Below are positions 1-64,000 of a stretch of 64,000 nucleotides of DNA, piece after piece (the stretch's first letter is position 1; every line of letters starts with the position of its first letter). This DNA is from Ranitomeya imitator (Eukaryota). The notes beneath the pieces were generated by a model, which had not been told where the DNA came from, ran no database searches, and saw only the letters and a list, made by a program, of their open reading frames with translations. The position numbers were made by a program, and so were the translations under genes. The stretch covers positions 519,250,001 to 519,314,000 of the forward strand of contig NC_091282.1 in the NCBI RefSeq assembly GCF_032444005.1. Direction: 5' to 3'.

Positions 1-95
1 CTCTCCAAGGTGTTTGGAAAAACCTAGAAGAATTGATGTTTTGAAGGCAAAAGGATGATCACATTAAATATTGATGTGACTAAGATTTCTCTCTT
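1..95 (+). mobile_element. Degenerate 3' fragment of a Tc1/mariner element
   Basis: GAAGGCAAAAGGATGATCACATTAAATATTGATGTGACTAAGATTTCTC resembles the Tc1 transposase end (AKGGHTKY* type). A similar piece lies at about 4680-4760. Confidence 0.45.
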
Positions 96-118
96 GGTAT
101 TATTATTATTATTATACA

Positions 119-1338
119 CTAGATGGTGGCCCGATTCTAACGCATTGGGTATTCTAGAATATGTATATACTGTATGTATATAGCAGCCACATAGTATATA
201 GCACAGGCCACGTAGTATATAGGAGCCATGTAGTATATAGCAGACAAATACTATGTGGCCTGTGCTATATACATGTGGCTGCTATATACATACATATTGT
301 AGAATACCCAATGCGTTAATACAGGCCACGCAATATATAACAGTGGCCACGCAGTATATAACACAGCCCACGCAGTATATAATACAGCCCACGTAGTACA
401 TAACACTGCCCACACAGTATATAGCAGCCACGTAGTATATAACACTGCCCACACAGTATATAGCAGCCACGTAGTATATAACACTGCCCACACAGTATAT
501 AGCAGCCACGTAGTATATAACACTGCCCACACAGTATATAGCAGCCACGTAGTATATAACACTGCCCACACAGTATATAGCAGCCACGTAGTATATAGCA
601 CAGGCCACGTAGTATATAGGAGCCATGTAGTATATAGCAAATACTATGTGGCCTGTGCTATATACATTTGGCTGCTATATACATACATATTGTAGAATAC
701 CCAATGCGTTAATACAGGCCACGCAATATATAACAGTGGCCACGCAGTATATAACACAGCCCACGCAGTATATAGCAGCCATGTAGTACATAACACTGCC
801 CACACAGTATATAGCAGCCACGTAGTATATAACACTGCCCACACAGTATATAGCAGCCACGTAGTGGCTAAGTCTTCTGTGTAATTTCGCAATGCATCGC
901 CGGGAACGGAAGATGGCGGCAGGCGCGTGCGGCTCGGCGGACTGAGGGTGAGAATAGCAGGTTTTTTGTTTTTCTATTATTTTTAACATTACATTTTTTT
1001 TACTATTGATGCCGCCTAGGCAGCATCAATAGTAAAAAGTTGGGGACACACAGGGTTAATAGCAGCAGTTACGGAGTGCGTTACCCGCGGCATAACGTGG
1101 TCCGTTACCTGTGTTAGCGGTGGCTGGAGGGGAGTATGCGGGCGCTGGGCAGTGACTGCGGGGAGTAAGGAGCGGCCATTTTCTTCTGGACTGTGCCTGT
1201 CGCTGATTGGTTGCGGCAAAACAGCCACGACCAATCAGCGACTTGGATTTCCATGACCGACAGAGGCCGCGACCAATGAATATCCGTGACAGACAGACAG
1301 AAGGAAAGACGGAAGTGACCCTTAGACAATTATATAGA
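119..1338 (-). mobile_element. Non-autonomous Helitron, about 1.2 kb
   Basis: On the minus strand it starts TC (TCTATATAATTGTCTAAGGG, 1338 downward) and ends CTAG (119-122), preceded by the hairpin CCCGAT...ATTGGG (130-149). It sits between A118 and T1339 with no TSD and has no Rep/helicase ORF. Confidence 0.85.
320..866. repeat. 39-bp minisatellite inside the Helitron
   Basis: The unit CACACAGTATATAGCAGCCACGTAGTATATAACACTGCC is repeated and lies within a duplication of about 390 bp (starts at 246 and 639). It explains the 13-aa periodic ORFs at 251-989. Confidence 0.9.
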
Positions 1339-1869
1339 TTTTTATAGCGCCATTTATTCCATGGCGCTTCACATGTGAAAAGGGGGCAAATATGGACAAA
1401 TACAATTAAACATGAGCAAAAAACAAGGCACACAGGTAGATAAGGACTTCATTTTGCATTTTATTATTTGGTAAAAATAAACTATTAATTCTTCCATTTC
1501 TGAAAGAATTCTCTTTTCAGCATTTTTGCACCCAGCCTAAACCATTTGGGCTGCACTGGATGTGTCGCCCACCCTAGCCCGTTCACAACATAGGCCGCGT
1601 ATATAGACTTCATACGGCGTGTCTCCCCCTTTGATGCGGGGTCTGGCGCTGAGCACTCATCTTTTCCGGAACATGACAGTTGATCTTGTCAGTTGTCCTA
1701 TGTCCCTAACAGCCGTGGGTGGAATCTCTGACAATTTGTCCCGCAAAAGACAAGCCCTCACATGGCCATATTGAGGGAAAAATGGGGAGAGAAAAACGAA
1801 AACCGGATAATGGCCCGGGGGTGAAGGGGTTAGTCACTTTTGTGAGAGTGGGATGTGTAAGTGTCTACC

Positions 1870-3150
1870 ACTCCCAGGGACGGTGGTCTCATCCGCGCAG
1901 CAGTCGGACCCCACGGTCACGACCTCTGCTGTGTACGGAGGGTACGATGCACTGTGCAGGCATTCCCCATGAGGACAGCCGAGTCCCGGGACCACAGTGC
2001 CTCTAGCCCAGCGGTATCCGCCACCGGAGGACTGTGGGGATGAGCGACCTCTGACCCTGGCCGTGACCCCAGCCTGTGTGCCGTCCTCTCCAGCAGGGGC
2101 GCATCCCCGGGTATACAGGCAGGTGGATGGCTGGTCACCAGGGCTGCCCGCGATAGGTGGGTGTCCCCGGGTGACCACGGCTGGCGGAGGCGGGCTCGCG
2201 TGCTGAGGGGAGTGGTGTGGACACGGGAGAGGCGGGGACTTGAAGCGTAGCCACGCCCACCAGCGAAGCAAGAGGTGAGCTGTGATCCGGCGGCCGCACA
2301 AGCCGGAGGAGCTGTCAGCAGCAGGAGCCCGGCAGTGGCGGAGCAGCGCAACAAGTGGCAAGTCCCTGCACTCATGTCCGTGGCCGGGTGCATGGCAAGG
2401 AGCCCGAGCAGCCACCGGTGCCCGCTGTCCCGGCACTGAGCCCATGTGCACACCTCCAAACTTGTCCCATGTGAGCGGTGGACGGGGAGATCGCACCCTG
2501 CACGGCGCCGGCCATGGCCAAATGGCTCAATAAGTACTTCAGCCTGGGCAACAACAATAACAACAAGAGCCCCCCGCAGCCCCCCAGACCCGACTACAAG
2601 CGGAACGGCGGCAGCGAGCGCTCCGTGCACCTGCAGCAGCAGTACCACCACCACACGTCCCCGCTGCCTGCCCGGGACGAGAGCGACCTCATCAGAGCCT
2701 ACCGGGCACAGAAGGAGCGCGACTTCGAGGACCCGTACAGCGGCCCCGGCTCGTCCCTCCGCAAGCTGCGGGCCATGTGCGGGGAGGAGCAGGCGGACGG
2801 CCGGAGGGGCAGGGCGCCGGGGTGCAGCAGCAGCAGCAGCCTCTTCCAGGAGCCCGGCTCCAGCACCAACACCACGTCCTCGTCCTCCTCCTCGTCCTCC
2901 TCCCCGCACCTGTACCGCAGCAACAGCGAGAGGAGGCCGCCCGGAGCCCGCCACCAGCCGCTGCCCGGGGCCGCCGAGCTCAAGTACATCGTGTCACCCA
3001 AGCACCGGCTCATCAAGATCGACGGCTGCAGCTGGGGCGACACCGCGGCCACCGGCTCGGCCGGCATCTCCTGGAGCCCGGCCGTCACTGCAGGCATGAG
3101 CAAGGGCGAGGAGCTGGGCACCTGTGCCAAGAAGGACAAGGTAAGATGCC
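1870..3150 (+). promoter_or_regulatory. CpG island / putative SHB promoter and 5' leader
   Basis: GC- and CpG-rich block covering the first coding exon, with GC-box-like AGGCGGGG at 2230-2237. The TSS cannot be determined from sequence. Confidence 0.65.
2514..3140 (+). CDS. shb: SH2 domain-containing adapter protein B, coding exon 1 (209 codons)
   Basis: Strong Kozak context (GCCGGCCATGG). The translation contains MAKWLNKYFSLGN, KSPPQPPRPDY, SDLIRAYRAQKERDFEDPY, GPGSSLRKLRAMC, SSPHLYRS, SPKHRLIK and KKDK, matching vertebrate SHB as I recall it. Phase-0 donor GTAAGA at 3141. Confidence 0.95.
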
Positions 3151-3179
3151 GGCCACTGTGGCCTGGCTGCACCTCCCCA

Positions 3180-4560
3180 TGTCATGTGCCAGGCACTGTG
3201 CCATCTGTGACAGCCACATGTCACCTGTGTATGGTCTGTGCCAGCCACATGTGACCTGTGTACAGTAGGTGCCAGCTACGTGTCATGTGTGTAGTCTGTG
3301 CCATCAGTGCCAGCCACATGTGTGACCTGTGTGCGGTCTGTGCCATCAGTGCCAGCCACATGTGTGACCTGTGTACGGTCTGTGCCATCAGTGCCAGCCA
3401 CATGTGTGACCTGTGTGCGGTCTGTGCCATCAGTGCCAGCCACATGTGTGACCTGTGTACGGTCTGTGCCATCAGTGCCAGCCACATGTGTGACCTGTGT
3501 GCGGTCTGTGCCATCAGTGCCAGCCACATGTGTGACCTGTGTGCGGTCTGTGCCATCAGTGCCAGCCACATGTGTGACCTGTGTACGGTCTGTGCCATCT
3601 GTGACAGCCACATGTCACCTGTGTATGGTCTGTGCCAGCCACATGTGACCTGTGTACAGTAGGTGCCAGCTACGTGTCATGTGTGTAGTCTGTGCCATCA
3701 GTGCCAGCCACATGTGTGACCTGTGTGCGGTCTGTGCCATCAGTGCCAGCCACATGTGTGACCTGTGTGCGGTCTGTGCCATCAGTGTCAGCCACATGTG
3801 ACCTGTGTACAGTAGGTGCCAGCTACGTGTCATGTGTGTAGTCTGTGCCATCAGTGTCAGCCACATGTGTGACCTGTGTACGGTCTGTGCCATCAGTGTC
3901 AGCCACATGTGACCTGTGTGTACAGTCTATGCCATCTGTGCCAGCACGTGTGACCTGTGTGTACAGCCTGTGCCAGCGGTGTCAACCACATGTGTCACCT
4001 GTGTACGGCCTGTGCCATCGGTGCCAGCACATGTGTGACCTGTGTGTACAGCCTGTGCCAGCGGTGTCAACCACATGTGTCACCTGTGTACGGCCTGTGC
4101 CATCGGTGCCAGCACATGTGTGACCTGTGTGTACAGCCTGTGCCAGCGGTGTCAACCACATGTCACCTGTGTACGGCCTGTGCCATCGGTGCCAGCACAT
4201 GTGTGACCTGTGTGTACAGCCTGTGCCAGCGGTGTCAACCACATGTGTCACCTGTGTACGGCCTGTGCCATCGGTGCCAGCACATGTGTGACCTGTGTGT
4301 ACGGCCTGTGCCAGCGGTGTCAACCACATGTGTCACCTGTGTACGGCCTGTGCCATCGGTGCCAGCACATGTGTGATCTGTGTGTACGGCCTGTGCCATA
4401 CGTGTCACATGTGTAGTCTGTGCCATCAGTGCCAGCCACATGTGACATGTATATAAATGGATACAGTGTATGCCATCACTGCCAGAGATGTGTGTACAGT
4501 CTATGCCATCAATGTCAGCCACATGTGTGTACAGTCTGTGCCATGTGTGACGTGTACACC
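3180..4560. repeat. 42-bp minisatellite grading into an 85-bp dimeric unit
   Basis: Unit TCTGTGCCATCAGTGCCAGCCACATGTGTGACCTGTGTGCGG (starts at 3295, 3337, ...). From about 3967 the period is 85 bp. It explains the Cys/Val-rich periodic ORFs. Confidence 0.9.
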
Positions 4561-5713
4561 ATATACCATGTAAACCTTTTAGGCAGGTGTGGAATATGTG
4601 CCGAGGATCATCAGCAGCATTTGTTTGGTGTAATTGGTTACTGCTGTCAATAATCCTACCTTGTGCCAGTATACAGATAGGCGGTCACGCCAAATACTGA
4701 TGTGATTTAGATTTCTCCTTTGCTCATTTTGCATTTTAATTGATAATAAACTAATAACACTGCTAATATTGAAAGCATTCTTACTGTGCAGCGGTTTTTT
4801 TTTTTTTATACCTGCCTAAAACTTATGCACAGTTCTGGATGTCACGTATGTACGGTCTGTGCCAACCCTCAAATTACCATCTTGCTCCAAATTGATCACT
4901 TGGCAGAGGGCGGTTTTGATCCATTGATGTGTTCTGGAGTTTCATGGTTGCACTGTGGTGCCAGCCAGCTATGTGTGTGCCATGTATATATTATTGTGTG
5001 CCATGTCTGTGTGTACAGTAATGTGTGTGTGTATAGCCTGCATACTGAATATACATGTGTGAACAATGTATGTGATCTACATATACAGAATATACACTAA
5101 CATATCCCTTTATACGACGTATGCTAGCACATGTGTGAATGTACTTGTCATGTGTGTAACGTGCTCAGAGCCTGCTACCCATGTGTACCATGTATAGTGC
5201 CCGTGTACATACTACGTGTCCCCTGTATGCAGACTGCTCTGGCTTTCCATGGTTGTACCTTCCTATGTGCCTGAGCAGACAGGTGGCTTTTTCTTACAGG
5301 GGCTCTGACTATTCTGGGGCATTAGATCACTATGATGACGGTGTCGCCCAGTATACAGGTGGGAGACCATAGCTGGTAGGGGGTGTCTGGTTCGCCCATC
5401 TGTAGACCTCCTTTGTACTCCTATAATCTCACATGGCAGTGACTATTTTATTGCTGTGCTGTTGTCCCATGCTGAACTGTGATTTTTCTGGCATTGTTAA
5501 CCCTTTGTAAGCTGCCTTGTTGTGTAAGTGGCTGCCTGCTCTTGTTTGCTGCACTGTTATATGGTGAGTGGGTGATATCTGACTGCCTGCAGCTGGTGTG
5601 CCCTGCAATGGTATATGTAGGTGACACATGCAGAATTAGAGGGTGCCCACTGGCATCTGTGCAGAAGGGGCAGCAGTGGGGTGGAATCTGAAAGTGCACA
5701 ATCAGAACTATTA

Positions 5714-6063
5714 AGGTATGTGCACACGTCAAGATTTCTTGCAGAAATTTTCCTGACAAAAACCTGACATTTCTGCCAGAAATCCGCATGCGTTTTTTTT
5801 GCGTTTTTGACACGTTTTTGGTGCGTTTTCCCAAATGCATAGAATAGCGGGAAAAACGCAGAAAATCCGCAAAATTAATGAACATGCTGTTTTTATTTTA
5901 CCACGATGCGGTTTTTTTTGCGGGAAAAAAACACATCATGTGCACAAAACATGCAGAATGCATTCTAAATGATGGGAGGCATAATGTATGTGTTTTTAAT
6001 GAGTTTTTATAGCGTTTTTACCGTGAAAAAAATGCGAAAAAACCTGAATGTGTGCGCACAGCC
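5714..6063. mobile_element. PIF/Harbinger-type MITE (GGTATGTGCACAC family)
   Basis: Ends AGGTATGTGCACAC ... GTGTGCGCACAGCC with TTA on both sides. A near-identical copy lies at 58276-58645. Confidence 0.8.
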
Positions 6064-9000
6064 TTAAAGTCAGTCCCCATGTCCTGTGGCATTTAGGAGA
6101 AAGATGGCATGTGGCAGTGACCTATGTAACCTGAAAATCCAGATTCCTCTAATTTGTTGCATAAGAGTAAATTCTTTCATGGTGTCAGCTTTTCTCCTAC
6201 AAACCTGTGGCCTGAATTTATGGCCAGTGATTTGAGGTGCAGCTGTGCCCATTTATCCTAGCTGCTCTTGGTGCCCTATGGCAACAAATGTTGGTTCCCA
6301 CCAGTTAGATCCTTAAGTAAAGGACACAAGCGATTATTTCTGTGCCATTGTCATAGTCTGCAGAGCATTGTCCCTAGATCTATATGTGGAGGCGGAAAAA
6401 AAGTGACGCACTTCCAATCTGTGCTGGGGCTGGACACCAGTTGTGTGGCCTTTACTAGCCGTTTGGACTTGTAATTGCATGACAATGGGAAATCCTAAAG
6501 TTGGGCAGCAGTGTTGTGTGCCTGTTTCGGTACTTGTCCTCCTTGGGTAGCGATGATTACAAGGATGTCGTCTGTATGTGCATCTATTCTATTGCAGCAG
6601 GGAAAGGGTTTATATAGTATAGTTTTTTACACTGGGTCTATGAGACATTGAATGAAAACTGTTTACTACCTGTGGCAAAGACTTTGCCCCTAATAGGAGG
6701 TGCTAGATTGAGAGCAGCTAACTGTTGATATCCTAGCACTAACCACTAATGACCACGATTAATCTTCTCAGATTTTCTAATCCATTGATTTGTCACCCGA
6801 TACGTATGGATTATCACTCACAGCTACTTACTAGTCAGATTGATCAAATATATATAATCACATGTATTTGCACGTCGCGATCTGTAGGCTGTAGGACACT
6901 TCCAAACAATGGCCAGTGAGTTTTGACCCAGAGTAGTCTATAGGAGAATGCTACACAATGGTCAGTTTGTGTTGACCTTTAGATTATAGGATAAACCCCC
7001 ACAATGGTCAGGGTTCTGGTAGATGGGAAGTTCTGCTGTCATTGTTGCCTTGTCTTGGTTTCTGGTTGACCATTGTGTGGTTGCTACAACATTGAGGCTC
7101 ATGACAGCTAGAGAGAAGAGGGCAGCCCCAGAATTAGCTCTATGCTGGCAATGACTGAGGCTTCTATACACTGCAGAGCATTATAGAGGAGGAAGGAGAT
7201 GCCATGTACACACATCCTGGATCTCTACTCCTTTCAGTTTCTGTACCTGAGGGCTGGGATTACGCTATAAATTCCTGACTCCCCCATCAGACAGATCTCC
7301 TCCAGTTTTTACTTGTGAGGCTGTGATGCAATTTTCCTTGGAATCGGCACTAGTTGGACTCTATCTCTGCCATTCTTGTAGAAAACTGCCTTCAAGGGCA
7401 GCTCCGAATTCAGCTACCTAAAGTGGTAAATGTCATACACTGGCAGGCCATATGGTGGCATACAGCAGTGATCATGGCATTAGAGCCTCTCCTATTTGGA
7501 GCTCAATGTAATGCTGTGTTCTCCAAGGAGGTACAGTAGGATGCCCAATTATGACTCCTGCCAAAAGTCTGACTGTTCTAGGTTCTTGTATCTAGGCCAT
7601 TTTGGTACTCGGGAACCCATGGATATGTGGTCCATCCTGAGGCCTGGGAACCCTGTTTTCAGATATTTAGTCCTACCATTTACTATTGTTTTTGTACATT
7701 GTCCAATGTTGTTTTAGATTCTATGATTGCCTTATCATGTCAATAATTTTTTATCACTTATTTTGATTGAGAAAACCATTTCCGACACCGAGTAAAAACA
7801 CATATTTTGGATTTTTGGAGTACTTGATGGGTACAGTCCTTGGAAAATTGTGATGCCAAGACATGTTCATTACAGCAACTCTGATAAATGTCCATCTTTA
7901 GTACTTATTTGTAATGACCATGTAGATATGTGGCCGAGCCAGTAAGATGTTCTGCAGGCAGAAGTGATGGACATGCCAATTACGGTTGGTGGTGGGATCA
8001 TCCATGGCCATAGTCTGGCAGAATGTGGTGCTCCCAGCGCAGTCAGATCCTTGTGGTTTATTACAGGGCAGGAATGTCTTGCTTCCTCCTGAAGCTCTTT
8101 ATCTTCTATTCTGCTAGGTTCCTGTATTTGCTGAGCTCTTGGGACTTTGTATACTGCTATTGTCTTGTGTACACAGGCACAGCACCACTGCTGTAAGAAT
8201 TGCTGCTGCCTGGTGCCGGCAAACCAAAATATTAGAGGGTGGGGGGCTTCTTGTGAATTCCGCTACGCTCCCAATCTGGGGGTAAATTTACCAGTCCGCA
8301 TGGTTCTGTTTATTATACTCTTTCATTACACTCGTGTGTCTATAAGGCTTGAGAAGACAGAATATTGGGATGATGCCTGTGTACATGAGCTGACAGTTCC
8401 AGCTTCTCGTACCTGGGGAGATGTGCGGAGCCCGGTGCCAAGCTTTGTGATGTATAGGAAGAATGGAGTATTATTGTCTCAGATTACATGGCTATTCAGC
8501 AATTTCCCGAAATATTGGAAAAGGAAAGTGGCATCTAGTTGCTAATGTACTGCATTGGTTTATGACCTATAAAAGACCAGCAATGCCCCAGAAGTGCCCC
8601 CCCGGCCAATCATTCAGGGAATGTTTGGATTATCTAGATTATAAAGTGACGTTCTGCTGAAAATTGCAGGATTGTAAAATTATTTTAGATTATCCACAAA
8701 TCTGCAGCTTATTTTGAGTCTCATGATTGCAGCTCTGTCCATGAAGCAAGTGTCAGATTACTGGATTGTACATTACCCAGTAATCTCCTCTATGAATGCC
8801 CCCCCCCAATATTTGCCTTATTAGAACACTTGGCTGCCGTTATCCAGACAAATCGATCAGAGAGTTGATTTATTGGAGACTATATTCTTTTTGTTCATTG
8901 GCTAGGAGATAATGTGCCTTTCACTGTCCCTGCCTCTGGCAATGCTAAACCATTTCAATACTAACCCACTTAGGTGATGGAATCTGTTACGATTTATCAC

Positions 9001-9824
9001 TCATGTCAAAACAATTGCATGACGTTGCATTTTTTTTTTTCCCTCCCCTGACATCAGGATTGTAATGTAAACTGAAATGGACATCCTGATTTAATGAAAA
9101 GCAACCAATTAAATGGTGTCTACAACTGCGGCTCTGCAAGTGATGCGGCTTGACATGAGTGGTGTCATCCAGGGTCAGCCGAAAAGGAAAAGTGACCTCA
9201 GACGGTGCAAGGAATTTGTTGTTTGCATGTTGTTGCCAGGAACAGGTTGGAAAGGAAGACGAGAGCATCAAACGGGTTTCCTGCAGTCCCATCCCGGGTG
9301 ATCTACGCTAGGCTGGGGACCCTAATCTCACCATACTAGTAGTCCAATCCACATTGAAAGTTAGGCAGCGTTCAGTCAGTCTTACAGATTCGGAATCTCT
9401 TCTTGTGGTCATTTCTTGGAAACATGAGAGTTTACACAGCGTCATCCTCAAGATGCTATTCAGTGGCTTCAAGCGGAGGTCTTGCAAAATGTATTTGCTT
9501 TACATTAAGCAATAACTGGGGCCGTTGTTAAACTACGAGCCTTTACACGTGCCCAGTTAGGGCTTTTGGAGGTCCGAGAGGAGATCCCCATTCATGTAAG
9601 AGTGGCTTTTGTTCTGGCCAACTTGGCTCATACATTCACTACAGATGTCTATTAAGACTATATTTTTCCCAGGGTAATGATAGCTGAATGCCTCATCTAG
9701 GGGCAGTTTCACATATGACATGCAATGTCCAGACCAGCCTCATACATGCTTTTGTAGTGGAGTTTGGGACAGAGACCCGCTGTCTGTACTTGGGCCGTCA
9801 ATGTCGGTGGTGGGAACCTTCTTA

Positions 9825-10128
9825 AGCCTCTTTCACACATCCGTTTTTTTTTTTAATCAGTCACAATCCATCAGTCTTGAAAAGACGGATCCTGTGCCGA
9901 TTGTAAAAAAATGACAGATCCGTTGAAGTAGTTACAGCCGGAATTTTAAGGAACAGAGAGAGATTTTCCCCTGAATGGAAATCCTTCCAGGCATGCTCAG
10001 TTTGAAAAAACATGGTCCGTCGCTGGATTCCGTTTTTAGACGGTCAGCGACGGATCCTGCATCCATTGGCTTACATTATAGCCAACGACGGACACCACTA
10101 GATCCGTTGCTAGGGGATTTTACGACCC
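9825..10128. mobile_element. Truncated Harbinger MITE related to the autonomous element
   Basis: TTA|AGCCTCTTTCACAC left end and several ACGGATCC motifs. It is cut off at the next MITE. Confidence 0.6.
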
Positions 10129-10131
10129 TTA

Positions 10132-10454
10132 TGGTATGTACACATGATGCGGATTTTGCTGCGGGTCCGCAGCAGTTTCCCATGAGTTTACAGTTCAATG
10201 TAAACCTATGGGAAACCAAAAATGCTGTGCACATACTGCGGAAAAAACCGCGGAAACGCAGCGGTTTACATTCCGCAGAATGTCCCTTTCTGCAGATTCC
10301 GCAGCGGTTTTACAGCTGCCTCTATGGAAAACCGCAGTTGTAAAACTGCAGTAAATCCGCGATAAATCTGCAGCAAAAACGTTTTTGCCCTGCAGATTTA
10401 ACAAATCTGCTGCGGTAAAATCTGCAGTGGCCAAGAATACGTGTGCACATACCC
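10132..10454. mobile_element. Harbinger-type MITE
   Basis: TTA|TGGTATGTACACAT ... GTGTGCACATACCC|TTA. Confidence 0.75.
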
Positions 10455-10928
10455 TTAAGGCGTGGGGGCGCTCAAAAAGTATGGGGGCCAACTTCAACCT
10501 CCAAATCAATAAACTTCTTCGGTCTTACACATTAGACTAAGGGTCATACAGTTGTGGCCAAAAGTATTGACACCCCTGCAATTCTGTCAGATAATACTCA
10601 TTTTCTTCCTGAAAATGATTGCAAACACAAATTCTTTGTTATTATTATCTTCATTTAATTTGTCTTAAATGAAAAAACACAAAAAGAATTGTCCTAAAGC
10701 CAAATTGGATATAATTCCACACCAAACATAAAAAAGGGGGTAGACAAAAGTATTGTCACTGTTCGAAAAATCATGTGATGCTTCTCTAATTTGTGTAATT
10801 AACAGCACCTGTAACTTACCTGTGGCACCTAACAGGTGTTGGCAATAACTAAATCACACCTGCAGCCAGTTGACATGGATTAAAGTTGACTCAACCTCTG
10901 TCCTGTCCCTGTGTGTACCACATTGAGC

Positions 10929-12680
<1,752 letters not shown>

Positions 12681-12953
12681 CATTTTTGGAGTTTTGTGTG
12701 AAATGATCAATGTTTTGCTTTTTGCTTCATTCTCTTTTGTGCTTTTTCATTTAAGACAAATGAAAAGAAGATAATGCCAAAGAATTTGTGATTGTGATCA
12801 TTTTCAGGAAGAAACTGAGTATTATCTTGACAGAATTGCAGCGGTGTCAATACTTTTGGCCACAACTGTTTCACTGCACAGGTCACTTTTTTTTTTTTTT
12901 TTTTTTTTTTTTATTGTGTGCTAAATAGGATCAGAGCTGCCATTTTTTTTAAA

Positions 12954-13570
12954 AGGGAACCTGTCACCCCAAAAATCGCGGGTGAGGTAAGCCCACCGGC
13001 ATCAGGGGCTTATCTACAGCATTCTGTAATGCTTACCTGAAAAAGGAGAAAAAGACGTTATATTATACTCACCCAGGGGCGGCCCCGCTGCTGGTCAGGT
13101 CGAATGGGCGTCTCCGGTCCGCTGCGGCGCCTCCCATCTTCTTTCCATGACGTCCTCTTCTGATCTTCAGCCACGGCTCCGGCGCAGGCATACTTTGCTC
13201 TGCCCTGTTGAGGGCAGAGGATAGTACTGCAGTGCGCAGGCGCCGGAAAGGTCAGAGGCCCGGCGCCTGCGCACTGCAGTACTTTGTCTGCCCTCAACAG
13301 GGCAGAGCAAAGTACACCTGCGCCGGAGCCGTGGCTGAAGATCAGAAGAGGACGTCATGGAAAGAAGATGGGAGGCGCCGCAGCGGACCGGAGACGCCCA
13401 TCCGACCTGACCAGCAGCGTGACCGCCCCTGGGTAAGTATAATCTAACGTCTTTTTCTCCTCTTTCAGGTAACATCGGGGGCTTATCTACAGCATTACAG
13501 AATGCTGCAGATAAGCCCCTGATGCCGGTGGGCTTACCTCACCCGCGATTTTCGGGGTGACAGGTGCCCT
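12954..13570. mobile_element. T2/Kolobok-type palindromic MITE
   Basis: AGGGAACCTGTCACCCC ... GGGGTGACAGGTGCCCT|TTAA. The whole element is a near-perfect palindrome centred near 13255. Confidence 0.85.
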
Positions 13571-13857
13571 TTAATCATGATCCTGAGGCTATCCATATTC
13601 AATTTCCCTTGCGAGCAAAGATGTAGCAGAGTGAATTAGCGCTGCCTGTGTTTGCAGTGGCTCCATTACCTCCTTGCATAACGTGGTCAGGAGTGTGGCA
13701 GAGGGATATCACTTTGTTGTTCCTTGAACTTCTAACAGTGCAGTCATGGGGTGCTATAAATGGCCTCCAAATCTGCCAGAGATCAAAATCTAATGGACTG
13801 TGGTCTGTCAGTATAAGGCCACAGTATTTGGGGAGTTTTTTCCCTCAGTATTTGTTA

Positions 13858-14365
13858 GGCCATGTTCACACCATCCTTTTTTTCATGCGGAATCGCCGCG
13901 ATTTTCCCGCTGCGGGTCCGCAGCTGTTTTCCATGCAGGGTACATTACAATGTACCCTATGGAAAACAGGAACTGCTGTGCCCACATTGCGGAAAATCGC
14001 GAAAAAAGCCGCGCTGAATAGCCGCGGTAAAAAAGAAGTACCATGTCACTTCTTTTTGCGAAACTGCAGCGGTTCTGCACCCATAGACCTCCATTGTGAG
14101 GTCAAACCCGCAGTAAAACCCGCAGATGAAAAAAATATCTGCGGGTTTTCTGCGGTTTGTGGTGCAGAACCGCTGCAGTGTGGCTGCCCCCCTGTGCCCC
14201 AATCCCACCCCCCCGTGCTCCGACGCCCCCCCCCCCCCCGTGCCCTCATCTCCCCCCCTTATACTTACCCGGCCTCCCGGTGTCCGTCCGGCCGTCTTCT
14301 CCCTGGGCGCCGCCATCTTGCAAAATGGCGGGCGCATGCGCAGTGCGCCCGCCGAATCTGCCGGC
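13858..14365. mobile_element. Truncated Harbinger-type MITE
   Basis: TTA|GGCCATGTTCACAC left end with CCGCG/GCGG repeats. No right TIR was found. Confidence 0.6.
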
Positions 14366-14517
14366 AATATTTGCATGTGTTGAGGCTGTCGAAAAAGCCA
14401 CGAGACATGCAACTGCAGGGACTCCAACGTAGTATTAGAGCCCGCCGAATATACTCTATTGGCACTCGAGCATGCTTAGATAACACCGTATCCGAGCATG
14501 CTCGCTTATCACTACTA
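14366..14517. mobile_element. Right half of a hAT-type MITE (TAGTGATGAGCG family)
   Basis: Ends GCATGCTCGCTTATCACTA and is homologous to 27637-28306 and 40249-40516. Confidence 0.65.
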
Positions 14518-14630
14518 ATGACTTATAGAGACCACACTATGATGAGAATTTGGAGGAGCTCCCAATCTTGCATAGGTGCCCTCTCTGGGTAAAGTACTGA
14601 TTGCATTACATTACATGGATAGTTCTTTAA

Positions 14631-14784
14631 GGCCTCTTTCACACGTCAGTATTTTGTTAGTGTTTGTAGGCCAAAACCTGGAGTGGCTCTTAGAGAAAAA
14701 TTATAATTGAAAGATTGACTCCTGTTCTGTGTTTTGGGGCCACTCCTGGTTTTGGCCTACAACTACAGAAGTGTGAATAAAGCC
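14631..14784. mobile_element. Short Harbinger MITE with the same terminus as the autonomous element
   Basis: TAA|GGCCTCTTTCACAC ... GTGTGAATAAAGCC|TAG. Confidence 0.65.
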
Positions 14785-15892
14785 TAGCATAGATTGTTGC
14801 TCTTCCACCCTTGGCCTGTCAGGAATTATTGCACAATTATTGATAATGACAAGCCCTTGCATTTTTCAGGGAGCAGCGCTTTCTTTTCTGATTTGACATG
14901 TTGAATCTTGACAGACATCTGACACACTTAATCCATAAGGTTTGTGAAATGTGCCATGGAATGCTGCCATTCCTCGCGCTGTGGGTGCGGACAGCGGGCT
15001 CCTGGTCTTATCGGGCAGCTCGAACATTTCCGTGTGGTATAACCACTACATTGCGCTGGCAGCTGACACAGGCAGGTATTTCTGTCAGCTGGTCAGGGAC
15101 TGGGGTGTGAGTTATGGAGTAGACTAATGCTCTTGGCGTGTGTGGAACAGTTAGCTGTCAAAGCTGGGAGTCATAATTCTTCCTCCAGTTGGCCGGATCA
15201 CCAGCCCTCCTTTCGGGAAGGCTCATGTACACTGAAATGTTGGCACCTCTGCGCTGGAAGACTAGTGGTTCTGGAGAATGTCCAGCTGATCTAAGGAGAC
15301 GGGAACCTGCAAAAATCCCCAGCCCCATACAAAGAGCATGTGTATTTTTGGTCATTTATTTAGTAATTTACCTGTGCACCTGTTATTCAGACTCGCATAT
15401 GCTCTCTATAGTCTTTATTTCATGCTAGAATATTGCTTGGAAACATACTGTTACCTGGACTTAAAGGCATTCACCCCCTTGGCAGTTTTTGTGTTTTGCT
15501 GTCTCACAATGTCAATTTTGATGACTTTGTCCCTGACTTGTTTGGAGATCTCCTTGGTCTTCATGGCGTTTGGTTAGTGTTCTTTCACACTTCAGTTGTG
15601 TGGCGTCAGTTAGGTCCGACATCGTGGCGGATCGACGGATCCGTCAAATTTGGTGGAAAAACGGTTCTAACGGATCCGTTTTTTTGACGGATCAGCTGCC
15701 CCGATCCGTTTTAAAAACGGATCCGTTAGAACCGTTGCGACCGTTTTTACATCCGTTGTAACCGTTTTTTGACGGATCCGTTTTTTAAAAGAGGAGGATT
15801 TCAATGTGATTGGCTACTGGATACTACTGCAAAACTATATATAGCGTGTATTTACACCACATCTTTGAAAGGTTGTAGAGAAAGTGGCAGAA

Positions 15893-17234
15893 ATGGAAGG
15901 AGTCCTGGCGAACATTGCAAAGATCTATGCGGATTTTACTTTTGAGGCAAATCAGTTGGCAGTCAGCGTTCGAGAGAGGGAGGAACAAAGACTGCGCATC
16001 CTACGGCAGCGGCGGAAGAGAAGGCTGTGGATCCATCCCATCACAGCACAACGTATGACCCGTGGTGTTTATTCCACGCTTTACATGGAACTAAGGGAAA
16101 ACCCTCAAAAGTTCTTCAATTATGTGAGGATGAGAGCTGAAAATTTCGAGTTTTTATTAGGCTATGTGGAAGACTGTATACGTAGACGAGACACCCAGAT
16201 GCGATTCTCAATATCACCAGCAGAGCGTCTCATGGTGACTATTCGGTAAGTAATTTTTTTTTTTTAAATGATTCTCATTCATCAGACTTATAACTGTAAT
16301 GTTGTTTTTTGAATTTTTTTATTAATTATTGTCTTTTCGTTTTGTTAACAGATTCCTTGCAACTGGAGAGTCGTTCTCATCCCTCCATTTTCAGTATCGA
16401 CTTGGGATATCCACCATCTCGGGGATCATCAGAGATACCTGCCGGGCATTGTGGGAGTGCCTACAAGTGGAATACATCCCAGAGCCATCACAGGAGAGGT
16501 GGCTGGAGATCGCCCAAAATTTTCATCAAATTTGCCAGTTTCCAAATTGTGTTGGAGCAGTTGATGGAAAGCACATACGGATCGTCAAACCTTCAGGCTC
16601 TGGATCACAGTTTTATAACTATAAGAAGTACTTCTCTATTGTGTTGATGGCCATAGCCGATGCACAATGCAAGTTCATCGCTGTTGATATCGGTGCGTAT
16701 GGACGCGCAAATGATTCACAAATCTTTAAAAATTCACCAATGGGGCGCCGTTTATATGGAGAGACATTTGATTTTCCGCCCCCTAGACCTCTCCCTGGAA
16801 CCACTAGTCCACCATTACCATTTGTTTGTGTTGGAGATGATGCCTTCCAGCTTTCCCCACACTTGCTGAAACCCTTTGGAAGTAGTGGACTGACCCAGAG
16901 GAAAAAAATTTACAATTACCGCTTAACCAGAGCACGAAGAGTAGTGGAATGTGCTTTTGGCATCTTAACTGCCAAATGGAGAGTCCTGCTAACTGCAATT
17001 AAACTGCAGACTGAAACTGTCGATGATGTGGTCAAAGCGTGCGTTGTCCTGCACAATTTTGTTTTATCAAAAGAACAAGTTTCCCTGGAGGATAATGTTT
17101 CTGAAAGCACCTTACGGGATTACCAAAACCCCACTTTTCGCAGTCCAGTAGCAGTCTCCAGAATGCGGGACAGTTTTGCAGACTACTTCATGTCTCCTGC
17201 AGGATCAGTTGACTGGCAGTATGAAATGGTGTAA
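15893..17234 (+). CDS. PIF/Harbinger (HARBI1-like, DDE_Tnp_4) transposase, 411 aa, 2 exons
   Basis: Exon 1 is 15893-16245 (donor GTAAGT) and exon 2 is 16352-17234 (acceptor TTAACAG). The splice gives ...VTIR|FLATGES.... Catalytic motifs GAVDGKHI, VGDDAF and RRVVECAFG are present, with no internal stops. Confidence 0.92.
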
Positions 17235-17406
17235 AAAAATTTTTCTTTTTACACTTGTAAAAATACCATTTTTTGTTTGCTTACAAAATCTTTGTACTTT
17301 AATGCAGCATTGTATGTTTTGCAACGGTACCCTTTAAACACTGTTATTGTTACTATTGCCATAACCTTGGTGATTTAAAAACTTTACAAAAAAAAAAGAG
17401 AAAGAC

Positions 17407-17445
17407 AATAAAATTGTTTTTAAACCAAAAAACTGTTTATTTATT
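17407..17445. terminator. Head-to-head poly(A) signals for the two Harbinger genes
   Basis: AATAAA on + at 17407-17412. AATAAA on - at 17441-17436 and 17445-17440, overlapping the MADF stop codon. Confidence 0.6.
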
Positions 17446-19449
17446 TACAGATTCTCATAGTTTGGGGTGGAGATAGTAGCGGAGGGGCTGACAGGGCGGA
17501 CCACGTCGAGAGTGGGGGACAGGACATCACGGGGAGGAACAGAAGTAGAATGGGTGGTGAAAACATGAGGTTGTGTAGAGAGTTGAGGTGCTGATGTGGT
17601 GTGTGGGAGGTATGAAGGTGTTGGTGGGATTGGGAACGGAGAAGTTAAAGGGGAAGAATGGAAGGGGGACGGTAAAAACTGGGAAAGACTAAGGGGGGAA
17701 GGAACAAATGACGAAGGAGTAGAATGGACGGGAGGAGGACGGACAGGAGGAGGACGGACGGGAGGATAGACGGTGGATTGAGAGGGGAAAGGTGTTGACA
17801 CATGAAGGGTAGGTGGAGGGGCATGGGACATCGCCTGCGCTAGAGCAGTGTGGCAGCCTTGCATCACATGCATCTGCAGGTCAGGAGTTAGATTTTCCAT
17901 GTGCCTGAGGACCGACTGAAAAAAACAGTGCCTTGGTGACTGATTTGCATCTGATTGCATCCTATCAAGACGACTGCTGAGTTCAAGTATGCTTTTGTTA
18001 AGCATATTGTACCCAGCAGACGTTTGCTCACTCAAAAGCTTGATGGCACTGTGAAAGGATGCATTCAGCTGCAAAAAGTCAGGCGCATAGCTCCTTTCCT
18101 GACCTCTCTGGCGCTGCCGTCCTGACCACAACGTTGGTCTAGATGTTGCGGCAGTGGCAGAGGGGTGGGGTAAAGGGAACTCTAACTCATCACCTGCAGC
18201 TTCAAGTGACGAAGTCCGCCCTGCTGCTCCAGCGCTGGTGGATGAGGCTGAGGGATCAAACGAAAGGGAAGGTGCAGAAACAGAGGGGTTGACGTGGTCC
18301 CCGGTGGCGGACTCTTGAGGGATCGCTCCAGAGGGGTGCAACTCTGATGCAGGCTCCCGAGTGCTGCAGAAAGTGCTGTTAAAGAAGAAAAAAAAAATTA
18401 GTATCTGGATATTACAATTGCCCTTGCTGCAAAAAAAATTGAAGGTTACACATTTTTACAGTTTGACTGAAAATATGTGGTGTTGAATATTTACCTTCTG
18501 CTCAGCAGCGTCGACCGGAGGAACGACAGGGCTCTGGCATGTTTGTATCTGCTCCTGCGTCCTCTAGATCCACTCGGGGCCTGCATCTCCTTATTAAACT
18601 CCCTCTTGAAGCGATCCCTGAGTGACCGCCACCGCACGATAATCCTGTTACCTGGAAAGAAAAAGCAAAAATTGGTTACTATACACCACATTAAATCATG
18701 CCTAACATAAGGTTATGAAGTGTGAATACTTACGCGCTAGATCCTGGGCCCCAGCATCGAGTTCCTCCCAGTTATCCATAACAGCACTGCACACTTCCTC
18801 CCATAGCCGTCGGGTGATTAACTGGTCAGCATGGCGGCGGTCCGACATGTTCCACAGCGGCTCCCGACTTTGTACTGCTTCGATGAGGGTGTTCACATCG
18901 ATGCCCTCCTCTTCATCATCTTGTTCGGGAGCACGCTGTGAAGCCTAACAAAAAGATAAGAATAAAAAGGGAAAGATTACAACACATGAATTTTACATTT
19001 TACTAAACACCAAACCAAAAAGGAACTTACTCTTCGGCGACCGCCGCGATTATCATTCCGACGACTATGGGAGGTGCTTTGAGGAACTCTACGTCGAGCC
19101 CCGGATTGTGAAGACTAATTTAAAAAAAAAAAATAAAATTAATAATGTTCTTTGATCGAGGCATATGTATTGTGTGCTGTGCTGAATGTTTGTGTTGGGT
19201 GTAGTGCATTGTATGTGAGGATCGGTCTGTTCAAAACTTACACTATGCGCTCCCGCTCCTTGTATTTCTCCACCCTGTCCGTCTCCTTCTGTTAGCCCCT
19301 CTGCTTCATATTCCTGTGAATACAGAATAAACACATAAAGGCTTAAAATACAATTGCCATTGTTGCACCAAAATAAAAAATTTATGAAGAAAAAAAATTA
19401 ACACCTCAGTTTGCTGATGATGTGCTGGGGGGCTCTCAGAAGAAGACAT
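17445..19449 (-). CDS. Harbinger MADF/Myb-SANT-like DNA-binding protein, 499 aa from ATG 19449, 6 coding exons
   Basis: Exons are 19449-19405, 19313-19242, 19114-19031, 18944-18734, 18651-18495 and 18375-17445. All introns are GT-AG and phase-compatible (0, 0, 0, 1, 2). The MADF-like core reads IDVNTLIEAVQSREPLWN...LWEEV...RWRSLRDRFKRE...YKHARALSFL, followed by a BESS-like FFQSVLRHMENL segment and a Pro/Ser-rich tail. The true start may lie further upstream. Confidence 0.82.
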
Positions 19450-20462
19450 TATGATCTTGCGTCTATCTTGGGTTGGTCGGTCCCTTGCTTGGGTCCTCTT
19501 GGTCCCTAGAATCTGTAAGCATAAAGGGAGTTCTAAGCTACTATACAAAAGGATAGATAGATAGATGCAGCTTTCAGGACTTTACACTTACATCTGTTTC
19601 CAAAACTTGGGGCTTGCCTATAGCTTGGGTCGGTCGGTCCCTTGCTTGGGTCCTCTTGGTCCCTAGAATCTGCAAGTATAAAGAGAGTTCTAAGCTACTA
19701 TACAAAAGGATAGATGCAGCTGTAGGGACTTTACACTTACAACTTTAAAAAAAAAATGGGGAGCCTGCTTGTGTACGTCTTGGCTCAGTACCTACTACAG
19801 TACCTACAGTGCCAACTTATTTTTGATTTCCCCCACCACAAAAGAAAAAAAAAATTCTACCGTCAAACTTGATGCACAAGCTGCCAAACCCTCTACCTCC
19901 TGTTTCCCCACAAAAAAACCCCCCAAAAATCCCTTTAAAACAACACCAAAACTACTTAGAACTTGATATGCGCAATGCGCATGCTGTTAAAACCCACCTA
20001 AACAAAGTTTAACCTTATAAAAAATGTTCCTCATTCGAAATTAAAATACCAATCCCCAAAATTGTTAATTATGATTACCCTACAGTTTGTATTTTCTAAA
20101 ACCAGATAACATATTCTATAGCAAAGATTTGCATTACACATTTGTATATATAACCTTTACTGCATGTTTACCCAATATTACATTTATCTTGAAATGAGAC
20201 TACTGACAGTTTTGTGAAATTTTTATTACTATATTTTTTTAAATTTTCTTTTTTTTAGGGTACAGTAGGAGCTACACTGCTCTTTATTTGAAATACAAGT
20301 ACATTATGGAAAACAACAAAGATGCAGAACACATCACACATCATTTATACACACACACAAAACAAATTTTACACCACAGCTATTCAAAATACCAGCATAG
20401 TATGAAAAACATATAAACAGGGCAGGCAGGCACACGCACGCACGCACGCACGCACACACAGC

Positions 20463-20828
20463 CACCTTCTGTCTGTCCCTCGGCACTCTGCTTCTCTGCC
20501 CTGTGTGAGCACAGCGGCCGGAAAGCAGAGTGGTGACGTCACCGCTGTGCTCTGCTTTACGGCTGGATGGCGCTCACAATGCAGAGAAGCACAGCACGGG
20601 GACAGACAGCGGAATTTACCTTTTTTTTTTTTTACTTTTGCACTGGTAACCAGGGTAAACATCGGGTTACTAAGCGCGGCTCTGCAGTTAGTAACCCGAT
20701 GTTTACTCTGGTTACCGGCATCGTTGGTCGCTGGAGAGCGGTCTGTGTGACAGCTCTCCAGCAACCAAACAGCGACGCTGCAGCGATCCGGATCGTTGTC
20801 GGTATCGCTGCAGCGTGTGACGGTACCT
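20463..20828. mobile_element. Partial family-B MITE (right portion) inside the Harbinger element
   Basis: Contains GGTGACGTCACC and one 70-bp GGTAACCAGGG... palindrome; ends GTGTGACGGTACCT|TTA. Confidence 0.75.
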
Positions 20829-21182
20829 TTAGTAAATACATCAAAAATCAACATTAACCAATATGGCATTGACAAATGCACATGCAACCAACAAGATGCA
20901 CACAAACATACCTGCAAGCAGAGTCATAACGCAAGCATAACACATGAACAGGCGTAATATTGACGAAGGCATAATAAGGTGCAGGCACATGAACACATAC
21001 ATACAAAAGCACACAGCAGTACAAAAATACACACACACACGGCCATCAGTCCTCCGGCCGGAGCTTGATGTCTTCACAGTGGCAGGCCTCGGGGTGGATC
21101 TGGACTGTAGCAGGGCACTGGCTGTTGCAGGACGACGGCAGGCCTCAGGTTGGATTCAGGTTTTAAAAGCTCTTGCTGTACT

Positions 21183-21315
21183 NNNNNNNNNNNNNNNNNN
21201 NNNNNNNNNNNNNNNNNNNNNNNNNNNNNNNNNNNNNNNNNNNNNNNNNNNNNNNNNNNNNNNNNNNNNNNNNNNNNNNNNNNNNNNNNNNNNNNNNNNN
21301 NNNNNNNNNNNNNNN
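21183..21315. other. Assembly gap (133 N)
   Basis: Run of N. Other gaps are at 26517-26693 and 47178-47314. Confidence 1.
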
Positions 21316-21570
21316 CACATGGCTGTCTCAGGCAGGGTCTGGCTGGCACGGCCTCTCTGGCTGGCTGGCAGGGCCTCTCTGGCTGGCAGGGCCTGGCTGG
21401 CAAGGTCTTGCTTGCAGGGTCTGGCAGTGTGTCTCTGGCTGGCAGGGCCTCTCTGGCTGGCAGGGCCTCTCTGGCTAGCTGGCAGGGCCTCTCTGGCTGG
21501 CTGGCAAGGTCTTGCTGGCAGGGTCTGGCTGGGTCTCTCTTGCATTGAAGGGTCTGTCTTGCTGGCTGGT
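21316..21570. repeat. Imperfect ~18-bp tandem repeat (CTGGCTGGCAGGGCCTCT)
   Basis: Repeated CTGGCTGGCAGGG(C/T)CT units running into the gap, inside the Harbinger element. Confidence 0.8.
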
Positions 21571-22049
21571 ACATTTGGGAATGACCTGTCCTCTTTATAT
21601 AGTTTTTGGGTTGTCTGGGCAAAGTATCCACTTTTTGGAGCATGCTCAATCAAAAAAAGCGGATTGAGGCGACGGATCCGCCAAAAAGCGGATCGCGACG
21701 GATCCGTCGCCCATAGGCGCCCATTCTAAAAAAAGGCGGACACGACGGATCCGCCGCGGTCCGCCTTTTCGGCCGCGCCAAAAAACGTTACAAAGTCCGT
21801 CAATGTCTAGACAACGTCCGCCAAATATCGACGGATCCGTCGCATGGCGGATGGAACGGACGGCCATCCGCCACAATCCGTCTCTAATGCAAGTCAATGG
21901 GAAAATAGCGGATCCGCCAAAAAAAAATGGCGGATCCGCCATTTCACGAAAATGGCGGTTTTTGACTGACGCCGAAAGACTGAAGTGTGAAAGAGGCCTT
22001 AGTGGTTCCTCTTGCCTAATGGTGTTACAGCCTCTGTGGCCTTTCAGGA

Positions 22050-22337
22050 AAAGGTAAAGTATATATACTGACAGACATGTGACACAGATAGCACACAGGT
22101 GGGCTTCCTGTCACTAAGCAGGTGACTTATGAAGGTAATTGCTTGCACCAGAAATTTCTAGGGGCTTCATCACAACAGGGGTGAATAAGTATGCACAAGT
22201 CAATTATTAGTTACTTGATTCCATAAATATGATTTATGCTTATATTTTCTCACTTTACCAATCGACTATTCAGTGCTGATGCTTCACTTTCAATGGGTAA
22301 AAATCCAAGGGGGTGAATACTGATGCAAGCAACTGTA
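22050..22337. mobile_element. Degenerate Tc1 terminal fragment
   Basis: Ends GGGGGTGAATACTGATGCAAGCAACTG|TA, a typical Tc1 TIR end. Confidence 0.55.
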
Positions 22338-24437
22338 TCTATACAAATGACTTGTTTGCCCGGCTGTCATTAGTATCCTATAGGATTGTGCAAAGCCATT
22401 ATAACGTGGGCCCTGTTCACATCTGCTGTGCAGCCTCCTCCTTCGCACATTGTCACTTGGTATGTGTGGACGTGATGGGCAGTATGTATTACATAGCGTA
22501 TGTGCAGTGTCCTCGCCAGTATGGCATTGACCTCTTTAAAATAGAAAGAATGGGACAAACTGACCATTGCACCAAGCCTATTTCTGCTCATGTCAAATAT
22601 GCCCGGCCTGAAAACACTCATTTTGAAGTCTTTAATATGTAATCTGACAATGGCATGCTGCAGGGACAGAGACCTTGATTCCTGGGATGAATCACTTAGT
22701 TCACTTGGGGCAGCAGTTGTGATAAAATCCGTTTTCTTTGCTGTAGATGTAGCAGAGCTGAGATATTGAACCCCGTATAACCCACATCCCTGATTATCAG
22801 CTTTATGTTCATATACAATGTACAGAGGTCTTGTTTGGACTAGTTGGAACGGGGCAGCTTGTCATGTAGTGATAATCTCCTGCTGATAAAATACTGATTG
22901 TATTGAAACAGCAAAACACAGCCCAGTAAGTGACACATTGCTGGAATCTGCTTAGAGAAAAACCTTCTTCGGATTCTCTTTGACCATTGTGGCTAGTTTA
23001 CATGAACAGAATTACACATGAGCCAAAGATTAATTACCGGTAGTCTAATTCTTTCGGATTACACCCGTCCCTACATTCAGTAGGTGGTCAGATAGCATCG
23101 TCCGGTATTTCTTGATGAAAGCCCAGCCGGCTTTAGGTCTGTTTCTTGTGTCCGAAACTAGTGGACCACAATTCTATTTTGGTAGCGCACTTTGCTAGGT
23201 TCATAGTGCTATTAAATGTGTGCCGCTGTGCACACAGCACAAGAATTTGTTTGTAGATAGTTTGTTGTTAATCTTTACATGCACGCACATAAAAATTTTT
23301 TATCCTCATAATATATTGCTGTCATCATATAGCACTGTGTACTTACTTGCTCATCTGGCTTCTCTAACCAGTAAATTCTTCTTTTTTTCCCCATTAGGTC
23401 TATGACATCACATGATTAAATACCAACTAGCTGAATCTTTCTAAGCTCTATGTAGAAGCAGGAGGTCAATTTTCTCTGTATGAGTTATGATTCCCTGCAA
23501 AAGTCCCTGGCAGGGAAAAGAGAAGAGCAGCTGGGTCAGATAGAAGATAAGGAGGGGATGATAAATGCAGGGACAAGAGACTTCCTGTTATCTTTCTAGA
23601 CAGGAGAAAAGAGAAGTATGACCTGGGTAGAAAGGCAGAATGAGCAGTAGTAAGTACACAGTGCTGTATAATATGATAACTGCTAGATATTAGAGGCAAA
23701 AAACTGAGTGCTTCTTTAATGAAATGTAACAAATAATTGCATTTCCTTATCCCAGTATCCACTGTAGGGCTAGTGCCTTGATTGTGAAGGTGCACAGCAC
23801 ACATCGCACCCCATATTTTTGTGCTCTGCGTTACTTGGTGGCCTATAATGGGGGAGGTTTTCATGCTGCACAACCACGTCGAGTTTACTAATGGCTTTCT
23901 CTGCTGGCTTTAGACCAGTGTTCTGTAGATAGAAGAGATACCATACACCATTACAGCCCATGATCTAGTCTGATAACGTTAATTCACGCTTGCACGCTTT
24001 TGAGCCTCACAGCAGCGCCAAACATTTCATTATCCAATTTACTATAGTCGTGTATTGCTGATTTAGAGAATAATTACATGGTAACACAGCAAACATATCA
24101 TTTTGACCTTGTGATTTCCGTGTCCCGTGCCTCGCTGCTCAGCTCAGGTTTTTTTTTATTGTACTGCTCGTCTGCTGCCATAAAATTTGCTGTTTATGGA
24201 CCTCTATAATTTAAATACCTAAAAAAGCACCCTCGCATACCCCAAAATTTACATGTAGCCATTGAGTGTTGGGTCCTGACTTCTATGGTAACCGAAGCCA
24301 TATACTGACATTTCTCAGGAAATCCTAATGATAACATGTGGTTCCTAAAACCAGTGCTGTCACTGATGGCAGATCAACACATTGCAAGGCTGGCCACTGC
24401 TCTGATTAGGGGGGGATGTGTGCTGTTCCCCTCTTAA

Positions 24438-25153
24438 AGGGAGTCTGTCGCCCGTTTTTTTTCGATTTGAGATATGGTTCAATTGTGCATGAGCTCTGCA
24501 TTACAGCAGTACCTTTCATATCCCCCGATTTCAGCCCCCTTTGAGAAAATACCTTTGTAATCTCTCCGTTTTCCTATGTAAATTACCCCGGTCCAATGGG
24601 CGGGGCCTATTCACCGTCTTTCCCCGCTCCTCAGCGTTCTCGACGTAATGAGATCGGTGAATAGCACAGATGCCATACAGTTTCTGCGCGTGCGCATTGA
24701 ATTGGCCTCTAGTGCCTGCACAGTATGCTTTGCCCAACTGTGGTCAAAGCATAAAATCACTGTTGCGCATGCGCCCGCATTTTTCATTACGTTCTATTCC
24801 CCCTTGCATGGCAAGACTTCCGGGGCACAGAACGTAATGTAAAATGGCGCATGCGCATTAATGATTTTTATGCTTTGCCCACTGTTGGGCAAAACATACT
24901 GCGCACGCGCGAGAGGCCACTTCAATGCGCAGGAAAGAGTGTAGAGCAAGGCAGGAAGTGGGGAGAAACGGCGAATAGGCCCTGCCCATCAGACCGGGGT
25001 AATTTACATAGGAAAACGGAGATATTACAAAGGTATTTTCTCAGCAAAGGTGGGGAATCGGGGGATATGAAAGGTACTCCGGTAATGCAGAGCTCAGGCA
25101 CAATTGAACCATATTTTTATCTCCAATCGAAAAAAAGGGGTGACAGGTTCCCT
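24438..25153. mobile_element. T2/Kolobok-type MITE
   Basis: TTAA|AGGGAGTCTGTCGCCC ... GGGTGACAGGTTCCCT|TTAA with long inverted arms. Confidence 0.85.
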
Positions 25154-26421
25154 TTAAGTAAAGATGAGGACAATGCTATAATAAGCAATAGATTAGCAGA
25201 ATATTTTACTATACCTTGAATTGAAATATGGGGAAACTATATAGGTATAGACAGTTTCTGTGTATCCATACACTTGGCACTCTGCACCCTGTGTGCCAAG
25301 ATATGTGCCATCTGTGAATATATAGAATGTAAGCTGCATTTGGTGGCCGTCGTGTATCGTCCAATATATGTGCCACGTAGCTTCATGTTGTGAGTGTATT
25401 CCATAAATCCGCAATGCCTGCATACATCCTGGCGCTCAGTGCTGCTGTATGCTCCTGTCTGTACATGGCCGCTTGCACCTGTTCACACTGGCCTCATGCT
25501 GTTAGGAGGTGCTGGTCAGGTTTCTGTTTCTTCGTAGTGTGGAGGTGGTGATGACTGCTTCCATAGTTGGCTGAGCTCTTCCCCAATCAGTCTTGGGCAT
25601 CTATTGGACACGTCCATGGTTTAATGGGCAGCACACTGATCCATAGTTTATAATTGATCCATACACGCATCCTTTTTAAAAAAAAAAAAAAACCGATCCA
25701 TGTGTTTGATGTGAGACTCTGAGATTGTCCTATTGTCATCCATTTTGCGGAACAACCATTAAAGTCTACAAGGGTCAGTTAAAAATGGATGGAAAGCGGA
25801 TGACTTTCTTGGAAGTAATATTGATGTGCCACCTCCATTTTTAACTGGTGCATTGCTGACAGTTGGTGATAAAATAGTTAATTTGCTTCAGTTTTTGAAA
25901 GAAGGTCCCTTCAAAAAGGTTTTGTTGTTTTTTTTTTTTTTGTGTGCAAGATATGGGTTCATTTTTGAACAAAGTTCTTCAATTTTCCAATTCTTTTCTC
26001 TAAAGCAGTAATGCAGTGTACCTTGTGCATAAATCTTGGCGCCCTCTTTGTATATGCTGCCATCCCAGCAGCTTTCCCCTGTTCACATTGGCTTCGTTTG
26101 ATCAGGGTTTTTTTTTTTTCTCTCATGCAACCAATTTAGTGAAGATGAAGTTCACTAATATAATGGGAAACCTCCTCCCAAAGGAACAATCTTTTAGTAT
26201 CTTTGTTTTCCAATGTTTCCTTTAGTGCCGTGATTGAGGCCATTTTAAACAGAACTGTATTTAATAGCCTTGTACCGTAATTATCCCATGATTCATTAGC
26301 TCGCATATGGATTTTAGAATAAATTCGAAGACCAATTACAGAATCTGGTCATGTGACCCTTTTATTGATGAAAGGGGGTATCCAGCCATGAAAATCTAAA
26401 ACTGGAGCCATACTCCCCTAC

Positions 26422-26931
26422 TAGGGTTGAGCGACCTTGACTTTTTTAGGGTCGAGCCGAACCCGACTATCTCAAAAGTCGAGTCGAGTGAAATCGGCCG
26501 ATTATGGCGAAAAGTCNNNNNNNNNNNNNNNNNNNNNNNNNNNNNNNNNNNNNNNNNNNNNNNNNNNNNNNNNNNNNNNNNNNNNNNNNNNNNNNNNNNN
26601 NNNNNNNNNNNNNNNNNNNNNNNNNNNNNNNNNNNNNNNNNNNNNNNNNNNNNNNNNNNNNNNNNNNNNNNNNNNNNNNNNNNNNNNNNNNNNAAGCGAC
26701 AACATGGCGATAGGTCTTAGGGGCGTGGACGCCTATGTCATCACTCTGCCCACGCCCCTTCATTGGCTGAAAAAAATGGCGCCAAGCGCGTCATACGAAA
26801 CGCGACTTTGGCGCGAAAGTCGCGTACCGCATGGCCGACCCCACACAGGGATCGGGTCGGGTTTCATGAAACCCGACTTTGCCAAAAGTCGGCGACTTTT
26901 GAAAATGAACGATCCGTTTCGCTCAACCCTA
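26422..26931. mobile_element. hAT-type MITE containing an N gap
   Basis: TAGGGTTGAGCGA ... TCGCTCAACCCTA with a perfect 8-bp TSD TCCCCTAC. Confidence 0.9.
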
Positions 26932-27636
26932 TCCCCTACCAATCCCCCTCGCCCCTCTGATTTCCACTCTTCTGACCCTTTTCCGGTCTCTAGTTTCCCA
27001 CAGCTGATAACACGTTGTCTAATTTCATGTGTCCTGCAGCCAATCATTGCCTGCAGCAGTCACATTGCAGTTGATCAGATGCCATCTGAGAAATAGCCAT
27101 TGGCATTGGGGGATGGGCACATCATACACTGAGCTGCAGGGTATAGTAAAGATGCTTTTAGAAGTGGTCTATATCTGTGTCTTTATAAAGGAACAATATA
27201 GAAGGCTATGCTATTCCATCCTTTCCATTGGAATCCTATGTATGACGTCTGAGGCATCAGTTTAGCATACCTTTTCCTATGTATCGGTTTAATGGAAGCT
27301 GTAAGTGATGTGAGCACAGCCTAAACCGTTCAGGAGCGTCTGTCATGGGTTAAAACGAGCTTGTGTATTGCGCTGTAAATTGTGCCAATGTGGTGATGAC
27401 TGAGTATGTCCTACTCCCAGTCGTAAGAACTCGCGTACAATGTGTTGGAAAGTACATAATGAAGGCATTCCCAACATATCGCACCCGCGAGGTCACGTAA
27501 AGCGTGTTAGGAACCTGGGAGGAGGCTGTGCTGGTATGTAGAGAGGAGCGCAGGCATGGACTTGCACCAGCGAACTCAAGGAAGAATAGGATTTTCCCAT
27601 CCAGATTTTTCCACTCCTATTTACTATTATGTTCTC

Positions 27637-28306
27637 TAGTGATGAGCGAACGTGCTGGGATAAGGTGTTATCTGAGCATGCTTGGGTGCTAACGGAGTGG
27701 CTTCCGCATGCTCTAATAGTATGTTCGGGCCCCCGCTGCTGCATGTCTCGTGGCTGTTCGACACCCACAACCCATGCAGGGATTGCCCGCGAGACATGCA
27801 GCCGCGGGGACTCGAACATATTATTCGAGCACGCCGAAGACACTCTTGGCGCACGAGCATGCTCAGATAACACCTTAAGCTACTTTCACACTAGTCCATC
27901 GGTACGGGCCGTCACAAACCATCGGCCCGACGGACAGTGTGATTGATTAGCGCAACGTGGGCAGCGGATGCAGGTTTACAATGCATCCGCTGCCCATTGT
28001 GAGTTCCGGGGAGGAGGGGGCGGAGTCTTGGCCGCGCATATGCGGTCGAATATGGAGGACCCGACGCACAAAAAAAGTTACATTGAACTTTTTTGTTCGT
28101 CGCGGCCGCCAAAAACACGACGCATCCGTAGCACGGCGGACGCGACGTGTGGCAATGTGTCGCTAATGAAAGTCTATGGAGAAAAAACGCATCCTGTGGG
28201 CAACTTTTCAGGATGCGTTTTTTTTTTCCAAAACGACGCATTGCGACGTCCGTCACACGACGCTAGTGTGAAAGTAGCCTTATTCCAACACGTTCACTCA
28301 TCACTA
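27637..28306. mobile_element. hAT-type MITE (TAGTGATGAGCG family) interrupted by a Harbinger MITE
   Basis: TAGTGATGAGCGAACGTG ... CACGTTCACTCATCACTA with a perfect 8-bp TSD ATGTTCTC. Confidence 0.9.
27878..28279. mobile_element. Harbinger-type MITE nested in the hAT MITE
   Basis: TTA|AGCTACTTTCACACTAG ... CTAGTGTGAAAGTAGCC|TTA. Confidence 0.85.
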
Positions 28307-28575
28307 ATGTTCTCATTTTCATGTTCCCCGGTTAACATTTAGGGCATGTGTATTAAATATTTTGGCATACCTCTGTAAACACAATTGTCCTGGTGCTACA
28401 TAATCATCTCCTTTTCTATGCCATGTACCCGTGGTAAATGCCACTCATTGGTCATGCATTTTCTAAGGTTCAAGCAAAGGTTTTGTTTGGTTTCTGTTGC
28501 CATACTTTAAACCAAATGAGATTTTAGTCACAAATTTAGTGAAGGGAATTCTATCCCCACATATACAGTGCAGCA

Positions 28576-29150
28576 GTGTTGCGCCTGTGTGGATGCGGCG
28601 GTGTTGCGCCTGTGTGGATGCGGCGGTGTTGCGCCTGTGTGGATGCGGCGGTGTTGCGCCTGTGTGGATGCGGCGGTGTTGCGCCTGTGTGGATGCGGCG
28701 GTGTTGCGCCTGTGTGGATGCGGCGGTGTTGCGCCTGTGTGGATGCGGCGGTGTTGCGCCTGTGTGGATGCGGCGGTGTTGCGCCTGTGTGGATGCGGCG
28801 GTGTTGCGCCTGTGTGGATGCGGCGGTGTTGCGCCTGTGTGGATGCGGCGGTGTCGCGCCTGTGTGGATGCGGCGGTGTCGCGCCTGTGTGGATGCGGCG
28901 GTGTTGCGCCTGTGTGGATGCGGCGGTGTTGCGCCTGTGTGGATGCGGCGGTGTCGCGCCTGTGTGGATGCGGCGGTGTCGCGCCTGTGTGGATGCGGCG
29001 GTGTTGCGCCTGTGTGGATGCGGCGGTGTTGCGCCTGTGTGGATGCGGCGGTGTTGCGCCTGTGTGGATGCGGCGGTGTCGCGCCTGTGTGGATGCGGCG
29101 GTGTCGCGCCTGTGTGGATGCGGCGGTGTCGCGCCTGTGTGGATGCAGCA
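28576..29150. repeat. 25-bp minisatellite, 23 copies
   Basis: GTGT(T/C)GCGCCTGTGTGGATGCGGCG with exact 25-bp spacing and no spacers. Confidence 0.97.
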
Positions 29151-32100
29151 CCCTTATTGAATCTTTTACAAGTGGATGACAACTGGACTTGTGAGCAGAG
29201 CCTAAGGATGCATTCACACATAGCTGTCGCATTGCTTTTTATTCTTTTTTTCCACTGCAAGTTTCCTAAAAAGACATATGACTTATATTTACGCCATATG
29301 TCTTGTCCCTGACTTTGATGCGGGATCAGACACTGAGACATAACTGATGTCATTAGATGTCATGTGCCTTTAACAGCCGGATCTGAGGACCTCCCGTGGC
29401 TGTTAACCAGGTAAATCCCTCTGTCAATCTGACGAGATTGAACAAGTGCCAGCCAAAACGCGTTATTCTGGCTGCCTATTGGCACCCCGTCATGTGATCA
29501 CAGGACTCCGATGGGTTGTCATGACAGCCAGGGGTCTGCAGAAGACCCCCATGCCTGTCATTACTGTACTCATGTAAATGACAGCTTGTGGCTGGCTTTC
29601 ATAGGAAACTGTGATTTCTGCTATACAAAGCAGTGCTGCAGCAATATAACGTATAGCACAGGCAATCAGATGGTCGCAGCTTCCGGTCTCCTTAGAAGAC
29701 TATTAAATCAAGTAAAAAAAAGACTGAAAAAAATACAAGTTCAAATCGGCTCCCTTTATCCCATTTGAAAATTATAACTGCTTAAAAAAAAAAAAGCTAA
29801 TATTTGGTATCGCTGCGTTCTTAAATGTCCAATCTATCAAAATCATCGTCCTCATGAGGCTTATGCATGGGGCTTATGGTTTTTCCAGCTTGCAAAATAT
29901 GATGGGTTCTGTAATGCTGCTGGCCCATTGTACTTAGAAATAAGTGTGGGGGAAAAAATGTAATGCCATTTATCGCTTCCAAAATTTTCTAACACAGGGT
30001 ATTAAACCTTTTTATAACTTTTTTTTTTTTTTTTTTTTAAATATCTTCCAGCCCTTTTAAGTACATCAGATTGGTGGGGGCCTGGTTTCCTTACACCCCT
30101 AGGAGGTGCTTGCCTCATGAGACAGACTGTGCACCACGCCTGCCTGAGAGTGTGTAAAGTAATACATTCAGTAGAAAATCTATGCTACAAAGCCTAAGCC
30201 TTCTAACAGAAAAGGATGACAATTCTATATGAAAGTGTAGACCAAGGGAGGTGTGTATTGGGGATTTTATCTTTTTTTGGATGCATGAAATCAGACCGTG
30301 GCATTTCATACAAGTGACTTTCGGTAAATGGAATTACTGAATTTTCCTCAGGATTGGTCATCCATGTCAGATTGGTGGTCCCACACCCAGTACCCCCGCT
30401 ATTCAACTGTTCTGAGCTCCTGTGGCCTTATACACACAGTTACAGAACGGTTCATCTCCCCTCACGGTGTATTGGCCATCCTCTAGGAGCTGAGCTAAGA
30501 ATGGCCAGATTGGTGGGGGTGCTGGCTGTTAGACCCCAACGGAAGTGATATTGATGACCATAAATACGAGCTAGCTTCAGAAGACCCCTTTTATGTATTC
30601 TGCTTTGTAGTATAAGGTTAGAGTACCGTCTATATAGCCGTGAGAAAATAATTGGTCACACACTGTAACCTATGCTTAATTGGCATGTAGGTGTTACCGT
30701 TCTGGTCAGTCAATGGTTTCCCTTCACACCCTAACACTATCGGCAGTGACCTGACACTGGCATTGTGTTGGGACAATGAGCTTCTACAAAAATAATGAGA
30801 ATACCAAGTTGTCTTGTTTCCAGGAGGAGTGTTACTGGAACAGACGTACCAGGGGGATATAACAGAGTATGGTGGTTGTTCTTCTCACCCTAATCTTGTG
30901 ACCATGTTGGTACTCTGTAGCTGACTGAGGGGAGCTCCACCTTACCTGCCGGAGTCCTCGGTGCCTCTTCTGGTTTGTAGGCCTCGTGCTGTGCCATCCT
31001 TGTGGAGTGATGCACCATGAATGACGTTGTGCCATGGATTCCAGCAGGTAGCTAGTGCTTGCAGATGGCTGCTGGCCCAGGTCCTGTGAATCCATTCGCT
31101 CTTCTCGAATTATTCTGTATGAGATCACTGTTATTCTTTTCTAATGTGCTTGTCCCTTACGGACAATACAAGTGGCCTCCTGCCTTTCACCACGCGGTTA
31201 GGTGTTCACTCTTGTTCTGTAGTTTTCCATATTTTAGGACTGGAGTTAACAAAAGAGAACAATTTATTGTTTTAGATGTTCCTAGCTTTCTGCATCATGG
31301 AGGGCAATATTGTACGTGGGCTGGTGGAGATTGTGTGCCACGGCTGCCTTTTGGTTCCAATCCGGCCCTGGCTGCATACCACACACCTTGTGTCCACAAT
31401 TTGCTGACATAAGTAGCCCATAAATGAACGAACGCAGATAATCCTAGCCTCTCAAATCTGCTTAAAAATGTAGCCTGTAGTGTCTATCACCACCTAAGGT
31501 AAGAGCTGGTTGTCCTGGAACAGCGGCTTGGCCTTCTCTGGTTATATTCCTATTTCTTTATTTTTGCAATGAGTATCGGTCGATTTTAAAAATAAATAAA
31601 AATAAATTAAAAAAACTAAATAAAATAAAACAAAAAAAAAATCTTTAAAATCTTCCACCTGCATTAAATACATATTGGCACGTTTTATGTAACTTTCCAC
31701 AGTGCAAGAACCTGAGACCTAATATGTGGCTCAGACTGGCCCATAGGTAAGCGGGTGAATTACCTGGCGGGCCCCCCGCATGGGCAGTATTTACAAACAG
31801 AGGCAGCATCTCCTCATTCATTTAATGACCTTTCCAATGTATTATTATTACATAAAGACATAGGTGCATTTGTGAACATGGCAGAATAGTGGGCACCCAT
31901 TATCAATGGTGCTGGTGTGGTCCGACACTGCCTGGAAGTGTATGGCAGCTTGTGCTTTGTGACGGGAGCTCTGCTGACTCACTTCTGGGAAACAATAACT
32001 ATGTACGGCCATTGTTTCAGCTTCTCCTGACATATTATTACAATGTGGAATGATGCCAATGTCCAGGAATGTAACAACGCTGGAATAATGTTTAACCTGA

Positions 32101-34356
32101 GAAGTTAAAAGCCAAGAAGATTACTAAGGCAGGCCAAAACAATAATATACCAGGTCACATTAGCAAGCATTTTGTTGGCCAGTGATTGATGAGCCGGTGA
32201 CTGATTGACTAGCCCAAACTTCACACCTCCCGCATCCATGTGTATACATTTGTTACTCAGTTTCTGTCCTTTTCTGTTGGATGAGTGCTTGTGCTGATGT
32301 AAGTGGCGAAAAATTGGAGCAATGGGTGAACGCTGCTTTGACTCAGGAGAACCGCATTTGTGTATGAAATGGGTATCTGGTTTATTAAAGGGAACATGTT
32401 ATCTATCTTTGTATATTGCCAGCATATTTCACAGCACAAGTACACGCAAAAATTGTTCTTTATAGAGCAACGGTCATCACATATACCCTCTACACTACTT
32501 TATGTATTATTATTAATATTATTATTATTATTATGACACTTTTTGATAGTGTGATTCCAAAATGGATATGTCCAGTTGTTGCTTGTGGAAAAATATCATG
32601 GCAAATTCCAAAAAGTCTCTGCAGTCACGAAATCTGGAGTAAATTATTTTTTAATCGATCAACAAATTTCATAAAACGCGTTTCAGCCCATCCCAGCTGG
32701 CTAAAGCCTGGCATGGACTGAAACGCATCCTATGAAATTTCTTAGAATGATTTAAAAATAATTTTATTCCAGATTATGCGAGTGCTGGAACTTCAGGAAA
32801 GGTGTATTTGGTTACACGTTCCATTAAAGGGATTTTCGTCTTTCTGGATAGTCTTGGCCTCAGTCACAGAGGAGCGTTAAAAGCCTGCCTTGCTTGACCG
32901 TGTGTCTGGCGTGACCTCGACAATGCTAAAGTCAGTGACTGAGCTCAGTGGCTTGTGTTGTCATCATTGGCGGATAGTCCACCAGTATCTGGTCAGCTGA
33001 TGAAGCTGCTCCAGGATCATCCAAGAACTTCCCTCCATTAACAGCTGATTGGTGGAGGTGTCGTGCCCAGGGCTGCGAAGTCGGTAAGTAAACCTCCGAC
33101 GCCTCAATTTCCATGACCCCCAACTCCACCAAAATGGGCTCTGACTCGTCAGCCCTGGTCGCACCTCCACTGGTCAGATATTGATGGGCTGTCCCAAAGA
33201 GAGGCCACCAAGAAAAGAGCAACCTCTCGAACTAGTGAAATATGGTGGTCATGATTAGTTTTTCCTATATTTTTATTTGCATGATCAGATACTTGCTTGT
33301 GTATTTGTATTGTTTAGCTGCAGGGTAATGTAAGAGGAGTGCTGAACATGTCAATGGAGGGTAATAGGCTGGCTCTAGAGAGGTGGTCATCCAGAGAACA
33401 GGCATGCAATTTAATAGCCAAGTTTCCTTCTAGTAGAACGTGACCCTTTAACCCTATAAAACATGCCACTTAAATTCTTTCTCCTGAGCAGCTGTTTTTT
33501 AAAGGTTTATTGTGACCACACAGCAGGAATTTATCAGCCTAACATGATAAAATGTCATGCCTGGGCCCTTGGCTTCCCAGATTGCCAGATGCTTTATTAA
33601 TATCATATCATTTGTTTTTATTTCTGTCTCTGGCATATTGGGCTTTGTTAATTGCAGTTTGCTTCTAATGCACAAAGATCCTTTTACTTTTTAAGCCATC
33701 TGGGCCTAAAGTGGTGCAAAATTTCCGATTTTCCGAATTTTGAGACTTCCCAAATGTCAGTTTGTTTAACCTTGTATTTTAGAACCTGAATGATCGCTAT
33801 AATGATTGCAGTCAGTGGGACCCACAAATGAGGCTCTATACTGAGCAAATACTATATATGTAAAATTGTGAAAACTAGAACTGGTGCTATTTTATTAAAG
33901 ATGGCCCTGACATGATTAGAATGACAAGGGGAAAATCCATCTAAAATGTGTAGTTTATTATTCAGATTGTTTGGTTTTATGGCAAGTGTCTTGTTAAAAG
34001 AAGAGTGATGGTTACAATATCACTTACCAAATGAATCGTATTGAAATTGTGGTAAACAAAAGCGTCTTTATCTGATTTGTGATGTTTCATGTTTGTGTAG
34101 TTGTCATTTGTATTCCCATCCATTAAGTAAATGAGCTGACCAAGCAAGGAACTAGATTGACTTTAAGTAGACCTTTGTTTGCCAAGATGACCATGGGAAG
34201 TTCAATGTTCTCAGAAACTCCACGGTTTGGATGAATACATCACAAAGAATGGCTTTCACGTGTTGTCCCAGCCCATGCTGCATGGTGGCTCATTAATTGG
34301 CACTAGGGTGCTGGGTTCAGATACCACCAGGGACTGTTGTGCCAGGCCTTGAAGCA

Positions 34357-34560
34357 TGGTGGGTCAGTGGTTGGCACTTTCTTTGCAATATTGGGGTCCT
34401 GGATTCAAATCGCACCCAGGTCAACATCTGGAAGGAGTTTATGGGTTTCCGCTGGGTACTCCAGTTTCCCCCCACACTCCAAGATCCTACTGATGGGCTC
34501 ACAATCTACCGTAATTACCCTAATGGGGTCAGTGAATTTAATGGTGCTATATAATTACGG
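34357..34560 (+). mobile_element. tRNA-derived SINE (V-SINE-like), degenerate
   Basis: Box A-like TGGGTCAGTGG, box B-like GGATTCAAATC, then the core GGGTTTCCGCTGGGTACTCCAGTTTCCCCCCACACTCCAAG. Confidence 0.75.
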
Positions 34561-34618
34561 TAAGTAAAATAGTTTGGTGTGCAATGGCTTGCATCATGGG
34601 TCGCTAACTATCTTTTAA

Positions 34619-35058
34619 AGGGAACCTGTCACGTGAAAAAAAAAAACCCCACTGTTAATCTGCAGGTTTAGTGTTCTGACACTGTGTGGCACCTGCAATT
34701 GGACCACCTCGCTGCCGGGAAGAAGTGAACTTTATTCTTCCAGCTAGCGTTCCGGTTTTAGTCCCTCTGATTGCACTAGCACAGTGATCTGCAGCTGTAA
34801 CAGTGCCCCGGCACTGACTGACAGCAGCTCAACACTAGGGCTGGCTGTCAGTCAGTCAGTGCGGGGGTTGCAGCCGCCGCTCTATACAGTGAGCCGTAAC
34901 TGAAACATACTGGCGCCACCCGTATAAGAGAAGTTAGACCCCTCCTGCTGCTGGGAGAAAATGTAGTTCAGGTGCTGCACAGTGTCGGAACGCAATTAAC
35001 CTGCAGATTAACCCATTATCTGCAGGATAATGGCTTTTTTTCACATGACCAGTTCCCT
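34619..35058. mobile_element. T2/Kolobok-type MITE
   Basis: TTAA|AGGGAACCTGTCACGTGAAAA ... TTTTCACATGACCAGTTCCCT|TTAA. Confidence 0.85.
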
Positions 35059-35062
35059 TTAA

Positions 35063-35392
35063 AGGGACACTGTCACCTGAATTTGGAGGGAACAATCTTC
35101 AGCCATGGAGGCGGGGTTTTTGGGTTTTTTATTCACCCTTTCCTTACCCGCTGGCTGCATGCTGGCTGCAATATTGGATTGAAGTTCATTCTCTGTCCTC
35201 CATAGTACACGCCTGCGCAAGGCAAGATTGCACCTTGTGCAGGCGTGTACTATGGAGGACAGAGAATGAACTTCAATCCAATATTGCAGCCAGCATGCAG
35301 CCAGCGGGTAAGGAAAGGGTGAATCAAACACCCAAAAACCCCGCCTCCATGGCTGAAGATTGTTCCCTCCAAATTCAGGTGACAGTGTCCCT
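35063..35392. mobile_element. T2/Kolobok-type palindromic MITE sharing a TTAA with the previous element
   Basis: TTAA|AGGGACACTGTCACCTG ... CAGGTGACAGTGTCCCT|TTAA with near-perfect arms of about 155 bp. Confidence 0.9.
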
Positions 35393-36448
35393 TTAAAGAT
35401 TTTTCTCATTAATTATAAATGGAGAAAATTCAAAAGTGCTTGATAAAACAAGCATCTTTGCAATATGCTTCTTATTAAATATCCCCTCATCTCCATACGA
35501 GAAGGGTTTTTACTTCTATAGGCGGCTGCTTATATTCCCAGCCACTGCTACAGACACAGTACATCAGCAGTGCTCGGTCTGCTAAGCAATGAGCGCAGTG
35601 CTTACAAACTCTTTGAAGAACTGGTATAGGCTGCTTTGGAAGCTGAATCCTATGGCTTCACAACCTCTGCTTTACTCTCTGGCGTAATTAAAAGCAGCTT
35701 TGGATTTCCAGCAAGAGTGCACAATTTGGTGCAGCGGTGAAACCATGCTGGTTGTCTAAACTTGTCAATCATGATGCTGTATTGCGGTGCATGGATCAAA
35801 GATGAGCACAACCGTTTATACTTGCTATAAACATAAGGCTGCCATAGACTTAAGGTAAGTCAGCCAAACACATCAATGCCCGTGGGATTGGCCGACAGTG
35901 CCAGTGTGTGTCTCTCCCACCAACAGCCGATGTTGGGTATGTTCCCACAGTCAGTGTTTTTGTTCAGGTTTTCACGCAGCTAAATTAAAGCACATCTGCT
36001 CATTTGTTTTTTTGACTCATTCATTTTTTTAAGGCTAGATAGAAATGGAGTAGATTGATATCTGTGAGATTAATTAGTGCCTTCTGTATGTAGATTACTC
36101 TACCTAATAAATTATTACTTTAAAAAAATATATATATATATCGGGTCCTCATTTTTTGAAAACCAGCCCTGGTATAAGTCAGCTGCGGGCTTATATTATC
36201 AGTATGGAAATGTCCATGGTTATTGGGCCTTCTCAGCTTAAAAATACCAGCCCTCAGCCGCCCTAGAATTAGCCCATCACATTGGATGCACCAATTCTAG
36301 AACTTTGCCTGGCTCTTCCCGATTGCCTTGGTGCAGGGCAATCGGGGTAACATTTTCCCGGGTTGATGTCAGCTTTGTAATATCAGCTGACATCAAGCCC
36401 AGGCGATAGTAATGGAAAGGCGTCCAACTAACCCAGTAAGTTTAAAAT

Positions 36449-36474
36449 GGGGGGGGGGGGGGGGGGGCACACAA

Positions 36475-36542
<68 letters not shown>
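36449..36542. repeat. G19 homopolymer followed by an (AC)30 microsatellite
   Basis: G run at 36449-36467; AC repeat at 36483-36542. Confidence 0.95.
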
Positions 36543-36546
<4 letters not shown>

Positions 36547-39500
36547 AGTCAGAGGGGTGTGTTTATATTAAAAAAAAAAAAGTTTGTATTTTTGTTTTAC
36601 CGCTTAACTTACTGGGTTAGTAATTGGGCTGTCTGATAGATGCCTCTACATTGCTAATCCCATAGCTTGATGCCAGCTGACAGTACAAAGTTGACAGCCC
36701 TAAAAAATATTGTGCCAATTGCCACCACACCAGGGCAATCGGCAAGAGGCTGGGAACGGCCAAATAACCGTGGACCTTACCAGTCTGCTGTCTGCTTTAC
36801 CTGGGCTGGTTATCAAAAAATAGTGGGGACCCCATGTCGTGTTTTTTTTTTTTTTTTTTTTTTTGTATAGATGCTTTTTGGGCTGTGTGCGCTTCATAAA
36901 CCCACTTTACAACGCATGTCCCTCCTTTTTTTTTTTTTCTTTTTTTTTCTTTTTTTTTCCCCCCTTTCACTCAATTTGTCGGGCAGTGGCTTTTTCATAG
37001 AGCACACAGGAGGGCTTAGATGAACGTTCCTGTGTATTAGAGAGTTGGGAGAGAGAAAGCTGTTGCCAAACCGATAATATTAAGACCAAACCTCATCTGC
37101 TTAGTCATTTGTGAGTCATCAGTTTGAACACATCCAGATCTAGATTCAAGGATCCTCTTGGATTTCTCCAGGATATTCTGTTTTATTTCTCTAGTTTCTG
37201 GGCCAGGCTAGTTCTTATCACACTATAACGACATTGCTTACTAGTGTTTTTACAAGTTTTCCTCAATGCAAAACAGATGTACCAAGGGAACTTCAACAGC
37301 ATTGTCACCTCTTCAGTATAACCTTTTTATTGGCTCTGTTGTAGACGTTCTCAATATGACCCTACAAAACCAAGGTGAACAGTTGTTGTAATGGTGTTGT
37401 GTGTTTTTATTTGATTTTTGGTAGTGAGATTTAAAGGGCTACTGTGCACACACTTGTCCACACTTTTGGATTAGTCCGTGTACTTTTACGAAGTACAGAA
37501 AAATTGTTTTCATTGGTGAAACTAAAGACTGGTCCATTTTTTGGCAGCTGCATGATTCCCATGCATGAGATCCCCCACTGTGAAAGTCTGATCTACGGCC
37601 TATAAGCCATATAGGAGATCAACCAAAGCTAATTAAAGTCTGATCCGTTGTTTATTCCATTCATGAGATTGCCTGTTTTTAATTCTGATTCTAATCCCTC
37701 TGAATTCTGCTTCCCCAGAACAGACAAATGCGTCTTTTCTAGCGCTCTTGCAAAACATTTGGCCTCTGATGAAAGCAGATCTGTCCTGGTGTGTTAGAGG
37801 GCTTACCGGTGAATTAGCTTCACGTACAGTGCTCCCAGTGTCAGGAATGACTTTACAAATGAAACATGGCTTTCTTCTGACTGCTTATGATTACACACCA
37901 TATGACTGGATCCATTCCGTAGTGTTTCCTGGTAAACGATGAGGCAGGTAATCAGCAGGTACCTGCTGACTGTGAAACGCGTGGTGGAATGGAGATTACT
38001 AAAAGCTTCTTGTTATGACACCGCTATAGTCCTAAAGCTCGTGTTTAGCATTGTGAATGTTATATATTAACCATTTCCAGGTATTTTCTAAGAAATGCAG
38101 CGTAGTCACCCCAGACTGGCGCATTGGTTACTGATTAACGTGGCACGGAAGAAAATGCTTAGTATTTTGTCAATGGGAATGCAGATGGAAATGTTTTCTC
38201 TGGGTGTTAGTTGTGCACTATTCTTGTGATGCGTTCCCTTTAATAATCCTAAGGATCACGCAGATGTTGTGCCTTCAAACTAATGACCTGTATGTTGCAG
38301 ACACTTTCAGGCTAATTAAATGTGTACCTTGATTGTAGAAATCTGTCTTGACATTTTAATAATCCAGCATTGAAATCTTATGCAAATGAGCCACAAGTGC
38401 TTTGAGGGTGCACTTGCAGCTCTCCTGCTCCACCTTTCTTCTTGTGTCACTCTCGTTTCAGTGACCCGCCTTCTCTGACCAAGCTCTCACAAGCGCTTAG
38501 ATACTTTCTACCCTCTCCACTGCAGATCTGTGTACCATCCCTTGTCTACTGCTTTCCCCAAAACAGGAGTAGAGGAAGAAGCTCTGAGTTTTTAACATTT
38601 TTTTTACAGAGCACTGAACTAGGGATTTAGTGAGGTTCTGCAGCAGCAAAATGGTAGAAAAACATTTAATGAAGACTATATAGAAAGCTACTGAAACTTT
38701 TGCCTTTAGGAAGTAAATAGACAATGAAAATTCTACGCACAGGCGTGCATAGCCTCCAGTTCCCCCCACGCTATTGTCAGCTGGACAGGTACATTTCCAT
38801 TGTGCAGTGCGCATCATTGGACGACCACCGACAAATAACACGTTTGCCCTTGCAGTCATTAAATATCCTGTTTACACAGGCCGGCCCCACTTGAGTTGCG
38901 TACTAAGCGGCCGTTCAGCATAGGCTGCCATTGTTCTCCGCAGTTCAGGTCCTGTTTACACAAGACGATGCGCCGGCGAGAACCGTTCTCTTTTGTGCTT
39001 CATCATCACTACGTGACCCAGCCGTCAGTTACTGTAAACTACAACTGGAAAATGTAAAAGTCAGATTTTATTTATGTAAAAGCAATGTTCTACATGATTC
39101 CCTCTGTCTGGTTTATCACAAGATGTGACAGGCGGTTACAAAGAATCGAAGTCTTTCATAAAGCTGTCTACATAGAATTCTGGGAGACTGACCGTGGTGG
39201 TGGTAGATGGTTGGTCTTGAACCTGTAACTGCCATCATGCCCTGACTGCCACTGGCTTTCATAGGGGCTACTTGGGGACTTGCATTTCCATGATGATGTA
39301 AGATTTTCTGGGAAATGTTTTCTGTTTTGCTAGTGCCATAAAAATTTAAATTTCCCCGTGAGCTCGACAAACTCCCTTCTGGTGTTGATTTATCGCTTCC
39401 CACTGTCACCGATCATTTAGTTGGGAGTCTGAAGACGGAAACCTATTGATTAGTCATTACGTTGGGAATTCTATGAGCTTTCTTGGTGTTGTCGTAGACC

Positions 39501-40248
39501 AGGGGTTAAAAATCCCGTCTGCATTAGTCGTCATGAAGGAAAATAAATAATCTGGGGAGATTGCATTGCCATGTGTCTGTCTCCTTTCTCCCCGAGTATT
39601 CTCTAAACATTGGCAGCATGGAGGAATTATTATTCAGAAATGAAATGTATTCGCACTCAGTAAAATGCGTTACTTTTCAAAATGACACCGTGATTCTGCA
39701 ACTTCACTTAGCAGACAAGAATTGTGCCAATAAATCTGCTCAATTTTAAGGATGTCAGCGCATAATTATACCCATTTGTTCTCCATAGTGATTTCTAGTT
39801 ATCCTGAACATAAGAGTATAGTTAATAGGGTAAGTCTGTCTGGGCTTCCAGTTTTTTATACATTTTAGGTATGTTGATTGTTGGTAGACTTTGAGCTGCA
39901 TTGTGCTTTTACATTGTTTGAGAAGTTTATACTGGTTCTGGGAAAAGCATTCAACAAGACTTGCGACAGTTGCGTCATCTGTTTGTAATGATGTTCTTTT
40001 GTTATATTTTTTTATTGTGCTTTTCTTTTTTTTTCTTTTTTTTTTTACTCCAAGCTCCTACTTTTTTCTATGAGATTTTCCTCTTCCTTTCTACAGAGAT
40101 GTGAATGGAAAGTGTAATCGCTCTGAAGGGCTAAAAATGGCTGCTGTTCATTATCTGTGCTGACAAACTACCCATTGTGGCACTAGTCAACTCCTGGTTG
40201 GCAGTGTTTCTGCATTGTTTTTCATTCTGAATACTTAATCCTGATAAC

Positions 40249-40516
40249 TAGTGATGAGAAAATGTGCTCGGATTAGGTGTTATCAAAGCATGCTTGGATG
40301 CTAAGAGTGCCTTTGGCGTGCTCAAAAAATATTGACAGCCGCAAAAAAATGCGGGGGTTGCCAAACGGGTAATCCCTGTATAAATTGCGGCTGTCAAACA
40401 GCTGCGAGACATCCAGGTGTGGAGTCTCGTACATACTATTGGAGCACGCCGAAGACACTGTTGGCATCCAAGCATGCTCTGATAACACCTTATCTGAGAT
40501 TGTTCGCTCATCACTA
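40249..40516. mobile_element. hAT-type MITE (TAGTGATGAG family)
   Basis: TAGTGATGAG ... CTCATCACTA; flanks CTGATAAC / TTAATAAC (6/8 match). Confidence 0.75.
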
Positions 40517-40748
40517 TTAATAACCGATTCCTTTTTGTGATGTAATCTGAGGCTATGTGCGTATTTGCTTGCAGAAATCTCTGCAAGGTTTCTGCATCTC
40601 TTGGTAAGAAAAGTGTGTTTTCTGTATGCTTTTTTTTTTGTACAGCAATGACAGCTTTTTTGAGCTCAAAGCTATTGAAAAAAAAAAAGTTTTGTGATGT
40701 AGTTTCATGGTTAAACACCACCTTTTTCATGCTGATATAATGGCATAA

Positions 40749-41187
40749 AGGCCCCGTCACACTTAGCGACGCTAAAGCGATCCCGACAACGATACGACCT
40801 GTCAGGGATCGTTGCTTTGTCGCTATGTGGTCGCTGGTGAGATGTCAAACTGTGAGATCTCCCCAACGACGACGCATCGATGCGGCGACCTGTACAACGA
40901 TGTCACATGGCAGCTATTTCATGACGATTAACAGACCTCAATGAGGGACGTCCTGTCATGAGGTCGTTGGTAAGGTGTCAAACACAGCGATGTGTGCTAC
41001 TCAGCGGGACCTCAACGATCAAAAAAAGGTCCAGGCCATTCCGACACGACCAGCGATCTCACAGCAGGGGCCTGGTCGCTGCTACGTGTCACACATAGCG
41101 AGATCGCTACTGAGGTCGCTGTTGCGTCACAAAACTTGTGACTCAGCAGCGATCTCGCTAGCGATCTCGCTATGTGTGACGGGGGCT
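40749..41187. mobile_element. Harbinger-type MITE
   Basis: TAA|AGGCCCCGTCACAC ... GTGTGACGGGGGCT|TAA. Confidence 0.85.
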
Positions 41188-41249
41188 TAAGGGTAATGGG
41201 ATTAGGGCTTGGTGTCAGCAGCTGTCATTGACACCAAGCCCTAGGCTTA

Positions 41250-41984
41250 GGGTACCGTCACACTATACGATTTACCTACGATCACGACCAGCGATACGAC
41301 CTGGCCGTGATCGTAGGTAAATTGTAGTGTGGTTGCTGGGGAGCTGTCACACAGACAGCTCTCCAGCGACCAACGATGCCGAGGTCCCCGGGTAACCAGG
41401 GTAAACATCGGGTTACTAAGCGCAGGACCGCGCTTAGTAACCCGATGTTTACCCTGGTTACCAGCGTAAAAAAAAACAAACAGCACATACTTACGTTCCG
41501 GTGTCTGTACCTTGCCGTCTGCTTCCCGCACTCAGTGACTGTCTGCCGTAAAGTGAAAGCACAGCACAGCGGTGACGTCACCGCTGTGCTCTGCTTTCAC
41601 TTTACGGCCGGCAGTCACTGAGTGCGGGAAGCAGACGGCAAGGGACCTGACGTACACCAGAATGTAAGTATGTGCTGTTTGTTTTTTTTTACATTTACGC
41701 TGGTAACCAGGGTAAACATCGGGTTCCTAAGCGCGGCCCTGCGCTTAGGAACCCGATGTTTACCCTGGTTACAAGCGAACGCATCGCTAGATCGGTGTCA
41801 CACACCGATCTAGCGATGACAGCGGGAGATCCAGCGACGAAAGAAAGTTCCATACGATCTGCTACGACGTACGATTCTCAGCAGGATCCCTGATCGCTGC
41901 TGCGTGTCACACAGCGATATCGTAACGATATCGCTGGAACGTCACGAATCGTACCGATCGAAATGGCACTGTGTGACGGTACCC
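41250..41984. mobile_element. Harbinger-type MITE, family B
   Basis: TTA|GGGTACCGTCACAC ... GTGTGACGGTACCC|TTA, with perfect TIR and TSD. Confidence 0.92.
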
Positions 41985-44666
41985 TTAGTAATGAAAAGGT
42001 GTCGGCCCGAAATCTTCATCTACTAAACAAACACACGCATAGGCTGGAGACAATGTAGGAGTGCTAACAGAAGGAACGTTCATAGGCTGTTACCATACGG
42101 CATCTGTTAATTTTTAGAGAAAAAAAATTGAAAAGAAATTGCGTGGGCTCCCGCGTAATTTTAATAGCCAGCAGAGGAAAAGCTGAGGGCTGATGTTAAT
42201 AATCTGGGAAGGAGCCAGTAGCTATAAAGTTTCCCAGACTAACCACTAACAACCCACTGATTTTATTGATACGGCAACCAACAATGGGTGTACCTTTCAC
42301 CAAATGTTTCATGTTGAACTGGACACGTGATGTAATGGTGGCTGCAGAGGGGAATAAAACGTATGCTTTTTAATGGGTACAAAAACGCTGCAGATTCACA
42401 AAAAAGTGACATGCTACTTCTTTTAAACCACAGTGGATTTTCTGCAAAGTGTGCACAGCATTTTTGTTTCTCATTGATTTACATTGTACTGTAAATCAAT
42501 TGCGGATCTGCAGCAATTCTGCACCTCAAAAAACGCTGGGGATCCGTAGAGAATCTGCAACGTGTGCACATACCTTAACTCTTCACGGAGCCAGCACAGG
42601 AGGTGAGTATAGGTTTATTAACTTCATCCGGGCTGAACAGTTAGTTTAAGAAAGTGTTGTCATAATAGTGACAACCCCTTTAAATCCAAGTGGGTGTTAT
42701 CAGATCCTTTTCACTGGGGGTGGGGGGCTGCTGTACTTCTTTTCTTTGTATGATTTTCTATCTTGTATAACACCCACTTAAACGTCACTTTACCAATAGG
42801 TTGAGCACTAATATCTCTGCAACAAAGGAGGTTGTTACATTAATGAAAAAAATATTCCACTCTTTTACCACGACTATTTGATGTATCCAAATAAACTTTA
42901 AAAATTTGTTGAAAGGTCCTCACATTGCTGGAATCGGGGTCTCCGCCCACACATCATGCTTCTCTCAGATTACATAGCAAAACCTGCTGACAGATGCCGT
43001 TTTATACACAAACCAAGAGGCAGAGCATGTTTGCAAGCTTTCTTTATCTTGTAGGATTCGCTGACTTTTTTTTTTTTTTTTTTTTGTGGCCAATTCAGCA
43101 AAATGTTGCAAGCAGATTAAGTTTTGCTTACAATTAAAAAAAAAATGTTTCTAACCATTTTTGTGTTTTTTTTTTTTTTTAATTATTACATACTCAAGTC
43201 ACAAATGTCGAGCGAAAATCTCTGGAAACCTAAACTACTGCAAGAATGTAGGACTTAAAAACCCAGCAGAATGCGTATACAATAGACTCCAAAAAAGGCC
43301 AAAAACTGTTACAAGTGGAACAACGTAACGGGCCCTTAGTGACATGATGGAGAAATTCAGTCTTCATGGACTTGGATGCATTTCTCCAAAGCCCCCCAAA
43401 TTACACTATGATGAAAAGATTTTCCTTAGAAGTTTGAAAATGGTTCTCTAGTACAGCAGATTTATTATTTAAACCCTTTAAAGGTTTTTTTCAGACTCTG
43501 CCTATTATAAGGATAGGAGACCAATATCAGATACTGGGGGTCCAGCATTCGGCACCTCCACCGATCAGGTGTTGCCAGCTCCTGCGAGATGTAAAAAGTG
43601 CACGGTGCTGTGCTGTTCTGCCTACTATCCTGATGTAGCCATGTTTTCCACCACCCTACAGCCTCTGTGCACAGATGCCTCCTGTACATTAGTCCCTATG
43701 TTCTTTTAACAAATTGCGCTGTTGAAAAGTTAAAATAAAAATAGTTTATTGCCCAGATTTGCAGCCTTAGCATAAATTTCCTTTATATTGTAAATAATTG
43801 GTCTCTATAGGAATCCTACCATAATTGAAGTTTTGCGCTAAGCCCTACAGAGACACAGCAGCTGCTTCCGCTGCCAACGTGGTACATAATTTATCTCCAG
43901 ATAATCATAAATGTTTACAAAACCTAAAATGAGTTTGCCCAGAGCATTTTAAGAACCCTGAGCATTTTTACATCATTTCTAGGGTTCAACAAAAAAGACA
44001 AAGGACCATCGAGCCCAGCCTGTTATTAATCATAAAGGTGCTGATTCAGAAGAAGGGAGACGACTGCTTTATTATAGGATGACTGCAACGTGCTGGATAA
44101 AATGAGACATAAAGTAGTTTTCCCATTATGCGCCTGTAAGGCAAGTTGCCATAAATGTGTAATTGTTTAGTTGTAACTGCTGAGCCACCAGTATAATCTA
44201 TACTCCCGGACCACAATGTCCACCTCATCCGGGAGTGGGGGCTGGATACCACTGGTCTTGTGATAGCTGCAGATCCTCTCGTCATGCGAAAACCAGGCCA
44301 TGTAACTTTACTTTTTAGGATAAGGCGACGTGTCTCACAACACTGAATTTGCAGAGACGCGTTAGAACGTTGGATGTATCAATTTCTTATCGCATGGTGA
44401 CCTGCGACAGTCACATGTGTTCCAAATGGTGTTGGCTTTTCTGTCGCTGGTGGTAAGTTACACTTGCCGTCGGTGGCAGACTGAGGAACATTGGGCCCAC
44501 TAGAGGACTTTATTCTGAGGGTTCACCTATACAAAACCAATGCATTGTCATAAATGGGGTATTTCGAACCTTGGCTAATTTTCATCAGGCACTATATAAA
44601 GTGGTAAAGCCATAACATACACGATATTAGGATTGTGCTCTGCTTGTGGACTCGATCGGTTATCAC

Positions 44667-47600
44667 TAGAGATGGGCGGACCCCTAGATGTTTGGGTCCG
44701 GTGGGTTCAGCCGAACAGTTAAAAAGTTCAAGGTACCAGAACAGAACCCAGACCCCATTCACTTGAATGGGGGGCCCAAACATCCAGTGTTTGCCACGCT
44801 GTCATATGCTTGACAGCGCGCCAAACTCTACTTCTGATGGGTGGTAAAATGATTACTGTTGGAAAGAGCTGCGGTTCCCACGCTGTCAAATGACAGCATG
44901 AGCCAGCAGCTGTGATTGGAGGTATAAATTTTTATCTCCGGTGACTGGCATCAGCTGATGGGACTATTGCTCCCATCAGCCTACGTGTGCTGCCGCTGAC
45001 TTTTTCTCACTGTGCTGGCGGTGAGGGAGGGAAGTCACCGCAGTTCATTGGCTTGGCTTGGGAACACAGCCTCAGTGACCGGCAGTAACCTGGACAGTTG
45101 CATCTTGGCATATCTTAGATATTGACTACGGCTTGGGATAGAAATACGAGCAAGTGAGGGATATTGTTGTTTTTGTTATATTACAGGAGACAAGGGATTC
45201 AATGGAATGGGCATTAGGGAAGTATAATGGAGTTTCTTATTTTTAAATAAAAATGGAAAAGTGAGTTTGTCTTTATTTCAAACTAGCTGAAGAGCCCGGC
45301 GTTGCCTGGGCATAGTAAATATCTGTGGTTAGTTATAGCACGTCACTTCTCTTATTTTCCCATCACTCCTCTCATTTTCCCAATCACATCTTTAATTTTC
45401 CCCCTCACATCTCTCATTTTCTCCCTCACACCTCTCATTTTCTCCCTCACTCCTCATTCCCGCCTAACACTTGTCATTTCGACCTCACATCTGTCATTTT
45501 CCGATCACTACACTATTTTCCCTCACTCCTCTCATTTTGCACTCACACCTTTTCATTTTCACCTCACATCTCTCATTTTCACCTCAGTATATACATGTTT
45601 GTCATCTCCCTTATATATAGTATACACCTGTATGTCATCTCCTGTATTTAGTATATACCTGTATGTCATCTCCCCTGTATATAGTATATACCTGCTGTGT
45701 CATCTCCCCTGTATATAGTATATACCTGTATGTCATCTCCTCCTATATATAGTAAATACCTGTATGTCATCTCCTCCTATATATAGTATATACCTGTATG
45801 TCATCTCCTCCTGTATATAGTATGTACCTGTATGTCATCTCCTCCTCTATATAGTATATACGTGTGTCATCTCTCCTGTATATAGTATATATCTGTGTGT
45901 CATCTCCCCTGTATATAGTATATACCTGTGTGATCTCCTGTATTAGACCTCGTTAACACGTTATTTGCTCAGTATTTTTACCTCAGTATTTGTAAGATAA
46001 ATTGGCAGCCTGATAAATCCCCAGCCAACAGGAAGCCCTCCCCCTGGCAGTATATATTAGCTCACACATACACATAATAGACAGGTCATGTGACTGACAG
46101 CTGCTGTATTTCCTATATGGTACATTTGTTGCTCTTGTAGTTTGTCTGCTTATTAATCAGATTTTTATTTTTGAAGGCTAATACCAGACTTGTGTGTGTT
46201 TTAGGGCGAGTTTTGTCTGTCAAGTTGTGTGTGTTGAGTTGTGTGTGGCGACATGCATGTAGCGACTTTTGTGAGATGAGTTTTGTGTGGCAACATGTGT
46301 GTAGCAACTTTTTGTGTGTCGAGTTGCATGTGACAGGTTAGTGTAGCAAGTTGTGTGCAGCAAGTTTTGCGCATGGCGAGTTTTGCACGTGGTGAGTTTT
46401 ATGTCTGGTGCCTTTTGAGTATGTGCAAGTTTTGTGTGAGGCAACTTTTGCATGTGTTGCAAATTTTGTGCATGTGGCAATTTTTCCGCGTGTGCAAGTT
46501 TTGCGTGTGGCGAGTTTTCCATGAGGTGAGTTTTGCACTTGTGGCGAGTTTTGCGTGAGCCTAGTTTTTGCATGTTGCGCGTGGTGAGTTTTGAGCGGCG
46601 ACTTTTTTGTTTCGACTTTTATGTGGCGAGGTTGGTGTATGTGTGGTGAAATGTGTGCTGAGGGTGGTATATGTGTTCAAGCACGTGGTAGTGTGTGGCG
46701 CATTTTGTGTGTGTGTGTTCATATCCCCATGTGTGGTGAGTATCTCATGTCGGGGCCCCACCTTAGCAACTGATCGGTATATACTCTTTGGCGCCATCGC
46801 TCTCATTCTTTAAATCCCCCTTGTTCACATCTGACAGCTGTCAATTTGCCTCCAACACTTTTCCTTTCACTTTTCCCCATTATGTAGATAGGGGAAAAAT
46901 AGTTTGGTGAATTGGAAAGCGCGGGGTTAAAATTTCACCTCACAACGTAGCCTATGACGCTCTCAGGGTCCAGACGTGTGACTGTGCAAAATTTTGTTGC
47001 TGTAGCTGCGACGCTTCCAACACTTTTCATTTCACTTTTTCCCCATTATGTAGATAGGGGCAAAATTGTTTGGTGAATTGGAACGCGCGGGGTTAAAATT
47101 TCGCCTCACAACGTAGCCTATGACGCTCTCGGGGTCCAGACGTGTGACTGTGCAAAATTTTGTGGCTGTAGCTGCGANNNNNNNNNNNNNNNNNNNNNNN
47201 NNNNNNNNNNNNNNNNNNNNNNNNNNNNNNNNNNNNNNNNNNNNNNNNNNNNNNNNNNNNNNNNNNNNNNNNNNNNNNNNNNNNNNNNNNNNNNNNNNNN
47301 NNNNNNNNNNNNNNTAAAATGCTTGCTGTGCTTTTTTACAATACAACTCTAGGATTAGTAATGGATAGGTCTTATAGCCGACCTTTATATTACTAATCCG
47401 TAGGTGAAATTAACACAGGTGACATCAACCCCACAAATATGCACTCCATTTACCACCGCTATGGGGAAAGTGGGATGAGCCGGGCAAAGCTCCAGAATTG
47501 GCGCATCTAATGGATGCACCTTTTCTGGGTGGCTGCAGGCTGCAATTTTTAGGCTGGGGAGCAATATACATGACCGCTTACCAACCTGAGAATACCAGCT

Positions 47601-48004
47601 CCCAGCTGTCTCCTTTAGCATGGCTGGTTGTCAAAAAATGGGGGGGAAACCTACACCGTCTTTTACATTTTTATTTAAAAAATTAAAAAAACATGCGTGG
47701 TGACCCCTCTATTCTTGATAACCAGCATTGCTAATGCTGATAGCAGAGGGTTGCAGCCCCCAACTGTCAGTTTTACCTGGCTGGTTAGCAAAAATACATG
47801 AGATCCCACAACAGTGTGTGGAAGTTACACCTCTGATCACAGCTGTGGGTTCACGCTGTAATTTGACAGCGTGGGAACCGTGGCTGTCTGACCACGTGTA
47901 ATGATTTTAGCGTTGATAAGAAGCGGTGTTTGCCGTGTCTCTGCCCGAACAGTAGGTATTCTGTATGGACGCCGAACTTTTACTGTTCGTGTTCACCATT
48001 TCTA
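44667..48004. mobile_element. hAT-type non-autonomous element with a nested Helitron
   Basis: TAGAGATGG ... CCATTTCTA; TSD GTTATCAC / GTTCTCAC (7/8). Internal inverted arms at about 44870-44930 versus 47823-47883. Confidence 0.75.
45283..47314 (-). mobile_element. Non-autonomous Helitron with several internal tandem arrays; 5' end hidden in the gap
   Basis: A|CTAG at 45283 with hairpin GCCCGGC-GTT-GCCTGGGC (45294-45311). It holds a ~30-bp TATATAGTATATACCTGTATGTCATCTCC array (45600-45940), GCGAGTTTTG repeats (46200-46600) and a ~174-bp tandem unit (46850-47177). Confidence 0.75.
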
Positions 48005-49454
48005 GTTCTCACATGGTTGCTCAGATACTGGTGAAATCCAGTTGGCATCTGGTTCTCCCCTACTTAGGAGCCCCATAACATCTGCAATGTCTTGCATTAT
48101 AGACTTCCCTGAAGGAGAAGCCAGGGCCCGCTGGAGGATTCTCCGGTTCTCTGGTGGGCCAGTACAACCGTGTTTGCCAGAGACCTCAATGAAAGTCGCA
48201 CACGACATGTAACTTGTCTTTTGATTTTGGCTTTTTCATTTACAACAAGACACAAGCAAGTTGCTCAGTCTCACAAAATGTTTGTGCGGCCCTAGCCTTT
48301 ATGTCCTCACTAATATGAAATATTCTTCCCAATCTGAGTATTTGCTTTAGCCTTTTTCTACCAATTGGTACTTTTATTTTATTTCCCCTCACTCCTTGGA
48401 AAGGTGTCACACCAATTTGTTTACCGTTACTGCCCGCAGACATATTCACAATTTTACCACAGAATTTCTAACAAGCCCCTCATCTCAGGAGTGTGAGGTG
48501 ACACTATTCCACAAAGCACAGTCTATCCATGTTGGACAATGCATTCTTCATGATAGCTTAGTAAAACTTTGGGAATAAGCCTAAGTGCTTATCTATTAAG
48601 GCAGAAGCTAGAGAGCAGATATTCCCAAACTTCGCACATAGGAAATCCCTTCACGAGACGCCATACTGCGTGCACAGACTGTTTATACATGGTGGCAGCT
48701 GAGAGGTAGGCATGGCAGACACCACTGATATACACAGGCACCCTGCGAGCAGCTGGTGAGGAGAAAATAACCCACCAGAATGCTTTCCCTGTGTACCGGC
48801 AGACGCACTGCACTCCTCTATCCCAGCCAGTCAGTCATTAGAGTGGCTGCTGATAACCTAGAAAAACCTTTAGCCCATCTTAGGAACAAAAATGTCCTCC
48901 TCACTAATCCGCCACTGTCATCCAGTGTTTCCTGAAGACTGCAGGGTATCAGCTTACTTCCATATAATTGTTAGTTAAAAGTGAGGGCGCATTCATCTTT
49001 ACTCTTGGAGGGCAGTTCCTGAGACTGGCGCTGGCTAGACATTTTGGCATTTGTTTTCTAAGATCGGCGTAACTCCGGAGAAGACAAACCTAGTCCAACA
49101 CAGTGATCATAAGTGTTCACGTCCGGGGCATGGCCGCCAGTCTCCAGCCTTGTACAGAAGCATGGTATGCACGTGAAACGGTTTAGTCTTTCTTTTCCTA
49201 GATTTACACAATGTTTTACTGGCAGCTCCACCGTGTACCTTGTTAGTGGGTGTTTTTTTTGTTTCCCCTAATACATTCATTTTTAGCTTAAACTTTTTTT
49301 TTTTTTTATTTGATTATGAACATTTTTGGCATAGTTTAGCTTATGAACCACCATTCTATTCATGGTCTGTGGCTGTGGTGGTTTCCTACAGGCAACGCTG
49401 CATCGTGGACCATAAATGAAGCTGTTGTCACACATACTACTACCTAGCCACTGA

Positions 49455-49680
49455 GCATGGTGGCTGGGGTCCTGGGTTCAAATCTCACCAAGGACAACAT
49501 CTTCAAGGAGTTAGTATGTTCTCCCCATATCCACAAGGGTTTTGTCCGGGTACTCTGGTTTCTTTCCACGCTCCAAAGACCTATGGATGGCGAATTTACA
49601 TTGTGAACCCAATGGCGACAGTGCTGGTAATGTCTGTAAAGTGCTATGGAAAATGGTGGTGCTATAGAAGTAAAATAAGT
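49455..49680 (+). mobile_element. tRNA-derived SINE (V-SINE-like)
   Basis: GGGGTCCTGGGTTCAAATC (box B), then AAGGACAACATC...GGAGTT.GTATGTTCTCCCC...GGGTACTC.GGTTTC. Confidence 0.75.
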
Positions 49681-51580
49681 TCACTTAGTGGACAGAGGAC
49701 CCTCCCCATACATTTATCATCAATCCCATCCTTAAGGCCACAGGCACATGTTGAGTGCCTGAGTTTCACCCCAGCATATTTTAGATGGCCATTGTTTCGT
49801 AGATCAGTGTCAGAGCATTGCTGCTAGTTCAGAACTATATGTAGGATACTTGGTGGAAATGTGCCATCAAATGTGTTGGTTCTTTTACTTTGAGCACATC
49901 TTGAACCCCTTTTTTGAGTTCTTCGGTCATGGATATGTGGATTTTCTAGGCATAATTTTGGATTTAATGAAATTAAAGGCTGATGGATTCTCCATTTGCA
50001 GTCACTGACGATCTCCATAGATGCCAGATTCATGTTTTGATGGGACCTGCCAACAGTTGGAGATAAAGGCTTATAAGGCGTGCAGGTTTACAGGGCACGA
50101 TTGGATAATTTCTGTGCAGTATTAGGATCCAATAAGCAATAATGTATGCTTTTAGCATAGTAGTATTTGGTAACCTACCAGGAGACTAGGCCTAGGAGTA
50201 ACACAGGCGTCCCGGCAGTGACTAAGGCAGCATTGTGTGTAGGGCGCAGGCATGTAGCTACTGGGTGGGTATGTTAGTTTGACATAAGGATTTGGTGCGC
50301 CATCACAAATCTGTCTTTCAGCACTCCAATTATCCTCCTGATGAAAACGGATTATGTGCTGCGTTTGTGCTTCTCTCTGTCCTGTTGGGGGAGCTGGAGA
50401 AGAGGTGACAATACCAGACTGTAGGAACAGTGCAGGTACTGGTATGTGGAGTCCATGTTTGGGGATTGTGCGCCTGTAGCAGGCGGGTGGATGTTCCTTT
50501 ACAAGCCTTACCTGCTAATTCTACACATTACTCACGGATTAACTTTAAGTGTTTTGTAATAAGAACAAACCATTTTCTGCATGCAGAACACCCACTCTAA
50601 ATCTTTTATGTGAGTAAGCGCACATACTCGTACTGTTAGTGAGCGTCCTATGGTTGTCTGACTAGAAAAGAAAGTATTGCTAATATCTTAGGAATTCAAT
50701 AAATGGATTGTACGCTCCTCCTGGGGGGGTCCAGAAAGGTTTGGGGAACGTGCACTCCGAGTGCCATAAGGAGAATAAAGAGCAGTGTGAAAAAAATGAC
50801 CTTTTTTCATTAAAACTTTACCAAAAATGTAAATGTATCCACTACGGTGTGTCCCACTTTTGTGTGGAAAATATAGTGGTTTCTTTTGTGTTTTTTTTTT
50901 TTTTAGATTTCCATCCTTTGTGTCAAGGATGATACAAAGGAGTTGGGCAAAAAGTTGGGTGTCATGTAAAAACTCTTCACGAGACAAGTGTGAGATGGTG
51001 GTATAGACCCTGCCCGGAGGGAAATGACCACTGAAAGGGAATCTGTTAGCAGGTTATTGCCATGGAATCTGCTAGCACCATAATATAGGAGCAGAGATCC
51101 TGATTACAGGGATGTCACTTACTGGGATGTGTTTTGCTGTTTCAATACAACCAGTGCTTTATCAGCAGGAGATTATCATTACAGGACAACATGGAACGTG
51201 CAGGTTAGTCCAATCACATCAGCGGCACCGATTGGCTGCTCTGTCACTATACAGGTCCTTCTCAAAAAATTAGCATATAGTGTTAAATTTCATTATTTAC
51301 CATAATGTAATGATTACAATTAAACTTTCATATATTATAGATTCATTATCCACCAACTGAAATTTGTCAGGTCTTTTATTGTTTTAATACTGATGATTTT
51401 GGCATACAACTCCTGATAACCCAAAAAACCTGTCTCAATAAATTAGCATATCAAGAAAAGGTTCTCTAAACGACCTATTACCCTAATCTTCTGAATCAAC
51501 TAATTAACTCTAAACACATGCAAAAGATACCTGAGGCTTTTATAAACTCCCTGCCTGGTTCATTACTCAAAACCCCCATC

Positions 51581-53280
51581 ATGGGTAAAGGTACCGTCAC
51601 ACATAGCGACGCTGCAGCGATACCGACAACGATCCGGATCGCTGCAGCGTCGCTGTTTGGTCGCTGGAGAGCTGTCATACAGACAGCTCTCCAGCGACCA
51701 ACGATCCCGAGGTCCCCGGTAACCAGGGTAAACATCGGGTAACTAAGCGCAGGGCCGCGCTTAGTAACCCGATGTTTACCCTGGTTACCATCCTAAAAAG
51801 TAAAAAAACAAACGCTACATACTTACCTACCGCTGTCTGTCCTCGGCGCTCTGCTTCTCTGGTCTGGCTGTGAGCGCCAGGCAGCCAGAAAGCAGAGCGG
51901 TGACGTCACCGCTCTGCTTTCCGGCTGACCGACGCTCACAGCCAGAGCAGGAGGAGAGCAGAGCACAGCGCTGGAGGACAGACAGCGGTAGGTAAGTATG
52001 TAGTGTTTGTTTTTTTACTTTTAGGATGGTAACCAGGGTAAACATCGGGTTACTAAGCGCGGCCCTGCGCTTAGTTACCCGATGTTTACCCTGGTTACCA
52101 GCGAAGACATCGCTGAATCGGTGTCACACACGCCGATTCAGCGATGTCTACGGGGAGTCCAGCGACGAAACAAAGTTCTGGACTTTCTTCCCCGACCAGC
52201 GATCTCCCAGCAGGGGCCTGATCGCTGCTGCCTGTCACACTGGACGATATCGCTAGCGAGGACGCTGCAACGTCACGGATCGCTAGCGATATCGTCTAGT
52301 GTGACAGTACCTTAAGACTAGCGACCTGACAGATGTCAAGAAGGCCATCATTGACACCCTCAAGCAAGAGGGTGAGACCCAGAAAGAAATTTCTCAACAA
52401 ATAGGCTGTTCCCAGAGTGCTGTATCAAGGCACCTCAATGGTAAGTCTGTTGGAAGGAAACAATGTGGCAGAAAACGCTGTACAACGAGAAGAGGAGACC
52501 GGACCCTGAGGAAGATTGTGGAGAAGGACCGATTCCAGACCTTGGGGAACCTGAGGAAGCAGTGGACTGAGTCTGGTGTGGAAACATCCAGAGCCACCGT
52601 GCACAGGCGTGTGCAGGAAATGGGCTACAGGTGCCGCATTCCCCAGGTAAAGCCACTTTTGAGCTACAGAGAAGCAGCACTGGACTGTTGCTAAGTGGTC
52701 CCAAGTACTTTTTTCTGATGAAAGCAAATTTTGCATGTCATTCGGAAATCAAGGTGCCAGAGTCTGGAGGAAGACTGGGGAGAAGGAAATGCCAAAATGC
52801 CTGAAGTCCAGTGTCAAGTACCCACAGTCAGTGATGGTGTGGGGTGCCATGTCAGCTGCTGGTGTTGGTCCACTGTGTTTCATCAAGGGCAGGGTCAATG
52901 CAGCTAGCTATCAGGAGATTTTGGAGCACTTCATGCTTCCATCGGCTGAAATGCTTTATGGAGATGAAGATTTCATTTTTCAGCACGACCTGGCACCTGC
53001 TCACAGTGCCAAAACCACTGGTAAATGGTTTACTGACCATGGTATTACTGTGCTCAATTGGCCTGCCAACTCTCCTGACCTGAACCCCATAGAGAATCTG
53101 TGGGATATTGTGAAGAGAAAGTTGAGAGACGCAAGACCCAACACTCTGGATGAGCTTAAGGCCGCTATTGAAGCATCCTGGGCCTCCATAACATCTCAGC
53201 AGTGTCACAGGCTGATTGCCTCCATGCCACGCCGCATTGAAGCAGTCATTTCTGCCAAAGGATTCCCGACCAAGTATTGA
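51581..53280 (+). pseudogene. Tc1 DD34E transposase pseudogene
   Basis: ATG GGT AAG is split by the MITE, then reads TSDLTDVKKAIIDTLKQEG.... The frame shifts near 52660, then FSDESKF, FQHDLAPAH, SPDLNPIENLW and AKGFPTKY*. Confidence 0.92.
51589..52312. mobile_element. Harbinger-type MITE, family B
   Basis: TAA|AGGTACCGTCACAC ... GTGTGACAGTACCT|TAA. Confidence 0.92.
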
Positions 53281-56200
53281 GTGCATAACTGAACTTTATT
53301 ATTTGTTGGTTTTTTTGTTTGTTATTAAAAAACACTTTTATTTGATTGGATGGGTGAAATATGCTAATTTATTGAGACAGGTTTTTTGGGTTATCAGGAG
53401 TTGTATGCCAAAATCATCAGTATTAAAACAATAAAAGACCTGACAAATTTCAGTTGGTGGATAATGAATCTATAATATATGAAAGTTTAATTGTAATCAT
53501 TACATTATGGTAAATAATGAAATTTAACACTATATGCTAATTTTTTGAGAAGGACCTGTACAGTGTACACAGAAAGCTGTGGTGTGGGCGAAGATGTACA
53601 GGGAGCAGCAACTGAGCTCTGCTGAATCTGCAGCCGACAAAACTGTGACTCTATCATAACTGCTGCACATAGTACGCTAAGAGACACATCACTGGAATCA
53701 GGGTCTTTGTTCCTACCTAATGGTGCAGGTAGATTCCATAGCAAAATCCTGCTGACAGATTCCCTGGACATCTGACTGGTTTCTCTGGGCAACACTGGGG
53801 GTTTCATAGATCAAGGCCATGACTTGTGCTGTTACCTTAGCACAGTGATGTCTTTTATATGCAGTTTATCCTTGTGTATACTGAATACAAATGTTTTTCG
53901 TTTGCATCCTGTTTTCTGTAATCTGACACACAACCCGAGTGTGTCTGGTTAACCCCCTCCGGTCTTGGATCAGTAAATACATAAGGCTCATGTGGTGCAT
54001 TGTATGCTGGTGATCCCCCTAAATCTGACTAGGAAGCCCCGAGGAAAGGGCTGGTAACTTGACGTCTAGATGTTATTGAGGAGGAGCGGATTGCCGCCAG
54101 CATTGGTCCTGTAACTCACCTGAGAAAAATCCCGACCTCTCCGCACGTTGCTCCAGCTGTTACAGCCTAAAGAAACCAAATGGAGTCGGATTTGCATCTG
54201 CAGTATATTCTCTTTTCCGTTCCAATCACAGAACCTCATTCCTGCGTTCAGTGGCCCCTACAAACCGGAATTTGGGCATATTCGCCGACAGGGTCGCTGC
54301 CTATAATGATGCAGATGGACAACGTCATAAGCCAACAACACAGTCGGAACAGTCCTGAGTAGGAGCGTTGGTACATACTTATTAATAGTTGGAAACGACT
54401 AACAGCCTCATATCCACAGTGTTCAAATCAGACCTTTTAAAATGGCCACAGGCTTTAGCATGTAAAATTAGCAGCAGGCGCTGATGCTTACATAATGTGA
54501 TTTGCAGCTGCTGTGGCCCGGAAAAGAATGAAGCAAAGATGTGGTCAATGAACATTTGCTGCTCAGGGTCATTTTTTTTAAAATAAATAATTGCCTGTTC
54601 CTTGTTCAGAATCAGGGGGAAAGTAACCCACCTATGGCCAGCTTGTTAGCAGAAGGCAGTATGGTCCTCCCCTGTCGGTGACAACCGTCTGGCGTACTCG
54701 CCAGCAGCTGCACCACCACGGATTGGACGTTGGTGACCTGAAACAGGGCCTCCACGATCACCACTAACATGAGGGTCTTGGGTCTTATTTCAGGGGGCTT
54801 TTCTCATCAGTATTGTTACCTTCTATAGCAGATCTCTCAAAATGAGGTAACGTGGTGGAAGTGGAGGGTGCATCGGTTGTATTTGCTTGGCTCAGGGGTC
54901 TTGCTTGTGAAGCAGTACGACTGTTGGGTTTCTGTCGCCACTTATTACCTCTAAATCCTGGATTGACGGGGTATAAAGCCGCGGGAAGCCTTTTGCGATG
55001 ACGACGGTTGTTGGGCAAAATAGTGTAAGAAATTTGGTATAGTGCCCCTTTCTGTAACTCCGATTTCTATAAAAGTACTGCAATTTCTTGATGGTATCTC
55101 CCTTTCCCATACCGGTCCTCAATGGAATTATTTTTTATTACAGATTTTAATACTGGATCCTATGTTGGTAGAGTATGAAAATGTGACCTGAAAATGTTCA
55201 AGAAAATGTGCTCATCTGTTACTTAGTATAACACCTACGCTTAAAATGTGTTTTAAGACCTGTTATTACTGTCCTGAGGTTACTATTCACATCAGACAAA
55301 CAATGATGTGCACATACAACAACCCTTTAATTTTCACACTTTTCCATGACTGGCCTCCGCTCAAATGTTTGCACTTTAATAGTTTGTTTTTGACCTTATG
55401 GGAAATGAGGCCTAGTTACTTGGTGTTCCTTGGTGTACACATTAAAATCCGCCTTGTGGTTTTGAAGGGATTCTTCGAGTTGGTGCATCTAGTTAGACTT
55501 AATACGACGTATTCTCTTGTAATATCTTCTGCAGCAGTTTGCCTCCCAAAAGCCGATTCTGGAGAAGGCACTTTCATTTCAGTTTGTGGAGTAGGAAACG
55601 GTATATTGGTGCACAACCATATAAATGGGGTTTCAGTACTGTTTCTGAACCTTGGAGCTCAATTCATCCACATTTTTTTTATTTTTTTATTTCAAATTCA
55701 CACTTTCCCTTTTTTAAATTCCAATGTTCGCCAACATTTACTTTTTTTAATAAAATGACGCACTTAGTCCTCAACTACGACATCACAAATATCCCTGGAA
55801 TTTTATTTCAGGCAGGGACTGGTGTGAGATCTAGCAAAAAAGAATCACAACAACAAAAAAAGAAACAATACTTGGTTAACGTTTTTGAATATAAAAAAAA
55901 AAAAGCAGCAAAGCCATCCTACCACTCCACGGTGACCGTAATTGGGACAGTCTTAACTCCAACATTAAAAACCTTCCTGTTTTTCAAGTGTAGTGATAGG
56001 ATGACTTTTGCATTTTTTTTTTTTAGCAAAAAATGTAAGTACCATATAAGCATTTAATCATAGTTTGTCTTAGTTTTTTTTGCTGTTCAGTGGCTAGTGT
56101 GAACGTGCGCTTACATGCTGCATGCACACCAGTTTATATCCCAGTTCACACTTTTTTTTTTTTGTCTGTTTGCACTAGTGTGGCCTGCCTTTCATTTGAG

Positions 56201-58029
56201 CTGGGCATTATATTGATGTGGTCTCCCCTTGGCTGTGTCCACTAATTGGGCTCAGTCCTTCTCAGCCCTTATCCACATGCATGTCACTTGACAAACGGGA
56301 AAGTTTTTAATATTGGAGTTTGGACTGTCCTAATTATGGTCACCGTTGAGTGGTAGGCTGGCTTTTGCATTTTTTTTTTAATTACTATGCTGTTTATTTA
56401 CTGCACAGTGTTCAATCATTGTTTCTGTCTTTGGGTTTTTCTGTTCAGTGACTAGTGTGAATTTACACATTCATACCAGTTTATATTGCAGTTCATTCCT
56501 TTTGGGGTTTTTTCTGTACTTTGGTAGTGGGGTTATACTGGGCTCAATATTCCAAGAACCGCTAGATCTGCCCAGGGAAAACTGATTCTATCAAAACTTC
56601 TGCACCCAGTATATTAAGTGATACATCACTGGAATCAGGGTCTCTGTCCCTACCTTTTTATGCTTCTTTCAGATTACATTGCAAAAACGTCCTGACTGAA
56701 TCGATTTGAGCATGAAACAGATGATCGGGACTAAATTTATGCTTCATATTTCTGACCGTCTATGTTTGTACTTTTCTTGTCTTTTGATAATTTGACTCCC
56801 TGCTGATGTTGAGAAGATATCCCTTCTAGGGCAGTTAATTGGAAATCTGTCTATTGCAGTGTAAGCATGTGGAGTTTTTGGACTCAGCACGGAGTCTGAG
56901 ACACCATCCATCTGCTGGTGACAAGCCGGCATCACAAAGGGAAGGGATGGTAGTTCAGCTGCAGGGCTTTCACAGATAAACCTAGCCTTTTCTCTGCCGA
57001 GGAATTACTGCTGGCTGCCGCACATTGTTGTCTGTGTACGGTGTGCGATCCCGGTGACAGCTCTTCAGACTCCAGCTTGTGTCTACATCACTGAGTGCTA
57101 GGCAGCGCCAATCCATCCCTGTGCTCACTGTCACAAAATGCTGCTTCTCTTCCACTCTGTGAACGCCATTCGCAAAGCGTGCTCGCCTGCTGTGTAAGGG
57201 ATGGAGGCCTGCACTCCTGCATTATTTACATGGATCCCTTCTAATTTGCTATGACTGGGTCTGCAAGTCACATTTTTGTTATAGAAACTATGGAACAAGT
57301 TTTCCTAAGTCTGTAACATGTATCTGATTCTGTACATAAGACATGGCATACCAGGACAATGAAAAGCATGTTCCCCTCCGAGTGCTCTGCTTAGTATCGG
57401 CATGGCGGGTGTTGTACCAATAGCCTGCTATATTAGCGTCATGGCCTCCTCACACCTTACGGTGGCAATGATTATTATTACCGCCAGCCGGCTTGGTGCT
57501 CATGTCCAAACGGTTCCATAGATGGTCTTACTGTATGACTTACCTTTTTAGAAGAGATTAATAAGAACTGTGACCAAGTTTGTTTGGTAAGAATGGTCCA
57601 ATGGGAAATTGAGAAAAGAGGCCGAGATCCTTCTAATTGTACGTCGCAGTCATTTTGTTATCTACTGAAACGTTTCATATAGTTTCAGGTCATTGCTTGC
57701 AGCGGTTTTCTGGTACTTTGATATTAGTCCTTCGGAATGAGCGGTGGTCCAACTTTGGACACCCCCATAATAAGCTGATGCATGGAGCCCCGCATCCCCT
57801 TAATTATTTAGTAGGCACAGCTCTGTACACTGTATGTCAAAATTGTAGCCTATGGGAGTGGAGACGCGTGCATATTCATTACCTTAATGAGCGGTACCAC
57901 GTGACCGCTCAGCACAGGAAGAGCCCCCAGGATGGAGATGCAGCAACGGCGCGTGGAGGGGGAGTATGATGTCTTCTGTTAGCAGGCTCCTGCCGCTGCT
58001 CCCCTACCCCCCCCCCCCTTTCCCCCACC

Positions 58030-58134
58030 TGCTTTCTGGAAAATGACTCTTGTATAAGTCGAGGGGGGGGTGGGGGGTGTTTTCAGCACAAATAATGTGC
58101 TGAAAAATCTCGGCTTATGCACGAGTATATACGG
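58030..58134. mobile_element. Right end of a Tc1/pogo-type non-autonomous element
   Basis: CTCGGCTTATGCACGAGTATATACGG resembles the CGGCTTATACTCGAGTATATACGG terminus. Confidence 0.5.
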
Positions 58135-58275
58135 CATAAGACTAGGTTCAGTGATCTTAATTAGAAGCACCACTCCAAAAATGAAAAAAACACTGGAGGG
58201 GTGCTTTATAGATGACCTATCGCCTAGACAAGTGTCCAGTGCTTGCTCCTATTTTAGTCCCACTGCTCACCTTAA

Positions 58276-58645
58276 GGGTATGTGCACACGTCAGGATTTC
58301 TTGCAGAAATTTTCCTGACAAAAAACTGACATTTCTGCCAGAAATCCGCATGCGTTTTTACCGCGATTTTGACGCGTTTTTGACGCGTTTTGTGCGTTTT
58401 TTCCCCAAATGCATAGAATTGCGGGAAAAATGCAGAAAATCTGCAAAAATAATGAACATGCTCTTTTTTTACCGCAATGTGTTTTTTTCGTGGAAAAAAA
58501 AACGCATCCATATGCACATAACATGCAGAATGCATTCTAAATGATAGAATGCATAATGTATGCGTTTTTAATGAGTTTTTATAGCGTTTTTACCGTGAAA
58601 AACCGCGAAAAAGACTCGAAAAAACCTGAACATGTGCACATAGCC
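58276..58645. mobile_element. Harbinger-type MITE, same family as 5714-6063
   Basis: GGGTATGTGCACAC ... ATGTGCACATAGCC; flanks TAA / TTA. Confidence 0.8.
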
Positions 58646-59773
58646 TTAGTATTCCATGTTTGTGTTTTTTTTTTTTGTTTTGTTTTTTTTTCCTTCTAAA
58701 TCTGCCATACACTTCTAGCAATATGCGCCTTTTTATTGGCTGATAATTTCTATGGTTTTATGCTTTTTACAAGGTGGCATTGCTCATATGATCCTCTGGG
58801 GCATGGATTAATAGGCTGCATGCCCCCTTGCTACAGACCATAAAGATAAGCACTAAATAAATAGACCCTCATCACTGGAACCTTATGGAGGATTTAACCA
58901 AAAAAAGGTGGGAATAAAAGAGCAAAAACTGTTCACTTTTGGCTTGGTGACTGGAACTCATTAAGTCCATGTTCACATGCAGAGTTTTTAAACAGTGTTT
59001 TTTTTTTTTAAATTAAAACTAAAATCTGCTTTTTATAGTACAAGCTAATACTATGCGATTCCTGCACCCAAAACTGCGTTTTTGTGGCCGTAAAATCAGC
59101 GTGTGAGTGTGAACATGGTCAAAGCAGGCTCCCTATATCCCAATGTACAATGCAGGTATAAAGTAGTTGGTCTGCTATTATATTGCCTGTACAGTCTCCT
59201 GGAATGGTGCAGGTTCCCATTCATAGTGTGTGTCTTTGGGGAAAATAAACATTTATAAGGCAACTCATGGGTCATTGAGCCTAACAAAGGCCTGTTTCCT
59301 CTGGTACTTCTCTGCACTCCAAACCCATAGAAGACACATGAGGCCCTTTATTTACCCTGTAATCTCCTAGTTGTTTTTTTTTTTTTTACTTACCGGTATT
59401 CTTTTGTGTAGTTTTTATTAGCTGAGCAAAGACACTAAAACCAGGCAAACAGGGCTGGAGGAAAGTGTCCTGGCTGTCATCTTGGCTTACTAAGGAGCAC
59501 AAAAGGTGACATTTCGTTGCAATTCTGGGCTCTAAAGTAATGGTGCGAAGTGCCAAGGAGCAGCTATCATGTGCAAATAAGGTTATTGCACGCCACGCTT
59601 TGAAGTTTCCAGTTCTGATGGGAACTAGCTCTGCCTTCTGAGGATGTGGTTTTATCACTTTACAGCGCAATGTGCAGTATTGGGACTAGTGGGCTCCCTC
59701 TGTAGACCCCGCTCTACAAGAGGCCACAGGCACGCTGCCATTACCAGACGTAATCATACCAGTGTTGGCTCTA

Positions 59774-60230
59774 GACTGTGTGCACACGTTTAGGACTTTT
59801 CGCATTTTTTTCGCTATAAAAACGCGATAAAACCGCGAAAAAAATGCATACATTAAGCATCCTATTATTAGAATGCAATCCGCAATTTTTGTGCACATGT
59901 TGCGTTTTTTTTCTTCGGCGGAATTGCATTCCGGAAAAAACCGCAGCATGTTCATTCTTTGTGTGGAATCGCGGGGATTCCGCACACATAGGAATGCATT
60001 GATCCAGTTACTTTTCACATGGGGCTGTGCAGACCATGCGGGAAGTAAGCAGATTGTGTGCGGTTGGTACCCAGGGTGGAGGAGAGGAGACTCTCCTCCA
60101 GGCCCTGGGAACCATATAATTGTTTAAAAAAATAAAATAAAAAATCATGATATTCTCACCTTCCGGCGTCCCTCACAGCGTTCCCACTCGTTGTGATGCT
60201 CCCGTTTCCAGTAATGCCTTGCGAAAACTT
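59774..60230. mobile_element. Truncated Harbinger-type MITE
   Basis: GACTGTGTGCACACG left end; the interior is the inverse of the 58276 family. Confidence 0.6.
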
Positions 60231-61202
60231 TCACCTTGTTGCGCCGCCTTTTGCTGCGATCACAGCTGCAAGTTGCTCAGGGTATGTCTCTATCAGTTTT
60301 GTACATCGAGAGACTGAAAATTTTGCCCATTCTTGACTGCATGTACAATATGACAGGTTCCCTTTTATTTAAACTTTTCTGGATTGTTGATTGGCCAGTG
60401 ACAAAATGAGTTTTTAGTAATCCACTGAATAGCGTCTTTGTTATATATAATTTTGGGCTTTGTCCTTTGATAAATGAGCCAACAAATAGTGAACTGCAGA
60501 AGGTGTGAGGCGACCGTGGAGAAACTAAACTTAGTGATGCAGTATTAAAGTTGGGCTAATGCCTTCAGGAAACATTTAGCCGAAATGAGCAAAGAACTTG
60601 TTTTTTTTTATGTAAGTGATAGTAATACGTTAATAAACTGTCGTTAAAATGACTTCCTTGAATTCTTACCAGTTGTGTGGGTGTGTATTGTTTGCTGAAC
60701 ATGACGAATATTTGTCGAATTAAGTAAGAAGAGACTGATTGTATCATGGATTGTGCGTAGACGACCTATGAAGAATTTTGTCTTCTCTCAGTTTTTCTTA
60801 TAGCTCATCTCTAGCTTTTTTTTTACATCCCTAAATGTTATATAATTGTGCAGAAGAAGACTTTTTTTTGTCTCGTGCCACCTAAAAGTCCTTCATGCTG
60901 TCCTGCAGAAGACTCTATACACCAGGTCACTCTACCGTGAGAACCAGTACTTCCGGAGCTACAGAATTGTGTTAACACTGTGGATGACCTCCTTTGGTTG
61001 TTACGGTGGTTAGTTCTGTGATATGGCTTCCCCAGTGGTCCACAGTGGATGTAGACACCCATGGTCTGGTTGTAAGGTCCTATCTTTTATTCGTTTCCTA
61101 GCTCAATCCTTGTGTTACTATAAAGGACTGTCAGTCTGCTTCAAAGAGTAGAGATGGCGAGACCTAGTGTAATAAGTGTCATTTTCTCACCTCTTCTTCC
61201 AG

Positions 61203-61320
61203 GTTGTAATTGCTGATGACTACTCTGATCCCTTCGATGCCAAGAATGAACAGAAGAACAAAGGAGTGAAAATGGAGAATGGCTACATGGAACCTTATGA
61301 GGCCCAGAGACTGATGACTG
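61203..61320 (+). CDS. shb: SHB coding exon 2 (118 nt)
   Basis: Acceptor TTTTCTCACCTCTTCTTCCAG. It translates VVIADDYSDPFDAKNEQKNKGVKMENGYMEPYEAQRLMT, in phase with exon 1 (human: VTIADDYSDPFDAKND...GYMEPYEAQRIMT). Phase-1 donor GTAAGA. It is absent from the ORF track because it is short. Confidence 0.95.
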
Positions 61321-62582
61321 GTAAGAGGAGATAGAGGCCTGATGTGGCCGCGGACTATTGCCGTCATGTCGTTTTATTGCTTAGAACAAACTGTGAGCCG
61401 TGTTACTGGTTGACATTCACTTACCTTGTCTGTTTTTTTTTTTTTGGTTCATAGTGATCACGCGTCATTCACAGTGATTTAATTTGAACTCAAAATATGA
61501 ATCAAGTAAAAACCTTTATTTGCTCTGTGCATTGGGACGCTTTCTGGAAGAGCGGCCATCTTTGAGAACAGTGTGGATGGAGTTATCCTGCACTACGAGG
61601 GTAGGGACTAGCAGGCTTAGCACCTGGTTCTCTACAGAACGTACTGAGCCGGTGATCACAATGGGCAAAAAACAGATGGCTACATTATTACTCATTAATC
61701 CGCTAGAGGTAGACCAACTCATGTGTCCAAATGTTTGTACTTACAGCAAATTAATCAAGCTTTGGTGCTAGTTTCGATGAGGTCAATTAGTATTTGGCTA
61801 CATTTAGGCAGGCACATTATTCCCAAGTTTATTGATCTGTATTCTAGATGTAACCTTCCAACAGGAGCACGGTACTGATAAACTAAAGTTTAAATGGATT
61901 GTCCAGGGTTTGTCATCAGTATCCAATCCGTGGCCAGTGGACTTTTTACATTTCTATCACAAGTCCTGCAGCTCCGCTTCCAATTTCTTTGTCTACTGGC
62001 TGCTCGCGGTTATTGCGGCTCAATTACTATCTGTGTATGGAGCTATGGTGCCCCTTTAAAGCACTGTATGGCTAGGTGTTCCAGGTTTTCCCATCCAGAA
62101 TAGATGAGCAAAATAAATCTATTTGATCATTTCAAGGCTTAATTCCACGTCTGTTAAGATTCTTGGCATTGGTGGCATGTTCCGTATTGGTCAAAGGTAA
62201 TTTTTAAAGTGAGTTGGACCACAACTAATCACTGGTACGTGCATCTCAAGTCCCAGTTCCTTCTCACTGCAAAACAAAAGTAAGGAGAAGTTTATGAAGT
62301 AATATGGCATGTCTAATTTTTGGGAAAACATGTTTGACATTGAAATTCCCTAAATGCAGCCCAGACCAGAAATACTAATTTCATGATACGTCTTTGCTTT
62401 TAGAAGGAGAAATAAGTCAGAGAATAGACCATCTTTTGAAAATGTTTGCCATGCATTACTTTTTGTATGTGCAATATGGAAAATCTTTACATAACTTATT
62501 ACACAGCAATTCCAGTGTTATAAATTAGTTAGCTTGCATCAATGTATTTTTTTTTCTATCCAATTCCAGCAGATTATTTTTA

Positions 62583-62800
62583 CTCACTTACAAAGCACTT
62601 TAAAGACCTCATCATCGCTGTCCCCAATTGTGCTCACAAACTAAATTCCCTATCTGAAAGTCTTTGGAGTGTGGCAGGAAACCGGAGTACCCGGAGGAAA
62701 CCCACGCAAACATGGGGAGAACATACAGGCTTACTGCACACCTTATGCTTGGGTGGGATTTGAACCCAGGACCCCAGCACTGCAAGATAATACTCCTGAC
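62583..62800 (-). mobile_element. tRNA-derived SINE (V-SINE-like), 5' end cut by a hAT MITE
   Basis: GGAAACCGGAGTACCCGGAGGAAACCCACGCAAACATGGGGAGAACATAC ... GGGATTTGAACCCAGGACCCCAGCACTGCAAG. Confidence 0.85.
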
Positions 62801-63062
62801 TAGTGATGAGCAAATGTGTTCGGATAAGGTGCTATCCGAGCATGCTCGGGTACTTAGAGTGTCTTTGATGTGTTCGATAATAAGTCCCCGTGGCTGCAAG
62901 TCTCGCGGCTGTTTGACATCTGCAACATATGCTGGAATTGCCTAATAAACAGGCAATCCCTGCATGTCTTTGTGTCGTACAGCTACGAGATATGCAGTCG
63001 CAGGGACTCGAACATATTTTCAAACACGATGAAGACACTCAGCCGCCGAGCATGCTATGTCG
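62801..63062. mobile_element. Left part of a hAT MITE (TAGTGATGAGC family)
   Basis: TAGTGATGAGCAAATGTG...GAGCATGCTCGGG. It is interrupted at about 63066 by a GGGTTTGTGTCCAC-ended Harbinger-like MITE that runs to about 63395. Confidence 0.7.
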
Positions 63063-64000
63063 GCTAAGGGTTTGTGTCCACTGTCAGGATTTACGGCGCT
63101 TTGGACGTAGCGGAGAACCCGCTCCGCTCAAAGCGCCGCCCCTTCTGAACGTGCGGTGATTCCGGATGTGTTCATTGCACACATCTGGAATCTCCGCACC
63201 CCATACATAGGGCCCTGTGATTTACCTTGCGTTGACGGACCGTCGCCGCAAGGTAAACAGACATGCTGCTTCTAAAAAGACGCGCCGCATGTCATAAAAT
63301 CCCCTCCACTATGCTGTAACATCTGGACGCTGTGGGTTGAACGCTGCGGTTGCACGCAGCGTTCAATCCGCAACTAATCTGGATGTAATCCGGCCCATTG
63401 ACACATACCGTTAGACCTTTATCAGAGTATGTTCGTTCAGCACTGCTGCTGACCACTGAGCCACCATGCTGCCCCAGATTACTGACATGTGCATTGAAGA
63501 ATCTCCCTCAGTACAGATTGAATTTGTTACTGTTGTTTGATTTACAAAAACCAACTACAGAAAACCAGACATCAGAGTATACTTTCCTACAATTAACAGG
63601 GAAACGGTTGCAGTAGAAAATGAGAGCTGTCAATTTTCAAGGCCATATTGTGGATTTCTGCGTATGACAAGGCCATTCATTTCCGTGTAAGCAGCAGGTT
63701 CTGTCACTATGGCTTGCCATAAATTAATGCTCCAGCCTAATTCAGACCTTCCAGATTGTGTTTTGTCGTTGGCCTGAACAAACTGACAGACAGATCCTTT
63801 GGCTGTTGTGCACAAAGCCCAACTTGGCAGCTTGTTTCTCCCTGGAAATACAAGACTGTCAACTCTATATAGCAGAGTATAAACCGTTGTGCATACACAG
63901 CTTGTACATAATATTGCTCGATTTAACTCTTGGTAGTCAAGTCTTTGTATATTCTTTTTACTGATTTTTAGCTTTTTTTTTATTTTATTTTTTAACTTTT

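Follow-up and report, generated by a model that had tools for sequence, protein, structure and literature searches.

The 64-kb stretch of Ranitomeya imitator DNA analysed here (the window) bears a PIF/Harbinger element at positions 15577-21998, which carries two genes and 30-nt terminal inverted repeats (TIRs) and is flanked on either side by a duplicated TTA; our analysis confirmed that the element is real. On inspection of the sequence, the TTA was found at 15574-15576 on the left and at 21999-22001 on the right, i.e., as the 3-bp TWA target-site duplication typical of PIF/Harbinger. The left TIR (15577-15610, plus strand) has GTGTT as its outermost letters, and the right TIR (21965-21998, minus strand) ends with GGCCT read inward, the form common to the related MITEs of the window. 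The paired arms 15581-15610 and 21965-21994 are 30 nt long and 87% complementary; the two tips mismatch at positions 2-4, while letters 6-20 are identical. Since the left end is unlike the right one at positions 2-4, the copy may give proteins in trans and yet be impaired in cis; judging by its ends, the former role is more likely than that of an efficient substrate.

The transposase gene (15893-17234, plus strand) consists of two exons and encodes a product of 411 aa in a reading frame without stops. Exon 1 (15893-16245; 117 codons and 2 bases), identical to the corresponding part of the RefSeq protein P0124, is followed by a 106-nt GT..AG intron (16246-16351) and by exon 2 (16352-17234, stop included), which encodes the DDE_Tnp_4 domain with D189, D239, D280 and E317. 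The Pfam profile DDE_Tnp_4 (PF13359) was matched over its whole length (1-158 of 158, E 2.7e-30). A comparison with 20 homologues sharing 39-70% identity showed no substitution at D189 or E317 and conservation of at least 90% at D239 and D280, so that the acidic catalytic residues of the predicted D-D-E triad are indeed kept. Some of the frog homologues are named by NCBI 'putative nuclease HARBI1' or 'ALP1-like'.

An AlphaFold model of the transposase (pLDDT 81, pTM 0.76) predicted a strand at 184-195, strands at 213-220 and 226-233, a helix at 239-245, a strand at 276-278 and a helix at 300-326. The best Foldseek matches in the PDB were weak (E 0.03 or worse), all of them being DDE transposases or integrases (piggyBac, ISCth4, Mos1, Tn5), and a sequence search of the PDB gave no relevant match. 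According to the model, the core would be RNase H-like: strand 1 bears D189, the long helix bears E317, and D280 follows strand 4, with D239 as a further conserved acidic residue; from this topology we infer that the second catalytic Asp is D280 rather than D239.

The second gene (19449-17445, minus strand) is convergent with the transposase gene (tail-to-tail) and encodes a MADF protein of 499 aa without a stop. The original prediction had it spanning six phase-compatible exons, and this was borne out, all the introns being GT-AG. Exon 1 (19405-19449) starts with the ATG at 19449, and the paralogues P0149 and P0176 start alike; exon 2 (19242-19313) is given by the splice model; exon 3 (19031-19114) is arginine-rich and, by eye, NLS-like. 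The first half of the MADF domain lies on exon 4 (18734-18944) and the second on exon 5 (18495-18651); when scanned separately against Pfam, the halves matched profile positions 1-37 and 48-84, and in the spliced RefSeq sibling P0199, which is identical to our product at 498 of 499 residues, the MADF_DNA_bdg domain (PF10545) is complete (1-84 of 84, E 9.9e-12). The gene thus encodes a DNA-binding protein of the Myb/SANT/MADF type. Exon 6 (17445-18375, stop included) contributes the C-terminal 310 codons, with a conserved BESS-like block and a proline-rich tail. The RefSeq model at this very locus has only 400 aa: it starts at the internal Met of exon 4 (18848) and equals residues 100-499. Membership in the MADF-BESS group was considered as well and was not adopted, as the BESS profile (PF02944) scored 14-15 bits vs. 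a cut-off of 21 (E 0.027-0.046) and, of 16 relatives, was seen in 7, in none of which it reached the threshold; the resemblance is confined to the conserved block (F342, Q343, E350, L352, Q357, M358 and M361).

The convergent stop codons are separated by an AT-rich spacer of 210 nt (17235-17444) bearing AATAAA on the plus strand (17407) and on the minus strand (17436, 17440). Next to the TIRs lie two subterminal arms. The left one (15611-15892, plus strand) contains four CGGATCCG palindromes (15636, 15671, 15718 and 15773), and the right one (21651-21964, minus strand) contains six (21673, 21699, 21746, 21832, 21909 and 21931); all ten such palindromes of the window are inside the two arms, where 0.15 would be expected. 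The CpG observed/expected ratio reaches 1.55 in the left arm and 1.64 in the right one vs. 0.56-0.58 elsewhere in the window. By analogy with related elements, the palindromes are likely candidate binding sites for the MADF protein. In the left arm, upstream of the transposase ATG, CCAAT-like and TATA-like letters can be seen by eye.

From the MADF start codon to the right arm extends a 2.2-kb non-coding stretch. Just upstream of the MADF ATG it holds a tandem duplication (19456-19744; units 19456-19595 and 19613-19744, 86% identical), followed by a MITE-like repeat nested in the element (20469-20831) and belonging to an unrelated family, whose copies at 11744-12231, 41327-41775 and 51586-52102 are 74-82% identical, by a non-coding assembly gap of 133 N (21183-21315) and by an adjoining minisatellite (21338-21540, period 18-22, about 9 copies). 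The nested repeat, the duplication and the gap all stand between the start codon and the presumed promoter near the right arm. Both coding regions are left of the gap, on uninterrupted sequence, so no frame crosses it. The gap makes the length of the element provisional and the continuity of its right arm putative, the latter with indirect support from the matching TTA, the TIR pair, the common arm motif and the consecutive Tc1-like flanks. A search of 19450-21998 for a third gene (Myb/SANT) revealed no similar open stretch, a result that a short multi-exon gene could escape, and the ten longest open stretches of this region had no Pfam match at E 1.

As to the insertion site, an SHB-like first exon (2514-3140) of a plus-strand SH2-domain gene is located upstream of the element. 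The atlas look-up with a 209-aa query from this exon returned SHB/SHF-type clusters only (score 0.70). Of the predicted location in SHB intron 1, the position downstream of an SHB-like first exon in an SH2-domain gene was thus upheld, and the number of the intron and the name SHB should be taken with reserve. The element sits in a Tc1-like copy which, as predicted, is dead: its frame is closed by a stop after 37 codons; the ATG of this minus-strand Tc1-like gene is in the left flank, 9 nt from the insertion. The right flank reads, by eye, as the upstream leader of the Tc1-like gene. When the two flanks (400 nt each) were compared with the window by BLAST, only self-matches and no empty site came up.

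The number of copies was taken from the RefSeq annotation of R. imitator, with the gene tables looked up for P0124, P0199, P0122, P0121 and P0197. The transposase is identical to P0124 over its full length, and this protein is encoded at 7 loci; two more variants occupy about 7 and 4 loci, and the MADF product is one residue off a 499-aa RefSeq protein found at 5 loci. The element therefore belongs to a multi-copy family. The full-length 411-aa transposase is present at at least 18 loci, and both genes are full-length at at least 6. An identical transposase at 7 loci and a near-identical MADF protein at 5 mean that the hand-built gene models, which agree with their RefSeq siblings, are not due to chance. 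P0198, which corresponds to MADF residues 100-499, is annotated beside P0124 at three loci, indicating that the N219 variant has itself spread; the view that D219N arose in this copy alone was accordingly ruled out, and the change, common to P0198 at other loci, is a subfamily marker.

The 90% cluster of the transposase comprises 31 distinct sequences, and the variants common to several of its members (V157A+H176Q, Y133F+S270G, S368C) indicate sub-lineages, each of which multiplied. Relatives with 50-75% protein identity occur across dendrobatid and other frogs, which suggests a long residence of the lineage, and the annotation of R. variabilis suggests MADF-only derivatives in a sister family. 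The copy itself is coding-intact and appears to be very young, which makes it a good candidate for activity but not a new kind of element. The family is already modelled in the public NCBI annotation and the copy is one of at least 18, so it is not a unique helper.

The original prediction had proposed that the element could serve the many TWA-flanked MITEs of the window, in particular those at 9825, 14631 and 27878, whose termini resemble its TIR. The resemblance is there, but it is limited to a terminal core of 14-20 nt, matched at 19/20 and 17/20 positions in MITE 14631, at 17/20 in MITE 9825 and at 12-15/20 in MITE 27878 (GGCTACTTTCACAC); the MITE duplications are TTA or TAA. The CGGATCCG palindrome is present in none of the three, and BLAST revealed no internal similarity to the element. 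MITE 27878 has a repeated motif of its own (GCATCC/GGATGC type), MITE 14631 has no such motif, and MITE 9825, in which no right end could be detected, has just 2 partial GGATCC sites. Terminal cores without the palindromes make the helper claim weak. In its favour, rice mPing is cross-mobilised by Ping and Pong although their proteins have diverged (PMC2836001). However, the many other Harbinger families of the genome (50-75% protein identity) could serve these MITEs, as could the at least 18 sibling loci whose transposase is identical or nearly identical, so that we consider it unlikely that this copy is their live helper.

Taken together, the data are best explained by an autonomous-type PIF/Harbinger element, a member of a multi-copy family, that inserted very recently at a TTA; its target would be the 5′ region of a dead Tc1-like copy within an intron of an SHB-like gene. 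We assign to this reading a probability of about 0.8. Against it count the deviating left tip, the 400-aa length of the RefSeq MADF model at this locus, and the interrupted sequence upstream of the MADF start codon. A different view of the same locus, which we find less probable but quite conceivable, is that of a young and inert relic: the frames would be open merely for lack of time, the family being silenced by methylation or piRNA and no longer mobile, and the copy would be neither helper nor substrate. There is no sign of selection on the copy, as the identity of its siblings is expected from youth alone; its left end is altered, and the region upstream of MADF is broken by the nested repeat and the duplication. 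D219N, moreover, is a CpG-to-CpA transition, as in methylated DNA, and the Harbinger burst of sea kraits slowed sharply with intact copies remaining (PMC8437027). Against this view speak the undecayed CpG-rich subterminal motifs and the several protein variants at 4-7 loci each, which imply that distinct lineages multiplied recently.

The recent insertion of an autonomous-type element was also weighed against an error of assembly and against co-option by the host. A gap of estimated length within the minisatellite of a multi-copy repeat is a typical place for a misjoin, and the sequence right of it might derive from another copy or place. This is very improbable, given the same TTA at both ends, the Tc1-like ATG in the left flank with the Tc1-like leader (seen by eye) in the right one, and the palindromic motif that the two arms share; moreover, the gap affects neither gene. 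Harbinger gene pairs have been recurrently co-domesticated (PMC9710019, PMC9392472), and two open frames beside an altered terminus might be taken for an early HARBI1/NAIF1-like host gene pair immobilised by the loss of its left end. Such a pair would be expected at a single orthologous locus devoid of TIRs and target-site duplication, of which there is no sign; loci for the same proteins are numerous, spread over several chromosomes and situated within unrelated genes, and TIRs, target duplication and subterminal repeats are all present, so that domestication, rejected on copy number, is extremely improbable.

For the favoured reading, a cut-and-paste mechanism can be proposed that needs both genes, one for a DDE transposase, the other for its MADF/Myb-like DNA-binding partner. 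If the element works like Harbinger3_DR and Ping/Pong, its MADF protein would attach to the CGGATCCG palindromes of both arms and also to the transposase, which could thereby enter the nucleus and be placed at the element ends; cleavage at the TIRs by the transposase and reinsertion of the element at TWA sites would follow. Anatomy, open frames, conserved catalytic residues, family size and the protein identity among copies are established from sequence, and expression, palindrome binding and activity are predicted. Frames that are open from youth alone say nothing about host silencing. Rather doubtful, and offered as a tentative extension, is the idea that the family is transposing now in the R. 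imitator germline, as a naturally active vertebrate PIF/Harbinger, that the unmodified cDNAs would work without reconstruction, with CGGATCCG being the MADF sites, and that a MADF-only offshoot in the sister species R. variabilis would use transposase supplied in trans.

In PIF/Harbinger elements both proteins are required, the Myb-like one binding a subterminal motif (PMC9710019, PMC2836001). Zebrafish Harbinger3_DR/Harbinger3N_DR (Sinzelle et al. 2008) is, as far as the cited accounts describe it, a consensus rebuilt from dead copies (PMC9710019, PMC2836001). Within the limits of the same accounts, the frog element shares with it the vertebrate host, a DDE transposase with a Myb/SANT/MADF-type partner, a repeated subterminal motif and the TWA target. 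Unlike Harbinger3_DR, it is a natural copy already open in both genes; its putative motif is an 8-nt palindrome, and its two genes, convergent in arrangement, are spliced, with 1 and 5 introns. In sea kraits, Harbinger-Snek, which was acquired by horizontal transfer and accounts for 8-12% of the genome, is likewise a tetrapod family with many intact two-gene copies, solo-ORF variants and MITE-like derivatives, and its activity was inferred from near-identical copies and RNA-seq (PMC8437027); the frog family differs in host and lineage and is small, with tens of coding loci. The two-protein mechanism, the TAA/TTA duplication and Tourist-like MITEs mobilised in trans link the element to rice Ping/Pong and mPing, a plant system with experimentally shown activity, whereas the frog element is known from sequence alone (PMC2836001). 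HARBI1 and NAIF1 belong to the same two protein families but are host genes, each in a single copy and lacking TIRs as well as target duplication, whereas the frog element is multi-copy and has both (PMC9710019, PMC5741667). DDE_Tnp_4, MADF_DNA_bdg and the TTA duplication are also found together in Turmoil2/Harbinger-1M_cIno of Caenorhabditis inopinata, whose MADF-only derivatives resemble the annotation of the R. variabilis sister family; in the nematode the genes are head-to-head, whereas in the frog they are tail-to-tail and the pair is kept together in several R. imitator copies (PMC13668399).

The frog element leaves our knowledge of the PIF/Harbinger superfamily unchanged. To our knowledge, transposition in vertebrate cells has been demonstrated for a single Harbinger, the one reconstructed from dead copies in zebrafish. 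The frog family occurs naturally and has many identical copies in which both genes are open; it would offer ready cDNAs and ends for tests of the two-protein mechanism, and it could reveal the subterminal motif recognised by the MADF partner and the influence of the end sequence on mobility. In a genome of 6 Gb, it stands for one lineage of DNA transposons with probable activity in the very recent past. Finally, the element is intronic and in the same strand orientation as the SHB-like gene, and could affect its splicing.

The original prediction of a coding-intact, two-gene PIF/Harbinger transposon at 15577-21998 was confirmed by a pair of TTA target-site duplications (15574-15576 and 21999-22001), by terminal inverted repeats (TIRs; 15581-15610 and 21965-21994, 30 nt each, 87% complementary) and by the open frames of both genes. 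The transposase gene on the plus strand comprises exon 1 (15893-16245), a 106-nt GT..AG intron and exon 2 (16352-17234), which together give an open product of 411 aa. The MADF gene on the minus strand comprises six exons (19449-19405, 19313-19242, 19114-19031, 18944-18734, 18651-18495 and 18375-17445), all five introns being GT-AG and phase-compatible, and its product of 499 aa is likewise open. The two genes are convergent, with a 210-nt spacer between their stop codons that bears AATAAA on both strands. The MADF_DNA_bdg domain is divided between exon 4 (profile 1-37) and exon 5 (profile 48-84), and in a spliced sibling protein it is found whole (1-84/84, E 9.9e-12, Pfam); since it is complete only once spliced, it provides independent support for that junction.

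The hand-built gene models proved correct: the spliced transposase matches the RefSeq transposase P0124 at every residue, and the MADF model differs from the 499-aa RefSeq MADF protein P0199 solely by N219D. The protein search assigned the window to Ranitomeya imitator. Assembly GCA_032444005.1 has 7 loci for P0124, one of them lying within a plus-strand gene for a 477-aa SH2-domain product, with a gene spacing exactly that of the window; the full-length transposase variants P0122 and P0121 occupy about 7 and 4 loci, respectively. For P0199 there are 5 loci, and at every one of them a gene for a 411-aa transposase lies 210 nt away. In total, at least 18 loci carry a full-length transposase and at least 6 carry both full-length genes, the present copy being one of them; these sibling loci have already been modelled, as ‘uncharacterized protein’. 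The 90%-identity transposase cluster holds 31 distinct sequences, and 9 of the 15 members listed have the full length of 411 aa. At the present locus, RefSeq models a 400-aa MADF product from an internal Met (17445-18848); this product, P0198, equals residues 100-499 of our model and adjoins P0124 at other loci too. Distant paralogous families of the same genome (P0149, 492 aa; P0176, 504 aa) start and run collinear with the six-exon model.

In the sister species R. variabilis, P0197, a MADF protein of 401 aa that is 95% identical to that of the present copy, is encoded at at least 10 loci. None of these loci has an annotated transposase gene within 5 kb (in R. imitator the stop codons are 210 nt apart), and no R. 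variabilis transposase occurs among the 15 members listed of the 90% cluster. The P0197 loci may be MADF-only derivatives, or this may be an annotation effect. Some RefSeq models, drawn from the P0001 cluster (P0133) and from the protein matches P0004, P0007, P0028, P0030 and P0049, fuse a Harbinger transposase to host proteins (membralin, MIS12, UCHL5, SIRT3, GABA receptor beta-2 and SPF27), thus indicating that intronic Harbinger copies are drawn into host gene models or transcripts.

DDE_Tnp_4 spans the whole Pfam profile in the transposase (E 2.7e-30). All of 20 transposase homologues (39-70% identity) retain D189 and E317, and at least 90% of them retain D239 and D280, so that the predicted D-D-E triad is kept whichever Asp is second. 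The AlphaFold model (pLDDT 81, pTM 0.76) shows, in order, a strand at 184-195, strands at 213-220 and 226-233, a helix at 239-245, a strand at 276-278 and a long helix at 300-326. The usual RNase H-like topology would place D189 on strand 1, D280 just past strand 4 and E317 on the catalytic helix, and from this model we infer D189/D280/E317 as the catalytic triad and D239 as an additional conserved acid. The PDB yielded weak fold matches (E 0.03 or worse), every one a DDE transposase or integrase, among them the IS4-type ISCth4. Xenopus homologues show 48-50% identity to the frog transposase, covering 99-100% of exon 2. A protein of the aphid Aphis glycines (P0063, 487 aa) aligns with 66% of this exon at 54% identity, which may hint at horizontal transfer or at contamination.

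An open frame at 2514-3140 on the plus strand, which starts MAKWLNKYFSLGN, includes LIRAYRAQKERDFEDPY and is followed by a GTAAGA donor, is presumably the SHB N-terminus; an atlas look-up of this frame returned SHB/SHF-type clusters at only 0.70. Together with the SH2-domain gene that spans the insertion site in the locus table, this supports the placement of the Harbinger in an SHB-like gene, within an intron that lies downstream of the first coding exon. Just downstream of that exon, at 3221-4376, long tandem arrays give spurious open frames on both strands.

The element contains a run of 133 N (21183-21315). This gap falls in non-coding sequence that separates the MADF ATG from the right subterminal arm, and it directly adjoins a minisatellite (21338-21540, period 18-22), a typical cause of an assembly break. 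No reading frame depends on the gap, since the transposase (15893-17234) and MADF (17445-19449) coding sequences lie unbroken to its left. The same TTA on both sides, the TIR pair, a common palindromic motif and the flanks support the reading that the left part and the right arm form one element. The flanks read as a single interrupted Tc1-like 5′ region, the right-flank leader being assigned by eye. At 15564, 9 nt outside the left junction, lies the minus-strand ATG of the Tc1-like gene; the frame that it opens meets a stop after 37 codons, so that this Tc1-like element, as predicted, is dead. A paralogous empty site was sought within the 64-kb window and was not found.

The common motif is the palindrome CGGATCCG, usually in the context (G)ACGGATCCG(T/C)C. 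All 10 of its occurrences in the 64-kb window lie inside the element, 4 in the left subterminal arm (15611-15892) and 6 in the right one (21651-21964), vs. 0.15 expected. For Harbinger3_DR, a Myb-like protein is described that recognises a short motif recurring in the subterminal regions; it also binds the transposase, which needs it to reach the nucleus, and neither protein is dispensable (PMC9710019, PMC2836001). By analogy, the MADF protein would play the role of the Myb-like partner, with CGGATCCG as its putative binding site. A C-terminal block of Harbinger MADF proteins in frogs (here residues about 340-361, within 17448-18374 on the minus strand) is BESS-like but below the Pfam threshold, with sub-threshold matches in 7 of 16 relatives; F342, Q343, E350, L352, Q357, M358 and M361 are conserved across families of 49-60% identity. 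This block is a candidate protein-interaction surface, which may contact the transposase.

Several features point to a very recent amplification of the family. Compared with its siblings, the present copy carries no amino-acid change of its own in 411 + 400 codons, and CpG o/e reaches 1.55 and 1.64 in the subterminal arms vs. 0.56-0.58 in the remaining window. N219 of the MADF protein reflects a CpG-to-CpA transition that sets it apart from all other relatives; several loci share it, which indicates that the lineage carrying it kept multiplying. Among the transposases, the variants V157A+H176Q, Y133F+S270G and S368C likewise recur at more than one locus, a pattern that fits several sub-lineages, each having transposed. 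These features do not demonstrate present activity, since the open frames of so young a copy carry no evidence of selection.

The altered left tip and the disrupted region upstream of MADF argue against the present copy as a mobile unit. TIR letters 6-20 are identical between the ends, whereas the outermost five are GTGTT on the left vs. GGCCT on the right. Judging by the related MITEs of the window, which end in GGCC, AGCC, GGCT or AGCT, the ancestral form appears to be that of the right end. The left tip departs from it at three adjacent positions (2-4), in a copy whose coding sequence is otherwise free of private changes; independent point mutations are an improbable cause, and one end-repair event or a faulty assembly is likelier. 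TTAGTG occurs on both sides (15574-15581 and 21999-22004), the left-tip GTG equalling the host letters after the right TTA, which may be a scar of end repair or chance (1 in 64). The 2.2 kb upstream of the MADF ATG contain a tandem duplication (19456-19744), a MITE-like repeat, a CA-rich tract, the gap and the minisatellite. The unrelated, nested MITE-like repeat (20469-20831) has further copies at 11744-12231, 41327-41775 and 51586-52102; the four copies are roughly 400 nt long, are 74-82% identical to each other and bear strong internal hairpins (e.g., 20645-20673/20688-20716, 97% complementary). That so diverged a repeat is nested in a very young Harbinger suggests that it was part of the master copy already. 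CCAAT-like and TATA-like letters occur inward of each subterminal arm (15805-15890 and 21590-21650). Those near the right arm would imply a MADF 5′ intron of ~2 kb containing the nested repeat and the gap; given the RefSeq 400-aa model, a right-arm promoter may be unused here.

The two-gene architecture is already known. The DDE-plus-MADF pairing and the TTA duplication are standard for Harbingers (PMC13668399, PMC9710019). Coding-intact two-gene copies are known in a tetrapod for Harbinger-Snek, with 269 fully intact copies in Laticauda colubrina and RNA-seq support in L. laticaudata (PMC8437027), and Harbinger expansion and expression were described in a newt (PMC5741667). Among the papers searched, those on R. 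imitator mention Tourist/Harbinger only as one of the classes of repeats (PMC8457190, marked retracted; PMC12822217).

The proposal that this copy could serve the MITEs at 9825, 14631 and 27878 held only for their termini, which resemble the TIR. The 154-nt MITE 14631-14784 (TAA/TAG) matches the right TIR at 19/20 letters of its left end and, by eye, at 17/20 of its right end, and bears no GGATCC-type motif. The 402-nt MITE 27878-28279 (TTA/TTA) matches at 12-15/20 (GGCTACTTTCACAC) and has its own GCATCC/GGATGC-type repeats; MITE 9825 matches at 17/20, contains two GGATCC sites and has no detectable right end. BLAST revealed no internal similarity of these MITEs to the Harbinger, and none of the three contains the CGGATCCG palindrome. 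Many other Harbinger families, of 50-75% protein identity, reside in the genome; they would be the likelier helpers of the three MITEs if CGGATCCG is what the MADF protein recognises. Ping and Pong offer a precedent for cross-mobilisation (PMC2836001); cross-mobilisation by the present element is thus possible, yet not indicated. Overall, the original interpretation was supported in part: the two open genes, the triad and the SHB-like intron stood, whereas the MITE link is weak, and at least 18 loci in all encode a full-length transposase. A long tandem repeat (28463-29353) adjoins MITE 27878-28279; its open frames, present on both strands, reach 296 aa, and it is probably a minisatellite rather than a gene.
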